A stretch of DNA of 64,000 bases from Candidatus Doudnabacteria bacterium RIFCSPHIGHO2_01_FULL_46_24 (GTDB lineage: Bacteria > Patescibacteriota > Doudnabacteria > UBA920 > O2-02-FULL-48-8), in contig MFEL01000008.1 of the NCBI GenBank assembly GCA_001777575.1, positions 42,634 through 106,633 on the forward strand. Direction: 5' to 3'. The notes beneath the pieces were generated by a model. The model made no database searches. It saw nothing but the letters and a program-made list of their open reading frames with translations, and was not told where the DNA came from. Of the stretch, positions 1 to 64,000 are shown one piece after another. Each line of letters opens with the position of its first letter. Within the stretch, counting starts at the first letter, position 1. The translations under genes were made by a program, and so were the position numbers.

Positions 1-105
1 CGACCGGCTAAAATTCACCCAAACCCACCCGTCAGCCAAACTAGTTAAGGAAGCAAAAAATCAATTCAGGCAGCTGATTATGCTGGTCTATCAGGAACCT
101 TAAAC

Positions 106-1539
106 ATGCAATTATTCGCAATTCTAATCCTGGGAGCTATTCTCCGCCTTTATCACAACATTTCCGTTGCACTCTGGCATGATGAGGCTTTTTCCGCGCT
201 CTACATCCGCTATCCATGGGGAGAGATGTTGGGCAGAATCATTGCCGACGTTCACCCTCCACTCTATTACTTCATTCTGCGGTTCTGGTCGTACATTTTC
301 GGCCAATCCCTCCTCTCCCTGCGCGGACTTTCAATTTTATTCGGCATCGCCACTATTTGGATGGGCTTTGTGCTGTTCAAGCAAATTTTTAGCAACAAAA
401 AATGGGCTTTGCTAGCCGCATTGCTAATAGCCATCAACCCATTTCAAATACAATATGCCTTGGAGGCCCGCATGTATACTTTGGGCACTTTCTTGTCGCT
501 TGTCACTTGTTACTTGTTACTCAAAGCCCTCGAGAACGACCAGCGAAAATATTGGGTCTGGTACGGCATCACCGCTGCGCTCACGCTCTACACGCACTAT
601 TTCCTGTTTTTCACTGTTGCCGCGCAAGTTATATACATCATTTATGTCTGGTTCAAAAAAAGAATCAGTCTAAAAAATCCCCTGCTGTCCGGCATCATTG
701 TGGCCGCAATGTATGCACCGTGGCTGCCTTCATTTCTAGTCCAGAACCGACGGGTGTCAGAAGCGTATTGGATTCCAGAAATGGATCGCTGGGCGATTCC
801 GGGCACCGTTTGGAAAATGATATTTGGTGGGCAAAATGTTTCCCGCCCCCTTTTAATTTTGACAACTCTGGCATGTATTGCCTTGCTTATCTACTTTTGG
901 CGTAAAACAAAATCCGAAACCAAATTCCTGATTCTATTCTCCTTGCTCGTCCCCTTTCTGGGTTCTATCTTAATCTCGCTCAAAACCTCCATCTACCTTG
1001 ACCGTTATTTCGTGTTTGCGGGTTTGTTCTTGATTGCCGCTATCGCCGCAGCGTTAATGCAAGTTCCAAATTACAGCGTGCGCAGAATCCTGGCCGCGGT
1101 TTTGGTAATTTTAAGCCTTGCGATGTTTTTCAAAAATTGGAAGGAACTGAACATCAAAAACAAGCCGGGTATGGCTGCGGCAAGCCGGATCATAAATGAA
1201 CAGGCGACGAAAGACGACAAAATTTATGTCGGCTCAAGCTTCATTTTTTTCACATTCAGATACTACAATGAAACCGGAATTAAGCCCTTGCTTTATTCCT
1301 CCGGCTCCCTCGAAACAATTCCGCACTTCTCTGGCACGGCGCTTCTTACAAACGACGATTTAATTTTGGATTTCAAGCAAGCGGAAAAAAACGACCGAGT
1401 TTGGCTGCTCTGGACCACCGGCTTTGGCGCCAGCAAGCCCAATGTCCCGGGAAATTGGAGCATTGTCTCCGAGCATGAATTCCAGGACACCCCTGACTTC
1501 AAAGGTAAAATCGTGGTCACCGAGTACCACGTCAATTAA
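106..1539 (+). CDS. GT-C fold glycosyltransferase, ArnT/PMT (GT39/GT83)-like polytopic membrane protein
   Basis: Multiple predicted TM helices. N-terminal LRLYHNISVALWHDEAF...PPLYYFILRFW motif is typical of ArnT/PMT-family transferases. ATG at 106. Confidence 0.65.
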   Translation: MQLFAILILGAILRLYHNISVALWHDEAFSALYIRYPWGEMLGRIIADVHPPLYYFILRFWSYIFGQSLLSLRGLSILFGIATIWMGFVLFKQIFSNKKWALLAALLIAINPFQIQYALEARMYTLGTFLSLVTCYLLLKALENDQRKYWVWYGITAALTLYTHYFLFFTVAAQVIYIIYVWFKKRISLKNPLLSGIIVAAMYAPWLPSFLVQNRRVSEAYWIPEMDRWAIPGTVWKMIFGGQNVSRPLLILTTLACIALLIYFWRKTKSETKFLILFSLLVPFLGSILISLKTSIYLDRYFVFAGLFLIAAIAAALMQVPNYSVRRILAAVLVILSLAMFFKNWKELNIKNKPGMAAASRIINEQATKDDKIYVGSSFIFFTFRYYNETGIKPLLYSSGSLETIPHFSGTALLTNDDLILDFKQAEKNDRVWLLWTTGFGASKPNVPGNWSIVSEHEFQDTPDFKGKIVVTEYHVN

Positions 1540-1586
1540 AGCACTTGTTCGAAATTTTGAAATACTGAACTGACTAATAATGTTTG

Positions 1587-1775
1587 TTAAACAAATCCTT
1601 CACTGCACCGTAGTAGTGAAGTATTTTTTTTATTCCCTACTAAACGATACCTACACCCTATTAACTTTTCGCACAATCCCCTTATTCGCATCCACGTGGT
1701 CCCGACGACGCAAGGAATATTCATTTCTCTGGCAATAATCGAAGCGTGAGATAAAGCTCCTGGGTAGTCAGTCAC
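1587..1775 (-). pseudogene. Remnant of a PEP-utilising enzyme mobile domain (PPDK/PEP synthase/PtsI-like), truncated and probably frameshifted
   Basis: The translation KRVRGIVTDYPGALSHASIIAREMNIPCVVGT matches the conserved GGRTSHAAIIARELGIPCVVG phospho-histidine motif. There is no N- or C-terminal catalytic domain. An alternative frame after VVGT (DHVDANKGIVRKV) resembles the domain end, which suggests a frameshift. Confidence 0.45.
1598..1632 (+). terminator. Rho-independent terminator-like hairpin downstream of the glycosyltransferase gene
   Basis: Stem cttcact / agtgaag with a 10-nt loop, followed by a run of 9 T, about 60 nt after the stop at 1539. Confidence 0.5.
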
Positions 1776-1878
1776 AATTCCCCTGACTCTCTTGAAGACG
1801 GCATAATTTTTGGCTTAGTCAAAGAATATCTGCCATACCGCATCGTTTTGCAACTCGCGGCGTTCAAAAATCGTTTCT

Positions 1879-2565
1879 CTATCCATGAATTATTGTCCCC
1901 TTAAACTTCCTCCCTGAAAGGAAGTTTTTTAGATTTGAAATCGGATTGCCGTTGAGCATGATTACGGTCAGCCCTAATTTTTGCGCCAGTTTCGAAGCAA
2001 TAGGATCAAACGGCAGATTGGCTCCCGGATGCCACTTGTTGCCTACTAATTTCCGAAATTCTGGCCAAGTTACAGTTTTAAGCGGCTTGGCGTTTCGGCG
2101 CTTAGATGGATCCTTATCGTAAACATAGTCAATATTGCTTAAATTCAAAATTGTTTTTACGCCATATTTGTGAGCCAAAACCACAGCGTCATGATCAGTA
2201 GAAAACCCCGGCCGGAACCCTGCCGCTATGACAATAGGCCTGCTGACTCTTTGCGGCTTGTAGGGATTGGTATTGATTTCAGGATGAGCTAAATTGCGAA
2301 AAATCGTGCGCAGGAGGTGCCCATTTAAGCGCGTCGAATGGATGCCCAACCAGTCCAAATCGTCACGATTGAGCATGCGTAATTCCCTAGCCGCCGCGGC
2401 ATAACGACGCGCGATTTTTCCGCCCCCAGTAATCAGGACAAATTTCCTGCCTCGGCGAACCTCAGCCTCAATAACCCTCTTAAATTCAGACAAAAACCTT
2501 ACATCAATCTGTTCCGGCACAATTAGCGAGCCGCCCAGAGAAATCACGAACCTTTCCGTCTTCAT
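1879..2565 (-). CDS. pyrH: UMP kinase (amino-acid kinase family)
   Basis: 228 aa. The N-terminal ISLGGSLI motif and GGG...ARRY motifs are typical of uridylate kinase. Confidence 0.6.
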   Translation of the reverse strand: MKTERFVISLGGSLIVPEQIDVRFLSEFKRVIEAEVRRGRKFVLITGGGKIARRYAAAARELRMLNRDDLDWLGIHSTRLNGHLLRTIFRNLAHPEINTNPYKPQRVSRPIVIAAGFRPGFSTDHDAVVLAHKYGVKTILNLSNIDYVYDKDPSKRRNAKPLKTVTWPEFRKLVGNKWHPGANLPFDPIASKLAQKLGLTVIMLNGNPISNLKNFLSGRKFKGTIIHG

Positions 2566-3482
2566 TTTTGTTCTCCTTCCGCTGCCGCGGGAATTTGCGC
2601 GCAGGGTGTTGACTTAAAACAATAATAAACCCATTTTTCGCTTCTCATGTCAACGTAAGCCAATCTGGCGCGGTCCTTGGCTGGAATTTGTTTTGACAAT
2701 AACATGCTTAACCCGGATAGTTGGGAATATACCGAGCGGTTGACGTCAAAAAAAGCCGACCACTCTTCCGCGGAAATAAATTGCACTTCATTGGCATATT
2801 TGCTGGTCAATTTGATCGAGTTGACCCTTGTCGCTATCTTGGATGGCCAAGATTTGTGCATGGATAAAATAAATGCAGTCAATTTGGTGTTCGATAAATA
2901 CTCTCCCACCACAACATCTTCTTCAGTTTGCAAAGCCACTTCGGGAAGCCCGTGATTTTCAACGGTTTCCCGGATTACAGTGCCGCTTTCGTCAACCAAG
3001 AATTTCCTATCCTTCACAGCCAGCACAAAACCCGGCACGCGCTCCTTGATTTCGATTTCGATCCGGCGAAACCCGATTCGGTCGGATTTAACCACTTCTT
3101 GTATTTCCGGCAGCGCATTGGTCAACATCTTGTTGACCCTGCCGCGGGTTAAGAGCAGGTAATGGTTCTTTTTGACAAGCAGCAAGCGATTGTTGCCGAT
3201 GGCTTCCAGAGCCTGCTGGATCTGTCCCTGTGTGACCTGACTATTGCCTGCCACCGCCACCTCCGTGATGACAAACCGACTGGAAACGACAAGATAGTAA
3301 ACTATGATGAGCGCCAAAACAATAAGCAACCATTTCAAAAATCTGAAGCGGAAAAGAAAATAGCGAACCGGCGCCAAACTCCGCTTGTAGTTTTGAGCCT
3401 GCCTCAGCCGCGATCGGAATTCCCGTCCCCCGAACCGACGGTGCGGCTCCAGTTTCCTTCTATGCTTCGAAAAAATTTTCAT
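2562..3482 (-). CDS. ftsQ: Cell division protein FtsQ/DivIB-like (single TM + POTRA-like domain)
   Basis: N-terminal basic region, one TM helix, then a periplasmic domain. It lies in the ddl/mur cluster. Overlaps pyrH by 4 nt. Confidence 0.5.
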   Translation of the reverse strand: MKIFSKHRRKLEPHRRFGGREFRSRLRQAQNYKRSLAPVRYFLFRFRFLKWLLIVLALIIVYYLVVSSRFVITEVAVAGNSQVTQGQIQQALEAIGNNRLLLVKKNHYLLLTRGRVNKMLTNALPEIQEVVKSDRIGFRRIEIEIKERVPGFVLAVKDRKFLVDESGTVIRETVENHGLPEVALQTEEDVVVGEYLSNTKLTAFILSMHKSWPSKIATRVNSIKLTSKYANEVQFISAEEWSAFFDVNRSVYSQLSGLSMLLSKQIPAKDRARLAYVDMRSEKWVYYCFKSTPCAQIPAAAEGEQK

Positions 3483-4534
3483 ATAATCATGCTTTTGAGG
3501 TCTTTGGGGATTTTGCTATGAATCTTGGGCTGTTTAGCCACGGTTATCATATCTTCTATTCTAACACCAAATTTGCCCGGCAGATAAATTCCAGGCTCAA
3601 CAGTCACCACGGAATTGACTTTCAGGACATCCTCAGAAGCGGGTGAAAAGTTGGGTTGTTCGTGAATTTCCAAACCTACGCCATGGCCGGTATTGTGGGT
3701 GAAATATTTGCCAAAACCGGCTTGGGTGATAACTTTGCGCGCGGTTTGATCAACCAACGAAGCTTTGTTGCCTATCTGGACTTTCGCGATGGCCTTAAGT
3801 TGGGAGTGTAAAACTGTTTCGTAAACTTTGGCTTGAAAACCTGTTGGCCGGCCAAGAAACAGGGTTCGTGTGAAGTCTGAGTGGTAATTTCCGACTTTGA
3901 AGCCGAAATCCAAAAGCAAAAAATTATTTCTGCCGACTCTGGTCTTGCTGGGAAAATGATGCGGGCTGGCTGCGTTGGAACCAAAAGCTACTATGGGATC
4001 GAAAGCCAAGCCTTCTGCGTCCAACTCTGTCCCATATTTCAAAATCAGTCCTGCAATTTTTGCTTCGGTTAACTCATATTTATTTATATATGCGCGTATA
4101 TACTTTTTTATTTGCTCAAAAGTCTTATCAATAATTGCACTGCCTCGCTCAATCGCCTTAAGCTGTGCTTTGGTCTTTACTGCTCGCACGTTCTCGATGA
4201 CATTAGCAGTTGATTTCCAACTAACCCCTTTCCCAATTTTCTTGAGGCTGGCAAACTCCCGCAAACTGATCCGATCCTCAATCGCGATTTTTTTATACTT
4301 AGCAAGAACCAAGTCTTTGCTAAGTCTTTCTAATTTTCTCACCGGCATGCCTGACTCTTTTTTTGCGCGCAAAAAATACCTCCCGTCAACATACAAAACC
4401 GCCTCGCGCTTGCTTATTACTAAATACCCGGCTGACCCCGTAAATCCCGAAAGATACTGCCGATTGATTTTGGTCAACACCAAAAAAGCATCCAGTTTTT
4501 TTTCAACCAGATAATCATGGATTTGGTTTGTCAT
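3479..4534 (-). CDS. Xaa-Pro aminopeptidase / M24B family metallopeptidase
   Basis: C-terminal HNTGHGVGLEIHE and GVRIEDM motifs of the M24 pita-bread fold. Has the N-terminal creatinase-like domain. Confidence 0.8.
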   Translation of the reverse strand: MTNQIHDYLVEKKLDAFLVLTKINRQYLSGFTGSAGYLVISKREAVLYVDGRYFLRAKKESGMPVRKLERLSKDLVLAKYKKIAIEDRISLREFASLKKIGKGVSWKSTANVIENVRAVKTKAQLKAIERGSAIIDKTFEQIKKYIRAYINKYELTEAKIAGLILKYGTELDAEGLAFDPIVAFGSNAASPHHFPSKTRVGRNNFLLLDFGFKVGNYHSDFTRTLFLGRPTGFQAKVYETVLHSQLKAIAKVQIGNKASLVDQTARKVITQAGFGKYFTHNTGHGVGLEIHEQPNFSPASEDVLKVNSVVTVEPGIYLPGKFGVRIEDMITVAKQPKIHSKIPKDLKSMII

Positions 4535-5681
4535 CCCTTATTTGTAATTTAATGGATTTGGTTGAATCGAGAAGGGAGGATTCGAACGTGGAAATGTAAG
4601 AATTTCGTTGCTGATGCTTTTCTTGGGCCAATTTAAGCAGGGCAGTCACGACTTCTTCCAATTCCATGCCCGAAGCTTTCCAGAGGTGGTGGTAAAGCGT
4701 TCCCGGCATAGTATTGATCTCATTGGCAAAATACTGCTCAGTTTGCTTATTATACAAAAAATCAACGCGGGCGATGCCGCTGCAGCCGAATTTTTTAAAA
4801 ATTTCCACGGCCAGATTCCGGATTTCTGAAGTTGTTTTGTCATCCAGCCTGGCAGGAATAATGATGTTCTGCTGGGCATTGCCCAACTGTGCGCCGCCGT
4901 CTTTGAGATATTTCTCGTCATAGGAGAATAATTCACTTTCAAACACCGATTCTTGCAGCAGCGATGGGCTGGCGTCGTCATTGCCAAGCACAGCGCAGGT
5001 GACATCCATCAAATTTTCTACGGTTTCTTCCACCAAAAAACGCTCGCCGTAGTGTGCGGCAACCTCAATCGCTTCCTCCAACTCCTTGGGATTTTTTGCT
5101 TTGGCAATTCCGATGGACGAGCCAAGCTTGGCTGGTTTGACAAACAACGGCCACCTAAACTTGCTTGCCTCGTTCATTATTGCACTCTTGTTTTTTTGCC
5201 ACTCTCGGGTGGAGTAAAACAAAAATTTGGCCGTTGGTATGCCAAGTTTCTCATAAAGCTGCTTGGTCAGAATCTTGTCCATGGTCACCGCCGAAGAAAC
5301 CACGTCACAGCCGACGTAAGGCAGGTTAAAAATTTCAAACAAGCCTTGGATTGTGCCGTCTTCGCCGTTCATGCCGTGAAAAGCCGGAAAAGCCAGCTCG
5401 ATTTCGTATCGTTTTTTTAGCAATCCTACCGACGCAAATACCATCTTGCCGTTGCTTGACTGCAAATCCAAAACAAACTTGCTGCGTTTCGGGAGAGGGA
5501 ATTGCTGAAAAAATTTCAGGCTCCCCAGTTCTTCGCCGACATTCCAATCTCCGTCTTTGTCCAAATAAACCGGAGTCACTTTGTGCCCCAGCTTCCTAAG
5601 CGTGGAAATTATGAGCTGCCCAGTAATGATTGAGATATCATGTTCCGGGCTGCGGCTCCCAAAAAATACCCCGATATTCAT
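4515..5681 (-). CDS. ddl: D-alanine--D-alanine ligase
   Basis: MNIGVFFGSRSPEHDISIITG N-terminus and ATP-grasp motifs. Adjacent to murF. Confidence 0.85.
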   Translation of the reverse strand: MNIGVFFGSRSPEHDISIITGQLIISTLRKLGHKVTPVYLDKDGDWNVGEELGSLKFFQQFPLPKRSKFVLDLQSSNGKMVFASVGLLKKRYEIELAFPAFHGMNGEDGTIQGLFEIFNLPYVGCDVVSSAVTMDKILTKQLYEKLGIPTAKFLFYSTREWQKNKSAIMNEASKFRWPLFVKPAKLGSSIGIAKAKNPKELEEAIEVAAHYGERFLVEETVENLMDVTCAVLGNDDASPSLLQESVFESELFSYDEKYLKDGGAQLGNAQQNIIIPARLDDKTTSEIRNLAVEIFKKFGCSGIARVDFLYNKQTEQYFANEINTMPGTLYHHLWKASGMELEEVVTALLKLAQEKHQQRNSYISTFESSLLDSTKSIKLQIRDDKPNP

Positions 5682-5787
5682 AAGTGTGATGCGAATTTAC
5701 GAATTTCATGCGAATGCTGCGAATATGCAAATCTTGGCGTTAGTCCATTCGCATATTTGTAGATTCGCATACATTCGCAGATTCGTA
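5682..5787 (-). repeat. Intergenic repeat family 1, copy A (gcgaat/ttgtagattcgcat words)
   Basis: Shares architecture and about 70% identity with 57898-58020 and 58393-58508. Fills the whole ddl-murF spacer. Confidence 0.7.
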
Positions 5788-7128
5788 TCATGTATAATTC
5801 TCCGGCCAATCGTTTTGAAACAAAATGACGTCTCCCGGCTTTACGATGCTCTTAATTGCATTGTGCGCTAGATGGGCTGATCCGAACCATTTGATGTTTT
5901 CGGATTTGAAGCCTTCCTGCAACAAACCCTGTTCAATAAATGGCGTAGCCGAATTTTTAATCAATATGACCACATCCGCCGCATGCGCCAATTGCTTGCC
6001 GATTTCTTTGTGCACCGCTTCGGTTCGGCTGCCCATCTCCACCAAACCAGGTGTGACATAAATTTTTCGCTTATCCTGAAAACCTGCCAAAACTTTTATT
6101 GCCTCTGCCGCCCCATCCGGATTACCATTGTAACTGTCATCAATTACCACCACCCCATTCGAGTTGGGCAGAATTTGAAGGCGATGCGGAATCTGCTTAA
6201 TTTTGCCAATACCGTCACGAATTTCCAACTCGCTTAAACCCAATTCTTTAGCAATTATAACACAGGCGTTGACAACACCCCAAGCGTAACTGCCCAGAAG
6301 CGGCATTTTCACATTTGGAAGCATCTGCAATTCTTTGGAATACCAGAAAACTGGACGCTCGCCAAGATATTTTTGATAGTTTTGCTTGATCAACTCACTG
6401 TCAGAATTCAAAACCACCAACGCCTGCGACTTGGAATTGACGACGATTTCAAACTTAGCCGCAATGGTGTTCTTAATCCCACCAAACAGCTCCAGGTGCG
6501 CTTCATTGATTCCGGTCAGCAACACAATGTCCGGCTGGGCAATAGCGCAAAGCTGAAAAATATCTCCCCTTTTATATGCCCCCATCTCAACGACAAAGAG
6601 CTCGATGTCACCATCAAGCTTATCTAAAATCAGTCGCGAGATTCCCAGCGGAGTATTGATATTTTCCGGCGTGGTTAGGACTTTGAAACGTTGGGATAAA
6701 ACGGCAGACAGGCTTTCCTTCATCGTGGTTTTGCCGAAACTGCCAGTAATGCCGATGATCTTAAGTTTTGGCAGTGTCCGCATTTTTGTCCTAGCCTGAG
6801 CAACTATATAATGCTTAATGGCAAAATCCAGGGGAAAGAGAATGAGCACGGATAAACTTAAAAATATGGGAGCCAACAGGTTTGCCCAAATCAGCCACAG
6901 GAACAGGAAAGCCACAACAAACCAGGGGCCGGTAAATAGGGCTTCAAAATAAGCAACAGTTGCCGCAAATAAAATTGATAATGTCAAAATCGCCAAGGCT
7001 TTGGGCGTCCAGACTATTTTTTTTCGAGGCGCTTGTTTGACCTTAAACACGCCCTTCCAGTAGCGGAGCAGGCTATAATTATTCAGTTGTAAAAAATACA
7101 ATTGGTGCAAGATTGGCCAGCGCGTCAT
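5788..7128 (-). CDS. murF: Mur ligase, MurF-like (UDP-MurNAc-tripeptide--D-Ala-D-Ala ligase), with an atypical N-terminal membrane region
   Basis: GITGSFGKTT P-loop at about residue 128. Central and C-terminal Mur ligase domains are present. The first ~100 aa are hydrophobic TM segments instead of the usual MurF N-domain. Sits next to ddl. Confidence 0.75.
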   Translation of the reverse strand: MTRWPILHQLYFLQLNNYSLLRYWKGVFKVKQAPRKKIVWTPKALAILTLSILFAATVAYFEALFTGPWFVVAFLFLWLIWANLLAPIFLSLSVLILFPLDFAIKHYIVAQARTKMRTLPKLKIIGITGSFGKTTMKESLSAVLSQRFKVLTTPENINTPLGISRLILDKLDGDIELFVVEMGAYKRGDIFQLCAIAQPDIVLLTGINEAHLELFGGIKNTIAAKFEIVVNSKSQALVVLNSDSELIKQNYQKYLGERPVFWYSKELQMLPNVKMPLLGSYAWGVVNACVIIAKELGLSELEIRDGIGKIKQIPHRLQILPNSNGVVVIDDSYNGNPDGAAEAIKVLAGFQDKRKIYVTPGLVEMGSRTEAVHKEIGKQLAHAADVVILIKNSATPFIEQGLLQEGFKSENIKWFGSAHLAHNAIKSIVKPGDVILFQNDWPENYT

Positions 7129-7901
7129 AAGACAAAACCTTCCAAGGCTTTAATAAAACCGGGAGAGTCATCCAGAAAGCTAAAATGCCCGGTAGACGGC
7201 AAAACCACCAGCCGCGACGCTGGGATCAAATCCTTCATTCGATTGCCGAATTCAAGGGGTGTTTCTCGATCCAGCTGGCCCCAAACTAACAGGGTAGGGG
7301 TTTTGATTTTGGGCAAATATGCAGTCACATCCTCATTTATGACCTTAATAAAGGTTTCTTTGAGCTTGCCGCTTGAAGTGTAATCAGAGGCGCCAATTAT
7401 CTTGTAACCGAACCTTCTAAGCCCGCTTAGGCCAGGCAGGAATAAAATTGGCTTAAACAGCTTCATAATTGCTAAAACTGAATATTTCTTGAGACTTGTG
7501 TCCTTAAATCCCGCGCAGTCAACCAAAACCAGCTTTGAAATCAGTTCCGGATACGCGCTGGCAAGCTTGATGGCAATTCTGCCGCCGAATGAGTGCCCGA
7601 TTATTGCAGCGCTTTGAATTTCAAGCTTGGCCATAAAACTTTTCACCACCTCGGCATAATCACCGACGCTGAAAGGCCGCTGTGGCAGCTGGGAGCGGCC
7701 AAACCCCGGCAAATCCAAAGCATAAAATTTAACACTCCTGGAATCAAACACTTCTAGAATGGGCTGCCACGAAAGAGCACTGCCCTGCCAGCCGTGTAAA
7801 AAAACAGCCGTGGCTGCGGCAGCAGGAGGCTCGTTGCAGTAATAAGTCACTGATAAGCCGCTAACGATTATTTGACGCGGAGAGATGGACATGCTTGCCA
7901 A
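7125..7901 (-). CDS. Alpha/beta-fold hydrolase
   Basis: HGWQGS oxyanion region, GHSFGG nucleophile elbow, and a C-terminal His. Confidence 0.7.
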   Translation of the reverse strand: MASMSISPRQIIVSGLSVTYYCNEPPAAAATAVFLHGWQGSALSWQPILEVFDSRSVKFYALDLPGFGRSQLPQRPFSVGDYAEVVKSFMAKLEIQSAAIIGHSFGGRIAIKLASAYPELISKLVLVDCAGFKDTSLKKYSVLAIMKLFKPILFLPGLSGLRRFGYKIIGASDYTSSGKLKETFIKVINEDVTAYLPKIKTPTLLVWGQLDRETPLEFGNRMKDLIPASRLVVLPSTGHFSFLDDSPGFIKALEGFVL

Positions 7902-8658
7902 ACCATTTTTTTGCCAATTTGGAATAACCCGGGTTTAATTTCGTCACTTCCAAGATTATTTTTCCGCTTTTGCCAAGCTGGCTTTGAATTTCCGGATGCC
8001 GTTTGAGGTAACTTTCAAGCTTTCCAGACAGCAAATCTTCCTGCGCGATTATCTTAACATTTTTGGGCAAACCAGCGCGAATTTGCTTTCGAATCAGCCC
8101 GTAATGGGTGCAGCCCAGAATCAGGGCCTGGATGCGATTGGCAATAAGCGGTCTGAGGTAAATTTTTAACGGCTCAACCGTGCGGTTGAGGCGTTGAGCT
8201 TCGATTAGGTCCACCAGCGCGGGAGTAGCAACGGCAAATAGTTTAACGTCGGGATCAATATTCTCTAATTCGCGGCGGTATGCGCCAGAGGCCACGGTCT
8301 GGCGCGTGCCTATGAGCCCCACCCTACGGATGTTTCCGATAGTTTCCACGGTCGGCCGGATGATTCCCAAAATTTTCCTGCCCTTAAATCGCGAATGAGG
8401 TAAATAATCTTGCTGTAACTTTCGCAGCGCTTCTGACGAGACGGTATTGCAAGCAATGACCACCAGCGCGCAATCCTGCTTGAACATGTGCTCAACGGTC
8501 CTCACCGCCAATTTATAAATCTGAGCTTGGGACTTATTGCCATACGGCAAATTTTTGGTATCACCCAGATATAGATAATCGTATTGGGGCAGTTGGCGGG
8601 CAAGCTTCCTCAAAATCATCAACCCGCCCAGACCCGAGTCAAAAATTCCAATCTTCAT
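7861..8658 (-). CDS. murI: Glutamate racemase
   Basis: MKIGIFDSGLGGL and ACNTVS motifs. Confidence 0.85.
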   Translation of the reverse strand: MKIGIFDSGLGGLMILRKLARQLPQYDYLYLGDTKNLPYGNKSQAQIYKLAVRTVEHMFKQDCALVVIACNTVSSEALRKLQQDYLPHSRFKGRKILGIIRPTVETIGNIRRVGLIGTRQTVASGAYRRELENIDPDVKLFAVATPALVDLIEAQRLNRTVEPLKIYLRPLIANRIQALILGCTHYGLIRKQIRAGLPKNVKIIAQEDLLSGKLESYLKRHPEIQSQLGKSGKIILEVTKLNPGYSKLAKKWFGKHVHLSASNNR

Positions 8659-9959
8659 TACTGAATCACGTCAAATCCGGTAAATTCCTGCAAAGCTTTG
8701 GGGACGAGGATGGAGCCGTCAGCCTGCTGGTAATTTTCCATTATGGCGATGGCGGCGCGCATGGTGATGGCTGTGGCGTCATTGGTATGGAGCAGTTCCG
8801 TGGCACCGTCAGGCTTGCGGATCTTGATATTCAACCGGCGCGCTTGATAATCCGTCATCATGTCAGCCGTATGGGTTTCGCGGTAAAGTGCTTGTCCGGG
8901 AAGCCAGCAATTCAAATCCACTCCCCGGGCATTGGGATTACCAATGTCAGCAGTGCATTTCAGCAGCTTTTGGTATGGAATTTCCAAAACCTGCAGCAGA
9001 TACTCCTCAATCGCTACGAAAAACTGGTGCTCCTTGAATGAATTCTCAGCGGTGACAAAAGACTCCATCTCTACTTTGTCGAATTGGTGCAAGCGGATCA
9101 TACCCTTGACGTCTTTGCCGTAACTGCCGGCCTCGCGCCTAAAGCAGGTGGAAATACCGACATAGCGCAGGGGCAAATTTTTCTGGTCCAAAGCTTCGTC
9201 CGCATGCATGGAAACCAGCGTGTGTTCGGCGCTGCCGATAAGATACAAATCATCGTCCGGCAGATAATAACGCTCATTTTTATCCGCATCAGACAAACGC
9301 GCGGTTTTGCGGTAAATGTCAGACTTGATCATCACTGGCGGAATGATGGGAATGAACGGCTTGGCCGGATAGCCCTTTTCAACCGTGTCCGCAATTTTTT
9401 TCAAGGTCTGCTCGCTGGTCAACGTTCTAAGAACAAACTGGATCAAGGCCAGTTCTAAAATCGCCATGCCTCCCTTCCAATATCCGAACCTGCTGCCAGC
9501 CACTTTGGAGCCGCGCTTCATATCGACGACATCCAGCGCCTCTCCCAGCTCAAGATGGTCTTTGGGCTTAAACTTGAATTTCTTCGGTTTGCCCCACTCC
9601 GCCACGATTTGATTCTCAGTCTCATCCGCTCCCACCGGCACGTCCTTCCAAGGAATGTTGGGAATTTCGTACATAGCCAAGAGCCACCGGTCCTCCACTT
9701 CCTTAAGCTCCAGTTCCAGCTTGGAAAGCTTGTCTTTGATTTTCCTGCTTTCGTCGACCAGGCTGTCGTCCTTGCCTTTCTTCAGGTTTTTGGTGATTTC
9801 GTTGCGGCGGCTTCGAAGCGCCTCAGTCTCGATGATCAACTTCCGCCGCGTGTCGTCCAGGCTTAAAACTTCATCCAGGGCTTCAAGATTGGTTCCCTTG
9901 TCCTTGATCGCCTTGCGAACAACCTCTTGATTTTCCCTAATAAATTTTATGTCCAGCAT
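8658..9959 (-). CDS. serS: Seryl-tRNA synthetase
   Basis: N-terminal coiled-coil arm (MLDIKFIRENQE...) and class II core motifs. Confidence 0.9.
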   Translation of the reverse strand: MLDIKFIRENQEVVRKAIKDKGTNLEALDEVLSLDDTRRKLIIETEALRSRRNEITKNLKKGKDDSLVDESRKIKDKLSKLELELKEVEDRWLLAMYEIPNIPWKDVPVGADETENQIVAEWGKPKKFKFKPKDHLELGEALDVVDMKRGSKVAGSRFGYWKGGMAILELALIQFVLRTLTSEQTLKKIADTVEKGYPAKPFIPIIPPVMIKSDIYRKTARLSDADKNERYYLPDDDLYLIGSAEHTLVSMHADEALDQKNLPLRYVGISTCFRREAGSYGKDVKGMIRLHQFDKVEMESFVTAENSFKEHQFFVAIEEYLLQVLEIPYQKLLKCTADIGNPNARGVDLNCWLPGQALYRETHTADMMTDYQARRLNIKIRKPDGATELLHTNDATAITMRAAIAIMENYQQADGSILVPKALQEFTGFDVIQ

Positions 9960-9983
9960 AATTTACTGTTTCCTGATTACTGT

Positions 9984-10586
9984 TTACTGTTTGCTAATTT
10001 CCTTAAAAATATCGGTTAGTTTTTCCAAGGCGTGCTTGCGGTGGTCCAAAATTTTCTCTTCTTCCTCGTCGATTTCGCACCAGTATTTTTTGTAATTGGG
10101 CAGAAATGTAACGGAGCGGTACGGGTAGCGCGGAATGATTTTCTCGGATGGCTTGTCAGCGATAACCCCGGCAATCTCGCCGTGGGAAGTAAAAATCCCA
10201 AACGGGGTGGCAAGCGCGATCACTATGCTGAATTTACAAGTCCTTCTTTCAGCGGGAACACCTTGCATCCGCCTCATAACTTCCGCAATGATTTCCTGAT
10301 CCTTCATTTCATGCCCCAGCCAACGACGGCTTCGCACTCCCGGTTCGCCGCCTAAGGCATCGATTTCCATGCCGCCATCGTCAACCAAAGTCGGCAGGTG
10401 GGATTTTTCAAAATAATATTTAGCCTTATTGATCGCCTCTTCCTCAAACGTCTCGCTTTTTTCTTCCGGTTCCGGGATCTTCAAATCACCCGCCGAAACG
10501 ATTTCGAGCTTAAAATCTTTGAGGAATTTCTTGTAACTGTTCACCTTTGCCTGATTTCCGGTGCCAATAAGCAACTTTTTGGACAT
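9984..10586 (-). CDS. rdgB: Non-canonical purine NTP pyrophosphatase (Ham1/RdgB family)
   Basis: LLIGTGNQAKV...EIVS matches the ATGNxGK Ham1 signature. Confidence 0.65.
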   Translation of the reverse strand: MSKKLLIGTGNQAKVNSYKKFLKDFKLEIVSAGDLKIPEPEEKSETFEEEAINKAKYYFEKSHLPTLVDDGGMEIDALGGEPGVRSRRWLGHEMKDQEIIAEVMRRMQGVPAERRTCKFSIVIALATPFGIFTSHGEIAGVIADKPSEKIIPRYPYRSVTFLPNYKKYWCEIDEEEEKILDHRKHALEKLTDIFKEISKQ

Positions 10587-10618
10587 TTTAGAAATTAGAT
10601 ATTAGAAATTAGAAATTT

Positions 10619-11173
10619 TTACAATCCTATTTCCTCTGCCCTTTCCTTCATGGCATTCAAGCTTATTTCCACCAGTTCCGGCAATTCCATATCGATATAT
10701 TCTTTGCAAAGCAAAATGATTTCCCGGTTCACGCCGGCGGCAAAGCTCTTTTGCCTGAATTTTCGCATCACCGAATCAGTGGTCACGCTGGCTAATTTCT
10801 TATCCGGCTGGATGAGTGCGGCGGCGGTAATCAAACCTGATAATTCTTCCACGCAATACAAGGTTTTCTCAAGCAGGGTTTCGGGCTTGATGTTGTGCGC
10901 CCAGTTGTGGACGTAAATCGCTTTGACAATTTCCGGCTTCAAATCCGTCTTTTGCAGAATCTCTCTGCTGACCTTGGTGTGGCTTTTGAAATCATCCTTG
11001 GTTTTTTCCCAATCCAGGTCATGCAGCGTGCCGGCCAGTTCCCAATCGTCTTCGTTTTGTCCGAACTTTTTCGCCAAGGCTTTCATGATAAATCCAACCA
11101 CCAAGTTGTGCCTGATTAAATTCTGGTTTTTTATGTGCTCATCCAAAAGAGCCAAGGCCTGGTCTCTAGTCAT
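10619..11173 (-). CDS. HD-domain phosphohydrolase
   Basis: H...HDLDW metal-binding motifs. 184 aa. Confidence 0.6.
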   Translation of the reverse strand: MTRDQALALLDEHIKNQNLIRHNLVVGFIMKALAKKFGQNEDDWELAGTLHDLDWEKTKDDFKSHTKVSREILQKTDLKPEIVKAIYVHNWAHNIKPETLLEKTLYCVEELSGLITAAALIQPDKKLASVTTDSVMRKFRQKSFAAGVNREIILLCKEYIDMELPELVEISLNAMKERAEEIGL

Positions 11174-12620
11174 CCTGCCTCATGGGTGGGAAAATTACGG
11201 TTTCGCGCATTGACTTGTTCATCAGCACCGCAAACACGCGCTCGCTCATGCCAAAGCCCACGGCCGGCGGCATGCCGTATTCCAGCGCTTCCACGTAATC
11301 CTCGTCCATCATTTGCGCTTCTTTGTCCCCCGCTTCGCGCAATTTCATCTGTTCCTCAAACCTCATTTTCTGGTACTGCGGGTCATTGACTTCTGACCAG
11401 GCATTGCCCAGCTCCGTGCCCGCGGCCAAAATCTGAAACCGCAGGACTTTTTTGGGATTTTTGGGATCGACTTTTGCCAGCGGTGAAATTTCCGCCGGGT
11501 GTCCGACCAGGAAACATGGCTGAATCAATTTCGGCCGAACGAGCTTTTTGTAAATTACGTCAATCAACCGGCCAACCGAACCTTCCACATCAGCACCCAA
11601 TTCTTTTGCCTTCTTACGAAGATCACCTTCGTTAGCCTTATTCAAATCCAGGCCTGTGGCATCCTTAAACGCCTTAAAGTAATCAACCTTGGGCCATTTG
11701 CTACCCCAATCAATCTTATGTCCTTCGTATTCGATTTCCATGCTGCCACAAACCTTTTTGACAATTTCTTTGAACAGTTTTTCCGAAAGCTTCATACCAT
11801 CTTTGTCATCGGCATAAGCCCAGTAAAATTCCATATCGTCGTATTCCTGCAAATGCTCGCGGTCAATGCCTTCGTTGCGGAACAGTCGGCCGATTTCAAA
11901 CACTTTTTCAAAACCGCCGACCAAAAGTCGCTTGAGTGGCAATTCTAAAGAAATCCGCAAATAAAAATCGCGGTCCAAAGCTTCGTGATGAGTAATAAAG
12001 GGCGTGGCATCAGCGCCGCCAGGAACATCTTCCAAAACCGGCGTCCAAACCTCCAGGAAGCCTTGCTTAATCATGAAATTGCGGATTACTTGCCAAAAGA
12101 CGGCCTTTTTGCGAAACAACTCTTTCGTTTCCGGGTTGGCGATAAGATCAAGATATCTTTTTCTGAGCCTAACTTCTGCGTCCTTAAGCCCAAAGTAATT
12201 CTGCGGAATAGGACGCAAGCTTTTAGCTAATAGCTGATAGCTATCAGCTTCCAAGGTTTTTTCCCCGGTTTTCGAAAGGGCCAAGGTTCCAGTAAACTCG
12301 GCAAAATCGCCGATGTCAAAAAGCTCTGAGAATTGCCGAAATTTCTCACCCAGTACGTCCTCGCGCAGCAAAAACTGGATTGAGCCCGATTCATCCTCAA
12401 GATTGCCGAAAGTCAGCTTGCCATGTGTGCGAATTGAGCGAATCCTGCCAGCCAGTGTTACGTGTTTCGTGTTACGTGTTACGTGATCAAAAAGCTGCAA
12501 AGCCTCACCCACAGTATGGTCCCGCTTCGACTCAACCGGATAAGGATTAATCCCGGCCTTTTTCAAAGCCTCAAGTTTTTGTATCCTAACTTTCCTTAAT
12601 TCTTCGATTTTTTCAGACAT
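11166..12620 (-). CDS. lysS: Lysyl-tRNA synthetase (class II)
   Basis: Aligns along the full length with bacterial LysS (anticodon-binding OB N-domain plus class II core; FRNEGI motif). Confidence 0.9.
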   Translation of the reverse strand: MSEKIEELRKVRIQKLEALKKAGINPYPVESKRDHTVGEALQLFDHVTRNTKHVTLAGRIRSIRTHGKLTFGNLEDESGSIQFLLREDVLGEKFRQFSELFDIGDFAEFTGTLALSKTGEKTLEADSYQLLAKSLRPIPQNYFGLKDAEVRLRKRYLDLIANPETKELFRKKAVFWQVIRNFMIKQGFLEVWTPVLEDVPGGADATPFITHHEALDRDFYLRISLELPLKRLLVGGFEKVFEIGRLFRNEGIDREHLQEYDDMEFYWAYADDKDGMKLSEKLFKEIVKKVCGSMEIEYEGHKIDWGSKWPKVDYFKAFKDATGLDLNKANEGDLRKKAKELGADVEGSVGRLIDVIYKKLVRPKLIQPCFLVGHPAEISPLAKVDPKNPKKVLRFQILAAGTELGNAWSEVNDPQYQKMRFEEQMKLREAGDKEAQMMDEDYVEALEYGMPPAVGFGMSERVFAVLMNKSMRETVIFPPMRQDD

Positions 12621-12721
12621 GTTACGTGTGACGTGATTCGTGTTACGTGGCCTTAATTATACCATAAATCAGTTAAACACCTCAACCGGGTTGAGGTGTT
12701 TAACGGGCTTATGTTAGTCAA

Positions 12722-13036
12722 CTATTTGAGGGTATATTTCACACTGCGTCCGGTGCGGCCGATCTGCACCAGGCGGCCCTGATGCTCCAAATCGTCCAGA
12801 TAGCGCTCGGCGGTGGCGTGCGATACGCCAAGCAAGTCAGCGGCCTCATCATTGGTTATGTCATCGTGATACGAAAGGTGGTGCAAAATTTTGTCCAGAT
12901 TCTCCTGCCGCTCCCGCATCTGCTCGGGGTTTAGGTACTTAAACGCCGCCCTCTTGCCCAATTTCCGCCCAATAAAATAGCTGGCTATGACAGCCAGAGC
13001 AATAATCGTGGCTATCCACATAACAACAACATACAC
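12722..13036 (-). CDS. Hypothetical membrane-anchored protein with a C-terminal winged-helix/HTH-like segment
   Basis: N-terminal TM helix followed by LLGVSHATAERYLDDLEHQGRL (HTH-like). Followed by a hairpin at 12690-12716. Confidence 0.4.
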   Translation of the reverse strand: MYVVVMWIATIIALAVIASYFIGRKLGKRAAFKYLNPEQMRERQENLDKILHHLSYHDDITNDEAADLLGVSHATAERYLDDLEHQGRLVQIGRTGRSVKYTLK

Positions 13037-13042
13037 CCTTAC

Positions 13043-13507
13043 CTATTCTATTGCAATGATTTCGTACTCGGTTTTTCCTGCTGGAGTTTCCACATAAACC
13101 TTGGATCCGTGCTTGGCGCCAAGCAAAGCCTTGCCCACCAGCGATTCGTTTGAAATCCTGCCCTGGGCCGGGTTGGCTTCGTTGGACCCGACAATGGTGT
13201 AGATAGCAGCCTCGGTCATGCCTGTTTTGACTGTGACTGTGGAGCCAACGCTGACGACATTGTGATCGCCGTTGTGCTTGATGATCTCGGCGTTCTTGAC
13301 CATTTCTTCCAGTTCCAAAATCCGGCCTTCGATAAATGCCTGCTCTTCCTTGGCCTGGGCGTAATCGGCATTTTCCGCAAGATCGCCATGACTAATGGCC
13401 TCCTGGATCCGCTCGATGACTTCTTTTCTCCGCTCGTTTTTGAGAACCCGCAGTTCATCCTGCAGTTTCTTAAGCCCGTCTTGAGTCAATAATACTTTCT
13501 TTCCCAT
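13043..13507 (-). CDS. greA: Transcription elongation factor GreA
   Basis: N-terminal coiled coil (LTQDGLKKLQDEL...) plus a C-terminal FKBP-like domain. Confidence 0.85.
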   Translation of the reverse strand: MGKKVLLTQDGLKKLQDELRVLKNERRKEVIERIQEAISHGDLAENADYAQAKEEQAFIEGRILELEEMVKNAEIIKHNGDHNVVSVGSTVTVKTGMTEAAIYTIVGSNEANPAQGRISNESLVGKALLGAKHGSKVYVETPAGKTEYEIIAIE

Positions 13508-13623
13508 TTTACAACCTATTAAAAGGCCTCTTTGGGCCTTAATTTATGAAGGAAGTCTAAATTATATTGCAAACGCTGTCAACCCCGTTGCTATCGAACA
13601 GACAACCCGCGAACGACGCCCGT

Positions 13624-15555
13624 TTACTTATTCATTCTATTGTCATACCACCACTCGTAGACCATCCGCGCCACCGGCACCGCCACCGAACTGCCTTCTC
13701 CCCCAGACTCGACCAGGATGGTCAAGGCAATCTGGGGATCTGCAAATGGCGCATAAGAAGTAAACCAGGCATGGGTCCGGCTTGGGTTTCTGGCGTCAAA
13801 CTGGGCCGTGCCGGTTTTACCCGCAATCTCAACCGGCAAGGAAGCCAAAGATCGCGCGCTGCCGGCAAGCACGGTCCGCCGCATGCCGTCGGCAGCGACT
13901 TTGACCCATTGCGGATCCAGAAAATTCTCCCGTAAAACCTCGGGCGCTTTTCGTTCAATCAGCTCGCCGGAAGGGGTTTGGATTTCACTCACAACTTGCG
14001 GCTGCATAATTTTGCCGCCATTGGCAATGGTGGCGGTCCAGTTGTTGACCTGCAAAGGAGTGACCAACAAATCACCCTGCCCGATTGCGACGTGATAAGT
14101 GTCGCCCAGATACCATTGTTCCTTTTTCACTTCTTGCTTCCAACCAGGCGAAGGAACCAAACCGGATTTTTCTCCTGGCAAGTCAATGCCCAATCTTTCA
14201 CCCAAATTGAATTTGCGATACCATTGTGCCAATTTCTCCGGCCCCAAGCCCTGTACCGGGCTTTTGGGGCTGCCTCCGCCGATAGTGTAAAAATAAATAT
14301 CAGAAGAACGCGCGATGGCGGAATAGATGTCCATCAGGCCCAAACCTTTCGGGTCATAGCCGTAAAAAGTGAAATTGCCGATGCGGATAACCCCGTCATC
14401 CAAAATCCTGGTCTGGGGCGTGATGACCCCTTCGCTGAGAGCCGCGATCGCGAGCATCGGCTTGACTGTGGATCCTGGCGGATAAGTGCCGGAAAGAACG
14501 CGGTTCAAGAGCGGAATGTTCGGATCATTCAGTAAGGCTTGATACTCCCTTAAAGTAATCCCGCGCGCGAACATATTGTTGTCAAATCCCGGCAGGGAAA
14601 CGAAAGCCAACACTGAGCCGGTTTCGGGGTCTTGGGCGATGGCCGCAGCTCTCTTACTGCCACCGCGCCGCATAATCTCCAAAAGCGAATCATAGATTTT
14701 TTTCTGCAGATCGTAGTCAATGTTGAGTTTGAGATTGTTGCCGACAGTTGCCGGCACTTCCGGCAGGTTTTTTTTGAATTTACCGGCAGCGTCAATCTCA
14801 ACCTGTTTTCTGCCGGCAATGCCTCGTAAATACTCTTCGTATTCGATCTCCAAGCCGGTTTTGCCGATATAATCATTGAGCAAATAATTCTGACCCTGGT
14901 ACTGTTTAAGCTCCTCTGCCGTGATTTTACCGGAATAGCCGACCAAATGGGAAAATACCGCGGAATCCTTATAGTCGCGGATAGAAGCATTTTCAACCCC
15001 AAACCCCTTGAGCGAATCCTGCTTGGCAATCAGGATCAGCGCTTGCTCTTTGGTGATATTTTGCGCCAGAGTTTGATTGCCAAACGCATCAGGAACAGCC
15101 TGGCTGATGCGATCCAAAATTTCAGCTTTGTCCTGGCCCAAGATCAATGCGATTTCTTCGATTTCCCTCAATCGCTGCGCATCATCCCGGGGCAGAAGGT
15201 TTATATTAACAGCCAATTCAAAGCTCGGCATGTTGGCCGCGATAACTTTTTCATATTTATCCAAAACCAGACCCCGCGGCGGGAGCACATACTCCACGCG
15301 GAGCTTGTTTCCTTCTGCTAAATCCCGATAAGCTTCGCCATGAACGATCTGAAGCTGGTAAATCCTGCCGGCCAGGACAAAAAATGAAATGAGAACCAGC
15401 CAAACCAGAGGTCGCAAATCAAATCGGTCTTTTTCATCATCCATGATTTGCGGGTCGTCATTTTGCACATCCAAAAAAGCTTCGTCAAAGCTCAGATTTT
15501 TCTGCTCTCTAAGCTTCTTGCCGCCAAAAAAATTGAGATTAAACGGGTCGGGCAT
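13624..15555 (-). CDS. mrdA: Penicillin-binding protein 2 (elongasome transpeptidase)
   Basis: PBP dimerisation domain plus transpeptidase domain. Sits downstream of mreBCD. The start is uncertain (ATG at 15555 or 15444); the ORF track extends further 5'. Confidence 0.8.
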   Translation of the reverse strand: MPDPFNLNFFGGKKLREQKNLSFDEAFLDVQNDDPQIMDDEKDRFDLRPLVWLVLISFFVLAGRIYQLQIVHGEAYRDLAEGNKLRVEYVLPPRGLVLDKYEKVIAANMPSFELAVNINLLPRDDAQRLREIEEIALILGQDKAEILDRISQAVPDAFGNQTLAQNITKEQALILIAKQDSLKGFGVENASIRDYKDSAVFSHLVGYSGKITAEELKQYQGQNYLLNDYIGKTGLEIEYEEYLRGIAGRKQVEIDAAGKFKKNLPEVPATVGNNLKLNIDYDLQKKIYDSLLEIMRRGGSKRAAAIAQDPETGSVLAFVSLPGFDNNMFARGITLREYQALLNDPNIPLLNRVLSGTYPPGSTVKPMLAIAALSEGVITPQTRILDDGVIRIGNFTFYGYDPKGLGLMDIYSAIARSSDIYFYTIGGGSPKSPVQGLGPEKLAQWYRKFNLGERLGIDLPGEKSGLVPSPGWKQEVKKEQWYLGDTYHVAIGQGDLLVTPLQVNNWTATIANGGKIMQPQVVSEIQTPSGELIERKAPEVLRENFLDPQWVKVAADGMRRTVLAGSARSLASLPVEIAGKTGTAQFDARNPSRTHAWFTSYAPFADPQIALTILVESGGEGSSVAVPVARMVYEWWYDNRMNK

Positions 15556-16039
15556 GACGCGACAATTTAAGAGTCCGGTTATGATACCAAACCACGGGAT
15601 AATAAAAGATGGCAGATAAGACCAAATCAAGCCAAAGCTTGTCAAATATCAATCTCTTCCAGTTAACATAGGCGCTTAGGTTCAGAAGGTTGAACAGTCC
15701 TATCATGGAAATTGAAATGAGATAAAAGGTCAGCACTGATGCCAAAACAAGTAAAAACTCGATGTATCTCTGGTCCCGTTTTGAAAAAAATCGATTCAAT
15801 GCCGACTTAAGCGAAAATATGGTAACTGGCGCGGCAACTAAAAAAATTCCGTCAGGTAAGCCTGAGGCAAGATCCATCATCAACCCCAATACCAACGATA
15901 TGGTGAGGGGGTTTTTTTTTGAATAAAAAATCGCGGACAAACCGAAAAGTAACACCGTGTTGCCAGTCAAACCAAACGCCTGAGACAAGCCGCCTTGAAT
16001 CATCAACAAAACCAATGCCGCAAGGATGAAAATAATCAT
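15539..16039 (-). CDS. mreD: Rod shape-determining protein MreD-like (polytopic membrane)
   Basis: 166 aa with 4-5 TM helices. Position is between mreC and PBP2. Confidence 0.55.
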   Translation of the reverse strand: MIIFILAALVLLMIQGGLSQAFGLTGNTVLLFGLSAIFYSKKNPLTISLVLGLMMDLASGLPDGIFLVAAPVTIFSLKSALNRFFSKRDQRYIEFLLVLASVLTFYLISISMIGLFNLLNLSAYVNWKRLIFDKLWLDLVLSAIFYYPVVWYHNRTLKLSRHARPV

Positions 16040-16920
16040 TGAGCCACGATAAATAAGAATTTCAAATTTCGAAGATCAGCGGCTGGCTGGACAAACGCTT
16101 TCTGGAACAATTCCGAAGGAGATGAGCTTAGGGAGCTAATTTCTCCGATTAAAATCCCTTTCGGGAAATCACCGGCTAAGCCAGAAGTTAAAATTTTGTC
16201 CCCTGGTTTAATAACCTCGTTATGCGTAATCAAGTCGAATCTCAGGCTTAAACCATGCTCGCCAGTCACCAACCCTGAAGCGCCCGAATCAACGACAATA
16301 CCGTTGATTTTGATAGACGGGTCGGTGATCAACGTCACTTCCACGGCGTTGTCGTAAATATTTGTGATCTTGCCCACCAATAGCCCCGGTTGCGACACCA
16401 CGGCTGCATTGAGTTTGAGTTCGGCATCGGTTGCGACGTCAAGCATCAAGGTTTGAGTGAAACCCGTGGGGTCCAGGAATTTGACCACTGCCGGGATGAG
16501 GCCAAGCTCCGTTTCTTCGGCAAAGTTCAAGGCTCGCCGCAGTGTTTGGTTTTCCTGCTTCGCAGCCTTGAGCCTCGCGTTTTCGAAAGCCAACTCATCC
16601 ACTTTTTGTTTCAAGAGGTCGTTTTCGTGCGACAAGCCCTTGATCAACAAAAATGTGGCAAAAAAATTTTTAGTTTTGGCTGCGGAATTGGAAATAAAGC
16701 TAGTGCCCGCGCCGTACACTTCAAAAAAAATGCCCTTGGCTTTCGATAAATATCCCTTGGCGTCCGAGACAATAATAAAAGCCACTAAAACCAAAACGAC
16801 AAACAGACGGCGAAATGTTTTGGTGTAGATAAAGCGCATAAATAGCACGCTAGCGGGGAATTTGCTCAAACTCGGTGATGACCAAGACGTCCTTGAGCGC
16901 GTCCAGGTCTTCCAGTACAA
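16036..16920 (-). CDS. mreC: Rod shape-determining protein MreC
   Basis: TM helix, coiled-coil (LKQKVDELAFENARLKA), then the beta-rich MreC domain. Confidence 0.7.
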   Translation of the reverse strand: MYWKTWTRSRTSWSSPSLSKFPASVLFMRFIYTKTFRRLFVVLVLVAFIIVSDAKGYLSKAKGIFFEVYGAGTSFISNSAAKTKNFFATFLLIKGLSHENDLLKQKVDELAFENARLKAAKQENQTLRRALNFAEETELGLIPAVVKFLDPTGFTQTLMLDVATDAELKLNAAVVSQPGLLVGKITNIYDNAVEVTLITDPSIKINGIVVDSGASGLVTGEHGLSLRFDLITHNEVIKPGDKILTSGLAGDFPKGILIGEISSLSSSPSELFQKAFVQPAADLRNLKFLFIVAQ

Positions 16921-17908
16921 TTCCCGTCCCGCGCACCACTGTGGTTAAGGGATCGTCCGCTACGGTCACCGGCATCAGCGTTTCTTCCGCAATCAATCGG
17001 TCAAGCCCCCGAAGCAGAGCCCCGCCGCCAGCCAAAGTTATGCCCTTCTCCATGATGTCAGCCACCAATTCCGGCGGGGTTTCCTCAACGGCAATTTTAA
17101 TGTTGTTGACTATGACCCGCACCGACCGCTGCAAAGCTTGTCGAATTTGGTCGTCCATAACCGTCACTTCTTTTGGCAATCCCGTGACCAGATCACGGCC
17201 GCGGATTTGGGCCTTCATCTTTTCTTTCAACGGATACGCTGAACCGATCTTGATCTTCACATCCTCGGCAGTGCGCTCGCCCAGAAGCAGGTTAAATTCT
17301 TCGCGCGCGAACTGGATGATATTTTCGTTCATCTCATCCCCCGCCACCCTGATGCTTTTGGAAATGACAATGCCGCCAAGGGAAATCACGGCAATCTCCG
17401 CAGTCCCGCCGCCGATATCAACAATCAGGGACCCAGTGGCGTCCTGGACCGGCAACCTCGCCCCAATCGCCGCAGCCATGGGTTCTTCGATCAAAAGCGC
17501 CATTCTGGCTCCGGCATTGAGAGTCGCGTCCTGCACCGCTCTTTTTTCAACTTCGGTCACACCGGACGGTATGCCCACAACCACCCGGGGCCGGTTCAAA
17601 AAACCCAAAGCTGTGGGACTAACCTTTTCGATGAAGTACCTTAGCATCTGTTCTGTGATTTCAAAATCCGAGATTACCCCGTCCGTCAACGGCCTGTTGG
17701 CCACGATGTGGGCCGGGGTGCGACCGACCATGCGCTTAGCCTCTTCGCCAATGGCCAATATCTGCTTGGTTTTCTGGTTGACGGCCACAACTGACGGTTC
17801 ATTAATAACAATACCCTTGCCTTTGACATACACAAGGGTATTGGCAGTGCCAAGATCAATTCCAATGTCTTTAGAAAATTTATTGTAGATTGCGTCTAAA
17901 ATCGGCAT
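16850..17908 (-). CDS. mreB: Rod shape-determining protein MreB (actin homolog)
   Basis: [14 protein letters not shown] phosphate-1 motif. Full-length actin fold. Confidence 0.9.
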   Translation of the reverse strand: MPILDAIYNKFSKDIGIDLGTANTLVYVKGKGIVINEPSVVAVNQKTKQILAIGEEAKRMVGRTPAHIVANRPLTDGVISDFEITEQMLRYFIEKVSPTALGFLNRPRVVVGIPSGVTEVEKRAVQDATLNAGARMALLIEEPMAAAIGARLPVQDATGSLIVDIGGGTAEIAVISLGGIVISKSIRVAGDEMNENIIQFAREEFNLLLGERTAEDVKIKIGSAYPLKEKMKAQIRGRDLVTGLPKEVTVMDDQIRQALQRSVRVIVNNIKIAVEETPPELVADIMEKGITLAGGGALLRGLDRLIAEETLMPVTVADDPLTTVVRGTGIVLEDLDALKDVLVITEFEQIPR

Positions 17909-19142
17909 GTCTGGTTAATCTCTCGGGCAACTCCTTAATCTCAATTATTTCGATTTTATCGCTGTTTCGCTTTTTCAATTCCACGCTTTCTTTTTCTAGC
18001 GTTTTATCCGAAACGACCACACGATGAACAATCCCAATCAGATCCGCATCAGCAAATTTCACTCCTGGCGTTGTGTCCCGCTGATCAAATAGTACCGAAA
18101 CACCGGCACCCTGTAAAGCATTGTAAATGTTTTCGGCTTTTTTCGAATCTTTGGTAATGCTAACCAAATGCACATCAAATGGGCTGACCGCTTGAGGCCA
18201 AATGATACCCCGCTCATCGTGGAATTTTTCCACAATCACGCCCATGAGGCGCGAAACCCCCAGGCCATAGCAGCCCATGACCGGATATTGCTTTTCGTCG
18301 CCGCGGCCTTTGAATCCGAGTTCAAAATCTTTGCCGTACTTTTGGGCCAAATCAAAGACATTGCCCACCTCCGAAGCCGTGGCTGCATTCAGTTTACCGT
18401 TCCTGCACTTAGGACAATTATCGTTTGCTTTCTGTTTGGCTATATCCACATTAACGCAAAACTCGCAAGCATCGCAATACAGGATGTTGTCCTCGCCGGC
18501 GTCGGTTAAAACCATGAATTCATAAGAAATCTTCTCGCTAAAACCGCCGCCCGAGGCTTCGGTCGCTTTGGCCACTAAGCCGATGCGTTTAAAAATTTTG
18601 AGATAAGCCTGCTTGACCACGTCATAAAAATTGTCAAAATCTGCCTGGTTCTCGTGAAAGCTGTACATGTCCTTCATGTAAAACTCGCGCCCGCGCAGCA
18701 AACCTGATTTGCTCCGCAGTTCATCGCGGTACTTCCAACCTATCTGGTAGACGGCCTTGGGCAAATCTTTGTGCGTTTCGATGTATTGCATCACCAAAGG
18801 GGTAACCACCTCTTCTTCGCTTTGGCCCAAGGCATAATCCTTACCCGTGCGGCTCTTGAGCTTAAACAGCACATCCACTTTCTCCCAAGCTCCGGTTTTC
18901 TTCCAGATTTCCGCCGGATGCAACGCCGGCATGAGGATCTCCTGCCCGCCAATTCTATCCATTTCTTCCCGGACGATTTGCTCGATGTTTTTCAAAACCC
19001 GCAAGCCAAGCGGCAGATACGAATACACGCCGGCCATGAGTTTTTTGACAAACCCCGCCCGCGTCAAAAGCTGGGCATTTACTGTTTCTTCGCCCGAAGG
19101 CGCCTGTCTAAGGGTTTTTGTAAATAATTGAGATTGGAGCAT
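17880..19142 (-). CDS. proS: Prolyl-tRNA synthetase (short form without an editing insertion)
   Basis: Class II motifs. 420 aa. A Cys cluster CDACEFC...CPKCRNG. Confidence 0.8.
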   Translation of the reverse strand: MLQSQLFTKTLRQAPSGEETVNAQLLTRAGFVKKLMAGVYSYLPLGLRVLKNIEQIVREEMDRIGGQEILMPALHPAEIWKKTGAWEKVDVLFKLKSRTGKDYALGQSEEEVVTPLVMQYIETHKDLPKAVYQIGWKYRDELRSKSGLLRGREFYMKDMYSFHENQADFDNFYDVVKQAYLKIFKRIGLVAKATEASGGGFSEKISYEFMVLTDAGEDNILYCDACEFCVNVDIAKQKANDNCPKCRNGKLNAATASEVGNVFDLAQKYGKDFELGFKGRGDEKQYPVMGCYGLGVSRLMGVIVEKFHDERGIIWPQAVSPFDVHLVSITKDSKKAENIYNALQGAGVSVLFDQRDTTPGVKFADADLIGIVHRVVVSDKTLEKESVELKKRNSDKIEIIEIKELPERLTRHADFRRNLQ

Positions 19143-19149
19143 AGTTTTT

Positions 19150-19197
19150 GGAGGGGTATCCTCCTGGCTAAACGCTTATCTGGGAGGATGCCCCTCC
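19150..19197. promoter_or_regulatory. Long GC-rich hairpin immediately 5' of proS (15-bp arms GGAGGGGTATCCTCC / GGAGGATGCCCCTCC, 18-nt loop)
   Basis: The arms are reverse complements with one mismatch. Located 8 nt upstream of the proS start codon. Confidence 0.5.
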
Positions 19198-19334
19198 CTG
19201 AAAGTGCCAAGCGCATAAATTCAAATGATGTCTAAATTATACCCTCTCTTGACAATTTGGGCAAAAAATCCTATTTTTAACTGCTCAGTGCTGTGCGTAC
19301 CGATTCATCATCGACTCAAGGCTCAGGAGGAACC

Positions 19335-19529
19335 ATGAAGGAACTCATCAAGGGGTTCTCTTTCGCCATCACGATCGCTCTGATCGCAGCGTCTCTGACC
19401 GCTTCTGGCCACCGCGATTGGGCCTTCGCCGTGTTGTATGGAGCCTTGGTGTGGGTTGGCGTAAGCGTGGGTGTCCATCACCGCCGCCGCTCCCGCCACA
19501 GGCGACAATACCGCCGCGACGTTCACTAA
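19335..19529 (+). CDS. Small GC-rich ORF: two-TM membrane peptide with an Arg-rich C-terminal tail. The frame continues after an in-frame TAA to 19667.
   Basis: AGGAGG 4 nt upstream of the ATG at 19335. GC3-rich codon usage, unlike the host genome. The same frame stays open for 45 more codons after the TAA at 19527. Confidence 0.35.
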   Translation: MKELIKGFSFAITIALIAASLTASGHRDWAFAVLYGALVWVGVSVGVHHRRRSRHRRQYRRDVH

Positions 19530-19977
19530 GTAGTTGTCATTCCCAGAGCCGACGACTTCGTCAAGACTCTGGTCGAGTGCCGACTCGAACGCGAGGCGCA
19601 AAAACTCATCGCCAGAGCAATCCACGACAGGGTCGCCGTTCTCGCACGGCAGGCGGGCATGATCTGATCTAGGTTTCATGCCCAGATCACCGCCTCAAAC
19701 GCGAGGAGAGGATGGCTAAGTAAGCTTCCCTCCTCGCCCCCCTTTTTCCCCTTACTCCATTTCTCTCCTTACTCCCTTTACACCCATTATTCCCCTTTCT
19801 GAGGTTTTTATTTTACCCTAAAGGACACCCCTAAAGGACACCAGGACAACCCAATCAATACTTCACTGCACTGAAGCAGTGAAGTATTGCGTTGTCCAGA
19901 TTGACAGGAAACTTTAATGCGCCAGGCGCCTGGCGCAATAAAATGTTGCTTTAATATTAAATAAACGAAATTTTAAA

Positions 19978-19998
19978 GGCTCAACCGGCGGTTGAGCC
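19978..19998 (-). terminator. Hairpin (ggctcaacc/ggttgagcc) downstream of the rseP stop
   Basis: A 9-10 bp GC-rich stem 8 nt after the rseP stop, followed on the minus strand by a U-rich stretch. Confidence 0.45.
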
Positions 19999-20005
19999 TT
20001 GGCCT

Positions 20006-21124
20006 CTAGAAAATTCTCTGGAACAAATTTTTGAAGTTTTCGCTATAGCGGCTGACGTCCTTGATAGTGACCAGAACCATCAAAAGCAACAGCAGGCCGA
20101 AGCCGATGGTGTTGGCTGCCTGTTCGGCTTTGGCCGGGAGTTTTTTACGGCGGATGGTTTCGATGGCTAAAAACAAGACCCGGCCGCCGTCCAGGGCAGG
20201 AAACGGAACGGCGTTGATTACCGCCAGGTTGATGGAAAGCAGGGCGGTGAATTGCAGAATATAAATAAAGCCAAGTTCAGCCACATCTCTGGTCAGCACC
20301 GCAATTCCCACCGGTCCTGACACAGCCACAGCCACAGACGCGCCCTGAAGCCAGGAGCCAATCACTTCAGCAAACGCCGATATCGTGACGCCGACCAGGC
20401 TGAAAGCGGAAACAAACCCGCGGGGCAATAATTGGTACCAAGGGTAAGAAACTCGCGCCACCATTGCCAGACCTATGCCCAAGGGACCCTGACCCTCCGG
20501 CGGATTTTCCCTGGGCACTAAGTTTTTTTCAAATGTCGAATCTCCGCGCCTGATTTCATACACTGTCTGTCTCCCAACATTCTGCCGCGTCAGCTCCTGC
20601 AGCTGTTCAATGCTGGCAATGATTTCGCCTCCGACTTTGATAATACTGTCCCCGGCCTTGATCCCTACTGACGATGCCGGAGAATCAGCAGCTAAATCTA
20701 TGATTGTAATCGACGGGTTTTTAACCCTGGCCGAGGCAGGCAAGCTTTCGCCTTCATGAATCACGGTCGGCAAACCCAAACCTAAGCCTATTGCGATTAA
20801 AATCCAGGCCAAAACCACGTTCATCGACACTCCGGCGACTAAGACAAAAAATCTCTGCCAAGCGGATTTGTTGGCAAAACTTTTGGAGTCTTGGGATTCA
20901 GCCCCATCTTCGCCGGTAATTTTGACGAAACCGCCCAGTGGAATCCAATTGATCGAATAAATGGTTTCGCCTCGTTTAATCCCGAAAAATCTGGGCGGAA
21001 AGCCAAACCCGAATTCTTCCACGCGCATGCCGGCCCGTTTGGCCATAATAAAATGCCCCAGTTCATGGACAAAAACCAGGAGGCCAAGGATTGCTATAAA
21101 AATGATAATCGTGAGTAGAATCAT
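20006..21124 (-). CDS. rseP: Site-2 protease RseP (M50 zinc metalloprotease with PDZ domain)
   Basis: HELGHFIMAKRAG HExxH motif and a PDZ segment. Polytopic membrane protein. Confidence 0.85.
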   Translation of the reverse strand: MILLTIIIFIAILGLLVFVHELGHFIMAKRAGMRVEEFGFGFPPRFFGIKRGETIYSINWIPLGGFVKITGEDGAESQDSKSFANKSAWQRFFVLVAGVSMNVVLAWILIAIGLGLGLPTVIHEGESLPASARVKNPSITIIDLAADSPASSVGIKAGDSIIKVGGEIIASIEQLQELTRQNVGRQTVYEIRRGDSTFEKNLVPRENPPEGQGPLGIGLAMVARVSYPWYQLLPRGFVSAFSLVGVTISAFAEVIGSWLQGASVAVAVSGPVGIAVLTRDVAELGFIYILQFTALLSINLAVINAVPFPALDGGRVLFLAIETIRRKKLPAKAEQAANTIGFGLLLLLMVLVTIKDVSRYSENFKNLFQRIF

Positions 21125-21236
21125 GCAGTAATGCGTTATTCGTCGGCGCCACGCGTATCGTCTTACGGCTTACGTTTTGCGGCCGCTTACCGTTTAACGC
21201 TTACCAATACGCGCCGCGCTGCCGTTAAACGTTTAA
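21125..21236 (-). repeat. Intergenic repeat family 3, copy 1 (acg/cgt-rich; contains gcgctgccgttaaacg)
   Basis: Shares a 16-mer and vocabulary with 27653-27752 and 35380-35479. Confidence 0.55.
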
Positions 21237-21791
21237 CTAAATGGTCAATACTTCCTTCTCTTTCGCTTCTGCTAATTTTTTAATCTCCTCGTTAAACTTG
21301 TCCACCATTTTCTGCAAATCCTGCTTTGAGGAAATTTTATCGTCTTCCGAAATTTTTCCGTCTTTTTCCTGCTTCTGGATGTCCTTCCAAATTTCCTCGC
21401 GGATGTTGCGGATAGAAACGCGAGTTTTTTCCGCCAATTGCGCCACGATTTTTACCATCTCCTTTCTTCGCTCCTCAGTCATCGGCGGGATGTTGAGCCT
21501 GATGTATGTTCCGTCATTGATGGGATTGATGCCAAGATTGGAAGTCTGGACTGCTTTTTCGATATCTTTCAGCGCGTTTTTGTCATATGGCTGGATGGCG
21601 ATTGAGCGAGCTTCCGGCACCGTAATTTGGGCGATCTGAATCAGCGGCGTTTTGGCGCCATAATACTCAACCTCGAGATGCTCCACAAGCTGCGTGGAGG
21701 CGCGCCCAGTGCGCAGGGTTTTAAGTTCAGACTTAAAATACTGAACGGCTTTGGCAAATTCTTGTTCTTTTTTTGTGAGGTCAATGGTCAT
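21237..21791 (-). CDS. frr: Ribosome recycling factor
   Basis: Full-length RRF similarity (LRTGRASTQLVEHLEVEYYG). Confidence 0.9.
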   Translation of the reverse strand: MTIDLTKKEQEFAKAVQYFKSELKTLRTGRASTQLVEHLEVEYYGAKTPLIQIAQITVPEARSIAIQPYDKNALKDIEKAVQTSNLGINPINDGTYIRLNIPPMTEERRKEMVKIVAQLAEKTRVSIRNIREEIWKDIQKQEKDGKISEDDKISSKQDLQKMVDKFNEEIKKLAEAKEKEVLTI

Positions 21792-22840
21792 TTCTTATCT
21801 CCGAGTCCTAAATATACTATATTTCGCTCCTTGGGATCAATGGTCACGACCCTGATCGCCTGCTCGGTGCGCAATTCATTGGTCTCCCAGGTAATCGCGC
21901 CGTTTAGGCTTTTGAAAATAGTCGAGCCGATACTGACGAAAATATTGTTGGAATTGCCGGGGTTGACTGCCACTGCCGAAACTTTGAGTGCTTGATCCCG
22001 AACCGGCAGAGTCAGCATATTCCAAGCAGCGCCGTCATTGACCGTCCGGAAAAGCCCCTCCTCGCCAGCGAGGTAAATAACCCCGGTCTGCCGCAAGTCC
22101 AAGGCAAAATCATGAAACAGGGAAACATGCGGCAATGATCCCTGCCCCGTTGATATGTTGTCTGTGGTCAAACTGGAAGAGATAAGAGTCCAACTGTTGC
22201 CGGAATCCGTGCTCTTATAAAAACCTGATGTTCTGGCAAGCGCATAAACGGTGTTGAGATTGTTGAACTTGATTTTGATGATACGATTTTGGAAATCGCG
22301 CGAAGCCTGCCAGGTGTTGCCGGAATCGAAGGAACGAATAATCTCCCCGCTCGCCAACCCCCCGATAACCACGGAATTCGACACAGCTAAGCTCGTGACT
22401 GACACCGCTTTGGAAGGTTCGGTATAAGAATCCGTCCAATTCACGCCGCCATCCACGCTTTTGATAATCTTGCCATTGTTACCCGAGAGCCCGGCGGCAT
22501 AAACGGTGGTGGGTTTGCTCAACTCGACCGCAATGTCAGCAACCGACATTCCCGACAGCAAATATCTCCAGTTTTGGCCGCCGTTTTCCGTTTTATAAAT
22601 GCCGGAAGCGGAACCGAGATAAATCACCTCGGGATTCTTGGGATCAAAAGTCAGGGAATTGACGGAAACATTGTTGATGTTTCCCTTTTTTTCCAGCGCG
22701 TTTGAAGCCCTGAAACTCTCGCCGCCGTCTTCGGACTTAAATACACCGCGGCTGCCGGTCGTTATTGAAAACGGGTCAGCCAAATTACAGCTGGCGGCGA
22801 TGAATATCGTTGATAGGAGTGCCAATATGAATTTATGCAT
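21788..22840 (-). CDS. Secreted BNR/Asp-box repeat beta-propeller lipoprotein
   Basis: Lipoprotein signal (…AASC). Repeated S-x-D-x-G-x-(T/N)-W Asp-box motifs (STDSGNSW, SFDSGNTW, SVDGGVNW, TENGGQNW). Confidence 0.6.
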   Translation of the reverse strand: MHKFILALLSTIFIAASCNLADPFSITTGSRGVFKSEDGGESFRASNALEKKGNINNVSVNSLTFDPKNPEVIYLGSASGIYKTENGGQNWRYLLSGMSVADIAVELSKPTTVYAAGLSGNNGKIIKSVDGGVNWTDSYTEPSKAVSVTSLAVSNSVVIGGLASGEIIRSFDSGNTWQASRDFQNRIIKIKFNNLNTVYALARTSGFYKSTDSGNSWTLISSSLTTDNISTGQGSLPHVSLFHDFALDLRQTGVIYLAGEEGLFRTVNDGAAWNMLTLPVRDQALKVSAVAVNPGNSNNIFVSIGSTIFKSLNGAITWETNELRTEQAIRVVTIDPKERNIVYLGLGDKK

Positions 22841-23801
22841 TCAATTCATTATTAAGCATTAAGTTCGTCAGCACGAGCTTACTGTTGAGGTTTTGGTCGA
22901 GCAATAATGTGGTCGCCAACAGATTTCTAAGTTTGGCTGCGGTCGATACCGAAGGTTTGGTTTTCAATTCCTCAGCTAGTTTAACTGTCCAAAAATGAAT
23001 CTTTGAGTGAACCGTATCGTTCTCCTCATCCTCAAGCGCGGAGACCAAAAGAAGCCGTTGCATCTCATCAGTAGAAATAAGATCATTATATTGTGAATCA
23101 ATCTCGCTCAAATGCGCCAAAAAATCTTCATCGCTAGAAATGCGCATCGCAATCCCCGGTTGAGTCGGGGCGTAGGCGGCAATCAGTCTTTTTTGCTCTG
23201 ATGAAAGTTTGGCGGGAAGTAAATTTTCGTAATCCTTGAATTCCGCGCCGCCGAAAGTTATTTTCTGCAATCTCGAGGAAATGGTTTTAAGCAGGCGCTG
23301 CGGGTTGGCGGTGACCAGAACAATAACCGTGTAAGACGTGGGCTCTTCCAGGCTTTTGAGCAAGGCGTTTTGAGCCTCAACCGTCATGTTCTCCGCCTGG
23401 TCTATGATCGCAACTTTATAAGTCGCGCTGTAAGGCTTTAGGGATAATTTGTAAATCAATTCCCGCACCTGACCAATCTTGATTCCGCCTGTGCCATCCA
23501 GCTCTATAAGATCTGGATGGAACCTGTTGCTCTTGTCATCTCTACTCCCCACACCCAACTCCAAAAGCCTCTCCGCAAACCTCCTCGCCGCAGTCCGCTT
23601 GCCCACGCCCTCTGGCCCGGCAAATAAATACCCATGCGCAAGCTTGCCTCGACTTATGGCATTTTCCAAAAATTCCAGTTGTCTTTTGTGTCCGCAAATG
23701 TCTCCCCACATATTATTAATTTTAGCATTTTCTATCAGGATTGACAAAAGCCCCGCCAACGCCGGAGCGTCGCAACAAAAAACCAGCAAGCGAGAGCGCA
23801 T
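22833..23801 (-). CDS. holB: DNA polymerase III delta-prime subunit
   Basis: AAA+ clamp-loader fold. GPEGVGK P-loop. Confidence 0.75.
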   Translation of the reverse strand: MRSRLLVFCCDAPALAGLLSILIENAKINNMWGDICGHKRQLEFLENAISRGKLAHGYLFAGPEGVGKRTAARRFAERLLELGVGSRDDKSNRFHPDLIELDGTGGIKIGQVRELIYKLSLKPYSATYKVAIIDQAENMTVEAQNALLKSLEEPTSYTVIVLVTANPQRLLKTISSRLQKITFGGAEFKDYENLLPAKLSSEQKRLIAAYAPTQPGIAMRISSDEDFLAHLSEIDSQYNDLISTDEMQRLLLVSALEDEENDTVHSKIHFWTVKLAEELKTKPSVSTAAKLRNLLATTLLLDQNLNSKLVLTNLMLNNELNA

Positions 23802-24036
23802 GCTGACTTTTGTTAGGCCCAGTATATCAACTTCGATAAATGGTTTTATCCGCTTTTGCGGTCTACTATAACCAAGCTCTCGGTTATAGTTGATGAAAGA
23901 TCAGGCATTGATCGATCCGACCATTTGAACGCAAAAGCGATCGAAGTTGTATTACTGGGTAGGCTTAACCTCAGCCATTTTCGCAAAAGCAAACTTAGGC
24001 GTCAATCAGGATAAGTGGAAAAAATGTTAGTAAAAA

Positions 24037-24053
24037 GCCACCTCATCGGTGGC
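24037..24053. terminator. Symmetric hairpin gccacc-tcatc-ggtggc flanked by A5 and GTTTTA (bidirectional terminator-like)
   Basis: Lies inside the 575-bp ORF-free region. Read on the minus strand it is followed by a T run. Confidence 0.4.
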
Positions 24054-24399
24054 GTTTTACATACAGATCGGTGTGGTACTGATTTGTCAGCTTCGCCCTT
24101 ACGAACTCCACTGACCGAAGGAAAAGGTCCAAGAGGTTTCCCTTACTTGTTTGACACCGAAGACATTTCTTCTTCAGCGTACCTTTACTAACCAGTATCT
24201 CTTGATCCATCGAACAGCCTTTTTAGAGCCGTCCTGCTTCGCAAGGGTTGCCCCTTACGAAGACCATGGTAGGAACATTCTAACTAGGGTAAAAAATCAC
24301 GTCAAATATTTTTTCAATTACAAAAAATAGCCACATTTGCAGGCTTTTTTGTCAGGCTGTGAATAAGCTGTGCCTATCAAGAGGATAATATCTTAATAT

Positions 24400-24445
24400 C
24401 TATAATATCCCAATATCGATATTAGGATACTAAGATATTGGGATA
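24400..24445 (-). terminator. Perfect 15-bp inverted repeat (taatatcccaatatc / gatattgggatatta) immediately after the mreB-paralog stop
   Basis: AT-rich perfect palindromic arms separated by 16 nt, directly 3' of the stop at 24446. Confidence 0.4.
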
Positions 24446-25453
24446 TTATTTGCTCGCCAATATGCTGCGCTTATAACTCTCCAAGTTTTCCAGTGCCACA
24501 CCCGTTCCTTTGGCTACGCATAAAATAGCATCATCAGCCACATAAGCAGGTACGCCGGTGGATTGGCCAATCAGACGCTCAATGTTCCGCAGGAGCGCCG
24601 TACCGCCAGTTAGAACCATGCCTTTATCAATGATATCCGCGGCCAGCTCCGGCGGCGTTTCCTGCAGGACGGTTCTTACGGCTTTGATGATTTCGCGCAG
24701 TTCTTCCTGGATGGACTCGACAACCTCATTGGTCGAAACCTGTACGGTTTTGGGCAGGCCCTGAATCAAATCCCGGCCGCGAATCTCGATCGTGGTTTCT
24801 TTATCCACGGGCAAAGCCGAGCCAATTTTGATTTTTATCTCCTCAGCCGTACGATCCCCGACCGCCAAGCCATATTTGCGGCGAATATATTCAGCAATAG
24901 CCTGGTCAAGCTTATTACCAGCCACGCGCACGGACGTCTGGGTCACAATTCCGCCCAAAGACAGCACCGCAACATCAGTCGTGCCCCCGCCAATATCGAT
25001 AATCATGTTACCGGAAGGCGTCGAAATATCTATTCCAGCACCTATGGCAGCAGCCACCGTCTCTTTAATGACATAGGCGGCCTTGGCGCCAGCTGCGGTA
25101 GCGGCGTCCACCACGGCGCGGCGCTCAGTCGATGTAATGCCGCCTGGCACAGAAATCATGACTTCCGGCCGGAAGAACCGGATATTGCCCGCCGCCTTGT
25201 TGATAAAATACCGCAACATGGCCTCGGTTACGCGGTAATCCGCAATCACCCCGTCCTTCATGGGCCGGTGCGCCACGATGGTGTCCGGGGTTCGGCCAAG
25301 CATCTCTTTGGCTTCCGCGCCCACAGCCAAAACTTTGTTGTCAACGGTTGAAATAGCCACCACTGTTGGCTCATTGATGATAATGCCTTTTTTCGGCACG
25401 AAGACTAAGGTATTAGCTGTGCCTAAATCTATGCCGATTCTCTTTAGAAACAT
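24446..25453 (-). CDS. mreB: MreB-family actin homolog (second paralog)
   Basis: [14 protein letters not shown] motif. 335 aa. About 50% identical to the copy at 16850-17908. Confidence 0.85.
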
Positions 25454-25521
25454 AGTTATAAATTATTTTATTACGAATTCCGGATTAACGAATTGTCAAT
25501 CCGCAATCCGTTAATTCGCAA
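25454..25521 (-). repeat. Intergenic repeat family 2, copy 1 (cggattaacgaattg / ccgttaattcg words)
   Basis: Related to 55728-55804 and 56960-57034. Contains nested inverted repeats. Confidence 0.65.
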
Positions 25522-26775
25522 TTAATCAATTCTCTTGATATCCGCGCCCAAGCTTTGCAGTCTTTCTTCTAATCGCTCATACCCCCGATCAATATGCTCC
25601 ACTCCGCCTATCTCGGATTGTCCAGTGGCCACCAGAGCCGCAATTATCATGGTCATACCCATCCGAATGTCAAGGCCTATTATTTTAGCACCATGCAGGG
25701 GAGTAACACCAGCGATCTTTACCTGATGGGAGTCTAACACTTCCGCGTTGGCACCCATTTTTTTAAGCTGTTGGACATAGCTGAGACGGTTCTCGTAAAG
25801 CCATTCGAAAATATAAGATTCACCTTCGGCCTGCGTGGCCAGCACGGCCATGGGCGGCATGTCGTCTGAAGCCAACTTAGGATACAACCCGCTTTGGATT
25901 TTAGAGCCAGTATAAGGCTTTTGGGACGGCGACACATGGATATAATCTTTTCCGGTTTCAAAATTTACATGCATCTGCCGCAGTTTCAGCAAAAAATCTT
26001 CCATAAATTCCGGATTCAATCGGGAAATGACCACGTCGCTTTTGGTAGCTGCGGCCAAGGTAATAAAACCGGCAGCCTCGTTGGAATCCGGAATAAGTTC
26101 GGCGGTGGCGCCATGAAGCTCAAGCGCGCCTTCCACGACCAAAGTCGGCGACCCGATGCCGGAAATCTTGGCCCCCATTCTGTTCAAAAATTCGCACAAA
26201 GCCTGGACATGCGGCTCCATGGCCGCCAGTTTGATTATGGTTGTCCCCGAGGCCAAAACCGCGGCCATTAACGCGTTTTCCGTGGCTGTGACCGATGATT
26301 CAATTAAAACGATTTTATTGCCTGTTAATTGCTCGCAGTTAAGCTCAATGCCGTTTCCCTGCCTCACCTCGGCTCCTAAATCCTCAAAAGCGCGCAAATG
26401 GGCATCCACGGGCCGTTTGCCGATCAAATCGCCGCCTGGCAAAATCATGGCGGCTTTTTTCTTCCGGGCCAACAAAGGCCCCAAAAGCAATATGGATCCG
26501 CGCAATTTGGCAGCCAAATCCGGATTAACTTCGGTCTTGGAAAGTTTTGCGGCCCTGATGCTGAGGCGGTGATCTCCCAAACTGACTTCTGCGCCCAAAT
26601 CCGAAAGCAATGACGCCATGGTTTCCACATCGCGGATTTTGGGCACATTGGTCAATATGCACTCGTCCGCCGTCAAAAGGCAGGCCGCCATCATGGGCAA
26701 AACCGCGTTCTTTGACCCCGCGACTGTTATTTCCCCGTTTAGCGGTTTATTGCCGTTTATAATAAATTTAGCCAT
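25522..26775 (-). CDS. murA: UDP-N-acetylglucosamine 1-carboxyvinyltransferase
   Basis: Start reassigned to MAKFIINGNKPLNGEITVAGSKNA (ATG at 26775). The 88-aa N-terminal extension in the ORF track has no similarity. Confidence 0.9.
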   Translation of the reverse strand: MAKFIINGNKPLNGEITVAGSKNAVLPMMAACLLTADECILTNVPKIRDVETMASLLSDLGAEVSLGDHRLSIRAAKLSKTEVNPDLAAKLRGSILLLGPLLARKKKAAMILPGGDLIGKRPVDAHLRAFEDLGAEVRQGNGIELNCEQLTGNKIVLIESSVTATENALMAAVLASGTTIIKLAAMEPHVQALCEFLNRMGAKISGIGSPTLVVEGALELHGATAELIPDSNEAAGFITLAAATKSDVVISRLNPEFMEDFLLKLRQMHVNFETGKDYIHVSPSQKPYTGSKIQSGLYPKLASDDMPPMAVLATQAEGESYIFEWLYENRLSYVQQLKKMGANAEVLDSHQVKIAGVTPLHGAKIIGLDIRMGMTMIIAALVATGQSEIGGVEHIDRGYERLEERLQSLGADIKRID

Positions 26776-26824
26776 ATATAAGCTTGGGTATTTTAACAAA
26801 AAATAGTAAAATAATGAATAGCTT

Positions 26825-27652
26825 ATGAAACTGCGAAATCGGCTATTACTTGTAGGTTTCGGGGTGGTGGTATTCCTAATTGTAACCCCGGCTCTAATCA
26901 TGTTTGCTCGGGGTTTTAAGTTTGACCTGCAAAGTTGGCAATTGATCAAGACCGGGACTCTGGTGGTGAGAACCGAGCCGGAACATGCCACGGTCTTTAT
27001 CGACGATAAGCCGCAAAAAAATTTGACTCCTTTGACCATCCGATTCCTCTTGCCTGGCGATTATGTCATCCGCATCGAAAAAGAGGGTTACAGTTCCTGG
27101 ACCAAGCGACTTTCAATCAAAAGCCAGCTGGCGACCTGGGCCAACGCCAACCGCGAATTTATTACCCTTTTTCTTAAGCAACCCCAGCCGGAAACACAAG
27201 CCGAAGTCCCAAAAAATGAAGCCTTCCCAATTTCGGAGGGTTTAATCCAGGCGGGCCAACTCAGCTTCACTCTCCAGGATTCAATCCTCTTTAGACAAAA
27301 CCCGGGCTTAGAAAAAATTTATGAACCGGTCAGGGAAGCCTATTGGGATGATGAATCTAAAAGGATTGTATTATCCAATAATAACGAAATTTTGCTTCTC
27401 GACCCCCTCAATGACAGCCCTGATCTTATCCTCCGCAGCGTTTCGGAAATCAGAAATGCCAGGCTCAACTGGCATACCGGCTACATGTTTTTCCAAAACG
27501 AAGGCCGGATCAAAGCCATTGAACTGGATGGCCGGGATCACCGGAATGTTTATACAATCACAGATGCCGGGGTAGATTTTACGATAGATGAAAAAGGCGA
27601 GAGGCTGTATGTGATGGGTCAGACAGAGGTTAAGGAATATCGGATACGGTAA
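26825..27652 (+). CDS. Membrane-anchored PEGA-domain protein
   Basis: N-terminal TM helix and the PEGA motif region (…LLPGDYVIRIEKEGYSSW). Confidence 0.55.
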   Translation: MKLRNRLLLVGFGVVVFLIVTPALIMFARGFKFDLQSWQLIKTGTLVVRTEPEHATVFIDDKPQKNLTPLTIRFLLPGDYVIRIEKEGYSSWTKRLSIKSQLATWANANREFITLFLKQPQPETQAEVPKNEAFPISEGLIQAGQLSFTLQDSILFRQNPGLEKIYEPVREAYWDDESKRIVLSNNNEILLLDPLNDSPDLILRSVSEIRNARLNWHTGYMFFQNEGRIKAIELDGRDHRNVYTITDAGVDFTIDEKGERLYVMGQTEVKEYRIR

Positions 27653-27752
27653 ATCGTTGTTCGTCTGCGCTTGCGCGTATCGGTGAACGTCAAACGTCAA
27701 GCGGCCACATAACGCCGCCGTCAGACGATACGCGCAGCGCTGCCGTTAAACG
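27653..27752 (-). repeat. Intergenic repeat family 3, copy 2
   Basis: Contains cgcgcagcgctgccgttaaacgctaag, related to 21125-21236. Confidence 0.55.
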
Positions 27753-28175
27753 CTAAGTGCTTTCATCCAAAGCCTCATTGACTAGCTTATCCGCCAGTTT
27801 ATTTTTTTCCCGCGGAACATGCTTATATTCCACGCTCAGAAACTTGTTCGAAAGCTTAAAAACCTCGGCAGCCAAAAGTTTCAGTTCTTGCTCTTTTACT
27901 TTGTACTTGCCGGTCAGCTGGCGCACCACCAACTCTGAATCCAAAAAACAGGTTAATTCTTTGGCTTCTAAACTTTCAGCTTCTTTGAGGCCTCGGATCA
28001 AAGCCTGATATTCAGCCTGGTTATTTGTGGCATTGCCAATATGCTCGCCTACTTGGCGCAAGGGCTTCTCGCCAACGCCATAAATCACCACCCCAATCGC
28101 CGCCGGCCCGGGATTCCCCCGCGCCCCGCCATCCGTGTAGATTGTAATCTTATTTGGCATAATTTTTAGTGTCAA
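27753..28175 (-). CDS. rnhA: Ribonuclease HI
   Basis: ITIYTDGGARGNPGPAAIG N-terminus and the DEDD catalytic residues. Confidence 0.8.
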   Translation of the reverse strand: MTLKIMPNKITIYTDGGARGNPGPAAIGVVIYGVGEKPLRQVGEHIGNATNNQAEYQALIRGLKEAESLEAKELTCFLDSELVVRQLTGKYKVKEQELKLLAAEVFKLSNKFLSVEYKHVPREKNKLADKLVNEALDEST

Positions 28176-28408
28176 AGATGCCCTTTGACACTAAATCTTG
28201 GTTCAACGAGCCGGAACGCCCGATTTTTTGCAATTTTCTGATTGAATTTACAGGTCTGGCCATAAATTACGTAACAAATTATATAATTATCTCTATAATT
28301 ATAGTTTAGCATATTTGTGCTATAATCTCTCTGCCCAAAGCCTTGCTGCCCCACAGGCCCATGTGTCTGCCGGCGCGTTTTTTTTATTCCACTAAAAACA
28401 GAGTCTTT

Positions 28409-28437
28409 TTGACAAAATTGTCAAGAGAGGATAGAAT
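28409..28437 (+). promoter_or_regulatory. Sigma70-like promoter for the TA operon (TTGACA-17-TAGAAT) overlapping a TTGACAA/TTGTCAA palindrome. Predicts a leaderless transcript.
   Basis: -35 at 28409-28414, a 17-nt spacer, and -10 at 28432-28437. The ATG at 28444 is 7 nt after the -10. Confidence 0.5.
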
Positions 28438-28443
28438 TTAAAT

Positions 28444-28671
28444 ATGACACAAGCAGTAATTACGAAGATCAAATCAAACAGCATTTTACTGCCCAAAACA
28501 TGGAAGGGCAGCAAGGTTCTTTTACGCATCACTGACAACACTGCGACTATTACCAAGGTACCCAAGACAAGCAATATTTTTTCACTTCAAGAAATTAAAG
28601 CTTGGCGACGATTGGGCAAAAAGGTCGCCAAATCAACCCTAAATAAAGCCTTGGCAAAAGCTCGTGAATGA
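28444..28671 (+). CDS. Putative antitoxin (AbrB/MazE-like swapped-hairpin DNA-binding protein)
   Basis: 75 aa. Its stop overlaps the start of the PIN gene by 4 nt. Confidence 0.5.
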   Translation: MTQAVITKIKSNSILLPKTWKGSKVLLRITDNTATITKVPKTSNIFSLQEIKAWRRLGKKVAKSTLNKALAKARE

Positions 28672-29090
28672 AAATCTTTGCCGATACTAATGTTATAGTT
28701 TCCATGCTGCTCTGGGGAAAGTCCTTAGAGCAGCTTTTTGTCCTAATCAACGCTCGCAAGATAACTTTAGGCTTTTCGCCGGCGACAATCGAGGAATTGT
28801 TCCGTGTTGTCAATTATCCGCAAATAGCCAAACAAGCCCTTAAGCAGAATGTTGATGCCGAAGTCCTTGCCGATAAATTAGTTGCCGCTTCTGAAATTTG
28901 TTATCCAAGCAAAACATTTGACATTGTCGCTGATGATCCAAGCGATAATAAAATACTCGAAACAGCTCTGGAAGCCAAAGCCGAGTATATAATTTCTGGG
29001 GACAGGCATTTGCTGCAATTGAAAACTTTCGAAAAAATCCCAATTGTTACACCAGCAAAATTTCTAAAGCTTAATATCAACAATTTTTAA
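28668..29090 (+). CDS. PIN-domain toxin (VapC-like)
   Basis: MKIFADTNVI…DPSDNKILETAL…ISGDRHLL carries the conserved acidic residues of a PIN nuclease. Confidence 0.75.
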   Translation: MKIFADTNVIVSMLLWGKSLEQLFVLINARKITLGFSPATIEELFRVVNYPQIAKQALKQNVDAEVLADKLVAASEICYPSKTFDIVADDPSDNKILETALEAKAEYIISGDRHLLQLKTFEKIPIVTPAKFLKLNINNF

Positions 29091-30821
29091 TTCCAAATTC
29101 GTATTGCCTTTCCAGGAGTTTTCTTCGAGTTCATAGACTGCGTCAATTTTGGTTCCAGAAACAAGTTTATCAGAAAGAAAACCTTGGCCAAAGGCAATGG
29201 CTCCGATAAATTTGCCGGCAAGTTTAAGCCGCATCTTCAAGTGCTTGCTGCCGTTGCCTACCGTCCGGCACTCCACGACTTCCATGCCACAGGAAACGAA
29301 TTTTGGTTTGGGGTTATCCACGCCGAACGGCGCCATTTTTTTTATGTAAGCGTAATTTTCCGCAGTAATGTCTTCTGCGGCTAGTTCGCAATCGACCTCT
29401 AACACCGGCGGCTCGAATTCGGCGCTGACAGTTTCCACGTATTCCAGAAGCTTCTGGTGAAAACTTGGGATGTGTTCGGAGGCCAAAGTGAACCCGGCGG
29501 CCTGGGTGTGCCCGCCGAACCGCACCAGCAAATCCTTGCTGGAATTAAGTGCCGCCACTAAATCAAAATTTCCAATTGAGCGGCCGGAGCCGGTAGCCAA
29601 TAATTCTTCCTTGCGCAAAATCAGCACCGGCCGGCCGTATTCTTCCACCAGTTTGCCAGCCACCAGACCCACTACTCCTTTGGGCCAATCGGCGCCATAA
29701 GCCAGCAGAATTTTCTTGTCCGGCATCAGCGAAAGCTGCTCGCGGGCTTCGCTTAACACCTGCTCTGTCAACGTCTGCCGTTGCTTGTTCAAATCGTTCA
29801 ACTCCAAGGCCAGCCGGCCGGCCTCGGCCTCATCTTCGCTAACCAAAAGCTTGAATGCCAAATCCGCATGCTTGATCCTTCCCGCGGCATTGATGCGGGG
29901 CGCCAAAATAAATCCCAATGTAAAAGTGTCAAAGGGAATCTTTGACACCTGGGAAACGTCCAAAAGCTTCCTAATTCCAAGCCAGCGGGTTTTGGCTAAA
30001 ACTTTGAGGCCAAATGAAACCAGAATGCGATTCTCTCCGGTTAGACTTTGACAATCCGCCACAGTCCCAATGGCTACGAGGTCGAGCAGCCATTTTTCCC
30101 AGCCAGGCGCTACTCCATTCCCGCTGAGAATTCGCTGAGTTGAGCGGGAATCTTGCTGAGATCCCCGATTACTTGCCTGACCCTCCTTTCGGGGATGGTT
30201 TGGGTCTGTGGAGAATAAAGCCTGCACAAGCTTATAAGCGACGCCTACGCCTGTTAAAAATCGAAACGGATAATTGTCCGTTGGATTCTTAGGATTGATC
30301 AAAGCGTAAGCCCCTGGCAATTCCCCTGTGACCTCGTGGTGGTCCGTGACGATCAAATCAATCCCCAGCTCCTGGCAAAGTTTGGCCTCGGCAACTGAAT
30401 TGGTCCCGCAATCAACCGTGATGATCAGCTTACTTCCGCTTTCCGCAATTTTTTTGACAGCATCGCTGTTGACGCCATAACCTTCCGCGAATCGGTCCGG
30501 AATATAACAATCAATGACGGCGCCAAGTTTTTTTAGCGCCAAAAAAACCACGCTGGCGGCGGTAATCGCATCCGCGTCATAGTCTGCGTAAATCGTGATT
30601 TTTTCCTGATTTGTTATTGCTAATTTGACACGCTCCACTGTCTTCTCCATCTCTCGAAACAAGAACGGGTCATGAAGTTTGTAATACTCGGGCTCCAAAA
30701 AACCCCGGATTTCCTCAGCCTCAAACAGGCTGCGCAAGTTGAGCAATTTTAAGACAAACGCCGGATATTCCGGCAGGTTTGGCTGTTGCTGAGGCAAATT
30801 TTTCAATTTCCACTTTTTCAT
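29064..30821 (-). CDS. recJ: Single-stranded-DNA-specific exonuclease RecJ
   Basis: DHH (ITIYADYDADAITAAS) and DHHA1 motifs. Start set at ATG 30821, directly after the receiver gene's stop. Confidence 0.85.
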   Translation of the reverse strand: MKKWKLKNLPQQQPNLPEYPAFVLKLLNLRSLFEAEEIRGFLEPEYYKLHDPFLFREMEKTVERVKLAITNQEKITIYADYDADAITAASVVFLALKKLGAVIDCYIPDRFAEGYGVNSDAVKKIAESGSKLIITVDCGTNSVAEAKLCQELGIDLIVTDHHEVTGELPGAYALINPKNPTDNYPFRFLTGVGVAYKLVQALFSTDPNHPRKEGQASNRGSQQDSRSTQRILSGNGVAPGWEKWLLDLVAIGTVADCQSLTGENRILVSFGLKVLAKTRWLGIRKLLDVSQVSKIPFDTFTLGFILAPRINAAGRIKHADLAFKLLVSEDEAEAGRLALELNDLNKQRQTLTEQVLSEAREQLSLMPDKKILLAYGADWPKGVVGLVAGKLVEEYGRPVLILRKEELLATGSGRSIGNFDLVAALNSSKDLLVRFGGHTQAAGFTLASEHIPSFHQKLLEYVETVSAEFEPPVLEVDCELAAEDITAENYAYIKKMAPFGVDNPKPKFVSCGMEVVECRTVGNGSKHLKMRLKLAGKFIGAIAFGQGFLSDKLVSGTKIDAVYELEENSWKGNTNLELKIVDIKL

Positions 30822-30822
30822 C

Positions 30823-31251
30823 TCAAATTGTCGTTCTCCCGACTTGCTCATCGTCTGAGGGAACAACTGGTTTGGGCTTGGCCGGATTCAAAAGTTCCTT
30901 GACTTTCTGCAAAATTTTAGAAGGATTATCATAGCCCTTGACCATAAAGTTGACGTTTATAAGCTTGGCAGCTTTCTGCTTGTCCTCTTCCCGCCCCAAA
31001 TGTGAGAACAAAATCACGGGAGTGACGGCTGTGGCGACATTGTTGCGCAAATTGTGAATAAGCTCAAATCCATCCATGCGCGGCATGATAATGCCAGTAA
31101 ACAGCAAGTCCGGGATATGTGCCAGCGCCATTTCCAATCCTTCCAATCCGTCATCCGCTTCATAAACCGTAAAACCATTCTGACGAAACAGTTCGGCGTA
31201 AAGCCCTCGTTGCTCTTGGTCGTCGTCAATGACAAGTATTTTCTTAGCCAT
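30823..31251 (-). CDS. Stand-alone CheY-like receiver domain lacking the phospho-acceptor aspartate
   Basis: VIDDD acidic pocket, and S and K at the conserved positions. The CheY D57 position is Gly (LLFTGIIMPRMDG). Confidence 0.7.
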   Translation of the reverse strand: MAKKILVIDDDQEQRGLYAELFRQNGFTVYEADDGLEGLEMALAHIPDLLFTGIIMPRMDGFELIHNLRNNVATAVTPVILFSHLGREEDKQKAAKLINVNFMVKGYDNPSKILQKVKELLNPAKPKPVVPSDDEQVGRTTI

Positions 31252-31260
31252 ATCAATAGT

Positions 31261-32862
31261 TTAAATTTGTTTTAGTAATTGTGGCAGTAAGCTAATCCCG
31301 GTCATTTCTGCAGGCTTAGCCATACCCATCAATTCCAGCACGGTCGGCGATACGTCGGAAAGCACGCCTACGGGAATGACCGAAGACAGAGAAACGATCC
31401 CACCGACCTTGGGTTTTTTTTCTTCAAACTGCCGCCCGACCAATATAAATGGCACAGGGTTGGTGGAGTGTTCCTTGTCCATGCCGCCGGAGCGAATGTC
31501 CAAGAGTTCCTCGATGTTGCCATGGTCGGCTGTGATGATCATGCAAATATCCTGTTCCAGGCAAGCATCCGCCAATTTTTTCAAACATTCATCGATGACT
31601 TTGATTGCCTGAATGGAGGCGCTGACATTGCCCGTGTGGCCCACCATGTCGGGGTTGGCGTAATTGACCAGGAAAAAACTGTAATTGCCGTTAAGCCGGG
31701 ACAATAGCGCGTCCGTGACTTTGTAGGCGGACATCTCCGGAATGTCTTGGTAATTTTGATAGTTCGACATGGGCGAGGTGACAATTTCGCGGTCCTCTCC
31801 CGGAAAAGGATTGATGATTCCGCCGTTAAAGAATACCGACACATGGGCGTATTTCTCCGATTCAGCGACGTGAAATTGCCGCAACCCTTGCTTGCTGACC
31901 ACTTCCGCCAGCCCATTTAGGATTTCCATTGGCGGGAAAGCGATTTTCACTTGCAAGTCTTTGGCATATTCGGTCATAGTCACGACCAATAAATTCTTAA
32001 ACTGCTTAACCGAAGGAAACTTATCAAACCCCGGCTCGACCAAAGCTCTGGTCATTTGCAGCGCTCGGTCGGGACGAAAGTTGAATTGAATGACCGCGTC
32101 GTTTTCCGAAATTACGGCCGGATTGCCGTCCTTTTGGATGATCACCGTCGGTGGAATCATTTCGTCAAAGATGTGTTTGGCGTAATTTTCTTCAATAGCC
32201 GCTTTGACTGAGGTTGCTTTTGGGCCATTCCCCATGACCATGACTTTGTAGGCAAGATCGGTTAAATTCCAATGTTCGGCGCGATCCATGGCATAAAACC
32301 TGCCGGAAATCGATGCAATATTTCCGGTCCCGAACGTGTTGATTTTATGCATGAGTTTCTCCAAAGATTCCAGTGCAATCTGCGGCGGGGTGTCCCGGCC
32401 ATCCGTAAACATGTGGATATAGACGTTTTTCACCTTCGATTCGGAAGCCAAACCCAAAAGCGCATAAAGATGTTCGTCGTAGCTGTGTACGCCGCCGGGG
32501 CTGACCAAACCCATCAAGTGTAAAGAGGAATTATGCTTTTTAACATGCTCCACTGCCGCCGAAAAAGCCTGGTTCTTAAAAAAACTCCGATCTTCGATGG
32601 AGAGCGTAATACGGGACAAATCCTGCCCCACAATTCTGCCCGCCCCCAAATTGAGGTGACCGACTTCGGAATTGCCCATCTCCCCCCACGGCAAGCCCAC
32701 AGCAGGACCAGAAGCCTGCAGGGTGGTATTGGGATAATGGTTGACGAAATGATCAATATTGGCAGGCTGGGCCAAGGTCACGGCATTGCCGTGAGACGCG
32801 GTGGCAATGCCAAAACCGTCAAGGACGACCAGGACGAGTTTTTTGAAAGGCTGGAAAGTCAT
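31261..32862 (-). CDS. gpmI: 2,3-bisphosphoglycerate-independent phosphoglycerate mutase
   Basis: Full-length iPGM similarity (VLDGFG…, metal-binding His/Asp). Confidence 0.9.
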   Translation of the reverse strand: MTFQPFKKLVLVVLDGFGIATASHGNAVTLAQPANIDHFVNHYPNTTLQASGPAVGLPWGEMGNSEVGHLNLGAGRIVGQDLSRITLSIEDRSFFKNQAFSAAVEHVKKHNSSLHLMGLVSPGGVHSYDEHLYALLGLASESKVKNVYIHMFTDGRDTPPQIALESLEKLMHKINTFGTGNIASISGRFYAMDRAEHWNLTDLAYKVMVMGNGPKATSVKAAIEENYAKHIFDEMIPPTVIIQKDGNPAVISENDAVIQFNFRPDRALQMTRALVEPGFDKFPSVKQFKNLLVVTMTEYAKDLQVKIAFPPMEILNGLAEVVSKQGLRQFHVAESEKYAHVSVFFNGGIINPFPGEDREIVTSPMSNYQNYQDIPEMSAYKVTDALLSRLNGNYSFFLVNYANPDMVGHTGNVSASIQAIKVIDECLKKLADACLEQDICMIITADHGNIEELLDIRSGGMDKEHSTNPVPFILVGRQFEEKKPKVGGIVSLSSVIPVGVLSDVSPTVLELMGMAKPAEMTGISLLPQLLKQI

Positions 32863-32903
32863 AAAATAGTTGAAAGTTTATAAAGTTTCGGAACTTTATA
32901 AAC

Positions 32904-34157
32904 TTAGAACTTAGAACTTAATTCTTCTTCTATCGCCATCAACCGGTTGTATTTTGCCACTCTTTCTCCTCTCGCCACCGATCCCGACATTATATAATCC
33001 GCGCCAATGCCGACAGCAAGATCAGCGATGAAATCATCGTTGGTTTCGCCACTTCTATGCTTTGCCACGACTTTGTATCCGTGTTTCTGAGCCAAAGCGA
33101 CAGTCTCAAGAGTTTCAGTAATCGTACCAACCTGGTTTGGTTTTATGATTATCGCGTTGGCAATGCCAAGATCAATTCCTTTTTGCAACCGCGATTTTTG
33201 GGTTGTGAACAAATCATCGCCGATCAAAAGCATTTTCTTGCCCAAGCGATCCTGCATCATCTGCCAGTCTTCAAAATCTTCTTCCATTAACCCGTCTTCA
33301 ATCGCCACAATCGGATATTGCTCGGCCCATTGGTTATACAGCGACACCAAGCGCTCAGCGGACAAGGAGGTATGATCCGCCTTCAATACATATTCCTTGT
33401 GGTTGACGTCATAAAATTCACTGGCCGCGGCATCAATGGCCAGGCCGACACTTTTGTATCCAGTTTCCTTAACCGCCTTCATAATCATATCGAACGCCTG
33501 GCCATTTCCCTCCCAGTTCGGCGCAAATCCGCCCTCAAACCCCAAATCCGTGTCCAACCGATGAAGTTTGAGGACTTTTCGAAGAGATTGGAAAATATCC
33601 GCGCCCATTTCAATTGCCTTGGCAACTGAATCCGCTTGCGGGATAACCATGAATTCCTGAATGTCAAGATTGGTGTCTCCATGCAAGCCGCCTTCAATGA
33701 GCAAAATCGAAGGTTGGGGTAATTTCCAGCCCTTTTTATGCTTATGCAAAAATGCTATGTATTTGTAAACTGGAACTTTTTTCGCAGCCGCAGCGGCTTT
33801 GCAAACCGCGCCGGAAACGCCCAAAATCGCATTGGCTCCCAGCCTGGCTTTATTAGGAGTGCCGTCCAGATCAATCAAAGCCTGGTCAATTTTGCCCTGG
33901 GCCAGCACGTCCATGCCGTGCAATTTCTTGGCAATGACATTGTTGACATGATCAACCGCCTGACTTACGCCCTTGCCGCTGAAAGCCGTACCGCCGTCGC
34001 GCAGCTCCAAAGCCTCGTTCTTGCCCGTGGAAATCCCGCCCGGCACGCCAAAAGTCCCGCTGCCCTTGGCGGTTTCCACCGTGGCCTCCACAGTCGGAAT
34101 CCCCCGCGAATCCAAGATCTGACGGGCAAATGTGTTTTTTATCGTAATTTTAGGCAT
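32904..34157 (-). CDS. eno: Enolase
   Basis: ILDSRGIPTVEA N-terminus and the enolase signature. Confidence 0.95.
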   Translation of the reverse strand: MPKITIKNTFARQILDSRGIPTVEATVETAKGSGTFGVPGGISTGKNEALELRDGGTAFSGKGVSQAVDHVNNVIAKKLHGMDVLAQGKIDQALIDLDGTPNKARLGANAILGVSGAVCKAAAAAKKVPVYKYIAFLHKHKKGWKLPQPSILLIEGGLHGDTNLDIQEFMVIPQADSVAKAIEMGADIFQSLRKVLKLHRLDTDLGFEGGFAPNWEGNGQAFDMIMKAVKETGYKSVGLAIDAAASEFYDVNHKEYVLKADHTSLSAERLVSLYNQWAEQYPIVAIEDGLMEEDFEDWQMMQDRLGKKMLLIGDDLFTTQKSRLQKGIDLGIANAIIIKPNQVGTITETLETVALAQKHGYKVVAKHRSGETNDDFIADLAVGIGADYIMSGSVARGERVAKYNRLMAIEEELSSKF

Positions 34158-35379
34158 GATTGGCCTCCAACACCTTAATTGCAGGAAGTTTTTTGCCGCT
34201 TAGGAATTCTAGCATGGCGCCGCCGCCGGTGGAAACATGATCCACGAACTGGGTGACTTTGGCCGAATTCAAAACTTCCAAAGTTTCCCCGCCGCCCGCG
34301 ACGCCATAAGCCGGTCCTTTGGAGCGACCGGCAAAAACCCGCGCCATTGATTCGCTGCCGAATGCATACCGCTTGATCTCGATCATGCCAAAGGGGCCGT
34401 TCCAGACCAATGTCACGGCATTTTTGACATATTCAGAAAACTTTCTAATCGTTTCCGGGCCGATATCCAGAATTATGTCCTCCGGCATGACCTTGCTTAC
34501 AGCCGCATTGTGAGGTGTATCCTCCAAAGAATGAGCAACCACCACATCCACTGGCAGAATTATTTTTTCTTTAAAATTTCGCGTCAGTTCCTTGGCCAAG
34601 GATTCATCGGCGAATTTGGATTTGCCAATTTCATACCCTTTCGCTTTTAGGAAAGTGTTGGCAATGGCTCCACCCAGAAGAATGTGAGAAGCCCCCTTGA
34701 GTAAATTTCTCATACTTTCGACTTTGTCGGAAATTTTTAACCCTCCAATCAAAATCACCATGGGTTTGGTCGGGTTTCTCAAAAGTCTATACAAGGCTTT
34801 GATCTCCCGTTCAAACGCGATCCCGCAATAGGATTTAAGTTTTACCGCCAATCCATAGGTAGAAGCGGACACTCTGTGGCTGACAGAAAACGCCTCGTTG
34901 ACGTAAAGTTCGCCAAACTTGGCCAGGGTTTGGATGAATTCCGGGTCATTTTCTTCTTCTCCGGCATAAAACCTCAGGTTTTCTAAAAACAATATACTCC
35001 CATTCGGTATCGGCAATTTCGAATAGTCGTGCTTAGTGATATCTTCTGTTAAAAAATAAATATGCGGGATGGGATAGTGCGGCAATTCGGAGGAAATTTT
35101 GACTACTTTCATGCCCAAAAATTCGCCCAGTCTCTTTGCTGCAGGCCACAGACTTTTATCAGCCTGCCGGCCTTCCGGCCTGCCCAAATGGGAAATCAGC
35201 GTGACCTTGGCTTGATTCTGAATCAGATATTCGATCGTTCTTAGAGCGTCCTTGATTCTGGTATCATCCGCCGCCTCCCATTCTTCGGTATGGATATTTT
35301 TTTTCAGAGGCACGTCAAACCCGACGCGAACTATCACGCGCCGGCCTTGCACTTTAACAGAAGTAATGCTCTTAATCAT
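34150..35379 (-). CDS. pgk: Phosphoglycerate kinase
   Basis: Full-length PGK similarity. Confidence 0.9.
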   Translation of the reverse strand: MIKSITSVKVQGRRVIVRVGFDVPLKKNIHTEEWEAADDTRIKDALRTIEYLIQNQAKVTLISHLGRPEGRQADKSLWPAAKRLGEFLGMKVVKISSELPHYPIPHIYFLTEDITKHDYSKLPIPNGSILFLENLRFYAGEEENDPEFIQTLAKFGELYVNEAFSVSHRVSASTYGLAVKLKSYCGIAFEREIKALYRLLRNPTKPMVILIGGLKISDKVESMRNLLKGASHILLGGAIANTFLKAKGYEIGKSKFADESLAKELTRNFKEKIILPVDVVVAHSLEDTPHNAAVSKVMPEDIILDIGPETIRKFSEYVKNAVTLVWNGPFGMIEIKRYAFGSESMARVFAGRSKGPAYGVAGGGETLEVLNSAKVTQFVDHVSTGGGAMLEFLSGKKLPAIKVLEANHA

Positions 35380-35479
35380 TTAGTAATAAGTTAAAGGGCT
35401 GCGATGCCCGTTTCGTCATACGGTGACGCTTTACGTCTAACTCTCAACGATACGGGCTTCGTTACCGTAAGACGCTAAA
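35380..35479 (-). repeat. Intergenic repeat family 3, copy 3
   Basis: acg/cgt-rich words (cgtttcgtcatacggtgacgctttacg…ccgtaagacgctaaac). Confidence 0.5.
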
Positions 35480-36541
35480 CTATAAGTTCTTGCCAATAAG
35501 TATTGCCTGCTCCACAAACCTGTTTGCATACCCAAACTCATTGTCGTACCACGCCACGACTTTGACCAGGTCGCCGTCCACGACTTGCGTTAGCGACAAA
35601 TCAACAATGGCCGAATGGGGATTGCCGACAATGTCCGACGACACGATCGGATCAGTCGTCACTTGCAAAACTTTTTCCCACATGGGATTTTTGGCCGCTT
35701 CCATAAAAACTTTATTAATTTCATCCACCGTGACCTTGCGCTGCAGAACCGCGGTAAAATCCGAAAGCGAACCGCAAGTGACTGGCACGCGATAAGCCGC
35801 TCCGCCAAACAAGCCTTTAAGCTCAGGGATGACTTCAGTAGCGGCAATGGTTGCTCCGGTTGTAGTCGGGATAATGTTGGCCGAGGCGGCGCGGGCGCGG
35901 CGCAAGTCATTTGATTTGCCGCCAGGCGGCGGACCGTCCACCAAATTCTGTTCCGCGGTATAGGCGTGGATGGTGGACATCATCATTTTTTTGATCCCGA
36001 ATTTGCTATGCAAAATGGCGGCCACCGGCGTGATGCAATTGGTGGTGCAGGAAGCGTTTGAGATAATCTGTTGGTTCTGGTAACCCCTATCATTAACGCC
36101 AATGATGAAAGTTAGCGTAATTCCTTCGTCCTTGGCCGGCGCTGAAATAATTACTTTCTTCGCCCCGGCTTTCAAATGCGCGCTGGCCAATTCCGTAGTC
36201 ACAAATCTGCCGGTGGACTCCAATACCACGTCCACGTCCAAATCTTTCCACGGCAAAAGGCCCGGGTCTTTTTCGGCAAACACCGGAACTTTAATTTCAT
36301 CTGCAATCAGACTTCCGACTGAATACGAAACCGAACTGGCTCGTTCGTGCCTGTCGTCAAAGCTGACCTTTTTTTCATAAACGCCATAAACCGAATCGTA
36401 GCGCAGGAGATGCGCCAAAACTTTCGGCTCCGTCAAATCATTGATAGCCGCGACCTTGAGTTCGGGTTTGGTTAAGGCGATTTTGAAGGCAGAACGCCCT
36501 ATCCGGCCAAAGCCGTTGATTGCAACACGTATCGGACTCAT
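35480..36541 (-). CDS. gap: Glyceraldehyde-3-phosphate dehydrogenase
   Basis: INGFGRIGR NAD motif. Catalytic SCTTNC. Confidence 0.9.
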   Translation of the reverse strand: MSPIRVAINGFGRIGRSAFKIALTKPELKVAAINDLTEPKVLAHLLRYDSVYGVYEKKVSFDDRHERASSVSYSVGSLIADEIKVPVFAEKDPGLLPWKDLDVDVVLESTGRFVTTELASAHLKAGAKKVIISAPAKDEGITLTFIIGVNDRGYQNQQIISNASCTTNCITPVAAILHSKFGIKKMMMSTIHAYTAEQNLVDGPPPGGKSNDLRRARAASANIIPTTTGATIAATEVIPELKGLFGGAAYRVPVTCGSLSDFTAVLQRKVTVDEINKVFMEAAKNPMWEKVLQVTTDPIVSSDIVGNPHSAIVDLSLTQVVDGDLVKVVAWYDNEFGYANRFVEQAILIGKNL

Positions 36542-36548
36542 TTTGGCT

Positions 36549-36698
36549 TTAGATGAAATTTGTCAAAAATACGGACACAAAAAGCGCCCAGATCAGAAAG
36601 ATGATGTATTCTTTTTCATCGTCGAAGTTGAAATGCTTGAGCAACCAACCTTCCAAATCATATTTCTTATAAAGCCAGTGGTTATTTTGTTTTGCCAT
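36549..36698 (-). CDS. Small ORF (49 aa) with a C-terminal TM helix, between fba and gap
   Basis: AAAGGA 7 nt upstream of the ATG at 36698. Below the ORF-track length threshold. Confidence 0.3.
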   Translation of the reverse strand: MAKQNNHWLYKKYDLEGWLLKHFNFDDEKEYIIFLIWALFVSVFLTNFI

Positions 36699-36771
36699 TT
36701 TTTATCCTTTCTTTGCTCCCGCCATCTTCGATGGGCGGGGTTCGCTCAACACGGCTGAGCGGCGTCCCGAT

Positions 36772-37665
36772 TTAATCGGGGCGGCGACCTTTATTGCTTG
36801 CTTTTAATATTTTAATTTTTTTCTCAGCTTCGTCCTGGAGCGCATCAGTTGCCGGGGCCAAAATTTTCCGAGGGTCATATATGGATAAGTGCTTCTTAAG
36901 ATTTTCGCGAAGTGCCCGATTGAATGCCACCCGCAAATCAGTGTCTATGTTGAATATCGCCACACCAGTTCTGACGGCGAAGCGAATTTGCTGATCCGGC
37001 ACTCCGGATGCGCCATGCAAAACCAACGGGATTTTGACTTTCCTGCGAATCGCTTGAAGGCGTTCAAGATCGATATGTTCCTTGAGCGTCGTTAATACTT
37101 TTTTGGTTTTCGGATTGACTGGAATGCCGTGCATCGAACCAACCGCCACCGCCAAAGTGTCAATCCGTGTTTCAGACACAAATCTTGCGGCTTCATCCGG
37201 ATCAGTCATCAAATCTTTTCCCGACTTGACCTTCTGCCAATCCTCGTTGCCCAAAATCCGACCAAGCTCGGCCTGGACCCAGACACCTCTTTTGTGGGCG
37301 TACGAAACCACGACTCGTGTCAGCTTCACGTTTTCTTTATAAGTCAAATGCGAGGCGTCAATCATCACGCTGCTGTATCCTAAGTTTATCAGTTTTTTAA
37401 TAAGGTTGAAATCATGGCAGTGATCCTGGTGCAGGGCAATCGGGACTCTGGCTTTTCTGGCCTCAATCTTGATTATCGAAACCAGCTCTTCCATGCCGGC
37501 ATATTCCAAAGCCCCAACCGAGGTTTGGATGATCACCGGCGCTTTCTGCTTTTCCGCCGCCCGCACAATCCCCTGTGTCATTTCCAAATCCTGGGTATTG
37601 AAAGCCGGGATGGCATATTTGCCAATTATTCTTTTGTTTACGATTTTTCCAATGTGTACGAGCAT
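36772..37665 (-). CDS. fba: Class II fructose-bisphosphate aldolase
   Basis: Class II ketose-bisphosphate aldolase metal-binding His residues (HLDH, HGASG). Confidence 0.85.
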   Translation of the reverse strand: MLVHIGKIVNKRIIGKYAIPAFNTQDLEMTQGIVRAAEKQKAPVIIQTSVGALEYAGMEELVSIIKIEARKARVPIALHQDHCHDFNLIKKLINLGYSSVMIDASHLTYKENVKLTRVVVSYAHKRGVWVQAELGRILGNEDWQKVKSGKDLMTDPDEAARFVSETRIDTLAVAVGSMHGIPVNPKTKKVLTTLKEHIDLERLQAIRRKVKIPLVLHGASGVPDQQIRFAVRTGVAIFNIDTDLRVAFNRALRENLKKHLSIYDPRKILAPATDALQDEAEKKIKILKASNKGRRPD

Positions 37666-37666
37666 A

Positions 37667-38089
37667 TCAGCGATTCGAAATTAACGAATGGACATCCGAA
37701 TGATCCGAAACTACAAAATCCGGATTAAGAACCCTCTTGGGTTTAATAAAAGAGCCTCTGAAATTTACTATCAAACCAAGTTCTAAATTTGCCGCTTTAA
37801 GGTACCTCTGCATTTGGATATAATCTTCTTTGGTTATAAAAGTCTTTGCTTTGAAATCTACGAAAATTTTGCGCTCGACAAAAAAATCTACTTTGTTGCC
37901 TCTCGGCGAATTTTTGTTCAGTTTACTAATTTCGAACTCTCGCTCATATTCCCACTTTTCTTCTTTAAGTAACTCTTCAAATCTATCGCCATACTGCTTT
38001 TCTCTACAGAAACGTCCGAGCTCTTTCGCTACTCTAAAGCATAAACCACTAATCTTATAAGATAATTTTGCTTCAACTATTTTTGGCAT
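37667..38089 (-). CDS. GxxExxY family protein
   Basis: LSYKISGLCFRVAKELG…YGDRFEELL…ELGLIVNFRG matches the GxxExxY signature. Confidence 0.8.
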   Translation of the reverse strand: MPKIVEAKLSYKISGLCFRVAKELGRFCREKQYGDRFEELLKEEKWEYEREFEISKLNKNSPRGNKVDFFVERKIFVDFKAKTFITKEDYIQMQRYLKAANLELGLIVNFRGSFIKPKRVLNPDFVVSDHSDVHSLISNR

Positions 38090-38171
38090 ATTCGGATGCG
38101 CGCTTTCGTAGTGCGCCTTTCGGATACTATTCGTGGCATTCGAATGTCCAATTCGTGGCTTCGTATCGCTG

Positions 38172-38381
38172 TCAAAACTTGGCTCCCGCCTTCAGCACAT
38201 CAAATATGCTCGGCAACTCCGTGGCCTTGCCTTTCTGCTTGCAGATGGCGTAAACCAGATGCCACTCGCATTCCAGATTTTTTTCGTTGGCAATGGCCTT
38301 GGTCCCGCGCCAATACAGAAATGCCAGGGCAAACAGGACTAACAGAATCAATTTTGATCTCATGCGTTTTTTGATATACAT
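38172..38381 (-). CDS. Small membrane protein (69 aa; one TM helix plus ~40-aa soluble tail), second gene of the AbrB-like operon
   Basis: ATG at 38381 is 2 nt after the stop of the upstream 59-aa ORF. AAAGGAG lies upstream. Confidence 0.4.
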   Translation of the reverse strand: MYIKKRMRSKLILLVLFALAFLYWRGTKAIANEKNLECEWHLVYAICKQKGKATELPSIFDVLKAGAKF

Positions 38382-38383
38382 AA

Positions 38384-38563
38384 TTATTTTCTCCTTTTTG
38401 TTTTTGCATCCCGGATGACAATCGCGCCCGGGATTTTTTTGACCAGCAGCCGCTGCCGCTCGCGCCACTTAAGCTGCCGCAGCATTTCCGCGGGCAGCAA
38501 CACTCCCAAAGAACTTCTGCCAATCTTAGTTAGCTTGCGAATATTATTTATCGGCCTGGCCAT
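38384..38563 (-). CDS. AbrB/MazE/SpoVT-family swapped-hairpin protein (59 aa; antitoxin-like or transcriptional regulator). Missing from the ORF track because it is under 60 aa.
   Basis: Manual translation gives MARPINNIRKLTKIGRSSLGVLLPAEMLRQLKWRERQRLLVKKIPGAIVIRDAKTKRRK. The TKIG-S-LGV-LP…G-I-I segment is the classic SpoVT/AbrB fold signature. Confidence 0.55.
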   Translation of the reverse strand: MARPINNIRKLTKIGRSSLGVLLPAEMLRQLKWRERQRLLVKKIPGAIVIRDAKTKRRK

Positions 38564-38586
38564 ACGTATACGTAAACCACGTGGTT
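38564..38586 (-). promoter_or_regulatory. Two perfect palindromes (acgtatacgt, aaccacgtggtt) abutting the start codon of the AbrB-like gene
   Basis: A 10-bp and a 12-bp perfect palindrome within 25 nt upstream of the ATG at 38563. Confidence 0.45.
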
Positions 38587-38592
38587 TAATAC

Positions 38593-39408
38593 TTACCTGA
38601 CGAACATAAAAGTGGAAATAATTTGGTCAAAAACTCTAGCATACTCATCCTGCTGCTCTTGCGTCAAATCGCCTCGGATAGTCATAGATATTAGCATAAC
38701 TCCGGTTGTTTTCTCAATAAATAAATATTCCATAGCCTTGTTTGCGGCGAATCCAGAAACCGCCTCGATCTCTCCGCGGCATCGCAGCGCCTTCGCTCCG
38801 CTGATTGTCAAGGACTTGGGATTGCTGCAATAAGACAGCGAGTATTGCGTCATATTTGTCCCCACGTCTACAGGTCCAAACGGAATCTTTAGCCAGGCGT
38901 AATAATCTTTCAATTCTCCGGCATACTTTAGTGTATCGAATCCGGATTCTTTTGTGCTTAGAACAAGATATTTATCTTTACTGCCGTATTCATCAGTCCT
39001 GTCCACCCAATCGCTGGGGTATTCGAATCTGAACCTGAAATCATAAAACGGGCTAAGATAGGTCTGCCAGTTCGCAGCTTCGCCTGCTCCGACCGAAGCG
39101 TCGGAGTCAAGCTGATTTGTGTCTTCAAACCAAGCGGCCGGGCTCCATCCTGGAGGCAAACAGGAATTATAAAACTTTTTAGTCTCGCCATCATTATTTA
39201 CTGCCAAAATTTCTTTTCTTGAACAATCGTTCCCAAACGTCCAACCATATTGCCAATAAAAGACGCCAGCGACAATGCCGGCAAAAACCAGCCCCAAAAA
39301 CACGTAGCCTAAAACCATGTGGCGGCTAAGCCAATTCTTATTTGGCGGCAAGGTCGGCACTGGTTGGTTGCTTATATTTTTCTGTGACACTCCCTGTTGA
39401 TTTTCCAT
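38593..39408 (-). CDS. Hypothetical secreted/membrane-anchored protein (271 aa)
   Basis: Single N-terminal TM helix. Promoter-operator copy 1 lies directly upstream. Confidence 0.5.
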   Translation of the reverse strand: MENQQGVSQKNISNQPVPTLPPNKNWLSRHMVLGYVFLGLVFAGIVAGVFYWQYGWTFGNDCSRKEILAVNNDGETKKFYNSCLPPGWSPAAWFEDTNQLDSDASVGAGEAANWQTYLSPFYDFRFRFEYPSDWVDRTDEYGSKDKYLVLSTKESGFDTLKYAGELKDYYAWLKIPFGPVDVGTNMTQYSLSYCSNPKSLTISGAKALRCRGEIEAVSGFAANKAMEYLFIEKTTGVMLISMTIRGDLTQEQQDEYARVFDQIISTFMFVR

Positions 39409-39420
39409 ACTTCCGTTCTA

Positions 39421-39444
39421 CATTCATACACGACTGTATGAATG
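39421..39444 (-). promoter_or_regulatory. Operator copy 1: palindrome cattcataca-cgac-tgtatgaatg just downstream of a TATAAT -10 box
   Basis: A 32-bp segment (39420-39451) is identical to 39956-39987. The minus strand reads TATAAT-ACATTCATACAGTCGTGTATGAATG. Confidence 0.6.
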
Positions 39445-39453
39445 TATTATAAA

Positions 39454-39945
39454 TTATAGCTGTAAATCTCTGCTTGCTGAACGCTGCTTAAGTTTCTTTG
39501 TGATAAGACGACTAACTTCCGGAATGCCCTCGGTGACCAAATCCGCCAAAAACGTTTCAGCCGGCATTTTTCTCCGAACTCGCCTTTCCAGGATCGTCTG
39601 TCTCTCCTCGCGTTTTCTCTGGAATTTATTTTCCAAATCAACCAATTTCTGATGAACCTTCTTTAATCCTTCGCCCCGGGTCATCAGCGTATTATTAACG
39701 GTTGTGATTGTTCTGGCGGTAACTTTCAGGGCATCCATGATCTCTTCGTATGTCTGACCATCGATGAGGCGCCTAGCGATTTCTAACCGCTTAGCAAACA
39801 TCTTATATTCTGTGTGTGTAAATAAATCCTTAAACAGCAAACGAACATCCTCCTTGGAATCCATTAAAGTAAAGGCTGACCATAAATTGTTCACATAATG
39901 GCCGAAGTGCTGCGGGTCTAAATGTAATCTTGATAGTTTTGTCAT
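39454..39945 (-). CDS. TrpR-like (YerC/YecD family) helix-turn-helix regulator
   Basis: ARRLIDGQTYEEIMDALKVTARTITTVNN matches the Trp-repressor-like YerC/YecD HTH. Confidence 0.6.
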   Translation of the reverse strand: MTKLSRLHLDPQHFGHYVNNLWSAFTLMDSKEDVRLLFKDLFTHTEYKMFAKRLEIARRLIDGQTYEEIMDALKVTARTITTVNNTLMTRGEGLKKVHQKLVDLENKFQRKREERQTILERRVRRKMPAETFLADLVTEGIPEVSRLITKKLKQRSASRDLQL

Positions 39946-39956
39946 TTTTTATTTCA

Positions 39957-39980
39957 CATTCATACACGACTGTATGAATG
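39957..39980 (-). promoter_or_regulatory. Operator copy 2 (identical palindrome) overlapping the promoter of the TrpR-like gene
   Basis: The minus strand reads gcgcTATAAT-acattcatacagtcgtgtatgaatg-tgaaataaaaaATG. Confidence 0.6.
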
Positions 39981-39990
39981 TATTATAGCG

Positions 39991-40965
39991 CTAACTATTG
40001 GCTTTTACAATATTGGGAGGAGTATTGCCTTTCAGTGCCGCAATGATATTTTCTGCGGCCACGCGGCTCATGTTGTCGCGGGCTTCGATGGTGGCGGAGG
40101 CGGTGTGCGGCGTGATGACAATATTCTCAAGTTCGGCTAATCCCGGCGTTAATTCCGGTTCATGCTCCCAGACATCTATGCCGGCGGCAAAGATGTCCCC
40201 TTTTTTCAGGGCATCGCGGAGGGCTGCCTCATTCACCACCGGGCCACGGCTGGTGTTGACGAAAATTGCGGTTTTTTTCATCAGCTCAAACTGCGCCGCG
40301 CCAAACATATGGCGCGTAGAATCCAGCAGCGGCACGTGGACCGAAACAAAATCCGAATTTTTCAAAAGTTCTTCCAGCGTGCAAAACTTGGCGCCCAAGT
40401 CTTTTTCAATCTGGTCATTGGGTTTTTGGTCATGATATAAAATTTTCATGCCAAAGCCTTTAGCCGCCCTTTCGGCCAAAGCCGCGCCGATCCGGCCGGT
40501 GCCGACAATTCCAAGAGTTTTACCAAACACATCCTGGCCCAGCAACAAAAACGGCTGCCAGCCGGTATATTTGCCGGCGCGGGAAAACCGGTCTGATTCC
40601 ACGATCCGCCGACCCGCAGCCAGCATCAGGCCAAAGGCATGGTCTGCCACTGAACCGGTCAAGATGTCTGGGGTATTTGTGACCAAAACGTGTCGCGCTG
40701 CCGCATCCTTGATGTTGATGTTGTCGTAGCCGACCGCGTAATTGGCCACGATTTTCAGCTGCGGTCCAATAGTGTCCAAAACAACACCGTCAATTTTATC
40801 CACCAGTTGGGAAAGCAAGGCGTCACAGCCAGCTGCTTCCAGCATCAATTCCTCGCGCGACAGGGGCCGGTCAAGCGGCGAAATTTTTACTTCGTGCCCG
40901 GCTTGCTTAAGCATATCAATCCCCACTTGAGGAATTTTTCGAGTAACAAATATTTTCATAAGCAT
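39991..40965 (-). CDS. D-isomer-specific 2-hydroxyacid dehydrogenase (glycerate/hydroxypyruvate reductase-like)
   Basis: NAD-binding GxGxxG (GIVGTGRIG) and the catalytic R/E/H triad region. Confidence 0.8.
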   Translation of the reverse strand: MLMKIFVTRKIPQVGIDMLKQAGHEVKISPLDRPLSREELMLEAAGCDALLSQLVDKIDGVVLDTIGPQLKIVANYAVGYDNINIKDAAARHVLVTNTPDILTGSVADHAFGLMLAAGRRIVESDRFSRAGKYTGWQPFLLLGQDVFGKTLGIVGTGRIGAALAERAAKGFGMKILYHDQKPNDQIEKDLGAKFCTLEELLKNSDFVSVHVPLLDSTRHMFGAAQFELMKKTAIFVNTSRGPVVNEAALRDALKKGDIFAAGIDVWEHEPELTPGLAELENIVITPHTASATIEARDNMSRVAAENIIAALKGNTPPNIVKANS

Positions 40966-41062
40966 TTGGTCTATCCCCGACTTGATCGGGGATCCACTAC
41001 AGCTATTAATACCATTTGGTTTTAATTATCGAAGTGGATCCCAAATTAAATTTGGGATAGGC

Positions 41063-42037
41063 TCATATCTCCCTCGCCCTAAACTTTGAGTGCTTTCTTA
41101 AATAATTTTCAATCTGCGCCTTGGTCTGCAAACCTTTATGCGGCCCGACGTGCATGACGACATTGCCGCCGTTTACAGTGCCCCAAGCCATGGCTTCGGC
41201 TACGCTGCGGCCGTAAAACATGGCGGCAGTGAAAGCCGAGCCATACGCGTCACCAGCTCCGGTAGCCTCCACTTTTGGCCCTACAAATTCCTCTAGATAC
41301 CAAACCTTACTCGATCCATTGGAAGCGTAGGAGCCATCCCTTCCATCTGTAATCACGGCGATTTTGGCGCCCAGCTTGTGCAAGCCCTTGAGCAGGGTTT
41401 TTACGTTTTTCGTGTTTTGCTTCAATACCAGCTGCGCTTCTTCGTGGTTGAGAAATAAAATTTCCGTGTGCTTATAAATTCCATTCAGCTTATGCCCCAT
41501 TCGGATTTGAAAAGTTCCTGGGTTAAACGCCAGCTTAACGCCCTTGTGCTTTTCCAAAAAATTCTCAAATTCTTTGTGAAATTTTTCCGTCCCTGCAGCC
41601 ATGGAGGAAAAATAAACCCATGGTGCGTCCAACCTGCTCGGCAATCGGTAGTTAAACTTGTTGTGCTTAATCAGGATTGTCCGCTCGCCGCGGAAAGCCA
41701 GGACAAAATGAAAATTGGTCTGTGCCTGCTTGTCCACATGGATAAATCCGGTATCCACGCCCTCCCGTTTTAGTTCGGTAATGATCAGCTTACCCTGGTT
41801 GTCGCTGCCGACCGAGGTGATAAAAGCATTTTTCATGCCAAGCCGCGCCGAGCCCACGGCATTGTTGGTGGAATTGCCCGCCGGCAGCATAGTCAACTTC
41901 TCATATGGAATCTTATCCGCGTAAGAAAGCTCCAGCTTGCAATCCGTATGATCCACCGCGCAATGCACGCTCGCCTCGTGCAATTCAATAAAAGCGTCAA
42001 TCGTGCAATCGCCGATGGAAACTATGTCGTATTTCAT
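41063..42037 (-). CDS. PfkB-family carbohydrate kinase (ribokinase-like)
   Basis: GAGDAYGSAF anion-hole motif. N-terminal GG motif. Confidence 0.8.
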   Translation of the reverse strand: MKYDIVSIGDCTIDAFIELHEASVHCAVDHTDCKLELSYADKIPYEKLTMLPAGNSTNNAVGSARLGMKNAFITSVGSDNQGKLIITELKREGVDTGFIHVDKQAQTNFHFVLAFRGERTILIKHNKFNYRLPSRLDAPWVYFSSMAAGTEKFHKEFENFLEKHKGVKLAFNPGTFQIRMGHKLNGIYKHTEILFLNHEEAQLVLKQNTKNVKTLLKGLHKLGAKIAVITDGRDGSYASNGSSKVWYLEEFVGPKVEATGAGDAYGSAFTAAMFYGRSVAEAMAWGTVNGGNVVMHVGPHKGLQTKAQIENYLRKHSKFRAREI

Positions 42038-42092
42038 GGATTTTGTTTCAGAAATTTGCCTTAAGACATCTAAATTATAAAGATTTTAATCA

Positions 42093-42124
42093 AATTTGTA
42101 AACCCCGTTAGAAGTGGATATACT
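42093..42124. promoter_or_regulatory. 13-bp inverted repeat (ccccgttagaagt / acttccaacgggg) in the divergent promoter region
   Basis: Stem with one mismatch and a 6-nt loop. Lies between the divergently transcribed kinase and DUF457 genes. Confidence 0.4.
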
Positions 42125-42166
42125 TCCAACGGGGTAAAGAAAGCGCAAAAGATATAAGATAACATT

Positions 42167-42709
42167 ATGATGCCTTATGACCACGCAGCGGCCGGGTTTG
42201 TCTTGACTTTTATTTTGCTGAAAATTATAAACCCGGCGTTGATGCCTGATCAGATTCAGTCGTTGCTTTATTGGAGCCTGTTTTGGGCCGTGATCGTGGA
42301 TTGGGACATGATTATTTCTTACGGCCTGATGCGCTCGTTAAAAATGGGCAAAGTCAGCCATCGCAGTTTCCCAAGCCACGCGCCTTTGCCTTGGATTATA
42401 TTTATTCTGCTGGTTTACTTTTTGGCCAATTCGCTGTATGGCAAATATTTCGCCGTGGCAATAGCCGGAGGAGCCGGGAGCCATCTTTTGGTGGACACGA
42501 TCGAACATGGCATCATGTGGCTGTGGCCATTCAGCAAGAAACAATACATGCTTTATGAAGGCCCGCCCAGCGGCCAATTTTCCGAAGAAAAAAATCTCTT
42601 GATCTATTACGCCAAAATGTTTCGATATGTTTATATGCGCATGCGGTCGTTCAAGGTGGGGCTAGCGGTCGTGGCCGCCGCGCTTGTTATCTTTTTCGGA
42701 AAATTGTAA
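42167..42709 (+). CDS. Membrane-bound metal-dependent hydrolase (DUF457/YdjM-like)
   Basis: TM helices with conserved His (HLLVDTIEHG). Confidence 0.55.
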   Translation: MMPYDHAAAGFVLTFILLKIINPALMPDQIQSLLYWSLFWAVIVDWDMIISYGLMRSLKMGKVSHRSFPSHAPLPWIIFILLVYFLANSLYGKYFAVAIAGGAGSHLLVDTIEHGIMWLWPFSKKQYMLYEGPPSGQFSEEKNLLIYYAKMFRYVYMRMRSFKVGLAVVAAALVIFFGKL

Positions 42710-42759
42710 AAAATACATTGTATTGTATAGAAATTGAAAAAAAATAAAATAAGCTCATC

Positions 42760-42789
42760 AACCTAAATGTGCCATGGCACATTTAGGTT
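42760..42789. promoter_or_regulatory. Perfect 30-bp palindrome aacctaaatgtgccatggcacatttaggtt
   Basis: Centred on CCATGG. Shares the 14-bp core tgtgccatggcaca with the palindrome at 43414-43433. Confidence 0.55.
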
Positions 42790-42811
42790 AACTGACTTTA
42801 TCTGCTTGGTT

Positions 42812-43387
42812 TCAAACTTTTAATCCGAATTTTTTGAGCAAATCGTTTTGGAAATCCAGTTCCTGGACAATGGCAATCCTGACATATCGGTCAATTTCAT
42901 AAATTTCTTTCAAAAAATCTACTTCGTCTTCGCAAGGGTATGGGCATGCCCAGACGCTTTTTTGCATAGGATAAAACCCTATTTCCTTAAGCTGGCGAGT
43001 AAAATAATAGCTGTTTCGCTTGAACTGTTTGGGAATATCAAACATCACCAGGCGCCATTTTTTGTCCCAGGTTTTTTGCGGCTTAATTTGCATCTTGTCC
43101 ATTTTGAACTTCAAAAGTTTCTGCTTGCCATTCTTGGTCATTTTAATGACTGTCTTATGCCTTTCCTCGGTTATCGAAATCAGGTTCTGGTCTTCCATGC
43201 TCTTAAGTGAGCGCCGGATCTGCCACGGTTGATAACGTTTTTGTGTTTTGCCCAAAAAAGGAGCCAAGGCCATGGGCAGGCCAGGCAAGACCGCAACGGC
43301 AACCACAAACCCGGCTGCCGCGATTACGGTTAAAATCATTTTTATTATTTCCGCCTTGCTCCGTTTCTCTTTTTCCACTATTTGCAT
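42812..43387 (-). CDS. PaaX-family transcriptional regulator-like protein with an N-terminal TM helix
   Basis: WDKKWRLVMFDIP…TRQLKEIGFYPMQKSVWACP aligns with the PaaX WDGKWLLLL…KKQLIWQGFGALAPSLMASP segment. A winged-helix-like segment precedes it. Confidence 0.55.
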   Translation of the reverse strand: MQIVEKEKRSKAEIIKMILTVIAAAGFVVAVAVLPGLPMALAPFLGKTQKRYQPWQIRRSLKSMEDQNLISITEERHKTVIKMTKNGKQKLLKFKMDKMQIKPQKTWDKKWRLVMFDIPKQFKRNSYYFTRQLKEIGFYPMQKSVWACPYPCEDEVDFLKEIYEIDRYVRIAIVQELDFQNDLLKKFGLKV

Positions 43388-43413
43388 ATTTTTTAAATTT
43401 ATTGAGCCTACCT

Positions 43414-43433
43414 ATTTGTGCCATGGCACAAAT
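43414..43433. promoter_or_regulatory. Perfect 20-bp palindrome atttgtgccatggcacaaat, 27 nt upstream of the PaaX-like gene start
   Basis: Same CCATGG-centred core as the 42760 palindrome. Putative autoregulatory operator. Confidence 0.55.
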
Positions 43434-43498
43434 GGGTCAACGAGCATGCTCAAATCTACCATTAAGCCTCAATTAACCTAAAAATTATTAATTTCTTG

Positions 43499-43837
43499 TT
43501 AATTTGTAAATTCAAATGTGGCGACGATTGCTTTCAGCTGAGCAAGAGTTTGGTCATATCTCGGATAATAAATAATCTCGTAGAAGTGCTCGTTGTAGCC
43601 GGCAAGGATCACGTAGTAACTTGGACTGCCCTGAACGGTTATGGCCGAGGTAGCCGATCCTGTGGTAAAGGCAGTTTTTTTCTGGTCCTTAAAATATTGG
43701 GGGTCATTGACATACTGTTCAAAGTATTCAACCGGCCGCGGAAGATTTGCAAGACTGCCATAATATTTAATAGTTATGCTGGCCAAATCGGCCCTGGGAC
43801 CGTAGAGACTAATTGCATTAGATAGCCCTGCCATCAC
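43499..43837 (-). CDS. Hypothetical protein (112 aa, Tyr-rich)
   Basis: ORF only; no recognisable motif. Confidence 0.3.
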   Translation of the reverse strand: MMAGLSNAISLYGPRADLASITIKYYGSLANLPRPVEYFEQYVNDPQYFKDQKKTAFTTGSATSAITVQGSPSYYVILAGYNEHFYEIIYYPRYDQTLAQLKAIVATFEFTN

Positions 43838-43921
43838 TGTCCAATCAGAAGGGTATTTTTACATCATAATTTTATCATTAATGCTTAAAAGGCAACAGGT
43901 CTAATATACAATTTTACCAAA

Positions 43922-44896
43922 TCATTTCCTCTTGAGAACTTTTTTAACCGCGTTGAAAATTGCCTTGCCGTCCATGCCCCATTTGGCAATAAGTTCGTTG
44001 GGCTCGCCGCTCTCGCCGAAACTGTCCGGCATGCCTACGAATTCCTGCGGCACCGGAAAATTCCTGCTCAAAACTTCCGCAATTGCCGAGCCAACACCGC
44101 CGGTGATTTGGTGCTCTTCGGCTGAAACTATTGCGCCGGTTTTTTTGACTGATTCGATCAAGGTCCTTTCGTCCATGGGTTTGACTGAAACCATGTTCAA
44201 AACCTCGCACTCAATCCCCTCTTTGGCCAGTTCATTGGCGGCTTGAAGAGCGTAATAAACTTGCGGACCGGCAGCAGCAACGGTGCAATCCTTGCCCTCG
44301 CGGTAAACAAATGCTTTGCCGATTTCAAACGGCGTTTCATCCGTGGTAAATTGCGGAGTTTTTTCCCGCGCCAATCGGATATAGACCGGGCCTTGAATTT
44401 TTGCCGCGGCCACCGTTGCCTTGCGCGCCTCAATCGCGTCGCAAGGCACCAAAACCGTCATGCGCGGCAAAACCCGGGTAATGGCAATATCCTCAAGAGC
44501 TTGGTGAGTCGCGCCATCCGGGCCCACGGAAATGCCGGCGTGAGAGCCAATAATCTTGACATTGTTGCCGGAATAGCAAATTGCCACGCGAATCTGGTCC
44601 CAGTTCCGGCCGGGCGAAAAAACCGCATAAGAGGTGATAAAAGGAATTTTGCCTTCATGCGCCATGCCCGCGCCCAAGCCTGCCAGATTTTGTTCAGCCA
44701 CGCCAACCTCCACAAACCGATCCGGGTAGGCCTTGGCAAAATCCAAAGACCGCGTGGATTCAGTTAAATCGCAGCACAAAACCACTACATTGGGATTTTC
44801 TTTGCCCAAAATCAAAAGGCCGTCGCCGTATCCGTTGCGGATTGGAGCTTGTTTGATATCAGAGGAAAATAAATTGTCGGCTAATTTAACGCTCAT
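43922..44896 (-). CDS. Transketolase, C-terminal subunit (pyrimidine-binding and C-terminal domains)
   Basis: Full-length similarity to split transketolase subunit B. Confidence 0.85.
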   Translation of the reverse strand: MSVKLADNLFSSDIKQAPIRNGYGDGLLILGKENPNVVVLCCDLTESTRSLDFAKAYPDRFVEVGVAEQNLAGLGAGMAHEGKIPFITSYAVFSPGRNWDQIRVAICYSGNNVKIIGSHAGISVGPDGATHQALEDIAITRVLPRMTVLVPCDAIEARKATVAAAKIQGPVYIRLAREKTPQFTTDETPFEIGKAFVYREGKDCTVAAAGPQVYYALQAANELAKEGIECEVLNMVSVKPMDERTLIESVKKTGAIVSAEEHQITGGVGSAIAEVLSRNFPVPQEFVGMPDSFGESGEPNELIAKWGMDGKAIFNAVKKVLKRK

Positions 44897-44949
44897 GGAA
44901 GATTAAAGAGTAAAGATAAAAACGAAAAACATCAACTTAAAATTAAAAA

Positions 44950-45321
44950 CTATCCTTTTTTCAAGGTTAAAATACTAGCCGCTAGTATATTGGATAATTC
45001 TGTTACTTCTTTTAATAAAACTTCAAGCTTATTCTTATCAGCTAGATTAGCATCTCGCATTAGACCCAGCCAGAACTTAGTCTCGTTGGCAGACTTTAAC
45101 GCATGAGTGAAAAAATTGGCAAAATCTTTCCGTGTTCTGCCCGCTTGCGCTTCAATAATATTTGCCCCAATGCTAGTTGCGCTTCTCAAAACTTGTTTGG
45201 ACAAAACTTGACAACTTAGATCACGCTGATCGAGTATTTTTATTAACTTAATAATCTCAAGCGCAAAATTATACGCTCTGGTTTTTGTATCTATCTTAGA
45301 TTTTACTTCGCTGTTTTGCAT
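44950..45321 (-). CDS. Four-helix-bundle protein (23S rRNA intervening-sequence protein family)
   Basis: ATSIGANIIEAQ…FFTHALKSANETKFWL matches the four-helix-bundle family signature. Confidence 0.8.
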   Translation of the reverse strand: MQNSEVKSKIDTKTRAYNFALEIIKLIKILDQRDLSCQVLSKQVLRSATSIGANIIEAQAGRTRKDFANFFTHALKSANETKFWLGLMRDANLADKNKLEVLLKEVTELSNILAASILTLKKG

Positions 45322-45365
45322 TTTGCCTTGAATGTTTTAATCTCTTCTCTTTACGTTTTAATTTT

Positions 45366-46211
45366 CTACTCATGCTCGCTCCTAATCTTCCCTCCCAGGG
45401 TTCTTAATTCTTTCAAGGCTTCGTGGCCTTGCTTGCCATCTGGCGGGATGCCATGCCATTTGTAATCGTATTCCATAAAATCCACGCCCTTGCCAGGGAT
45501 AGTATGACAAATAATCAACGTCGGGTTTTCGGCAATGGCCTTGGCTTTGTTGCAGGCGTCAATAATTTCGCGGATATTATGTCCATCGACTTCAAGAACC
45601 GTCCAGCCGAACGCTTCATACTTTGCCCGCAAAGGCTCAAGCGGCATGACTTCCTCGGTATAGCCGTCAATCTGGATATTGTTGCGGTCCATCAAGGCCG
45701 TAAGGTTGCGTAAATTATTTTTGCCGGCAAACATGGCGGCTTCCCAAATCTGGCCTTCCTCCTGCTCGCCGTCAGACATGACGCAATACACCCGCCAAGG
45801 TTTGTGATCCATTTTAAGCCCCACATAAGCCATGCCCGCGGCTTGCGACAATCCTTGGCCCAAAGGGCCGGAAGAATTTTCCGCGCCCGGCAGAACCTCG
45901 TTGTGCGGATGGCCATGGAGTCGGGTACCGAGCTTTCGCAAAGTCGCTAGTTCATGATGCGGGAAAAATCCGGCATGCGCCAAAGTCGCGTACCACACCG
46001 GGCAAATATGGCCGCAAGACAACACAAACCGGTCCCGCTGGGGCCAGGCCGGATTTTGCGGATCATATTGCATGACGCCAAAATAAAGGGCCGTAAACAC
46101 GTCGGTCATACCCAAAGGTCCGGCCGAGTGCCCGGATTTGGCCGTGACCAGCATCTTGACGATGTCCTGCCGTATTTCGTTAGCTTTTTGTTCCAGTTCT
46201 CTAATATCCAT
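45366..46211 (-). CDS. Transketolase, N-terminal (TPP-binding) subunit
   Basis: TPP-binding GDG…N motif region. Confidence 0.85.
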   Translation of the reverse strand: MDIRELEQKANEIRQDIVKMLVTAKSGHSAGPLGMTDVFTALYFGVMQYDPQNPAWPQRDRFVLSCGHICPVWYATLAHAGFFPHHELATLRKLGTRLHGHPHNEVLPGAENSSGPLGQGLSQAAGMAYVGLKMDHKPWRVYCVMSDGEQEEGQIWEAAMFAGKNNLRNLTALMDRNNIQIDGYTEEVMPLEPLRAKYEAFGWTVLEVDGHNIREIIDACNKAKAIAENPTLIICHTIPGKGVDFMEYDYKWHGIPPDGKQGHEALKELRTLGGKIRSEHE

Positions 46212-46213
46212 AT

Positions 46214-46513
46214 TCAGTATTTTCTAAATTTAATAAAAGCCATACTGGTAAATAATGCCGCGAGAAGCAAAAAATCTATCGGGATCAACCTATATAATGT
46301 AAAACAATCCGGCACTACCGCAGGAACACGAACGTTTACATCAAAAAAAATCGTCCTCAGATAATCCAGCAGTCCGCTGCCAAAGATAATTTTTTCATCC
46401 CTGTTTTGTAAGCATTCCTCCGAAGAATATACCGGGTCCAATTGTATATCAATCACAATTCCGGCGGAAAGAATAAACAAGGCGATTGCCAAAAAAATAA
46501 AAATAATTTTCAT
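46214..46513 (-). CDS. Small membrane protein (about 100 aa), downstream of rpe
   Basis: ATG at 46513 is 10 nt after the rpe stop. N-terminal TM helix. The ORF-track N-terminal extension overlaps rpe and is rejected. Confidence 0.35.
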   Translation of the reverse strand: MKIIFIFLAIALFILSAGIVIDIQLDPVYSSEECLQNRDEKIIFGSGLLDYLRTIFFDVNVRVPAVVPDCFTLYRLIPIDFLLLAALFTSMAFIKFRKY

Positions 46514-46523
46514 TAAGATCCGC

Positions 46524-47180
46524 TTATGTTTCAATATCGGCTTGCAGAGCTTCAATCGCCATCTCTTCATCTTCGGAACGAAAAATTGCCGAGCCGGCAA
46601 CCAATATGTCCGCTCCAGCCTTGGCGCACTGGCGGGCAATGCCAACTTTGATGCCGCCGTCTACGCAAATTATGACATTTTTGGTCAACGCCCGCAATTC
46701 TTTCACTTTTTCTATTGTCTCCGGGATAAATGGACGGCCCTGAGCGCCAGGATGGATGCCCATATGTTGAATCAGGTCAACTCTGGTCAAAAATTTTGCA
46801 GCCGTATAAAGCGGGGTTTCGGGATTGAGCGCTATACCAATTTTCAACCCTATTTTTTTAGCCAGTGCAATCGCTTCCGCAAGTTCTGATTCCTCTCTAT
46901 AGGCTTCGTGATGCACGATCACCCAAGAAAAACCCACAGCCTTGGCGTCCTCGAAATATTTCTGCGGCTCCAAAGCCATAAAATGCGCCATCAGAGTAAG
47001 CGGCGAAGATTTCAAAAAAACCAAATCCTTGGGCATGACGGTCTTGTTACGTATAAACTCGTCATCAATAAAATCCACATGCAGTTTGGAAAAAAGATGG
47101 TTCAGAGCAAAAAGCTCCGCATACTTCTTGCGGAAATCAGAAACGTCATTGCTTAATATCGCGGGCGCTATCTCCGCCAT
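46524..47180 (-). CDS. rpe: Ribulose-phosphate 3-epimerase
   Basis: TIM-barrel Rpe motifs (ILSNDVSDF…HVDFIDDEF). Confidence 0.85.
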   Translation of the reverse strand: MAEIAPAILSNDVSDFRKKYAELFALNHLFSKLHVDFIDDEFIRNKTVMPKDLVFLKSSPLTLMAHFMALEPQKYFEDAKAVGFSWVIVHHEAYREESELAEAIALAKKIGLKIGIALNPETPLYTAAKFLTRVDLIQHMGIHPGAQGRPFIPETIEKVKELRALTKNVIICVDGGIKVGIARQCAKAGADILVAGSAIFRSEDEEMAIEALQADIET

Positions 47181-47629
47181 TATAAATTGATGTCAATTTT
47201 GCGCACCTTGTCGACGCGGCGTTTGAAGCGTTCTTCGTTAGCAAAGGGTGTGGTCAGGAAGGTGTGGATGATTTTATTGGCTTCCGAAAGAGAAACATAA
47301 TCTGCGGGCAGGCAAAGAACATTAGCGTCGTCGTCATTGCGCGCGGCAAATGCAGATTTTTCATTCCAACAAAGCGCAGCGCGCACTCCTTTGGCTTTAT
47401 TGGCCACAATGCATTCACCCTGTCCTGAGCGGCAAGCTAAAATCCCAAACGAGCCGATCTGGCTGCCAACTTTCACCGCCACCGGCCAGGCAAAATCCGG
47501 ATAATCGTCTTTGGAATCGAACTTATGCGCACCCAAATCCTCAAACTCAAAATTCCATTCCGAAAGCCAGCGCTTAATCTCTCCCTTAAGCTTATATCCC
47601 CCGTGGTCAGCCCCGATGTATGCTTTCAC
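47180..47629 (-). CDS. rpiB: Ribose-5-phosphate isomerase B
   Basis: RpiB/LacAB family motifs (IGADHGGY, C-rich active site). Confidence 0.85.
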   Translation of the reverse strand: MKAYIGADHGGYKLKGEIKRWLSEWNFEFEDLGAHKFDSKDDYPDFAWPVAVKVGSQIGSFGILACRSGQGECIVANKAKGVRAALCWNEKSAFAARNDDDANVLCLPADYVSLSEANKIIHTFLTTPFANEERFKRRVDKVRKIDINL

Positions 47630-48380
47630 GTTCGAACTCCTTGATTATTTCCCAAAAATTATTTGGATCCAAAGACGCAGCTCCGACCAAGGCACCGTCA
47701 ATTTCCGAATACTGAGCATATTCCCTCGCATTGTGTTTATTTACTGTGCCGCCATAAAGCACTCGGCAATTTGGTCCCGCAAACTTATGAATATACATGA
47801 TAAGCTCACGCGCATGCTCGCCGTCTGCCGGCTTGGAATGAAGACTGGTGGATATGGCCCAGGTCGGTTCGTAAACAAACACAATTTTATGCAGTTCGTT
47901 CTTTTCAATCCCCTTCATTGTAGCGCGGAATTGCTTGGCTACAATTTTTTTCATGTCCGTTTTTTTGGCTTTGGCCACAGCACCCAGGCATACAATGGGT
48001 ATGATCTTGTGCCTCAACGCCGACCTGACCTTGACATTGACCATTTGGTCTGTCTCGCCCAAACCCAATCTCCGTTCCGAATGGCCCAAAATCGCAAAGT
48101 TTACATTGAACGGCTTGAGCATGGTCGGCGAAGATTCACCTGTAAAAGCTCCGGCTTCTTCCCAGTGCATATTCTGTGCTCCCAATTTTACGCTGTGCAC
48201 ATAATGCGAAAATGCCGGCAAGTACAGAGCCGGAGGGCAAATTACGGCTTCGCTTTTGTTCATCAATGGCGCGCGGTGCTCCAAGATCATCAAAATCCTG
48301 CGCGCTTCACTCAGCGTTTGGGGATTCATTTTCCAGTTTGCGACTATAAGCTTTTTTTTATACATAAATTTAATTATCAA
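47607..48380 (-). CDS. tpiA: Triosephosphate isomerase
   Basis: LIVANWKMN N-terminus. Catalytic His/Glu. Confidence 0.9.
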   Translation of the reverse strand: MIIKFMYKKKLIVANWKMNPQTLSEARRILMILEHRAPLMNKSEAVICPPALYLPAFSHYVHSVKLGAQNMHWEEAGAFTGESSPTMLKPFNVNFAILGHSERRLGLGETDQMVNVKVRSALRHKIIPIVCLGAVAKAKKTDMKKIVAKQFRATMKGIEKNELHKIVFVYEPTWAISTSLHSKPADGEHARELIMYIHKFAGPNCRVLYGGTVNKHNAREYAQYSEIDGALVGAASLDPNNFWEIIKEFERESIHRG

Positions 48381-48448
48381 TTTTCAGTTTTCAATTTACA
48401 ATTAATTTTCAAAATTCAATTTTCAAATCTTGATAATTGAAAATTATG
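48381..48448 (-). repeat. Tandem 'ttttcaa/caatttt' word spacer upstream of tpiA
   Basis: caattttcagttttcaatttacaattaattttcaaaattcaattttcaaatc. Confidence 0.5.
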
Positions 48449-49447
48449 CTAAGGTTGTCTTAAGACATCTGCGGCCACTTCCGGCAGCACGGTATTTACG
48501 TACACGTCCGATCCAAGTTCGAACCCACCCCACACGTTAATCCTGGGTAGAATTTCCAAATGCCAATGGTAACTACGGTCATCATAACGGGTTAAAATCG
48601 AATGCGAAACCGGCAAGGTGTGAATATAATAATTGTAAGACGGATTATGAAGCTTGTAATAAAGCTTTTGCAATGCAAATTTCAAAACCTTTGCCAAGGA
48701 ACGACGCTCTTCGTCCGACAAATCAATAAAGCTTGCACGATGCCGTTTGGCGATAATGCGCATTGCATACGGCACCCGGGACGCAAACGGCGTGAATACC
48801 AAGAAATCTTTATGGTCAAGGACAACCCGTTCACGGTCTGTCAGTTCCTTGAGGATCATTTCGCAATAAACGCATGCGCCGTTTTGCATAAAATACACGA
48901 AACTTCCTGTCACTTCGTCATGCAAATGCTCCGGCACAAAAGGGGTGGCGAATACTTGCGAGTGGGGATGGATCATGGAAGCCCCGCCGTCCCGCCCATG
49001 GTTCTGAAGCACGTGGACATATTGCACCTCGGGATGATTGCTTAAATCCCGCATCCGTTTCTGATACACCTTCAAATTCAAATCCATCAACTCATCCAAC
49101 AAAAAAGCGGTTAAGACGTTATGTGGGCGCGTCACGATGACTTCGTGGTCGCCGATCCCTTCCCTGACTATATAAAAATCGGACCGCTCTCGTCCGCCGC
49201 GGTGTCCCAGAGCCTCATACTTGTTCGGAATAATGCGGACCTGCCAATCCTTTCCTTTGGGATAAGAATCAATTTCCTGATTGAACGCCTCCTTACCTGG
49301 ACAGAACACGCAGTGTGCGTCTATCTCGTCTAATTTGGAAGGGTCAGCCGCAGCTTGAAACAACGTAAAATCCTCCGGGCGCGAGCCGCGGTTGGGCGCG
49401 AACAGCACCCAGTGTTTGGAAACGATATCCTGTCGAAATTCACTCAT
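48449..49447 (-). CDS. galT: Galactose-1-phosphate uridylyltransferase (HIT family)
   Basis: CVFCPGKE zinc motif and HPHSQ HIT motif. Confidence 0.8.
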   Translation of the reverse strand: MSEFRQDIVSKHWVLFAPNRGSRPEDFTLFQAAADPSKLDEIDAHCVFCPGKEAFNQEIDSYPKGKDWQVRIIPNKYEALGHRGGRERSDFYIVREGIGDHEVIVTRPHNVLTAFLLDELMDLNLKVYQKRMRDLSNHPEVQYVHVLQNHGRDGGASMIHPHSQVFATPFVPEHLHDEVTGSFVYFMQNGACVYCEMILKELTDRERVVLDHKDFLVFTPFASRVPYAMRIIAKRHRASFIDLSDEERRSLAKVLKFALQKLYYKLHNPSYNYYIHTLPVSHSILTRYDDRSYHWHLEILPRINVWGGFELGSDVYVNTVLPEVAADVLRQP

Positions 49448-49450
49448 TAA

Positions 49451-49852
49451 TTATTTCGCGTCTAAATATTTTTGCAATATAATCTGAGCCGCAACATTAT
49501 CGATTATTTGTCTTTGTTTTTTATCATGCAAACCTTGAGAATGCAAAAGTTTCCGGGCCTCTACTGAACTGAAGCGTTCATCTGCTAGACTCTGCGGAAT
49601 TCCTGTTTCTCTTGATAACTTATCAGCGAAATTTTTTGTAAGCATTGCCGAATGCCCTTCGTTCCCGCTTGTTGTTTTAGGTATGCCGATTAGAATCCAA
49701 GCGACTTTGTAACGAGCGATAATATATTTGATTTCATTAATTGCCTTTTTGGTTTCTATAACCTTATCCAATGGAAATGCGATTTTACCGTCTTCATCTG
49801 AGATTGCAGCGCCTATTCTCTTACTCCCCCAATCCAAAGCCAATATCCTCAT
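49451..49852 (-). CDS. ruvX: Holliday-junction resolvase-like RuvX/YqgF
   Basis: ILALDWGSKRIGAAISD RNase H-like motif. Confidence 0.85.
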   Translation of the reverse strand: MRILALDWGSKRIGAAISDEDGKIAFPLDKVIETKKAINEIKYIIARYKVAWILIGIPKTTSGNEGHSAMLTKNFADKLSRETGIPQSLADERFSSVEARKLLHSQGLHDKKQRQIIDNVAAQIILQKYLDAK

Positions 49853-51111
49853 TTGTTTTCGCCTAAAATTACCGCCGCTTCTTTTTCGCTCCCTTCCGAA
49901 AGCACTTTCAACTTGATCGTGTCTCCGGGACTATAATTCTTAAGCAACGCCGCCAAACTGTGCTCGCGGTCCACCTTCACGCCGTTGACTTCCAGGATAA
50001 TATCACCTTCCTTAAGTCCGGCTTTGTCCGCAGCCGAACCTTCCAACACCGCCGGATTGGACCTGCCTTCTCCGATAATCAACGCTCCGTAACCAACCGT
50101 CAATTTTCTTTCTTCTTTAATCGATTCGTTGACTAGCACATATCTCACTCCCAAGAACGGCTTGACTATGCGGCCGAATTTCTTAAAGCTTTCGAGGTCG
50201 ATTTTCAAATCCGAAACCGGAATGGCAAAACCAACCAATTGACCCTGTAAATCTATGGCAGTGTTGATCCCAATCACTGACCCGCCGATGTCCAGAAGCG
50301 GCCCGCCGGAATTGCCGGGATTGATGGCCGCATCAGTCTGAATCACTCCTTCCAGCTGCTCTGTGCGGATATTGCTACCCGAAGCCGTGATGGTCCGGCC
50401 GATGCCGGAGACCACCCCGGTTGTTACGGTATTGTGGTACTGGCCCAGGGAATTTCCGATCGCGATGACTTTTTGTCCGATTTCGAGCTTGGACGAATCG
50501 CCCAAAATCAAAGTCGGGAGGTTTTCGGCTTCAATCTTGACCAGGGCCAGGTCATTGACCGGGTCTCTGGATAAAACCTGAGCTTCATATTTCCTGCCGT
50601 CCTGCGTCAGTACTGTATAGGTGGCATCCGTGTCTGCCACCACATGCTTGTTGGTGGCGATCAAGCCGTCAGATGAAATGATAAAACCCGAGCCCTGGCC
50701 GATTTCCTGGACGTTGGGCCGGGCTTCTTGGTCACTGGGATTGCGAAACTGGAAAAATGGGTCAAAGAAAAACGGCCCGAAATCAAACGGAGAGGAAGAA
50801 TAACCGGGCAGTTTGTTTAAGTCTTTGGAAATGACGATGGAAACGACAGCCGGACTGGCTTTTTTTACCACTTCCACAACACCCGAATCTTCATTCACCG
50901 AGACGTTTTTGACCTCGCTGACAGGACTGCCCGCGCTTTTTTTGCTTATTGACGGGAAGAACCACAGACCCACTACCGACCCGGCAAGACCGAACAAAAA
51001 CGAAAGCAAAATCACAGTGGAAATCATTTTCGCTTCAGGGTTCGGCTCGCGCTTTGGAAGGTCTGAAGTCAAACTTGGCATGGCATTTTTTGTTCCTTTT
51101 ATTTCAGGCAT
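49849..51111 (-). CDS. htrA: HtrA/DegP-family serine protease with PDZ domain
   Basis: GNSGGPL catalytic Ser motif, the His/Asp triad, and a C-terminal PDZ domain. Confidence 0.85.
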   Translation of the reverse strand: MPEIKGTKNAMPSLTSDLPKREPNPEAKMISTVILLSFLFGLAGSVVGLWFFPSISKKSAGSPVSEVKNVSVNEDSGVVEVVKKASPAVVSIVISKDLNKLPGYSSSPFDFGPFFFDPFFQFRNPSDQEARPNVQEIGQGSGFIISSDGLIATNKHVVADTDATYTVLTQDGRKYEAQVLSRDPVNDLALVKIEAENLPTLILGDSSKLEIGQKVIAIGNSLGQYHNTVTTGVVSGIGRTITASGSNIRTEQLEGVIQTDAAINPGNSGGPLLDIGGSVIGINTAIDLQGQLVGFAIPVSDLKIDLESFKKFGRIVKPFLGVRYVLVNESIKEERKLTVGYGALIIGEGRSNPAVLEGSAADKAGLKEGDIILEVNGVKVDREHSLAALLKNYSPGDTIKLKVLSEGSEKEAAVILGENK

Positions 51112-51130
51112 AAGAAAAAATCCAGCTTAA

Positions 51131-51895
51131 TTATACCATGTTTGTTAGCGTTTCACAACCGTTTTCCGTTACTATTACCGTATGTTCAAAATGCGCTGAG
51201 CGGCTCCCGTCAGCGGTTTTGACAGTCCAGCCGTCATCGGTAAATATCACTTTCCATGCCCCGGCGTTAATCATCGGCTCTATAGCCAGAACCATTCCCG
51301 AAACAAGTTTAGTTCCTGTGCCGCTTTTTCCATAACAAGGAACCTCAGGGTCCTCATGCACAGATTTTCCAACCCCGTGGCCGACCAACTCTCGAACAAC
51401 GTTGAATTTATTTTGCCGAGCTACTTCTTCGATCGTTTGCCCGATGTCACCGGTAAAATCGCCGGCCCTCACTTTGAGCGCTGTTTTAAGAGCGATCCGG
51501 GCGGTTTCAATAAGCCTTAATGATTCAATATCGACTTTCCCCACGGCAACGGTGACCGCCGCATCGGTGTAGAATCCCTGGTACACAACCCCCAAATCCA
51601 AACCAACAATGTCGCCTTGCCGCAAAATTTTATCCTTGCTGGGAATCCCATGCACGACCTCGTCATTTACCGACACGCATAAGCTTGCGGGAAAGGGTTT
51701 TTGGCCTTTCATGGAACTGTAATTCTTAAAAGCGGAGCAAGCGCCACTGCTTCTGATTTCCTGTTCCGCGATCTGGTCCAGCTCAAGAGCGGAAACCCCA
51801 GGCCTGACGTGCGCTTGCGCAATCGCCAAAGTTTTTGCAAGTATCCGGCCGGATTGCCTAAGCAGGTCAAGCTCTTTTGGATCGCTGGTAATCAT
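51131..51895 (-). CDS. map: Methionine aminopeptidase type I
   Basis: Full-length M24A similarity. Confidence 0.9.
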   Translation of the reverse strand: MITSDPKELDLLRQSGRILAKTLAIAQAHVRPGVSALELDQIAEQEIRSSGACSAFKNYSSMKGQKPFPASLCVSVNDEVVHGIPSKDKILRQGDIVGLDLGVVYQGFYTDAAVTVAVGKVDIESLRLIETARIALKTALKVRAGDFTGDIGQTIEEVARQNKFNVVRELVGHGVGKSVHEDPEVPCYGKSGTGTKLVSGMVLAIEPMINAGAWKVIFTDDGWTVKTADGSRSAHFEHTVIVTENGCETLTNMV

Positions 51896-52469
51896 GGATG
51901 GCTTTCTGGATATCTTGAGCGACTTTTTTAATACGCTGGTCGCCTTTAATAAATCGCAGTTTATTGATTGACTGAAAATATTTAATGCCCTTGTTGGTAT
52001 CGGGATTCTGCCATTGCATCCGCTTCTTTATATATGCGAGATTTGAATCGTCTTCGCGCTCATGTTTGGATAAGCGTTTTTTGAGCCGTCTGTACACTTC
52101 TCTTTCCGGCAATTTGATGAACAAAACAAAAAAATCCCGACGCTTCTCACTCAAAAGTTTTTTCAGCAACCAAGCCTCCGGCTTGAGTCTGGGATTGCCG
52201 ACAAAAATCAAATCACGATTTGAACTTACTGTACTGATTTGATTCTTTAGGAACTTTTTCATCAGAGGCACTGGCGTATATTGACCTCTGTTCATGGTTC
52301 TTCTCAGCCACCGGCCCTCGGCATTATTTTTTTTTGCCATTGCGCGCCAATGCTTGCCGGATTCAACCGGTTTGAGCGAATAACGCTCTTGCAAAATTCG
52401 GGCTTGGGTGTCTTTCCCAGACCCCGGGCCTCCAAGCAGCACTAAATCAAATCCGAGCCGTTCTTTCAT
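51867..52469 (-). CDS. Divergent adenylate-kinase-like NMP kinase (second paralog)
   Basis: GGPGSGKDTQ P-loop. Basic C-terminal extension. Confidence 0.55.
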   Translation of the reverse strand: MKERLGFDLVLLGGPGSGKDTQARILQERYSLKPVESGKHWRAMAKKNNAEGRWLRRTMNRGQYTPVPLMKKFLKNQISTVSSNRDLIFVGNPRLKPEAWLLKKLLSEKRRDFFVLFIKLPEREVYRRLKKRLSKHEREDDSNLAYIKKRMQWQNPDTNKGIKYFQSINKLRFIKGDQRIKKVAQDIQKAIHDYQRSKRA

Positions 52470-52474
52470 TCTGT

Positions 52475-53053
52475 TTACTGATTACTGATTACTAGTTTTT
52501 GCATTATTTCCCGATGCACGTCTTCAATCGGCTGGTCGCCGTTAATTTCCACCAGTTCGCCTTTGCTTTTGTAATGCTCTTTGATCAGGATGTTGCGCTT
52601 CTCGTATTCCTCGTACCTGTGACGGGCAATTTGGGGATCATCATCAGAACGGCCCTGTCCCCGGATGGTTATCCTTTTGACAACCTCTTCCTCGGATACA
52701 TTGAGAAAAACGATTCTTAGATCCTTAATTTTTATATCTTCCACTATCCTGTCCAGATCTTCTGCCTGGCCCATGGATAAGGGATACGTATCAAAAACCA
52801 CGGTGCCAGAGTCGGCAAGAGCCTTCAGCTTCCTGTCAAGAAGCATGCTGGCAATCGCATCGGGTTGCGGGGTCCCCTGGTCATAACGCGCCTTGGCTTC
52901 ATGCGCTTCATCGGAATTTTCTTGGATAAACTCTCTGATCAAATCACCCAAAACAATCCTGGGTGCCCCTAAAAATTTAGCCAATAATTCCGATTGCGTC
53001 CCCTTGCCGCTCCCCGGCGGCCCCAAAACCACAAATATTTTCTGTAACTTCAT
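52475..53053 (-). CDS. adk: Adenylate kinase
   Basis: Start reassigned to MKLQKIFVVLGPPGSGKGTQ (ATG at 53053). The canonical secY-adk-map arrangement is present. Confidence 0.85.
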   Translation of the reverse strand: MKLQKIFVVLGPPGSGKGTQSELLAKFLGAPRIVLGDLIREFIQENSDEAHEAKARYDQGTPQPDAIASMLLDRKLKALADSGTVVFDTYPLSMGQAEDLDRIVEDIKIKDLRIVFLNVSEEEVVKRITIRGQGRSDDDPQIARHRYEEYEKRNILIKEHYKSKGELVEINGDQPIEDVHREIMQKLVISNQ

Positions 53054-53131
53054 GCAAACATTATAGCTAAAAATTACAAATAAAAAAAGGCTTAAATAAG
53101 CCATTTCTAACACCTCACATGGATTGAGGCG

Positions 53132-54430
53132 TTAGAAATTTTCGTAGTCCCGCATGATCATCTGGGACTTGACCTGATTGATAATCTCAATCACTACGGC
53201 CACGACGATCAAAATGCCAGTGCCTCCAAGAGTCAAAGTGGAAGTTTTGGTGAATGATTGGATGATATAAGGCAAAACAGCGATCAAGCCCAAAAACAGC
53301 GCTCCAACCAAGGTGATGCGGTTTAGGACCTTGTACAAAAACTCCGCGGTCTGTCGACCCGGCCGCAGTCCCGGCACAAAGCCGCCCTGTTTTTGGATAT
53401 TGTCGGCGATTTCATCGGGATTAAACACGATCGCCGTGTAGAAGTAGGTAAAAGCGACCACCAGCAAGAAATACATGATACCGTAATAAGTCTGGTTCTG
53501 GAAAAAATCGTTGATGCTTGCGGCAAACGAGGCAATCTGCGGCGTGCGAGACTGTGAAAAGAAATTGGCAATAAGTCCCGGAAACAACAAAATCGAAATG
53601 GCGAAGATGATGGGTATCACACCGGCCTGGTTGACCCTCAGCGGCAAATGAGTGCTGACTCCGCCGTAAAGCTTATTGCCCCGCACGCGCTTGGCGTAAG
53701 AAACGGGGATATTGCGCTGAGCCTCGGTAATACCGACGATTGCGGCGATGACGAGAAACGCCACAGCCAAAAAGCCGACAGCGGTGACGACACCGGTGGA
53801 AGACAGCTGGCCAGTCGAGGTCGTGAGATTAACATAACCCTGCTGGATCGCCGGAGGCAATTGAGAAACAATGCCGGCGAAGATAATCATGGACACGCCG
53901 TTGCCCAATTTATACTCGGTAATCAATTCACCCAGCCACAAAAGCAGCATACTGCCGGCAGTGATGGATAATAACGCCACAAACCACTGGAAAGCCGAAA
54001 ATTCGGTAATGAGGTCGCTGCCGCTCGTGCGCGTAAGCAAGATGATCGTGCCATAGCCTTGCAAAACGGTCAGCGGGACGGTCAGCCAGCGCGTATATTG
54101 GTTAATCTTCGCCCGACCGGCCTCGCCGCCCTCTTTGGCCAACTCTCCCAATTTCGGGACAATGATAGTCAGTAACTGCATGATGATGGATGCAGTAATG
54201 TATGGCCCCACCCCGAGCATGGCCACGGAAAAATTCTGCAGACCGCCGCCGGAGAAGATGTTGAACAACCCGAACAGCTGATTGGAATTAAGCAGATTTC
54301 TCAGATTGGCGAGTTCAACGCCGGGAATCGGAATGTTAGCCAGGATCCTGGTCCCAATCAAAAGCAGAGCGACGAACAAAATTCTGTTCCGCAAATCTTT
54401 CACTTTCCAAAGTTGTGATAGTCTGGACAT
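53132..54430 (-). CDS. secY: Preprotein translocase subunit SecY
   Basis: Start reassigned to MSRLSQLW… (ATG at 54430, 1 nt after the rplO stop). 10-TM SecY fold. Confidence 0.9.
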   Translation of the reverse strand: MSRLSQLWKVKDLRNRILFVALLLIGTRILANIPIPGVELANLRNLLNSNQLFGLFNIFSGGGLQNFSVAMLGVGPYITASIIMQLLTIIVPKLGELAKEGGEAGRAKINQYTRWLTVPLTVLQGYGTIILLTRTSGSDLITEFSAFQWFVALLSITAGSMLLLWLGELITEYKLGNGVSMIIFAGIVSQLPPAIQQGYVNLTTSTGQLSSTGVVTAVGFLAVAFLVIAAIVGITEAQRNIPVSYAKRVRGNKLYGGVSTHLPLRVNQAGVIPIIFAISILLFPGLIANFFSQSRTPQIASFAASINDFFQNQTYYGIMYFLLVVAFTYFYTAIVFNPDEIADNIQKQGGFVPGLRPGRQTAEFLYKVLNRITLVGALFLGLIAVLPYIIQSFTKTSTLTLGGTGILIVVAVVIEIINQVKSQMIMRDYENF

Positions 54431-54431
54431 A

Positions 54432-54872
54432 TTACGTGACCTTGCCGCCCGCTTTTTCAATTTTTGCCTTGGCGGCAGCAGAGAGCAAAACATTCTCGAA
54501 ATTCAAAGCCTTAGCAAGCTCTCCATCTCCCAAAATTTTCACGCTTGTGAGTTGGGACTTGATCAAACCCTTATTGACTAAATTTTTAGGATTAACGGTT
54601 TCTCCGCTTGAAAACTTAACCGCTAAATCAGCCAAACTCAGCGCTTGGGCTTTGGGCGACAAACTCTTAAATCCCCGTTTCTTGGGGATTTGCCGGTGCA
54701 ACGGCATCCGACCGCCCTCAAAGCCGACTGGAATGGAGCTGCCGCTGCGGGCTTTCTGGCCCTTGGCACCCCGGCCGGAAAACGTCCCGTGGCCGGAACC
54801 AACCCCGCGTCCGATGACTTTGCGGCGGCGAGTCGAGCCCTTATACGGTTTTAATTGGGATAGCTCAAGCAT
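54432..54872 (-). CDS. rplO: 50S ribosomal protein L15
   Basis: GRGVGSGHGTFSGRG motif. Confidence 0.9.
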   Translation of the reverse strand: MLELSQLKPYKGSTRRRKVIGRGVGSGHGTFSGRGAKGQKARSGSSIPVGFEGGRMPLHRQIPKKRGFKSLSPKAQALSLADLAVKFSSGETVNPKNLVNKGLIKSQLTSVKILGDGELAKALNFENVLLSAAAKAKIEKAGGKVT

Positions 54873-55353
54873 TGTGGTTCGTTTCCCTTATTTTCATTTT
54901 CGCCAAAGCATGATAAGTCGCCAAAACGTTGTTTATCTTATTGGACGAACCAAGCATCTTCGACAAAACGTTCTTAACCCCGACCAAATCCAAGACTGAG
55001 CGGATAGCCCCGCCGGCAATGATGCCTGTGCCAGGCCGTGCCGGTTTGAGGAAGACCACTGATGATTTGTATTTCAGCTTCATTTCATGCGGAATCGAGT
55101 CATTTACCAAATTGACCTTGATCATATTCTTTTTCGCCTGTGAGACGGCCTTGTTTACGGCTTCTGAGACGTCCGCGCCTTTTTTTACTCCCACTCCCAC
55201 TTTCCCTTTGCGATCGCCAACCACGACCAAAGCGCGAAACCTCATTCGCTTGCCGCCGGCCACGACGCGAGTGACGCGCTTGACCTCGACGACCTTCTGG
55301 TCGAATTCTCTTTTGATTGCTTCTTGTGATCTGCCTCTTGTAGGTCTAGCCAT
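54865..55353 (-). CDS. rpsE: 30S ribosomal protein S5
   Basis: Full-length S5 similarity. Confidence 0.9.
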   Translation of the reverse strand: MARPTRGRSQEAIKREFDQKVVEVKRVTRVVAGGKRMRFRALVVVGDRKGKVGVGVKKGADVSEAVNKAVSQAKKNMIKVNLVNDSIPHEMKLKYKSSVVFLKPARPGTGIIAGGAIRSVLDLVGVKNVLSKMLGSSNKINNVLATYHALAKMKIRETNHNA

Positions 55354-55385
55354 TTGATTAGTAATTAGTAAATAGAAATTAGAAA
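55354..55385 (-). repeat. Stop-codon-rich tandem word spacer (ttagtaa/ttagaaa) between rplR and rpsE
   Basis: ttgattagtaattagtaaatagaaattagaaa. Confidence 0.5.
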
Positions 55386-55727
55386 TTAGAACTTGAGACC
55401 GGCTGACCGCGCGGCGTCAGCCAATTCTTTTATCCGGCCGTGATATTTATAACCGCCGCGGTCGAAAGTGACCTCTGAAATGCCCGCTTTCAAGGCCTTT
55501 TCCGCGGCCAACTTCCCGACCAATGCAGCCAATTGGGTCTTGTTGCTCTTACCCGGCACTTCTCGGCTGGTCGCGCTAATAAGCGTCCTGCCGCTTTCAT
55601 CGTCAATCAACTGCACATAAATATGGCTTAATGATCGAAACACGCTTAAGCGGGGGCGGGCTGCGATGCCGCTTATTTTTGCCCGAACTCTTCGATGCCT
55701 TGATTGTCTTTGCTTATTTCTGGCCAT
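55386..55727 (-). CDS. rplR: 50S ribosomal protein L18
   Basis: Full-length L18 similarity. Confidence 0.9.
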
Positions 55728-55804
55728 ATTCTTATAATTATTTATTAACGAATTGCGGATTACGGATTATCAATTCACAATTCGTTAATCCGTTAATTCG
55801 CCAA
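55728..55804 (-). repeat. Intergenic repeat family 2, copy 2 (between rplF and rplR)
   Basis: ttaacgaattg…caattcgttaa 11-bp inverted repeat nested with a cggattacgg / ccgttaatccg pair. Confidence 0.65.
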
Positions 55805-56359
55805 TTACTTACCACCACCGACTGCCTTCACGACTTTGCCAGCCTTGCGCCTAATGATTTCATCCGAATATTTAATTCCTTTTCCTTTGTAGGGTTCCGG
55901 TTCTCTTTGGGAACGAACAACCGCGGCAAACTGCCCGACCTGTTGTTTGTCGCTGCCGCTGATTGTGATAAGATTTTTGTCGACCTTGGCTTCGAGGCCG
56001 GGAGGAATAGCCATTTCGATCGGATGGGAATAACCTAAATTCAACGTCAGCGACTTACCCGTAACCGCAGCCTTGTACCCAACACCGTTGACTTCCAAGA
56101 TTTTAGTGTACCCATTGGTCACACCGAGGACCATATTGTTGATCAGCGAGCGAAACAGCCCCCACAGCGCCTTTTCTTGTTTCGATGCTTTGTCAGCCAC
56201 TTCCACGACCAATTCCGAATCACGCTTCACCGCTTTGACTTTGGGATGAATCGTAAGCGACAGTTCTCCTTTCGGCCCTTTAACCTTAAGGATTTGGTCT
56301 ATGACTTCGGCGGTAACGCCTGAAGGGATGGTGATCGGTTTTTTTCCTATGCGTGACAT
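55805..56359 (-). CDS. rplF: 50S ribosomal protein L6
   Basis: Start reassigned to MSRIGKKPI (ATG at 56359). Confidence 0.9.
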   Translation of the reverse strand: MSRIGKKPITIPSGVTAEVIDQILKVKGPKGELSLTIHPKVKAVKRDSELVVEVADKASKQEKALWGLFRSLINNMVLGVTNGYTKILEVNGVGYKAAVTGKSLTLNLGYSHPIEMAIPPGLEAKVDKNLITISGSDKQQVGQFAAVVRSQREPEPYKGKGIKYSDEIIRRKAGKVVKAVGGGK

Positions 56360-56367
56360 AAAGTTTA

Positions 56368-56760
56368 TTACCAAATTTGACAAATAATTTCGCCGCCAAT
56401 TTTCTGCTTTCGCGCATTTTCAGCCGTGACCAGCCCCTTGGAGGTCGAAACGATAGTAGTGCCCAGCCCTCCCATCACTCTCGGAATGTCGGTGGTTTTT
56501 TTATAAATCCTCTGTCCGGGCTTGCTGATTCGCTGAATTCCGGAAATCACCGGTTGACCTTCGGCCGTATATTTCAGTTCAAGCTGCAAATTTTTGAATT
56601 TGCTGTCATTGCCGACTTCGAAATTCCTAATCCAACCCCCGTGCATAAGCACTTTGGCTAAATTGTGCTTAAAATTCGAATACGGCACCACTACCTCTGT
56701 CTTGCGAGAGGCATATGCGTTTCTTATTCGTGTTAGCATGTCTGAAATTGGGTCTGTCAT
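56368..56760 (-). CDS. rpsH: 30S ribosomal protein S8
   Basis: MTDPISDMLTRIRNA N-terminus. Confidence 0.9.
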   Translation of the reverse strand: MTDPISDMLTRIRNAYASRKTEVVVPYSNFKHNLAKVLMHGGWIRNFEVGNDSKFKNLQLELKYTAEGQPVISGIQRISKPGQRIYKKTTDIPRVMGGLGTTIVSTSKGLVTAENARKQKIGGEIICQIW

Positions 56761-56764
56761 ATGT

Positions 56765-56959
56765 TTACCATGAAGACTTTGTAACGCCGGGAATTTCGCC
56801 GTTGGAGGCCAGCTCCCGGAAACAAATGCGGCAAATATTGAAATTCCGCATGTAACCGTGCTTTCTGCCGCACCGCCAACAGCGTCTAACTACCCTGGTT
56901 GAATACTTGGGCTTGGTCCGGGATCTTAATGATTTGATTGTTTGAGCTTTAGTGGCCAT
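56765..56959 (-). CDS. rpsZ: 30S ribosomal protein S14 type Z (zinc-binding)
   Basis: 61-aa form with the CxxC…CxxC zinc motif. Confidence 0.85.
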
Positions 56960-57034
56960 AATGCTTAAAAATTATTTATTAACGGATTACGGGTTACGGA
57001 TTTGCAATTCGCAATTCGTTAATCCGTTAATTCT
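56960..57034 (-). repeat. Intergenic repeat family 2, copy 3 (between rplE and rpsZ)
   Basis: ttattaacggattacgggttacgg…caattcgttaatccgttaattc. Confidence 0.65.
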
Positions 57035-57577
57035 CTAATCATTCTTAAAGGGGAAGCCTAAAGATTTTAGCAGAGCGAGCGCCTTCTTGTCATTGTCGGT
57101 ATTGGTCTGAATGTTTATCTCCAGCCCAAATGCATGCTCAATGTGCTCGTCGCCGGTTTCCGGAAAAACATTCTGCTCTTTGATGCCGATGTTGTAATTC
57201 CCACACCCGTCAAATCCTTGCTTGGACAAACCACGGAAGTCGCGGACACGGGGCAACGCAGCTCTAATCAATTTTTCCAAAAAATCATACATGCGCCGGC
57301 CCCGCAGCGTAACCTTAAGTCCAACTACCTGATTCTGCCTGATCTTAAACCCAGCAATGGATTTACGAGCCAATGTTTTAACCGGCCGCTGCCCTGCTAT
57401 GCGTTGGATGTCTTCGATAATGATATCCAAAAATTTGGGATCTTTCAAAGTTTTACCGACTCCAACGTTAAGCACGACCTTCTCGATTTTGGGAACCGCG
57501 GAAGCGTTTTGCAAACCCAACTCTTGCTTCAGAGCTGGGACGATTTTTTCTTTATAAATCGTTCTTAAATCTGTCAT
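57035..57577 (-). CDS. rplE: 50S ribosomal protein L5
   Basis: Start reassigned to MTDLRTIYKEKIVPAL, which aligns with the E. coli L5 N-terminus and abuts the rplX stop. Confidence 0.9.
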   Translation of the reverse strand: MTDLRTIYKEKIVPALKQELGLQNASAVPKIEKVVLNVGVGKTLKDPKFLDIIIEDIQRIAGQRPVKTLARKSIAGFKIRQNQVVGLKVTLRGRRMYDFLEKLIRAALPRVRDFRGLSKQGFDGCGNYNIGIKEQNVFPETGDEHIEHAFGLEINIQTNTDNDKKALALLKSLGFPFKND

Positions 57578-57579
57578 AA

Positions 57580-57897
57580 TTAATTCAAAGTTTTGCCGCA
57601 TTTCTTACAGCGTCTAAAATTGCCCTCATCACTCACCTCGTGAGCCACCCGGGTCGGCTTGCCGCAGTGTGGACAAATCAACATCACTTTGGAAATATTT
57701 AAGGGCCCTGGCAGTTCCATCCGCTGGCCTTTTTCACCGGCTTTTTTCGGGCGTGAAAAACGAAAATGCACATTGAGTCCTTCCACAATGATTCGCGAGT
57801 ACTTGGGCAGGACGCGAATAATCTTGCCCCGTTTGTTCTTATCCTTGCCGGAAAGCAGTTTGACCTCATCGCCTTTTTTGATGCTCAGTTTGTTCAT
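57580..57897 (-). CDS. rplX: 50S ribosomal protein L24 with a C-terminal Cys4 zinc-ribbon extension
   Basis: KOW motif (KKGDEVKLLSGKDK) plus CPHCGK…CKKCGK. Confidence 0.85.
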   Translation of the reverse strand: MNKLSIKKGDEVKLLSGKDKNKRGKIIRVLPKYSRIIVEGLNVHFRFSRPKKAGEKGQRMELPGPLNISKVMLICPHCGKPTRVAHEVSDEGNFRRCKKCGKTLN

Positions 57898-58020
57898 AAG
57901 AATAATATGATGCTAATTTGCTAATTTATGCCAATTGGCGAATTGCTAATGGCCCAACGCTAAGTGTTTGGTTATTCGCAATTTGTAGATTGGCATGACA
58001 TTCGTAGATTCGCATCGTAT
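57898..58020 (-). repeat. Intergenic repeat family 1, copy B (between rplN and rplX)
   Basis: About 85-90% identical to 58393-58508. Confidence 0.75.
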
Positions 58021-58392
58021 TTATATTACTTCCGGGGCTAATGAAATAATTTTCGTAAAACCCAGATCGCGCAATTCCCTCGGAATCGGGCCAAATATGC
58101 GTGTCCCCCGGGGCTCTTGGCTGTCCTTATTCACCAGCACGGCAGCATTGTCATCAAATCGAATATACGAACCGTCGCTCCTCCGAGTCTCCTTCCGGGT
58201 TCTGACGATTACCGCATAAACCTTGTCGCCTTTTTTGACCTGCCCTTTTGGTGAAGCATCCTTAACCGAAGCCGCGACCACGTCGCCGAGCCTGACTACG
58301 CGCCTGCGGTTTTTCCCGGCTACGCCGAATACGGCCAATTCCTTGGCCCCCGTATTGTCTGCAACGTTTAATCTGGTCCTGAGCTGAATCAT
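58021..58392 (-). CDS. rplN: 50S ribosomal protein L14
   Basis: [18 protein letters not shown]-terminus. Confidence 0.9.
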
Positions 58393-58508
58393 GAATATGT
58401 GATGCTAATTTGCGAATCTTATGCCAATCTGGCGAATTGCTAATGGTCCAACGCTAAGGGTTGGGTTATTCGCAATTTGTAGATTGGCATTGCATTTGTA
58501 GATTCGCA
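58393..58508 (-). repeat. Intergenic repeat family 1, copy C (between rpsQ and rplN)
   Basis: Near-identical to copy B. Contains a tandem atttgtagatt(g/c)gcat unit. Confidence 0.75.
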
Positions 58509-58742
58509 TCATATCTTACTGATTACTCTCCAATGCACTGTCTTGGAAATTGGCCGACATTCTTCTATAACAACTCGGTCTCCGGCCTTAAATTCGCCCT
58601 CGCCAATCTGTGCTGGGTATCGTTTGTGCACCTTAAATCGTTTCAGGTATTTTGGGTGGGTTTTTGTAGACTCGACCTTGACCACCACGGTTTTATGCAT
58701 TTTTACGGAATCTATAATCCCAATCAAATGTCTCTTTGACAT
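58509..58742 (-). CDS. rpsQ: 30S ribosomal protein S17
   Basis: Full-length S17 similarity. Confidence 0.9.
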   Translation of the reverse strand: MSKRHLIGIIDSVKMHKTVVVKVESTKTHPKYLKRFKVHKRYPAQIGEGEFKAGDRVVIEECRPISKTVHWRVISKI

Positions 58743-58743
58743 A

Positions 58744-58926
58744 TTATTGCTGGTTTAATATCGTTAAAATTCTGGCGATGTCTTTCCTCAGAACCCTGAG
58801 TTGGTGATTATTCTTAACTTCCTTGGAATAAATCTTGAAACGCATCGTTCGCAGCTGCTCCCGAAGCGAGGCAATCAGCTTGTTCAATTCCACTTCGGAC
58901 ATTCGCTTTAATTCAGAGATTTTCAT
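58744..58926 (-). CDS. rpmC: 50S ribosomal protein L29
   Basis: 60-aa helical protein. Position is between S17 and L16. Confidence 0.85.
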   Translation of the reverse strand: MKISELKRMSEVELNKLIASLREQLRTMRFKIYSKEVKNNHQLRVLRKDIARILTILNQQ

Positions 58927-58928
58927 GA

Positions 58929-59342
58929 TTACTGCCTCTCTTTTGTTATAAATCGAGTTTTAATGGGGAGTTTATGCGAGGCTAATCTCATCGCTTCCGC
59001 CGCTGCTTCGACAGGCACGCCGTCCATTTCAAACAACACTCGTCCTTTCCGGACTACGGCCACGAAATGGTCCACTGCCCCCTTACCGCTGCCCATGGGC
59101 GATTCGTTGCCGTGAGAAGTGATTGGTTTGTCCGGAAAAATCCGGATCCAAATCTTGCCGCCGCGGGCCACATAACGGGTCATGGCGCGCCTAGCCGCCT
59201 CAATTTGGCGGGAGGTAACCCAGCTGTTCTCCACAGCCTTCAATCCGAAAGAACCGAAAGCCACCGTGTTTCCTGACATGGCCTTGCCGCTCGATCGTCC
59301 GCGGTGGTGCTTTCGATGTTTGACTCTCTTAGGTATAAGCAT
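58929..59342 (-). CDS. rplP: 50S ribosomal protein L16
   Basis: [16 protein letters not shown]-terminus. Confidence 0.9.
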
Positions 59343-59396
59343 ATTTATAGATTAAAGATTAAAGAGAAAAGATCAAAATATTTTGCGTTTTTCTCT

Positions 59397-60041
59397 TTAC
59401 GTTTTACTCTTGTCAAAGACTTCGCCCTTATTTATCCAAACCTTTACGCCGATCGTGCCGTAGGTCGTGTAGGCAGTGGCTTTGGCAAAATCAATATTTG
59501 CGCGCAGGGTGTGCAGGGGTAATTTTCCCTTCATCAACCGTTCCGACCGCGCAATGTCAGAACCGCCCAGCCTCCCGGCGACTTCCAGCTTGACGCCGAT
59601 GGCACCGGATTCCATAATCTGTTCAATTGAGCCTTTCATGGCTCTGCGGTAAGCAATCCGCTTCTCCAGCTGGTCGGCGATATTTTGGGCAATAACCTGG
59701 GCTTGCAAATTGATTTCTTTGACTTCCTCAATATTGATCTTAATGTCCAATTTCTTTCCCAGATGTCTGACGATCTTCTTCTTCAACTCGTCAACTCCAC
59801 CGCCGCCCTTACCGATAATCATGCCTGGTTTGACGGTTTTGATGGTCACGTTGACGGCTGCTCCAAAACGCTCGATATCAATGCGGACCACTCCGGCTTT
59901 TTTTAAAATGTTAAACAAAAACTGCCTAATCCTGGTGTCTTCTTCCAGATACTGAGAAAAATGAGTCTTTGTCAGCCAGCGCGATTTCCAAGTGTCGGTT
60001 ATTTTCAGCCTAAAGCTGTTGGCGTTAACCTTTTGTCCCAT
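59397..60041 (-). CDS. rpsC: 30S ribosomal protein S3
   Basis: Start reassigned to MGQKVNANSFRLKIT (ATG at 60041). KH domain. Confidence 0.9.
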   Translation of the reverse strand: MGQKVNANSFRLKITDTWKSRWLTKTHFSQYLEEDTRIRQFLFNILKKAGVVRIDIERFGAAVNVTIKTVKPGMIIGKGGGGVDELKKKIVRHLGKKLDIKINIEEVKEINLQAQVIAQNIADQLEKRIAYRRAMKGSIEQIMESGAIGVKLEVAGRLGGSDIARSERLMKGKLPLHTLRANIDFAKATAYTTYGTIGVKVWINKGEVFDKSKT

Positions 60042-60098
60042 AAAATTTGCTTGCAAATTTTACCCCGAGCGAGCGTTAGCGAGCCGAGGGGTTAATTT

Positions 60099-60665
60099 TT
60101 ATTGCCCGCTCTTCCTGTTAAATAATCTTCGCTTCAAATCCACCAAATGCTTCTTGACCTTCTCTCCCGACTTCGGCGGCGTCTTCGCCTTCTGTTTTTC
60201 CACTTCTATCTTACCGGACATTTTTTCCTCAGGTTGTTTTGGTTCAGCCGCAACCGGAGCAGGACGAATGCTGAAGATCGATCGCTTTGTCTTTTTGGCT
60301 GTTCGAATTCTGGGCTCCAACAGAACAGAAATATGGCTTAAGCGTTTGCGCTCGATAAATCCCCGACCCTGGGCCCGGGGGGAGAGTTTTTTGATAACCG
60401 GACCGGCGTCTACCGTGATGGATTTAATGTACAAATCGTCCCTGTTCAATTCAAAGTTATGTACAGCATTGGCAATTGCCGAATTAATGACTTTGCTGAT
60501 CGGCTGGGCCGCTTTCTTGGATGAAAAGCGCAGTTGTTCCAAGGCTGTGTCCACTGGCGTTCGGCGGATCAAATCAGCGACCAGACGAAGCTTGCGCGGC
60601 GAGACATGAATGTATCGCGCGTAAGCTTTGACTTCCTTGATTTGCTGCTTTTCCTGTGCGGCCAT
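60099..60665 (-). CDS. rplV: 50S ribosomal protein L22 with a ~70-aa Lys-rich C-terminal extension
   Basis: L22 core (ARYIHVSPRKLRLVADLIR) plus a basic tail. Confidence 0.85.
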   Translation of the reverse strand: MAAQEKQQIKEVKAYARYIHVSPRKLRLVADLIRRTPVDTALEQLRFSSKKAAQPISKVINSAIANAVHNFELNRDDLYIKSITVDAGPVIKKLSPRAQGRGFIERKRLSHISVLLEPRIRTAKKTKRSIFSIRPAPVAAEPKQPEEKMSGKIEVEKQKAKTPPKSGEKVKKHLVDLKRRLFNRKSGQ

Positions 60666-60689
60666 GGTTAGTAGTTAAATAATTAATAG

Positions 60690-61034
60690 TTACTTTTTAG
60701 CCTCAGGCTCGGGAGCTTTGGCCGCTTCCATTTGCCGTTTCTCCGCATCTACCGACGCGGCAGCCTCCTCTTTGGCCATGCGGCCGCCATGCCTGACAAA
60801 CTTTCGGGTGGGAGCGAACTCTCCCAATTTGTGTCCGACCATATTTTCATTCACGTTGACAGTGATAAAATTCTTGCCGTTGTGCACCAGAAAAGCCAAA
60901 CCAACCATCTCCGGAAAAATCGTAGAATCCCGGGACCAAGTCTTAATCTCGTTTTTTGAGCCAGGCCTAATTTTCTGGATTTTCGCCCAGAGTTTAGGAT
61001 CAATAAACGGACCTTTTTTAAGGGAACGTGACAT
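60690..61034 (-). CDS. rpsS: 30S ribosomal protein S19 (with a short acidic/Lys C-terminal extension)
   Basis: Start reassigned to [12 protein letters not shown] (ATG at 61034). Confidence 0.9.
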
Positions 61035-61042
61035 ATGGTTTG

Positions 61043-61876
61043 TTAATTCCTTCTCTTTACGATAAATTTCGAACTCGCCTTCTTGGGATTGCGGGTTTTG
61101 ACTCCCAAGGCATGCTTGCCCCAAGGCGTCTTCGGATATTTCAGGCCTATCGGGTTATGACCCTCGCCGCCCCCGTGGGGATGATCCACAGGGTTCATGG
61201 CCTTACCCCGCACGGTCGGCCGCCGGCCCATATGGCGCACTCTGCCGGCCTTGCCGATCCTAACATACATCCAATCGATATTGGAAACCTGGCCGACTGT
61301 CGCATAAGATTCAGACGAAACTTTCCGAATTTCTCCAGAAGGAAACTTCAATAACGTACTCTCACCTTCCGTGGCCACAATAATGGCATAACTGCCTGCT
61401 GATCGTGCAACGGAGCTTCCTTGTGTCCTGTCAATTTGGACATTGTGAACATAGGTGCCGACGGGGATATTTCTAAGCATCATTCGATTGCCCGCGCTAA
61501 CATCGGTGCGAGGAGCGGCAACAATTTCTGATCCGACTTTAAGTCCGTCAGGAGCCAAAATATAGCGCTTCTCTCCGTCTCGATAGGCCAATAGCGAGAT
61601 AAAGCCGCTGCGGGTTGGGTCATATTCCAAAGTTTGGACTTTGGCTGGGATATTCAGCTTGTCGGTGCGCAGAAAATCTACCACCCTTGCCTTCAATCTA
61701 TGCCCCCCACCTTGGTGGCGGACAGTAATTTTTCCCTGGTTATTGCGCCCTGCGTTTTTTTTGAAGGCCACGATCAAATTCTTGGGAGTCTTAACGCGTT
61801 TGTCCAAGACCGAATAATCGGTGACTGAATGAATCCTGCGTCCTGGGCTAGTTGGTTTATAAATCTTGATTGCCAT
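61043..61876 (-). CDS. rplB: 50S ribosomal protein L2
   Basis: Full-length L2 similarity (…[14 protein letters not shown]…). Confidence 0.95.
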
Positions 61877-61878
61877 GT

Positions 61879-62232
61879 TTAGACTCCTTCAATAAGGCCG
61901 GAAATTTTTTCTCCTGTTTTCAAGGTGACCACGGCTTTTTTCCAATCACCGGTTTGGCTCGTAGTCCGCCCTGTCCGCCGCGGCTTCCCCTTGCTATTGA
62001 TGATGTTTACCTTTACAACGTGGACATCATAAGTTTTTTCGACAGCCTGCCTGATTCCCAGCTTGTTTGCTGACTGGGAAACCTTAAACACGTATCTGCC
62101 ATTCTGGCCAAATGCAGTGGTTTTTTCCGATAAGTGGGCATTCTTCAAAATTCGAAAAGCACGGCCGGTGTCTTCTTTGGTTTTCTGTTCTGACCGCGTT
62201 TTGTCCACATCAGTCGGGGTCTCCTTGACCAT
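61879..62232 (-). CDS. rplW: 50S ribosomal protein L23 (start uncertain: ATG at 62232 or 62301; the ORF-track start at 62328 is TTG)
   Basis: Conserved L23 core (ILKNAHLSEKT…DWKKAVVTLKTGEKI). The upstream in-frame stretch is purine-rich and SD-like rather than protein-like. Confidence 0.65.
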   Translation of the reverse strand: MVKETPTDVDKTRSEQKTKEDTGRAFRILKNAHLSEKTTAFGQNGRYVFKVSQSANKLGIRQAVEKTYDVHVVKVNIINSKGKPRRTGRTTSQTGDWKKAVVTLKTGEKISGLIEGV

Positions 62233-62431
62233 ATCCAAAACATTTTCCCCCTGAACTACCTTGCTTCCCTTACCTCCCCTAATTTTACTTAACAGTCCCA
62301 TACCCAGTATATCAACTTTCAGATACAAACAGCTTCGCTGTTTGTATAAAATTAATTAACAATACTAATTTAGCAAACGCAACGACATTTAATCAATATT
62401 TATACGGATATTTCTAAAACTGAAAGTTGTA

Positions 62432-63067
62432 TTACTGGGCATAAGTCTTTTCTATTACTGTCAAAGCGTCTTTCAAAATAATCGGATCGTATTTCAATAA
62501 ATCAAAAATATTCAACTGGTTGGCTGCCAAAATTTTGGCATTGGGCAAATTCTTCCCCGCCCGCTCAAGTTCTCGATTGTGGGCTCCCAGGATCAAAATA
62601 TATTTTTTGCCCAAACCGGCCTTGTCGGCAATTGCAGAAAGTTTCCGCGAAAGATCTTTGGTTTTATTCGCGGCAATGCTATCCACCACTGCCAACTTAT
62701 TATCTTTGACTTTGTCGCTGAGAATCGTAAATAACGCTTTTCTAAAAATACTCTGGTTAAGCTTGATTGAAAAACTACGCCCCTTGGTTGGGCCAAAAGT
62801 GATACCCCCGCCCCGCCAAAGCGGCGAGCGAACAGAACCGGCCCGGGCTCGGCCGGTGCCTTTTTGCTTCCATGGTTTCTTGCCGCTGCCGGAAACTTCT
62901 CCGCGATTCTTAGTGTGGGCAATCGCCGACCGGGCATTGTTCCGCTGAGCCCTAAGTGCAAAATGCACCAAATTAACGTCAATTTTAGCCAAACCAAAAA
63001 CTGCCGGGTTCAAATCCGTTTCCGAGACTTTTTCACCTGTTTGGTTATAGACTGCCGTTTTTGCCAT
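62432..63067 (-). CDS. rplD: 50S ribosomal protein L4
   Basis: Start reassigned to MAKTAVYNQTG (ATG at 63067, 2 nt after the GDPD stop). Confidence 0.85.
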   Translation of the reverse strand: MAKTAVYNQTGEKVSETDLNPAVFGLAKIDVNLVHFALRAQRNNARSAIAHTKNRGEVSGSGKKPWKQKGTGRARAGSVRSPLWRGGGITFGPTKGRSFSIKLNQSIFRKALFTILSDKVKDNKLAVVDSIAANKTKDLSRKLSAIADKAGLGKKYILILGAHNRELERAGKNLPNAKILAANQLNIFDLLKYDPIILKDALTVIEKTYAQ

Positions 63068-63068
63068 A

Positions 63069-63737
63069 TCAATTATGGATAATATTGGGGTAATCGGTGC
63101 CAATCCCATCAACCCCCATCTCTTTCATGATTTCAAATTGATTAATATCGTTAATAACCCATGTCATAATTTTCATCTCAAGATTGTGGATAAATTTAAT
63201 ACGTTTGGAAGTAATCAAATCATGCCTGAGATTAATCGAATAGAATCTTAGAGAACGAAAAAATGGAAAGAGAAATATGTACAAATAATTTCTTTTTGGA
63301 CTAATAATCAAGGCTATTTTGATATTTCTATCCAAAGCTCTAATTTTTCTTAATACTCCTAACTTAAAAGAGGAAATTAAAACCTTAGATGGAAATCCCT
63401 TGATCTCTTCAAGTAATCGTTGTTCAAATCCCGTTTCCTTAACCTCCAAATTCAGAGGCATATGAATTTTATCAAGAACTTCCTTCAATAACGGTGTTGG
63501 GTAATTCACTTTCTGACTCAGAATCTGCAATTCTTCCCAGATAATCTCAGAGATTTTTCTTGGATCGTGATGGGTTCTTAGTAAATCTTCGTCGTGATGA
63601 ACGACGATGTACTTATCTTTAGTCGCTCTCAAATCCATTTCAATCACATCTACCCCTAATTCCTGTGCTTTTTTAAAAGAGCTGATTGTATTTTCTCGCT
63701 CCAATCCTCTAGCGCCCCGATGTCCGGTTATTTCCAT
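63069..63737 (-). CDS. Glycerophosphodiester phosphodiesterase (GDPD family)
   Basis: HRG…E…D GDPD N-terminal motif (ITGHRGARGLERENT, IEMDL, HHDEDL). Lower GC than the flanking r-protein genes. Confidence 0.8.
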   Translation of the reverse strand: MEITGHRGARGLERENTISSFKKAQELGVDVIEMDLRATKDKYIVVHHDEDLLRTHHDPRKISEIIWEELQILSQKVNYPTPLLKEVLDKIHMPLNLEVKETGFEQRLLEEIKGFPSKVLISSFKLGVLRKIRALDRNIKIALIISPKRNYLYIFLFPFFRSLRFYSINLRHDLITSKRIKFIHNLEMKIMTWVINDINQFEIMKEMGVDGIGTDYPNIIHN

Positions 63738-63740
63738 GCG

Positions 63741-64000
63741 CTAGACAGTTTGAATCTTAACGATGCCGCCTCTAGCCCCCGGTACCGCGCCTTTCACGGC
63801 AATCAAATTCCGCTCTGAGTCAACATCCACAACCTCTAAATTTCTGATGGTTCTGACCCCTCCCATCCTACTGGCCATTCTTAAACCCTTCCTGACGTGT
63901 TGTGGAAACCGGCCGCCAATGGCGCCCACAGCGCGCGGATGATCGTGTCCATGCGACGCTGGGGCCCCTTTAAAGCCGTATTTCTTAATAGGTCCGGCAA
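63741..64000 (-). CDS. rplC: 50S ribosomal protein L3 (C-terminal part; the N-terminus lies beyond the window end)
   Basis: C-terminal L3 similarity (…AVKGAVPGARGGIVKI). The reading frame stays open to the window edge. Confidence 0.8.
   Translation of the reverse strand, partial: AGPIKKYGFKGAPASHGHDHPRAVGAIGGRFPQHVRKGLRMASRMGGVRTIRNLEVVDVDSERNLIAVKGAVPGARGGIVKIQTV

Follow-up and report, generated by a model that had tools for sequence, protein, structure and literature searches.

The raiA motif RNA, OLE, ROOL and GOLLD are orphan bacterial non-coding RNAs (ncRNAs) with complex folds. Fragments of 23S rRNA that resemble 5.8S rRNA are also known, namely the eukaryotic 5.8S itself and the alphaproteobacterial fragments that arise via an intervening sequence in helix 9; to our knowledge, bacterial fragments of this kind are products of processing one transcript and not separate genes. 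At the DNA level, arrays of DnaA boxes include the low-affinity boxes of the E. coli oriC, which have 2-bp spacing, as well as datA/DARS and the clusters of B. subtilis. All of these bear on an interval found in a member of the CPR (Patescibacteria), organisms with tiny genomes in which non-coding DNA is scarce, and whose ribosomes are known to be reduced and unusual and to be served by few assembly factors. We know of almost nothing on the regulatory and structural RNAs of this group.

The interval lies between mreB and holB in a 64-kb window (the whole stretch of Doudnabacteria DNA that was analysed, 64,000 nucleotides). It holds two minus-strand RNA genes, hereafter unit 1 and unit 2, each with its own predicted TTGAC/TAnAAT promoter and intrinsic terminator. 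Our search of the literature on ncRNAs of Doudnabacteria and the CPR, and on CPR 23S helix 1, returned no description of these RNAs.

Like the orphan RNAs, unit 1 is a stand-alone predicted transcript and not a 5' leader, combines numerous helices with several GNRA loops and with junction nucleotides that do not vary, and is restricted to one lineage with no obvious partner gene. Unlike them, it sits in a CPR lineage at a fixed mreB-holB site and matches none of them in Rfam 15, be it by sequence or by structure. Moreover, it is smaller than OLE, ROOL and GOLLD, and a 5' palindrome gives no more than a hint of multimerisation. Unit 2 begins like 23S helix 1 but, in contrast to 5.8S-like fragments, has its own predicted promoter and terminator away from the rRNA genes (none were present in the loci scanned with Rfam). 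Upstream of both units are head-to-tail 9-mers fitting the DnaA-box consensus TTATNCACA, 2 bp apart as in known arrays. Unlike those arrays, they lie upstream of an ncRNA promoter, show no GC-skew switch and, in most loci, include a near-perfect box at the promoter-proximal position only.

Layout of the interval

The non-coding gap extends over 23712-24445, and both flanking genes lie on the minus strand (table 1). In the initial annotation it had been described as an ORF-free span (23871-24445) with a single candidate for an unannotated structured ncRNA. The span is indeed non-coding, but it is larger, since the true holB start is the ATG at 23711 (MWGDICGH..., with homologues aligning from residue 1-2). 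Small ORFs of 48-59 aa do occur in the gap, the best of which is not conserved, and the structured minus-strand ncRNA is better described as two RNA genes. The ~370-nt minus-strand transcript suggested earlier, running from ~24400 to the hairpin at 24037-24053, had the correct strand and 3' end but not the correct start: unit 1 RNA is predicted to be ~240 nt long, because a conserved TTGACG-17-TAGAAT promoter at 24305-24277 places its start at ~24270.

Several smaller elements were confirmed. The terminator-like hairpin 24037-24053, with its flanking A-run/T-run, was detected on both strands; the stem-loop at 24236-24261 (cttcgcaaggg/ttgc/cccttacgaag) is helix 1 of unit 1, gtcag...ctgac at 24087-24112 is its helix 8, and the recurring word takes the form cccttacgaa, at 24096-24110 and 24252-24266. 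The perfect inverted repeat after the mreB stop is present with arms of 16 nt, not 15 (24402-24417 and 24434-24449). Two features had gone unmentioned: the second RNA gene, in the downstream half (promoter 24005-23977), and the DnaA-box-like array between the palindrome and the first promoter.

Table 1. Features of the mreB-holB gap, listed in minus-strand order (window positions).
Feature	Position	Strand	Details
AT-rich palindrome, ~65 nt	24385..24449	.	overlaps mreB stop codon; holds the perfect 16-nt arms
DnaA-box-like array: four 9-mers, 11-nt repeat period (2-bp spacers)	24358..24401	-	13-locus alignment; repeat consensus in 15 loci
Terminator-like hairpin (AGCC/GGCU) with A-run/T-run	24322..24350	-	directly upstream of unit 1 -35; read from sequence
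Unit 1 promoter (predicted)	24277..24305	-	-35 TTGACG 24305-24300; 17-nt spacer; -10 TAGAAT 24282-24277; predicted start A 24270
Unit 1 RNA, ~240 nt	24030..24270	-	core 24270->24064 (207 nt); terminator 24053-24037; U-run 24036-24032
Unit 2 promoter (predicted)	23977..24005	-	-35 TTGACG 24005-24000; 17-nt spacer; -10 GAAAAT 23982-23977; predicted start ~23971
Unit 2 RNA, ~195 nt	23777..23972	-	5' 13-mer; ~140-nt hairpin; terminator 23807->23783; U-run 23782->23777
Second intrinsic-terminator-like hairpin GCUCCGGCGUUGGCGGGGC, then UUUU	23750..23768	-	ahead of holB
holB promoter and start	23709..23747	-	-35 TTGTCA 23747-23742; TG-extended -10 TAAAAT 23724-23719; ATG 23711-23709

On the minus strand, the segments 24280->24030 and 24030->23745 fold with z = -4.36 and z = -6.78, respectively, and in both cases 0/200 shuffles were equally stable; the plus strand of the first segment reached only z = -2.03. 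The promoters and terminators of both units are positionally conserved and the intervening spacers vary. The comparison across loci shows two genuine non-coding minus-strand genes, independently bounded, whose transcript ends are predictions from consensus motifs. It also shows, as read from the alignments, purifying selection on both the sequence and the secondary structure of the two units. We are confident of this account as a whole, with the roles proposed below for the two units; in it, the module would consist of a phased DnaA-box-like array, promoter-unit 1-terminator, promoter-unit 2-tandem terminators and then holB, probably leaderless.

The flanking elements are less uniform across loci. 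The palindrome is made of 8-nt GATATT-type repeats around an ATCGAT centre and is lineage-specific, not being conserved in the aligned relatives; in Rfam it drew spurious miRNA-hairpin matches only, and it may be an mreB terminator or a protein-binding site. The hairpin just ahead of the unit 1 promoter is represented in most relatives of the 13-locus alignment by a hairpin of variable sequence with a T-run, and it probably ends upstream (mreB) transcription. Its T-run occupies the position of an UP element. On the other side, the hairpin at 23750..23768 is a predicted back-up terminator before holB. The holB mRNA is probably leaderless, because its ATG lies only 7 nt past the -10, a spacing that is identical in L010, L142 and L141. 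In L010, an extra spacer of 1.1 kb from mreB to the module shows no convincing ORF and no conservation.

Distribution and independence of the two units

The module is a lineage-specific insertion: Doudnabacteria-like CPR bacteria have it and more distant CPR bacteria do not. In two loci (L146, L148) mreB and holB are directly adjacent and the module is absent. A HolB-based scan of species-representative genomes added only three distant loci, outside the lineage, and scans of viral contigs with unit 1 and unit 2 patterns gave chance matches in coding DNA, or nothing.

The units lie ~25-200 nt apart in most loci and terminators can leak, so one long structured RNA of ~370-520 nt, with the internal hairpin as a structural element, might be considered; we judge it extremely unlikely. 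A conserved hairpin and U-run end unit 1, a conserved promoter precedes the 5' end of unit 2, and the linker is unalignable and of variable length. Moreover, two protein genes intervene between the units in L014, and L009 and L147 have unit 2 alone, with no unit 1 at the site.

Unit 1, a conserved multi-branched RNA

Unit 1 is present in 13 Doudnabacteria-like loci, in which TTGAC and TAnAAT of its promoter are invariant or nearly so and the promoter spacer varies. From 5' to 3', the RNA consists of the palindrome ACCAUGG, helix 1 (11 bp, capped by a GNRA loop), helix 2 and a multi-branch domain; the latter is closed by GGAUC/GRUCU, and within it lie two hairpins, the invariant AACAAGNAAGGGNAACCUCUUG and a GUAA hairpin, as well as CACACCG, a single strand that is also invariant. 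Over the 13-sequence alignment the fold comprises 75 pairs in 10 helices, with 93.8% of cells paired, a value that falls to 51-53% when partners are slid by one column. Compensatory changes affecting both sides are seen in 41/75 pairs and the covariation score is 0.454 (0.235 in shuffles, ≤0.16 for slid partners); 0/500 shuffles reach the observed values, all homologues of both units being from one lineage, so that covariation counts are partly phylogenetically linked. Compensatory base-pair changes that exceed the controls are what a structured RNA family should display. In all, nine helices are either covariation-supported or invariant, three loops are of the GNRA type, junction strands are invariant, and many conserved G-U pairs are compatible with the minus strand only.

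Unit 1 is conserved as strongly as mreB at the DNA level: identity to the window copy is 66-82%, compared with 74-79% for mreB and, over a partial alignment, 64-70% for holB, and HolB protein identity is only 34-54%. Its nhmmer E-values range from 1e-23 to 1e-72, and a covariance model finds one copy per locus. As in a small-RNA gene, a positionally conserved predicted promoter and an intrinsic terminator go together with the lack of a conserved ORF, and neither unit encodes a conserved peptide. A small-protein reading was rejected for unit 1 in particular: the 55-aa ORF (24043-24210, minus strand) has lost its start codon in 6/13 homologues and carries in-frame stops in nearly all, and the alignment indels are not multiples of three.

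Two further ideas about unit 1 were dropped. CACACCG, ACCAUGG and an h45-like GG-GNAA-CC hairpin had suggested a mimic or fragment of 16S rRNA, and alignments to E. coli 16S, 23S and 5S rRNA in both orientations gave z ≤ 1.8 against shuffles. A long-range GGUGU:ACACC pairing is unsupported, as it is perfect in 8/13 sequences, has a central U-C mismatch in 5/13 and shows no covariation.

We infer by analogy that unit 1 belongs among orphan structured RNAs such as raiA or OLE. Because a terminator of its own comes immediately after the folded core, and a further promoter after that, we think it most probable that this compactly folded RNA works in trans. Since unit 1 resembles nothing known, its possible roles (a protein-binding scaffold, or a catalytic or ligand-binding RNA) are argued from architecture only. 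In addition, two copies may pair through the self-complementary 5' hexamer, which is CCAUGG here and CUAUAG, CGAUCG or UCAUGG in relatives; across the 13 sequences, this pattern amounts to compensatory events on two independent occasions plus a single wobble change.

An aptamer-like fold leading directly into an intrinsic terminator could also describe a cis-acting riboswitch or leader, in which termination controls read-through into the downstream sequence. A CACC/GGUG core that resembles the invariant CACACC strand is common to the terminator stems, and in L014 and L136 a protein-coding ORF begins ~20-35 nt past the terminator, which would suit a cis-acting role there. Yet the 13 loci have neither a consistent downstream gene set nor an alternating expression platform: most carry unit 2 with its own promoter and the others unrelated genes, no covarying antiterminator or conserved alternative pairing was seen, and no riboswitch in Rfam matches. 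We judge this alternative decidedly unlikely and retain the trans-acting reading.

Comparison with known RNA families

At gathering thresholds, Rfam 15 gave no match in the whole window. At E ≤ 10, with matches reaching down to ~11 bits, segments of 851, 701 and 251 nt searched on both strands showed no RNase P, 6S, SRP, tmRNA or riboswitch, and only spurious hairpin/terminator matches turned up in this region, in one relative and in 19 other loci. ARAGORN likewise reported no tRNA or tmRNA in the window or in four syntenic loci. The initial annotation had noted a size like that of RNase P RNA, 6S or tmRNA; identity with any of these, or with SRP RNA, was not borne out by these searches or by the fold, which differs. 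A combined lack of Rfam matches, of expression and of conservation had been named there as what would count against an RNA gene; the Rfam match is absent, yet conservation in relatives is very strong.

Each family was rejected on its own grounds as well. For RNase P, no covariance-model match (RF00010/RF00011) was obtained, sub-threshold matches included, CR-I GAGGAAAGUCC and CR-V ACAGAAnnCGGCUUA are both absent from the transcribed strand in the 13-sequence alignment and fold, and unit 1 has a single-stranded 5' end with no 3' partner (no P1) and a core of only 207 nt. For 6S RNA, there is again no Rfam match: unit 1 is multi-branched, with 10 helices and no central bubble in a rod, and unit 2 consists of a mini-hairpin at the 5' end with variable hairpins after it. 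For tmRNA, unit 1 has no tRNA-like end and no ARAGORN or Rfam match. For SRP RNA, the apical loop of the long unit 2 hairpin is variable and not GNRA, and its internal loop (AACUUC/AGGA) differs.

Could either unit be a housekeeping RNA so diverged that the Rfam models miss it? Both fall within the size range of small stable RNAs and have strong predicted promoters, which would suit stable RNA genes, and sub-threshold searches were needed to find RNase P RNA in 10/35 complete CPR genomes (PMC8172020). We regard this as very unlikely. None of these families matches even at E ≤ 10 over 251-851 nt on both strands; unit 1 lacks an end-pairing helix, the CR-I/CR-V P4, a rod bubble and a tRNA-like end; neither the GNRA loop nor the loop motifs of SRP domain IV occur in the unit 2 hairpin; and unit 1 is missing from the site in L009 and L147. 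The units are thus small-stable-RNA-sized but without the defining motifs, folds or covariance-model matches of RNase P, 6S, tmRNA or SRP RNA.

Unit 2 and the ends of 23S rRNA

Unit 2 is present in 15 loci and measures ~100-150 nt in most relatives. Only its 5' 13-mer (RAGGUUAAGCCUA) is invariant, being GAGGUUAAGCCUA at 23972->23960 in the window, where it forms a small hairpin (AGGU-UAA-GCCU); the 5' 11-mer is itself near-palindromic. TTGAC and a -10-like hexamer precede the 13-mer in 13/14 gap sequences scanned, plus L147, the one gap sequence without the promoter being L136, whose contig ends. The ~140-nt hairpin (23959->23818) is an expansion common to the window and L012 only. In the 7 canonical sequences, compensatory changes occur in 14/33 pairs, and 8 lineages share a conserved internal loop, AACUUCGC/GCAGGAUC. 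Antisense 'genes' of 121 aa and 146 aa called in the equivalent gap of L006 and L009 are spurious ORF calls.

The start of unit 2 closely resembles the start of 23S rRNA. With E. coli, not Doudnabacteria, as the reference, GGUUAAGC at its 5' end is identical to the first 8 nt of 23S (GGTTAAGC, 8/8), and AGGTTAAGCCT, reverse-complemented, gives exactly the nucleotides with which 23S closes; AGGUUAAGCCU, too, can pair with the 23S 3' end without a mismatch, the exact complement being 11 nt long. By chance, 0.002 exact 11-mer matches would be expected in the rRNA operon, and in L137 the similarity to the 23S 5' end covers 17/18 aligned positions with one 1-nt gap. Measured against E. coli 23S, unit 2 therefore opens with the helix 1 strand complementary to the 3' end, as a piece of a split 23S should. 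Beyond ~20 nt, however, it has no similarity to E. coli 23S: homology does not continue into domain I, the next element is a local covarying hairpin, and the next universal segment (GGUGGAUGCC...) and the other domain I helices are lacking. Unit 2 probably represents a 23S helix 1 look-alike.

Because the invariant 13 nt equal the 5' strand of 23S helix 1 and could give a duplex of 11 bp with the 3' end of a canonical 23S, unit 2 most likely pairs with that end, or competes for a recogniser of helix 1, in large-subunit maturation; the remainder of the RNA would serve as stabilising hairpins. Alternatively, the 13-mer might be invariant because a protein or DNA operator site coincides with the transcription start. 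Complementary targets of the 13-mer within the window occur at chance level.

A different origin for the similarity would be a functionless relic, that is, a decaying rRNA gene start (promoter and first 23S nucleotides) left behind by rearrangement. CPR rRNA genes are often unlinked and rearranged (PMC8172020), the identity to the first 8 nt of 23S and the 17/18 positions of L137 would fit, and, past the 13-mer, the sequence changes rapidly and has accommodated an insertion of 140 nt. However, decay would be expected of a neutral relic, and the retention of parts of unit 2 across lineages disfavours this reading: the 13-mer and a terminator are kept in all 15 loci and the promoter in nearly all, despite HolB identity of 34-54% and otherwise unalignable intergenic DNA, the hairpins covary, and the internal loop persists in 8 lineages. 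We therefore hold a relic to be quite unlikely and continue with unit 2 as a probable helix 1 look-alike.

The DnaA-box-like array

The repeats of the array have the consensus gg-TTATTCACA, which fits that of the DnaA box. The promoter-proximal box (24366->24358; 24358-24366 as read on the plus strand) is a perfect match and has 0-1 mismatch in 12/15 loci, the other boxes having mostly 1-3. Across the whole window, 61 boxes with ≤1 mismatch were counted, only slightly above the 47.6 expected by chance. The array might, speculatively, couple expression of the module to DnaA.

Four phased 9-mers with 2-bp spacers in 15 loci, by AT-rich DNA near holB, invite the question of whether the interval functions as DNA (as a replication origin or a datA/DARS-type DnaA-box cluster), the RNA genes being incidental to it. 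We find this most improbable. An origin is ruled out, because neither GC skew nor gene orientation switches across the 64 kb: skew is uniformly negative and nearly all genes on both sides lie on the minus strand. Only one perfect box is found at the interval, and the 11-nt period is also compatible with OmpR/PhoB-type regulators. Comparison of both strands reveals compensatory base-pair changes with minus-strand-specific G-U pairs, which a DNA element cannot explain.

The most far-reaching version of our reading would make unit 2 a separately encoded strand of 23S helix 1 (a split-rRNA piece, or a dedicated RNA that clamps the 23S 3' end, or competes for it, and so gates 50S maturation) and unit 1 a new, compactly folded and possibly self-pairing RNA class, with both co-regulated by DnaA. 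Taken as a whole, this combination is unlikely.

Significance

Two RNA genes are held at one fixed site across a class-level lineage. For genome annotation, the finding matters because these loci currently draw spurious ORF calls. The DnaA-box-like array offers a possible handle on replication-coupled regulation, and unit 1, as a candidate new class of structured RNA, is well supported and suited to biochemical and structural study.

Unit 2, in turn, offers a connection from a small RNA to the 23S rRNA ends that can be tested directly. It would be a mimic or competitor if the Doudnabacteria 23S ends in ...AGGCUUAACCU and carries its own GGUUAAG 5' strand, and a 23S gene devoid of that strand would mean a split rRNA. 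In the latter case, a unit 2 supplied in trans to a split 23S would be a gene-level bacterial analogue of 5.8S rRNA.

The locus and its relatives

The gap between mreB and holB (DNA polymerase III delta') proves to be a genuine non-coding locus of interest. The initial annotation had proposed a single minus-strand RNA of about 370 nt, similar in size to RNase P RNA, 6S RNA or tmRNA, within 23871-24445. Its picture of an unannotated, structured non-coding region stands, and all the hairpins and repeats it listed are present in the sequence, but the region holds two minus-strand RNA genes rather than one RNase P-sized RNA. We call these unit 1 (nearer mreB) and unit 2 (nearer holB). On the minus strand, 24280->24030 (z = -4.36) and 24030->23745 (z = -6.78) fold far more stably than their shuffles, against z = -2.03 when the first of them is folded as plus strand.

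The limits of the gap depend on the holB start, which we moved to a downstream ATG because homologues align from MWGDICGH. A -10 element only 7 nt from this ATG recurs in several lineages (the window and the homologous loci L010, L141 and L142), which implies that the holB mRNA would be leaderless. Among named HolB homologues the closest belong to Candidatus Doudnabacteria (CPR/Patescibacteria), at no more than 54% identity, and the same contig is present, identical, in several metagenome assemblies. A nearby gap of ~860 nt (19143-20005) has no ORF of at least 120 aa, so the annotated region may not be the largest non-coding stretch.

Contigs encoding HolB homologues, together with a single metagenome scan for an invariant 22-mer, supplied 15 independent relatives in which mreB and holB are separated by a non-coding gap. 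Although their HolB proteins share just 34-54% identity, part of the spacer aligns at 74-77% DNA identity. The conserved layout consists of an invariant TTGAC, a ~17-nt spacer of variable sequence, TAnAAT, ~7 nt, a highly conserved segment of ~207 nt, and finally a hairpin of variable sequence with a U-run.

Features of the mreB-holB region (window positions unless a locus is named)
Feature	Position	Strand	Remarks
mreB	24446-25453	minus	flanks gap
Non-coding gap	23712-24445		734 nt
AT-rich palindrome	24385-24449		65 nt; 8-nt GATATT-type repeats; overlaps mreB stop codon
DnaA-box-like array	24401-24358	minus	perfect box at 24366-24358
Terminator-like hairpin and T-run	24350-24322		between array and -35 element
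Unit 1 -35 element	24305-24300	minus	conserved alignment and promoter scan
Unit 1 -10 element	24282-24277	minus	conserved alignment and promoter scan
Unit 1 start	~24270	minus	predicted
Unit 1 helix 1	24236-24261		11 bp, GNRA loop; hairpin of the initial annotation
Unit 1 terminator	24053-24037	minus	predicted RNA end ~24031
Unit 2 promoter	24005-23977		TTGAC/-10; directly downstream of unit 1
~140-nt hairpin	23959-23818		in locus L012, about 2685-2830
Unit 2 terminal hairpin	23807-23783		reduced; U-run to 23777
Second terminator	23768-23750		between unit 2 terminal hairpin and holB promoter
holB promoter and start region	23709-23747	minus	-10 element near ATG
holB start	23711		ATG; mechanical ORF start 23801
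L146 mreB-holB region	3994-5942		genes directly adjacent or overlapping
L148 mreB-holB region	3992-5822		genes directly adjacent or overlapping

Unit 1

A simple promoter/terminator scan independently selected the same unit 1 elements as the alignments. The consensus fold (RNAalifold, 13 distinct sequences) has 75 pairs in 10 helices, with compensatory double changes in 41 of them and 93.8% of cells paired in an explicit count. Its covariation score of 0.454 compares with 0.235 in column shuffles (reached by 0/500) and falls to 0.16 or less once the 3' partners are slid by 1-3 columns. At many pairs the majority of sequences have G-U, which only the minus strand accommodates.

The fold opens with single-stranded ACCAUGG, followed by helix 1, helix 2, a closing helix (GGAUC/GRUCU) and a 9-bp helix that opens into nested junctions. 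These contain a hairpin with a GAAGAAA-type loop, a fully invariant hairpin with a GNRA loop (AACAAG-N-AAGGG-N-AACCUCUUG) and a GUAA hairpin enclosed by the gtcag...ctgac element of the initial annotation; the invariant single strand CACACCG comes last. The hexamer at the 5' end is self-complementary, with compensatory changes in its inner pair (CCAUGG, CUAUAG, CGAUCG, and UCAUGG with a wobble). Since it is unable to form a hairpin, two unit 1 molecules could possibly pair through it, a reading supported by only two compensatory events.

DNA identity to the window copy is 66-82% for unit 1, on a par with the 74-79% of the mreB gene, whose proteins are 85-93% identical. A 55-aa ORF within unit 1 is not conserved: 6 of 13 homologues lack its start codon, and in-frame stops occur in almost all. 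R1, a covariance model of unit 1, detects a single copy in each positive locus, no further copy in the window, and none in L009 or L146-L148.

Known families

Rfam 15 gave no match at gathering thresholds across the whole window, and only spurious miRNA-hairpin or terminator matches at E<=10 on the region. CPR RNase P RNAs often score below Rfam thresholds (PMC8172020), so RNase P was tested more closely. Neither RNase P nor 6S, SRP or tmRNA was matched by the 251 nt searched with Rfam at E<=10, and ARAGORN found no tRNA or tmRNA. Moreover, the supported fold has no P1 and no P4 helix with CR-I and CR-V sequences (RNase P), no 6S-type central bubble, no tRNA-like end (tmRNA) and no SRP domain IV motifs. 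An ORF lies close behind the terminator in two loci (L014 and L136), as a riboswitch might have; that reading was rejected, since what lies downstream varies between loci and the terminator is followed by a promoter. No description of either RNA was found in the literature searched.

Unit 2 and 23S rRNA

After the unit 2 promoter comes a 13-mer, RAGGUUAAGCCUA, invariant in 15/15 loci. The two units are separable, since two protein genes lie between them in L014, and L009 and L147 carry unit 2 (13-mer included) with unit 1 absent. In most relatives unit 2 spans ~100-150 nt: a 5' mini-hairpin (AGGU-UAA-GCCU), a small covarying hairpin (CUAAACGUUUAG -> ACAAAGCUUUGU and others), an A-rich linker, and a long hairpin that is also the terminator, with a conserved internal loop AACUUCGC/GCAGGAUC. 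Compensatory changes affect 14 of 33 pairs (7 canonical sequences). Only the window and L012, which are not close relatives, have a ~140-nt hairpin inserted behind the 13-mer (copies 75% identical). It contains two conserved complementary segment pairs, GCUUUUGCG/CGCAAAAGC and AAAUGGU/ACCAUUU, whose crossing would make a possible pseudoknot.

The 5' end of unit 2 resembles that of 23S rRNA, taking the E. coli rrn operon, not Doudnabacteria rRNA, as reference. The first 8 nt of E. coli 23S read GGUUAAGC, and the molecule ends in ...GAGGCUUAACCUU; AGGUUAAGCCU is the exact reverse complement of that 3' terminus. Only 0.002 exact 11-mer matches are expected in the operon, and the match found sits at the very end of 23S. 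In L137, 17 of the 18 positions aligned with the start of 23S are identical, and the alignment has one 1-nt gap (z = 3.3). Past ~20 nt, unit 2 has no similarity to 23S, and it therefore looks like the 5' strand of 23S helix 1 mounted on stabilising hairpins. That it acts through this relationship is a tentative, somewhat doubtful reading; it might pair with the 23S 3' end, mimic helix 1 for a protein, or supply a strand absent from the 23S gene. The same test on unit 1, which has short motifs recalling the 16S decoding region and helix 45, gave nothing above shuffles, and a link to 16S was rejected.

Upstream repeats

Four head-to-tail 11-nt repeats lie ~75-120 nt upstream of the unit 1 start in each of the 13 loci that have this unit, and the same array directly follows mreB in L009 and L147; across L006-L014 and L136-L143 it occupies the same place, upstream of the ncRNA promoters. 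The consensus, gg-TTATTCACA, agrees with the DnaA-box consensus TTATNCACA, successive 9-mers being 2 bp apart, and the best match is nearest the promoter. We hypothesize that the array may serve DnaA regulation or titration; alternatively, these could be OmpR/PhoB-type direct repeats. The locus is not oriC, as neither GC skew nor gene orientation switches there: skew is uniformly negative over the 64-kb window, and the minus strand holds nearly all ORFs of at least 120 aa. The AT-rich palindrome is specific to this genome, being absent from relatives, and gave only spurious miRNA-like Rfam matches.

Variation and origin of the module

The spacer in this Doudnabacteria-like lineage is a hotspot for variable cargo (PaaX-like, cupredoxin-like and DUF4383 genes, plus 0.5-1.1 kb of unalignable DNA). 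In L010, the ~1.1 kb between mreB and the array (1419-2450) is without called genes or a convincing ORF and is not conserved in the other loci. Public annotation puts antisense hypothetical proteins in the mreB-holB gap, one of 121 aa downstream of unit 2 in L006 (2483-2848) and one of 146 aa over the mreB 3' end and array in L009 (2333-2773); neither matches Pfam, and both are probably spurious.

Both units are very probably genuine non-coding RNA genes, given their conserved gene signals and covariation; we infer their expression and function. The locus comprises two independent, conserved, structured RNA genes outside known families, following a conserved array of protein-binding-type repeats. 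In two more distant CPR loci, L146 and L148, mreB and holB abut, making the entire ncRNA module an insertion within the Doudnabacteria-like lineage.

Follow-up and report, generated by a model that had tools for sequence, protein, structure and literature searches.

The window, i.e., the whole 64-kb stretch of DNA analysed here, contains a 59-aa ORF on the minus strand at 38384..38563 (sequence MARPINNIRKLTKIGRSSLGVLLPAEMLRQLKWRERQRLLVKKIPGAIVIRDAKTKRRK), which ends with a TAA stop codon at 38386-38384. After a spacer of 2 nt (tt), it is followed by a 69-aa ORF at 38172..38381, also on the minus strand, with its ATG at 38381. Both ORFs were found exactly as they had been predicted from the letters of the sequence, and we designated them the AbrB-like gene and pep69, respectively. 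The Shine-Dalgarno sequence of pep69, AAGGAG, was read from the sequence at 38391..38396 (minus strand), which puts it inside the closing codons of the AbrB-like gene and 9 nt ahead of the pep69 ATG. The two genes had been called unannotated, but they are already deposited in NCBI as A3H72_01215 (59 aa) and A3H72_01210 (69 aa), hypothetical proteins of a metagenome-assembled Candidatus Doudnabacteria genome. Both ORFs are real genes, because homologues exist and pN is far below pS. The dN/dS values, approximately 0.07-0.24 for the AbrB-like gene and pep69, indicate purifying selection.

The pair had been placed at the end of an operon containing a TrpR-like regulator gene. It is actually internal to a run of genes that share one direction, in the order pfkB, 2-hydroxyacid dehydrogenase, YerC/TrpR-like, 271-aa membrane protein, AbrB-like, pep69, GxxExxY, fba, gap and pgk. 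The gene immediately upstream (38593..39408, minus strand) encodes an N-terminally anchored, 271-aa membrane protein of a PsbP_2-like family with the C-terminal motif STF(K/M)F, and a member of this family comes before the AbrB-like gene both here and at the loci L012, L013, L017 and L043. On the downstream side, pep69 is separated from fba by an inserted gene for a GxxExxY / PD-(D/E)XK_3 protein (37667..38089, minus strand), which, of the loci examined, only the window genome and L012 have. The fba gene for class II fructose-bisphosphate aldolase (36772..37665, minus strand) is the kept downstream partner of pep69, and it is followed by gap (35480-36541) and then by pgk (34150-35379).

Fold and family of the 59-aa protein

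The 59-aa protein is very basic, as its 18 K/R against 3 D/E residues give it approximately +15 net charges, and its C-terminus is a short basic tail, AKTKRRK. The AF2 model of the monomer (pLDDT 85.5) showed a beta-beta-alpha-beta-beta topology, with strands at residues 11-13, 19-21, 39-44 and 47-52, and a helix at residues 25-30. The final strand stops at residue 52 of 59 and 7 residues remain; the mean pLDDT goes down to 68 over the final block of residues. In the Foldseek search with this model, the top 10 matches were MazE, SpoVT, AbrB-N and VapB (prob 0.75-1.0, TM 0.51-0.70), with TM 0.6-0.7 and rmsd values of 1.7-2.4 Å for the top matches, and the best was MazE (1ub4_C, TM 0.70, rmsd 1.8 Å). 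The E-values were only 0.13-0.6, because the domain is tiny. The AbrB/MazE/SpoVT signature of the original prediction was thus confirmed at the level of the predicted fold. The match of the protein itself to the Pfam family PF04014 covers the right region (residues 13-53), but with 19.1 bits (E = 1.2e-3) it stays below the cut-off of 24.7. The relatives, which share 43-78% identity with the 59-aa protein, do match this family: PF04014 was recovered at E<=1e-3 for 98 of 118, with 4.3e-9 as the best value, and some of them are named 'AbrB/MazE/SpoVT family DNA-binding domain-containing protein' by NCBI. From the model and these matches, we regard it as nearly certain that the 59-aa protein has the AbrB fold.

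The family of this protein comprises at least 864 sequence clusters at E<=1e-3. Among the 120 matches listed, the lengths were 54-80 aa, mostly 55-63, and the source-named relatives belong to Doudna-, Nomura- and Moranbacteria and Paceibacterota, in addition to one relative from Saccharibacteria. By these sequence matches, the family appears to be spread across Patescibacteria, and a description of a 59-aa AbrB-type family in this group was not found in the literature searched. When PDB sequences were searched with a family profile, only isocitrate dehydrogenase matched, at chance level, and only two weak matches, to families of unknown function, were obtained for the 59-aa protein in PHROGs. 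The sub-threshold NCBIfam matches, i.e., 'doc_partner' (18 bits vs 55.9) and, for pep69, JDVT-CTERM, were taken as noise.

The swapped-hairpin beta-beta-alpha-beta-beta topology is common to the 59-aa protein and the N-terminal domain of AbrB, SpoVT and Abh, the transition-state regulators of Bacillus. They also have a similar residue pattern, R-K-x-T/D-x-x-G-R ... hhhP-x-E-h-R-x-L-G-W/I, and presumably the role of a dimeric DNA-binding transcription regulator in common. However, AbrB (~94 aa) and SpoVT (178 aa) add C-terminal multimerisation or GAF domains, whereas the 59-aa protein is the bare domain. AbrB and SpoVT control large regulons through degenerate sites, whereas the perfect palindromes of the 59-aa protein, described below, are present only at its own start codon within the 64-kb window.

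The genes next to the relatives were also compared. AbrB-like genes are located upstream of pgk (L013, L023), femAB (L006, L037), tmk (L040), hpf (L001), murJ or a 462-aa gene (L041/42), and a DUF2769/glutamate-synthase-like gene (L015/L033), and one is within a ribosomal-protein operon at L014. No PIN, MazF, Doc or other toxin Pfam family was found among the neighbours in about 16 independent AbrB-like contexts, and PADLOC gave no match for the 59-aa protein, pep69 or their neighbours. One genome has at least two AbrB-like paralogues (L037 and L040), each with a different private set of repeats.

Palindromes and repeats at the start codon

Two perfect palindromes had been predicted to abut the ATG of the AbrB-like gene. 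They are real, and longer than claimed. The 16-nt palindrome TAAACCACGTGGTTTA at 38573-38588 is one half of a putative operator, and the 12-nt palindrome TACGTATACGTA at 38563-38574, which takes in the A of the ATG, is the other half. They share 2 nt, and together (38563-38588) they fill the 29-nt gap from the upstream gene to the AbrB-like start codon. Each of them occurs once in the window, and TAAACCACGTGGTTTA stays unique there at up to 3 mismatches. Sites of palindromic form at this position would suit a protein that binds as a dimer.

Every family member examined has a palindrome or repeat of its own within ~35 nt of the ATG, and these repeats end 0-14 nt from the ATG. When inverted repeats were measured within 45 nt of the ATG at 15 loci, the longest perfect arm averaged 8.5 nt, as compared with 4.5 nt in shuffles and 5.0 nt for other genes of the window, and an arm of at least 7 nt was present at 11 of the 15 loci vs 6.5% of shuffles. 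The TACGTA core of TACGTATACGTA recurs upstream of the relatives in L001, L007, L016, L023 and L043, and of a truncated AbrB-like paralogue in the window. This remnant is a 37-aa ORF at 28150..28274 (minus strand), whose first 19 residues, MARPVNSIRKLQKIGRSGS, match the 59-aa family; it carries a TTACGTAA palindrome of its own (28267-28274), and RNase H is the next gene downstream. The repeat sequences vary by locus, yet they are common to closely related proteins in different gene contexts, i.e., TACGTA pairs at L001, L016 and L043, AACTACGTA at L007 and L023, GAGTTAACTC at L006 and L014, TATCTCTAGAGATA at L005 and L012, and TACTTAC repeats at L015 and L041. This comparison shows that repeats near the ATG are conserved throughout the family. 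They look like operators, and the 59-aa protein probably has its binding site in the two palindromes at its start codon.

A code linking the motif of the beta1-beta2 loop (GRSS, GKRS etc.) to the operator held for several pairs and then failed, at L041, which has a GRSS loop like that of the window and TACTTAC repeats, and at the remnant (28263). The putative operators appear to follow the overall relatedness of the proteins, not the loop motif. The operators common to close relatives could partly reflect shared descent, but the synonymous sites are saturated between them.

A candidate sigma-70-like promoter, TTGACC-16-TATGTT, is located at 38603..38630 (minus strand), within the 3' end of the upstream gene, and in a transcript started from it the palindromes would span roughly +8 to +33. 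This site is weak, and its 9/12 match is no better than chance; the number of promoter-like sites in this region of the window was no higher than in shuffles. At the threshold used, a sigma-70-like match was absent at 5 of 15 loci, and the scans were inconsistent across loci. A reading of the palindromes as a 5'-UTR hairpin gained no support, as the region folds no better than shuffles as RNA (z = -0.37). The Rfam scan of 36000-41000 gave three weak matches at chance level, all far below the gathering scores.

The pep69 cistron and fba

The pep69 protein has a basic N-terminus, a hydrophobic segment of 14-16 residues, a conserved polar part of ~45 residues, two invariant cysteines (C38 and C47), and a conserved C-terminal DVLKAGxKF sequence. 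Its dN/dS is approximately 0.1. The family is narrow, with 29 clusters among 1.84 billion representative proteins, and its members are 51-74 aa long, save one borderline match. The AF2 model of pep69 was of low confidence (pLDDT 64) and too poor for a fold search. By its sequence features, pep69 appears to be a Doudnabacteria-specific small protein, either membrane-anchored or bearing a signal peptide, with a two-Cys hairpin. If the signal peptide is cleaved, the candidate site in the window protein would be A-I-A, ahead of N32.

The gene order around pep69 was compared at 20 distinct loci. The fba gene is just downstream of pep69 at all 18 loci for which the downstream side is visible, and at 13 of these 18 loci the pep69 stop and the fba start overlap or are 31 nt or less apart. 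On the upstream side, an AbrB-like gene adjoins pep69 at 4 of the 20 loci and is two genes away at one; the other 15 have none. The AbrB-like gene and pep69 are also paired in L012, L005 and L007, where the spacers are 66, 84 and 170 nt, respectively, with GC-rich hairpins between the genes, and the 2-nt coupling is specific to the window genome. The original prediction was of a dedicated two-gene module, to be abandoned if the 69-aa ORF proved to be neither a conserved neighbour of AbrB-like genes elsewhere nor toxic. The counts above speak against the module on the first of these points, and the constant neighbour of pep69 is fba, not the AbrB-like gene. As judged from the gene order, pep69 is the conserved leader cistron of the fba-gap(-pgk) unit in Doudnabacteria, usually translationally coupled to fba, and the AbrB-like gene appears to have been put before it in some lineages only.

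Possible roles of the 59-aa protein

The pair had been proposed to be an atypical, type II-like toxin-antitoxin system, in which pep69 would be the toxin and the AbrB-like protein would neutralise it and autoregulate the pair. The short spacer with its embedded Shine-Dalgarno sequence, the AbrB/MazE type of fold, the palindromes at the promoter-proximal end and the recurrence of the pair at three other loci are all in line with this proposal. However, those three loci have the wider, hairpin-containing spacers, pep69 is always tied to fba and mostly has no AbrB-like gene before it, and the AbrB-like relatives precede many unrelated housekeeping genes. The 59-aa protein has no toxin-neutralising extension, because only 7 residues are left once the last strand is complete, while the PIN-linked partner encoded in the window is 75 aa. 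In addition, pep69 is under strong purifying selection at a fixed spot in a syntenic glycolytic cluster, unlike mobile toxin-antitoxin cassettes. The small membrane toxins Hok, TisB, Fst and GhoT are also short with one hydrophobic segment, but they differ from pep69, which has the conserved polar part and the two invariant cysteines and is syntenically fixed and fba-coupled, with no conserved antitoxin partner. We are therefore confident that the AbrB-like gene and pep69 are not a toxin-antitoxin pair, and a toxin role of pep69 with the AbrB-like protein as its antitoxin seems highly improbable. Another form of the antitoxin idea dispenses with pep69: the 59-aa protein could be an orphan, i.e., a MazE/VapB-type leftover or an 'anti-addiction' protein, with its toxin either lost or encoded at another site. 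It has the PF04014 family and the best fold match (MazE) in common with the type II antitoxins MazE, VapB and PrlF, and the palindromes ahead of the gene would resemble their autoregulatory arrangement. Several relatives are named MazEF or YhaV-PrlF antitoxin components by JGI, but these automatic names just follow the name of the Pfam family and are not tests. A PIN-toxin pair is present in the same window, at 28444-29090. In contrast to those antitoxins, no toxin adjoins the family members in the ~16 contexts examined, and a C-terminal extension for toxin binding is absent, the 120 relatives listed being the DNA-binding domain only. Downstream of them are housekeeping genes (fba operon, pgk, femAB, tmk, hpf). 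The paralogues within one genome, each with private repeats of its own, and the strong purifying selection on the 59-aa gene also argue against an orphan, which we consider improbable.

Sso7c4 from Sulfolobus and the plasmid/virus proteins C68/C56 are stand-alone AbrB-fold proteins of ~55-60 aa, whose flexible, basic C-terminus has been linked to DNA binding (PMC3159460, PMC5222340). The 59-aa protein resembles them in size, stand-alone form, fold-implied dimer and basic C-terminal arm, and it could thus be a nucleoid-associated, architectural protein like Sso7c4, a tiny basic dimer that bends and bridges DNA with little sequence specificity. The high net charge and the lower pLDDT of the basic tail fit this role, as Sso7c4 depends on its basic disordered C-termini to bend and compact DNA (PMC5222340). 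The Foldseek matches included Sso7c4 and related 'histone-like' entries, but these were weak, with prob 0.14-0.57 (5itm and 5itj, 0.35-0.57; 2l66, rank 31, E = 3.7, prob 0.14). Furthermore, Sso7c4 and C68/C56 are archaeal or mobile-element proteins, proposed to be chromatin proteins or general repressors, whereas the 59-aa family is bacterial, with several copies per genome and a private operator-like repeat for each. The palindromes at the ATG of each member are locus-specific and covary with the protein subfamily, which argues for sequence-specific, local binding, and some close relatives have the AbrB-like gene while others lack it, a patchy presence that does not resemble that of a core chromatin protein. 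An architectural role is accordingly unlikely in our estimation. The presence or absence of the gene at the same syntenic junction would also suit a selfish or mobile mini-cassette, in which the palindrome and the 59-aa ORF, with or without a hairpin, move between sites upstream of housekeeping genes, so that their position is accidental and not regulatory. At L003, only 10 nt separate the membrane gene from pep69, and the window has ~210 nt extra at this junction. The truncated copy upstream of RNase H, the varying positions of AbrB-like genes within the Doudnabacteria glycolytic cluster, and the compact form of many copies, which close with a 3' GC hairpin, point in the same direction. However, no terminal repeats, target duplications or flanks common to the copies were seen by eye, and no transposase or integrase is associated with them, except ISL3 near L041. 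A cassette with an accidental position therefore has little probability, and mobility is compatible with a regulatory function and not exclusive of one.

The explanation that we favour, and hold to be reasonably probable as a whole, is that the 59-aa protein is a stand-alone AbrB-fold autoregulator acting at its own palindromes, not an antitoxin, and that pep69 is a cistron of the fba unit, not a toxin. The 59-aa protein would be a minimal, stand-alone DNA-binding protein, consisting of one swapped-hairpin domain and the 7-residue basic tail. It would dimerise, as the AbrB fold requires, and the dimer would bind the paired palindromes at 38563-38588 ahead of its own start codon. The bound protein may then repress or roadblock transcription into its own gene, pep69, GxxExxY, fba, gap and pgk, and would in this way be a negative-feedback regulator of its own transcription unit. 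We infer the binding and the repression from the predicted fold and the comparative sequence analysis, and any role for pep69 is putative.

A broader proposal is more tentative, and we consider it possible but somewhat doubtful. The 59-aa family may be a large, undescribed class of minimal regulators, bare AbrB-fold proteins present in several copies per Patescibacteria (CPR) genome. Each would head or sit in a housekeeping operon, with a private operator abutting its start codon, and would serve as a cis-encoded negative-feedback 'governor'. One of them would govern the glycolytic cluster of Doudnabacteria, a role presumably analogous to that of CggR in Bacillus, and the conserved, fba-coupled pep69 would add a novel small protein, in the membrane or secreted, that is expressed together with the glycolytic genes. 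The operons of the supposed 'governors' would include those for glycolysis, dTMP synthesis, peptidoglycan cross-bridge synthesis, the lipid II flippase and ribosome hibernation.

Patescibacteria have tiny genomes, and their regulation is poorly understood. The atypical toxin-antitoxin claim does not stand, but a useful point for annotation remains, in that the 'MazE antitoxin' labels on the 55-65-aa proteins of Patescibacteria are probably misleading. As far as their sequences and gene contexts indicate, these proteins probably act like solo regulators that bind DNA, each at an operator of its own, before core metabolic and cell-envelope genes. The family, with its 864 or more clusters and recognisable cis-sites, would offer a tractable way into the regulation of these largely uncultured bacteria. 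The small Cys-hairpin protein pep69, coupled to fba, is a second, narrower curiosity.

Gene pair and fold of the 59-aa protein

The 59-aa ORF (38384..38563, minus strand) ends with TAA, and two bases after this stop, at 38381, lies the ATG of the 69-aa ORF (pep69; 38172..38381, minus strand), which encodes a small membrane or secreted protein. This layout, with perfect palindromes at the first ATG, was confirmed as originally predicted. A canonical AAGGAG (38396-38391, minus strand) within the final codons of the 59-aa gene is located 9 nt 5' of the pep69 ATG. Compared with relatives, the two genes gave pN of 0.12-0.29 and pS of 0.58-0.95, and dN/dS was ~0.07-0.24 where dS was unsaturated. Because pN is far below pS, both ORFs are real genes. 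The description as unannotated was right in that the 59-aa ORF fell below a 60-aa ORF cut-off, but NCBI already lists both as hypothetical proteins (A3H72_01215 for the 59-aa and A3H72_01210 for the 69-aa protein) in this metagenome-assembled Candidatus Doudnabacteria genome. The co-directional order is pfkB, 2-hydroxyacid dehydrogenase, YerC/TrpR-like, the 271-aa membrane protein mem271, 59-aa, 69-aa, GxxExxY, fba, gap and pgk. The pair is thus in the middle of the string, with the last four genes behind it, and does not close a TrpR operon.

The 59-aa protein itself scored 19.1 bits against Pfam PF04014 (MazE_antitoxin, AbrB/SpoVT domain), under the cut-off of 24.7, and 98 of 118 relatives tested matched this family at E<=1e-3. 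A profile of 11 relatives detected 864 clusters at E<=1e-3. Among the 120 matches listed, the lengths were 54-80 aa, mostly 55-63, and the named sources were Doudnabacteria, Paceibacterota, Nomurabacteria and Moranbacteria; in a genome scan, Saccharibacteria yielded a further relative. The AlphaFold2 model from the family alignment (pLDDT 85.5) has a beta-beta-alpha-beta-beta topology, and its best Foldseek matches were MazE (1ub4_C, TM 0.70, rmsd 1.8 A), SpoVT, AbrB-N and VapB, with the stand-alone archaeal Sso7c4, C68 and C56 lower in the list. A PDB sequence search with the family returned chance matches only. The Pfam matches of the relatives and the structural matches bear out the AbrB/MazE/SpoVT assignment. 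The fold stops at residue 52, followed only by the basic tail AKTKRRK. These results support that the protein is a solo AbrB/MazE/SpoVT-domain regulator, a kind already known. Our literature search found no description of the family-wide pattern of such solo proteins, which is mildly interesting.

Neighbours of pep69 and of the AbrB-like genes

No family was assigned to pep69 in Pfam, PADLOC or PHROG, and when 1.84 billion representative proteins were searched exhaustively with a profile, only 29 clusters matched, all of 51-74 aa except for one borderline match in a 922-aa protein. Conserved across the family are a basic N-terminus, a hydrophobic segment of 14-16 residues ahead of (W/Y)RG, two invariant Cys with a spacing of eight residues, and the C-terminus P-x3-(D/E)-(V/I)-x-K-A-G-x-K-F. 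With its short hydrophobic segment and an A-I-A ahead of N32, pep69 could carry a signal anchor or, alternatively, a signal peptide that is cleaved. In the low-confidence AF2 model (pLDDT 64), both Cys are on adjacent hairpin strands.

The window proteins were mapped onto 20 distinct pep69 loci. The next housekeeping gene after pep69 was fba in all 18 loci with a visible downstream side, and in 13 of them pep69 overlapped fba (TAATG) or ended at most 31 nt from its start. Elsewhere the two genes are parted by GxxExxY (the window, L012), by an ORF of 92-98 aa (L007, L008) or by a non-coding gap (L005, L022). The GxxExxY / PD-(D/E)XK_3 gene (37667-38089, minus strand) occupies this position only in the window and L012; the 82-nt spacer ahead of it (38090-38171) carries GCCACGAAT twice around ATTCGAAT, and a far longer CGAAT / ATTCG array lies 3' of the AbrB-like gene in L001 (314-420). 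The gap (GAPDH) match in L030 (4078-5158) is split into two overlapping parts that lie in separate reading frames, likely a frameshift or an assembly error of that contig.

On the upstream side, an AbrB-like gene was directly 5' of pep69 in only four of the 20 loci (the window, L012, L005 and L007) and two genes 5' in L043; in the other 15 that place was taken by a member of the mem271 family, by pfkB or by some other gene. The spacers in L012, L005 and L007 measure 66, 84 and 170 nt and contain GC-rich hairpins, and therefore the 2-nt coupling is peculiar to this genome.

The AbrB-like relatives also stand 5' of pgk (L013, L023), of femAB (L006, L037-39) and tmk (L040), which they overlap by ATGA and TAATG respectively, of the gene for the ribosome hibernation factor (L001/2), of murJ or a gene of 462 aa (L041/42), and of a DUF2769/glutamate-synthase-like gene (L015, L033-36). 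Two or more copies are present in a single genome, GCA_001779915.1 (L037, L040). In L014 (2575-4108; Paceibacterota) the copy belongs to a block of genes within a ribosomal-protein operon, located 5' of rpsH and rplF and preceded by a gene that resembles rplE by eye. Besides the AbrB-like copy, the block encodes a retropepsin-like aspartyl protease of 132 aa, a protein of 135 aa and one that is type IV pilin-like. In L041 (948-2204) the copy is bordered by three direct GGTACTTACC repeats, and an ISL3-family transposase, the sole mobile-element gene observed close to a member of this family, lies two genes 5'.

An AbrB-like copy recurs in the Doudnabacteria glycolytic cluster, before pep69, pgk or a mem271 paralogue, and is absent from at least one complete cluster (L029/30). 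It is usually preceded by a gene for an N-terminally anchored, PsbP_2-like protein of the mem271 family, whose members have the motif STFKF at the C-terminus, as in five loci: the window (38593-39408, minus strand), L012 (253-957), L013 (2353-2958), L017 (1968-2972) and L043 (2192-2917). This adjacency may reflect either functional pairing or shared ancestry. The recurrence would fit AbrB-like control of the cluster, and descent with rearrangement could also explain it.

Start-codon repeats and the proposed autoregulation

The 29-nt gap between the mem271 stop (38593) and the 59-aa ATG is occupied by two perfect palindromes, the 16-mer TAAACCACGTGGTTTA (38573-38588) and TACGTATACGTA (38563-38574), which takes in the A of the ATG. 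Each occurs once in the window, the 16-mer being unique even at <=3 mismatches. All 15 AbrB-like loci first examined had a palindrome or repeat within ~35 nt of the ATG, ending 0-14 nt from it. Within -45..+3, the longest arm of a perfect inverted repeat was on average 8.5 nt over these loci, as compared with 4.5 nt in mononucleotide shuffles and 5.0 nt in 59 other window genes, and arms of >=7 nt were present in 11 of the 15 loci versus 6.5% of shuffles. Perfect inverted repeats with arm lengths of 9-14 nt also occur at five of the 59 control genes, no more than 45 nt from the start.

The repeat sequences vary by locus and are common to closely related AbrB-like proteins in different gene contexts: TACGTA pairs (L001, L016, L043), AACTACGTA (L007, L023), GAGTTAACTC (L006, L014), TATCTCTAGAGATA (L005, L012) and TACTTAC direct repeats (L015, L041). 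Since synonymous sites are saturated between those relatives, repeats that stay conserved imply that the sites are under selection. No one-to-one code linking the beta1-beta2 loop motif to the repeat sequence held up. In the window palindrome region, RNA folding was no better than shuffles and no Rfam family reached the gathering score; promoter scans of AbrB-like upstream regions gave no consistent signal.

AbrB, SpoVT, MazE and VapB bind DNA through this AbrB-type domain. From the fold and the comparative pattern we infer that the 59-aa protein, a bare AbrB-fold predicted to bind DNA sequence-specifically, would recognise the putative sites at its own 5' end and repress transcription of its gene and pep69-GxxExxY-fba-gap-pgk by negative feedback. 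Autoregulation of its own gene and the genes behind is the best-supported reading, and the family-wide repeats at the ATG support the palindromes as a candidate operator. The toxin-antitoxin or dedicated regulator-effector pair of the original prediction, by comparison, is not supported: the conserved-pair search gave fba as the constant neighbour of pep69 and the AbrB-like relatives precede many other genes, so pep69 is not their constant partner. Nothing suggests that pep69 is toxic, and it is best described as a conserved leader cistron of fba.

A less likely alternative is an orphan antitoxin; no toxins were present among the Pfam-assigned neighbours of AbrB-like genes in the loci examined. 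Another is an architectural protein like Sso7c4 (PMC3159460, PMC5222340), which the model matched lower in the list, and a third is a mobile mini-cassette. The latter two are less likely than local autoregulation and could hold alongside it.

Truncated copy and PIN pair

A truncated second AbrB-like copy, a 37-aa ORF (28150-28263, minus strand), lies upstream of RNase H (27753-28175) and overruns its start. Similarity to the family is confined to its first 19 residues, the rest being unrelated. It looks like a decayed copy. The window's only TTACGTAA is 3 nt 5' of its ATG (element 28150-28274, minus strand). Divergent from this remnant and 180 nt apart, a 75-aa ORF (MTQAVITKIKSNSILLPKTW..., no Pfam match; 28444-28671, plus strand) overlaps by 4 nt the gene for a 140-aa PIN-domain protein (PIN_3, E = 8.9e-18; 28668-29090, plus strand), resembling a toxin-antitoxin pair.

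Follow-up and report, generated by a model that had tools for sequence, protein, structure and literature searches.

Two identical palindromes bracket a long-form TrpR/YerC-like gene of Doudnabacteria and are its putative operators

On the minus strand of the window, by which we mean the whole 64-kb stretch of DNA analysed in this study, a 163-aa open reading frame (ORF) lies between two copies of one palindrome and is followed by a 271-aa ORF. The features of the locus are as follows.

39982..40010, minus strand: sigma-70-like promoter, TTGTAA (40010-40005), a 17-nt spacer and TATAAT (39987-39982); 10 of 12 matches
39956..39981, no strand: upstream palindrome copy, 26 bp, ACATTCATAC-N6-GTATGAATGT; proposed autoregulatory operator
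39454..39945, minus strand: long-form TrpR/YerC-like predicted DNA-binding protein, 163 aa (Pfam PF01371, fold and PDB relatives)
39712-39714, minus strand: codon AGA of Arg78, a putative specificity determinant
39676..39717, minus strand: predicted recognition helix, residues 77-90 (helix H77-90 of the AF2 model)
39472..39672, minus strand: C-terminal extension, residues 92-158, with two long predicted helices, H92-119 and H128-158 (AF2)
39446..39451, minus strand: TATAAT abutting the downstream palindrome; a second, overlapping TATAAT includes the stop codon
39420..39445, no strand: downstream palindrome copy; putative second operator, serving as roadblock, as loop anchor or for control of the next gene
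38593..39408, minus strand: ORF of 271 aa that includes a hydrophobic stretch close to its N-terminus; candidate co-regulated neighbour

The 163-aa product had been described in an earlier note on this DNA as a TrpR/YerC-like regulator, and profile, PDB and fold comparisons agreed. It scored 46 bits with the Pfam family Trp_repressor (PF01371; gathering cut-off 27), and its residues 21-100 aligned to profile positions 6-86 of 88. The score for NCBIfam yecD_yerC (TIGR02531) was 40.7 bits, just under the cut-off of 42.2. Since this is below the equivalog cut-off, the protein is related to HisR/YerC without qualifying for that name. YerC/YecD, which is HisR, consists of a single domain of about 100 aa and controls genes of his biosynthesis or transport, whereas the present protein has 163 aa and no his neighbours. 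Nor did it qualify as TrpR (NCBIfam TIGR01321), with 25.9 bits against a cut-off of 67.25. An HMM search of the PDB gave the YerC-like entries 3FRW, 3G1C and 3KOR as the nearest solved sequences. The AF2 model (mean pLDDT 79) is all-helical, with a helix-turn-helix formed by helices 66-73 and 77-90. The best Foldseek matches were 3FRW, 3KOR and 3G1C, followed by 1TRO, at probabilities of 0.96-1.0 and target-relative TM scores of 0.53-0.62; the E-values were only 0.09-1, which is to be expected when a protein of the intertwined-dimer type is modelled as a monomer. The model and the Foldseek matches thus point to a TrpR-like helical fold with a helix-turn-helix.

The C-terminal extension is missing from the TrpR/HisR proteins of about 100 aa, and the solved relatives stop near profile residue 106-110. 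Foldseek returned no informative match for it. From the predicted helices, residues 92-158 are possibly an oligomerisation module. A homologue search yielded 263 proteins at E <= 0.001; PF01371 was present in all homologues among the matches listed, and the sources that give a name say Doudnabacteria. No second TrpR-like paralogue was detected in the window by tblastn with all family members.

The 32-mer ACATTCATACACGACTGTATGAATGTATTATA had exact matches in the window at 39420-39451 and 39956-39987 only. No third match was found in the 64 kb when up to three mismatches were allowed, and 0 of 100 dinucleotide shuffles of the window gave any match. Searches with the palindrome core and with the half-site, one mismatch being allowed for the latter, found no extra copy in the window and likewise nothing in the shuffles, and a scan for the generic architecture described below added no copy. 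Because even these looser searches revealed no further copies, the regulon is not definable within the window. On the minus strand, both copies read TATAAT-ACATTCATACAGTCGTGTATGAATGT. The upstream copy has 11-bp arms (39956-39966 and 39971-39981) and the downstream copy 12-bp arms (39419-39430 and 39435-39446), each pair around a 4-nt centre. The upstream copy ends 10 nt 5' of the ATG (39945) of the 163-aa ORF. The downstream copy lies 8 nt past the stop codon of this ORF and 11 nt before the ATG of the 271-aa ORF. The distance between the two identical sites is about 530 bp, and the regulator gene is the only one between them. These results confirmed what the earlier note had read from the letters, namely a 32-bp sequence present twice, a perfect palindrome directly after TATAAT on the minus strand in both copies, and one copy 10 nt upstream of the regulator's ATG.

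The TATAAT of the upstream promoter abuts the upstream palindrome, and transcription would therefore begin within the palindrome. Our own promoter scan placed the elements in the identical register in the homologous loci L001, L010 and L028. Sigma-70-like promoter elements overlap most upstream sites of the family, with a register that differs per palindrome type. At the sequence level, the upstream site is a palindrome of two half-sites that overlaps a promoter. The downstream TATAAT had been taken as the promoter of a target operon. We found no good -35 element for it, and the promoter scan reported none there; this TATAAT is also absent from the other five genome loci of the same palindrome type (L001, L003, L006, L010 and L015), which speaks against that role. 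A terminator scan predicted no intrinsic terminator at either copy. The stems are A+T-rich, and the sense strand continues with GAAATAAAAA or AGAACGGAAG, with no U-tract in the window. Between 38000 and 41000, Rfam 15 gave only one unrelated, sub-threshold match (E 0.43, 38362-38441). The 271-aa ORF had neither a Pfam nor an NCBIfam match, and in L001 a similar membrane protein comes after the regulator. A 59-aa ORF previously called AbrB-like had only sub-threshold MazE/AbrB-type matches in Pfam and NCBIfam.

The layout was compared across 31 homologous Doudnabacteria loci and 4 metagenome loci. They share the architecture AC-N4-(A/T)TAC-N6-GTA(T/A)-N4-GT, and two copies of it bracket nearly every gene; the palindrome of the window has the same 10-6-10 form. 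Of 32 loci, 30 have a family-type palindrome upstream of the gene. Where the sequence reaches far enough, a downstream copy is almost always present, 0-8 nt from the stop codon. By chance, about 0.05 such sites would be expected in 367 kb. Genomes with two paralogues carry two differing palindromes, and runs of palindrome-gene-palindrome-gene-palindrome occur in L008, L017 and L018. The family's neighbours, named by sequence reading, include a membrane protein, PurN-, enolase-, glycosyltransferase- and deformylase-like genes and a 40-aa lipoprotein. Among these neighbours we found no his genes, no common pathway and no obvious effector. The gene neighbourhoods are conserved over deep divergence while the sites co-evolve in place.

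The locus had been proposed to be an autoregulated repressor plus one target operon. The first half is supported, as the upstream copy between the TTGTAA-17-TATAAT promoter and the ATG fits autoregulation. The second half finds no support in that form, as the downstream copy is a family-wide feature of the 3' end of the regulator gene and is kept even where no co-directional gene is close; in L015 and L022 it is then followed by an inverted repeat and a T-run, and in L014 by a T-run. Further copies in other genomes, some of them within ORFs, make the set of sites wider and stranger than the regulator plus its neighbour. Doudnabacteria are uncultured, and the bacterium studied here is one from groundwater. 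In the library searched, we found nothing relevant on this layout in CPR, Patescibacteria or Doudnabacteria, and no paper on transcription-factor sites in Doudnabacteria.

The variable bases of the palindromes differ among paralogues, and both arms and both copies agree inside a locus. Nine of 13 pairs covary, and 86.6% of cells are paired compared with 70% in shuffles and 18-46% after sliding. In one group of syntenic orthologues the site drifts stepwise, all four half-sites changing together. Residue 78 has the highest mutual information of all protein columns with half-site positions 4-6 (z 9.4), phylogeny being handled only by ranking the columns of one alignment. It comes second in the predicted recognition helix, and 3FRW, 3G1C and 3KOR have at the aligned position the Ala that starts their ATIS helix. 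We take it to be the counterpart of TrpR Ala80; genetic work in E. coli has tied this position to changes of operator specificity. Arg pairs with AC(A/C)TTC, His with ACTG(C/T)A, Lys with ACTT(G/A)CTT, Asn with AC(C/T)AT(C/T), and small residues with ACT(A/C)TA. These pairings recur in separate clades of a neighbour-joining tree built with the helix masked, which is poorly resolved for so short a protein and was used qualitatively. By these pairings, the palindromes ACTGCAATAC, ACTTGCTTAC, ACCATCATAC and ACTATAATAC would be expected to suit His, Lys, Asn and Val at residue 78, respectively, the native counterparts being the paralogues of L005, L008, L007 and L026. The earlier proposal that the palindrome is the regulator's putative operator is thus strengthened by covariation of palindrome type with residue 78 over 32 loci.

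These results suggest that we are very probably dealing with a lineage-specific, long-form family of TrpR/HisR-type repressors with private bracketing operators, as judged from sequence comparison. For the locus in the window, we consider it likely that the palindrome is the private operator of the TrpR/YerC-like protein, with residue 78 setting specificity, the upstream copy serving autoregulation and the downstream copy acting as a second site. The sequence, its architecture, family conservation, covariation and promoter overlap were observed directly; from them we infer binding, repression, looping or roadblock, and any effector. A dimer would use its helix-turn-helix to read the two 10-bp half-sites (ACATTCATAC). 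Specificity at half-site positions 4-6 would depend on residue 78, with which the recognition helix begins, and conserved parts of this helix would recognise the invariant AC and TAC. As the upstream site follows the -10 hexamer and precedes the start codon, protein bound there would silence the promoter of its own gene. The downstream copy, close behind the stop codon, would be a second site of the same protein. Its most likely function would be that of a roadblock or operator on transcription into the next gene; it may also, or instead, be a loop anchor that co-operates with the upstream site via the extra C-terminal helices. Several observations fit this reading less well: exact copies in the middle of ORFs, downstream copies with an inverted repeat and a T-run in place of a following gene, neighbours of diverse function, and half-site centres spaced more widely than in classical TrpR operators.

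TrpR and HisR (YerC) are reported to bind 20-bp palindromes with a 6-bp centre, the Firmicutes HisR operator being cacTTTA-N6-TAAAgtg and the TrpR operator TGTAcTnGTnnACnAgTACA, and a candidate site for autoregulation is present at about half of the hisR genes (PMC9413887). The present system resembles them in the PF01371 family, in the YerC-like nearest structures and in the two half-sites around a 6-bp centre seen in the core of the window's palindrome. It differs in the length of the protein (163 aa compared with less than 100 aa) with its two extra C-terminal helices, and in the length of the site (26-28 bp compared with 20 bp). Classical TrpR operators are narrower; here the half-site centres are about 16-17 bp apart. 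Unlike in those systems, there are several paralogues per genome, each with a private site, and the 3' end of the gene has a second one. The neighbouring genes have envelope and housekeeping functions where those of TrpR and HisR would concern amino-acid biosynthesis, and no effector is predicted.

Sites on both sides of a repressor gene are also found in lacI (O3/O1) and in lambda CI (OL-OR). The LacI operator O3 at the 3' end of the repressor gene is described as able to autoregulate by roadblock (PMC3711431). Operators flanking a repressor gene can also co-operate by looping, and lambda CI is described as linking operator sets about 2.3 kb apart (PMC5880393). In contrast, the sites in the window are identical single palindromes with about 530 bp between them, they enclose the regulator gene alone, and looping or roadblock is putative. 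The layout is moreover common to a whole paralogous family and to the PaaX-like regulators described below. In mycobacteriophage L5, the stoperators of gp71 are many repressor sites in short intergenic spaces, some of them inside genes, that block elongation, not initiation. They are asymmetric, orientation-dependent 13-bp sites in a phage genome, whereas the sites here have 26 bp and are symmetric, and a cellular genome carries them in few copies. Blocking of elongation would account for both the intercistronic and the intragenic copies described here.

We next weighed two other explanations, each of which we regard as improbable. According to the first, the palindromes are RNA or single-strand hairpins (for intercistronic processing, stabilisation or a terminator-like role), and the TrpR-like protein is a mere neighbour. 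The hairpins would be stable (-13 to -18 kcal/mol, z -3.2 to -5.0), and copies lie directly after stop codons, between co-directional genes and sometimes in the runs mentioned above; some are then followed by T-runs, as in L014, or lie in a longer stem with a T-tail, as in L049. In addition, 16 of 18 asymmetric centre types are rich in pyrimidines on the sense strand, and the 6-nt centre is conserved between the copies of a locus. This bias and this conservation are unpredicted by a symmetric dimer on duplex DNA and count against the operator reading. However, hairpins would leave unexplained a paralogue-private sequence that tracks residue 78, and the centre flips between copies or lineages (L003, L014 and L017). 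The arm mismatches are mostly not G-T and include G-G, C-C, T-T and A-C with no G-U enrichment, which argues for a double-stranded DNA site over an RNA stem. In the window, an mRNA of the regulator started from the upstream TATAAT would have its 5' end within the left arm and would thus lack the hairpin. The lack of a U-tract in the window, of a terminator prediction and of an Rfam family also weighs against it.

According to the second, which appears no more plausible, the palindromes mark the ends of a small mobile or cassette-like unit or serve it as recombination sites, and the stand-alone copies are derived insertions or excision footprints. The gene does lie between direct repeats of a 10-6-10 site with identical centres. 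We also found 13 stand-alone exact copies on other contigs. Three of them are in frame in the middle of ORFs, far from start codons (prmC, a WecB/TagA-like gene named by sequence reading, and a membrane protein), two of the element's three reading frames being open. Several have extra palindromic flanks. In prmC, the copy falls on a segment of 9 aa that most homologues lack, and it was considered as a recent insertion. The closest prmC homologue, L051 (about 60-66% identity), carries a diverged palindrome at the same place, which makes this an old conserved site; another homologue, L052, has weak remnants of the palindrome only. No prmC was found within the window by tblastn. In L009, a family-type site 83 nt upstream of a glycosyltransferase gene, inside the preceding ORF, arose without any indel, and the orthologue of that glycosyltransferase gene is located directly 3' of a TrpR-like gene in L012 and L016, which speaks for the operator reading. 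Given the conservation in L051 and the lack of an indel in L009, mobility was ranked as a minority explanation.

Several known elements were compared in this context. REP/RAYT systems (REPtrons) likewise have a gene flanked by its own class of palindromic repeat, paralogue-specific classes and dispersed stand-alone copies. REPtrons are defined by an HUH/Y1 (IS200/IS605-like) transposase and tens to hundreds of copies per genome; here we found no such domain and only a few copies, and the sites, which overlap with promoters, have changed in place together with a residue of the recognition helix. Xer/dif 11-6-11 pdif sites resemble the present ones in architecture only (10-6-10, identical centres). 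Pfam and NCBIfam gave only helix-turn-helix families in the unit, with no transposase, recombinase or HUH/Y1 nuclease, and the protein consists of a helix-turn-helix and further helices. Exact copies are few: two in the 64-kb window, two on a 496-kb metagenome contig, one on a 138-kb and one on a 62-kb contig. These numbers and the 13 stand-alone copies on other contigs show that the palindrome is not a generic high-copy repeat. A chance duplication or generic repeat without a specific role, for which nothing speaks beyond the bare existence of the repeat, was already refuted by the empty shuffles, the two copies in 64 kb and a layout kept in about 35 loci.

An unrelated PaaX-like regulator in the same window is bracketed likewise, with a convergent gene downstream, and four PaaX-like homologues are also bracketed, each by its own private palindromes. 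This points to regulators with their own sites, not to one mobile element. It is conceivable, though we rather doubt it, that Doudnabacteria, and perhaps other CPR bacteria too, use brackets of private palindromes as a general grammar of regulation, in which the sites would be protein-dependent transcription boundaries or loop anchors, conserved ORF-internal sites such as that in prmC would be elongation roadblocks, and a simple code between residue 78 and half-site positions 4-6 would let the TrpR-like family diversify into orthogonal regulator-site pairs. In a still stranger variant of this idea, the palindromes may have spread as tiny mobile units that are recognised by the protein. Only tentatively, such a grammar, with TrpR-like or PaaX-like regulators each enclosed, would contrast with the classical arrangement of one operator per target promoter. 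That TrpR-like and PaaX-like genes have the bracketing in common, and that in-frame sites inside ORFs are conserved, may be a sign that these very compact genomes regulate by roadblock or looping.

The family offers ready-made regulator-operator pairs, with about 10 natural specificity variants on one helix-turn-helix scaffold and a single candidate specificity residue. If the operator reading is true, these would form a natural set of orthogonal repressor/operator pairs and a case study of duplicated regulators and sites co-evolving. The predicted members of the regulon include glycosyltransferases, the conserved 40-aa lipoprotein and prmC.

The earlier note had described two identical 32-bp copies around a TrpR-like regulator gene, and this was borne out in all details, including the exact positions, the palindrome, and the ORF spacing. 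The 32-mer ACATTCATACACGACTGTATGAATGTATTATA was located at exactly 39420-39451 and 39956-39987 in the window, with the following features.

40010..39982, minus strand: promoter TTGTAA-17-TATAAT from a promoter scan, adjoining the upstream palindrome
within 39956-39987: upstream palindrome copy, ending 10 nt 5' of the ATG of the 163-aa ORF
39945..39454, minus strand: TrpR-like ORF of 163 aa, between the two copies
within 39420-39451: downstream palindrome copy, starting 8 nt past the stop codon of the 163-aa ORF

The downstream copy ended 11 nt from the ATG of a 271-aa ORF. Each 32-mer contained a perfect palindrome with arms of 11 or 12 bp and a 4-nt centre, and both copies read TATAAT-ACATTCATACAGTCGTGTATGAATGT on the minus strand. 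No third match to the 32-mer was found in the window with up to three mismatches allowed, and neither the palindrome core nor the half-site occurred there beyond the two copies. Chance duplication was excluded as the origin of the repeat because none of 100 shuffles gave the 32-mer.

The 163-aa protein scored 46 bits against Pfam Trp_repressor, above the threshold of 27. Its score was slightly below the cut-off of the NCBIfam YerC/YecD equivalog (40.7; cut-off 42.2) and far below that of NCBIfam TrpR. A profile from 60 homologues matched the YerC-like structures 3FRW, 3G1C, and 3KOR over residues 15-110 (E 5e-10 to 2e-7). The AlphaFold2 model (pLDDT 79) showed a helix-turn-helix (66-73 and 77-90) and two additional long helices (92-119 and 128-158); its top fold matches were again these TrpR-like proteins, followed by E. 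coli TrpR. There were 263 homologues at E <= 0.001; most of the 120 matches listed were 155-165 aa long, and wherever the source gives a name it is Candidatus Doudnabacteria. A library-wide profile search gave, at E <= 1e-10, 427 clusters (50% identity), most of them 130-165 aa long. The regulator thus belongs to a branch of the TrpR/HisR family that is long-form and lineage-rich, and orthology to YerC/HisR or TrpR was rejected.

We then compared the window with 31 homologous loci from species-representative genomes. A palindrome lay 1-53 nt 5' of the start codon in 30 of the 32 loci (window counted), and a second copy lay 0-8 nt past the stop codon in nearly all loci with enough sequence. All copies shared the architecture AC-N4-(A/T)TAC-N6-GTA(T/A)-N4-GT, in which TAC and GTA were invariant and AC and GT were conserved in at least 90%. 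Scanning for this architecture found 85 sites in 367 kb, where 0.05 would be expected, and only the two known copies in the window. The variable half-site bases changed from locus to locus (types include ACATTCATAC, ACTGCAATAC, ACTTGCTTAC, ACTATAATAC, ACTATATTAC, and ACCATCATAC), and within the same locus the arms matched each other, as did the copies. Changes were present at both sides in 9 of 13 symmetric pairs, and 86.6% of cells were complementary, whereas shuffles gave 70% and sliding gave 18-46%. Six genomes had two paralogues, each with a different palindrome. In one group of syntenic orthologues (L013, L020, L024, and L025), the site drifted stepwise, all four half-sites together, through ACTGCAATAC, ACTGTATTAC, ACTCTATTAC, and ACTATAWTAC. 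This stepwise joint drift indicates co-evolution in place, and repeated insertion was rejected as the origin of the variants. Two loci with a similar upstream flank (L023 and L026) had the half-sites ACTATATTAC and ACTATAATAC. In the alignment of all family palindromes (A4), the 6-nt centre was kept between copies of one locus, and in a few loci (L003, L014, and L017) it was flipped between copies. Of 18 asymmetric centre types, 16 were rich in pyrimidines on the sense strand, e.g. TTTCTC, TTCCCC, TGGCCC, and TATATC.

Two unlike family-type palindromes, ACTATAATAC.. and ACTCTAATAC.., stood in tandem about 50 bp apart 5' of one TrpR-like gene in L017 (1784-1859) and L018 (2914-2988), with more copies of the first type (ACTATAATAC) after the next gene downstream. 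This suggests cross-regulation by a second paralogue.

When the proteins were sorted by palindrome type, residue 78 showed a near-perfect association with the half-site, as follows.

Arg: AC(A/C)TTCATAC
His: ACTG(C/T)A(A/T)TAC
Lys: ACTT(G/A)CTTAC
Asn: AC(C/T)AT(C/T)ATAC
small residues: ACT(A/C)TA(A/T)TAC

This residue, Arg in the window's protein, is the second of the predicted recognition helix (77-90 in the AlphaFold2 model). It aligns to the Ala opening the ATIS helix in the YerC-like proteins 3FRW/3G1C/3KOR, and we take it to correspond to Ala80 of TrpR. Its mutual information with the half-site was the highest of all variable protein columns (z 9.4 at position 4, 7.0 at position 6, and 5.5 at position 5); the second-best column, residue 81, paired with half-site position 3. 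Since phylogeny is common to all columns, the ranking speaks for direct read-out. When the helix was masked, the tree, itself weakly resolved, placed the R, H, and K types in several clades each. TrpR and HisR(YerC) reportedly recognise palindromes of 20 bp whose centre is 6 bp, and about half of hisR genes are reported to have a candidate autoregulatory site (PMC9413887). That geometry equals the inner 20 bp of the Doudnabacteria palindrome.

As the window's TATAAT adjoins the palindrome, transcription would start within the site. In our own scan of the other loci, most upstream palindromes overlapped promoter-like elements, and each palindrome type had its characteristic register.

ACATTC type: -10 hexamer adjoins the site
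ACTTGC type: -35 hexamer within the left arm, -10 at the right edge
ACTGCA type: -35 TTGCAG within the right arm, TATAAT 17 nt further, 7-10 nt 5' of the ATG (L012, L016, and L031)
ACTATAATAC type: TATAAT within the arm

This predicted overlap is consistent with a regulator that sterically represses its own promoter. The window's downstream copy had a TATAAT without a good -35, and the hexamer was missing from the other downstream copies of the same palindrome type. Action of the palindromes as RNA hairpins would suit their stable stems, their placement just 3' of stop codons, and the excess of pyrimidines in the sense strand of their centres. However, it leaves the residue-78 code unexplained; arm mismatches showed no G-U bias, centre orientation flips between copies, the window's palindromes had neither a U-tract nor an Rfam match, and a transcript from the window's own promoter would begin within the stem.

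A second regulator gene in the window was bracketed likewise.

42812-43387, minus strand: PaaX-like regulator, 191 aa, Pfam PaaX_M
42758-42791 and 43410-43437: palindromes around this gene, related to each other

These palindromes were ..CCTAAATGTGCC-AT-GGCACATTTAGG.. and ACCTATTTGTGCC-AT-GGCACAAATGGGT, and beyond the downstream one lay a T-rich tract and a convergent YdjM-like gene. Each of four PaaX-like homologues (L053-L056, 47-58% identity) had its own differing palindrome, paired at both ends.

The genes after the downstream copy of TrpR-like loci, named by reading their sequences, were diverse and of no single kind: a membrane protein in the window and L001, a glycosyltransferase-like gene in seven loci, and PurN-, enolase-, deformylase-, M13-peptidase-, GltX-, or LepA-like genes elsewhere. 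No co-directional gene start was nearby in L015 and L022, where the downstream copy had only an inverted repeat with a T-run behind it; in L014 a T-run directly followed the palindrome. Given these diverse or missing genes and the bracketed PaaX-like regulators, bracketing is therefore a trait of the regulator genes here and not of a particular target. The most economical reading of the downstream copy is that it serves the same protein as another binding site, which would stop transcription on its way out of (or into) the regulator gene and/or cooperate with the upstream copy by looping; the extra C-terminal helices could provide oligomerisation for this. Known precedents are a roadblock at LacI O3 (PMC3711431) and looping by lambda CI, which joins operator sets about 2.3 kb apart (PMC5880393).

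A conserved 40-aa lipoprotein-like ORF (MKKIIL..LLAAGC.KV.L....P.SP.ESYEELPK) lay directly 3' of the TrpR-like gene and downstream palindrome in L013 (3538-3660), L020 (3531-3653), L024 (3532-3654), and L025 (3539-3661), with a convergent gene for an acidic protein coming after it.

A metagenome scan for the exact window palindrome gave 19 stretches. Four had palindrome pairs 530-550 bp apart with a TrpR-like gene (54-61% identity) between them, and two were rejected as chance matches in low-complexity sequence. The other 13 had stand-alone copies, also with GTCG/CGAC centres, and no TrpR-like gene within the stretch. Copy number was low (2 on a 496-kb contig, 1 on a 138-kb contig, and 1 on a 62-kb contig) and the layout was common to TrpR-like loci, which removes the doubt that the 32-mer might be a generic many-copy repeat. 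Several stand-alone copies lay in short co-directional intergenic gaps. By genes named from reading, the positions included the following.

gap 5' of rplA
gap between an FBPase-like gene and an aldolase operon
within a longer terminator-like stem 3' of rplT
in frame inside ORFs: L044 872-897 (prmC), L039 119-144, and L050 172-197

The three in-frame exact copies, in prmC, a WecB/TagA-like gene, and a membrane protein, encoded ..IHTRLYECE.. or ..FIHDCMNV... The prmC copy corresponded to a 9-aa segment missing in most prmC homologues. The closest homologue (L051, about 60-66% identity) had a diverged palindrome at the equivalent position (about 540-569), GCACTCATAA-GTCGAC-GTATGAGTGC, with the architecture kept and symmetric changes at positions 1 and 4; the prmC site is thus an old one that has been maintained. 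In L009, a glycosyltransferase ORF contained in its 3' end a palindrome of the family type. The ORF had no indel there relative to the L008 orthologue, and the palindrome lay 83 nt 5' of a second glycosyltransferase gene, which directly follows a TrpR-like gene in L012 and L016. The dispersed sites are consistent with a small regulon in which sites and regulator co-evolve, and mid-gene sites, unexplained by promoter control, suggest roadblock action.

Mobile or recombination sites (REP/RAYT-like or dif-like) were suggested by the direct repeats, 10-6-10 form, identical centres, and in-frame copies inside ORFs, but the regulator lacks a nuclease or recombinase (Pfam and AlphaFold2 model), copy number is low, synteny is deep while sites co-evolve in place, no indel accompanied the origin of the L009 site, and bracketing extends to PaaX-like regulators. 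We consider it quite probable, with good computational support, that the palindrome is an operator of the TrpR-like protein. This part of the earlier proposal stood, whereas its "autoregulator plus one target operon" was too narrow. In sum, Doudnabacteria have a long-form TrpR/HisR-type family in which each gene is bracketed by 26-bp palindromes that are private to it and co-evolve, with residue 78 as a candidate one-residue specificity code, together with a few dispersed sites, conserved intragenic ones among them.

Other palindromes were also observed. G+C-rich palindromes, CCCTCTCC(C)-N-GGGAGAGGG, recurred in L004, L005, L013, L015, L028, and the prmC of L044, there as an in-frame insert encoding PPHPGPLPQGEREG; such short palindromic inserts may form a family of their own. 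In the window, two related palindromes 1.7 kb apart were found at 28165-28195 (TTTAGTGTCAAAG-atgcc-CTTTGACACTAAA) and 29924-29950 (AAGTGTCAAAG-ggaat-CTTTGACACCT). The former is close to where a minus-strand ORF resembling RNase H starts, about 250 nt 5' of an overlapping pair made up of a 75-aa ORF without a Pfam match and a PIN-domain ORF; the latter is within a 600-aa ORF resembling recJ. An imperfect inverted repeat at 40971-41060 (44-nt arms, 73% complementary), including the shorter perfect stems ATCCCCGA..TCGGGGAT and ATCCCAAAT..ATTTGGGAT, occupies the gap from a 2-hydroxyacid dehydrogenase gene to the next upstream ORF (41063-42037). Palindromes with a CCTCAAC/GTTGAGG or GCTCAACC/GGTTGAGC core at 8168-8195, 12670-12706, 19976-20000, and 53103-53139 may be another repeated site or terminator family.
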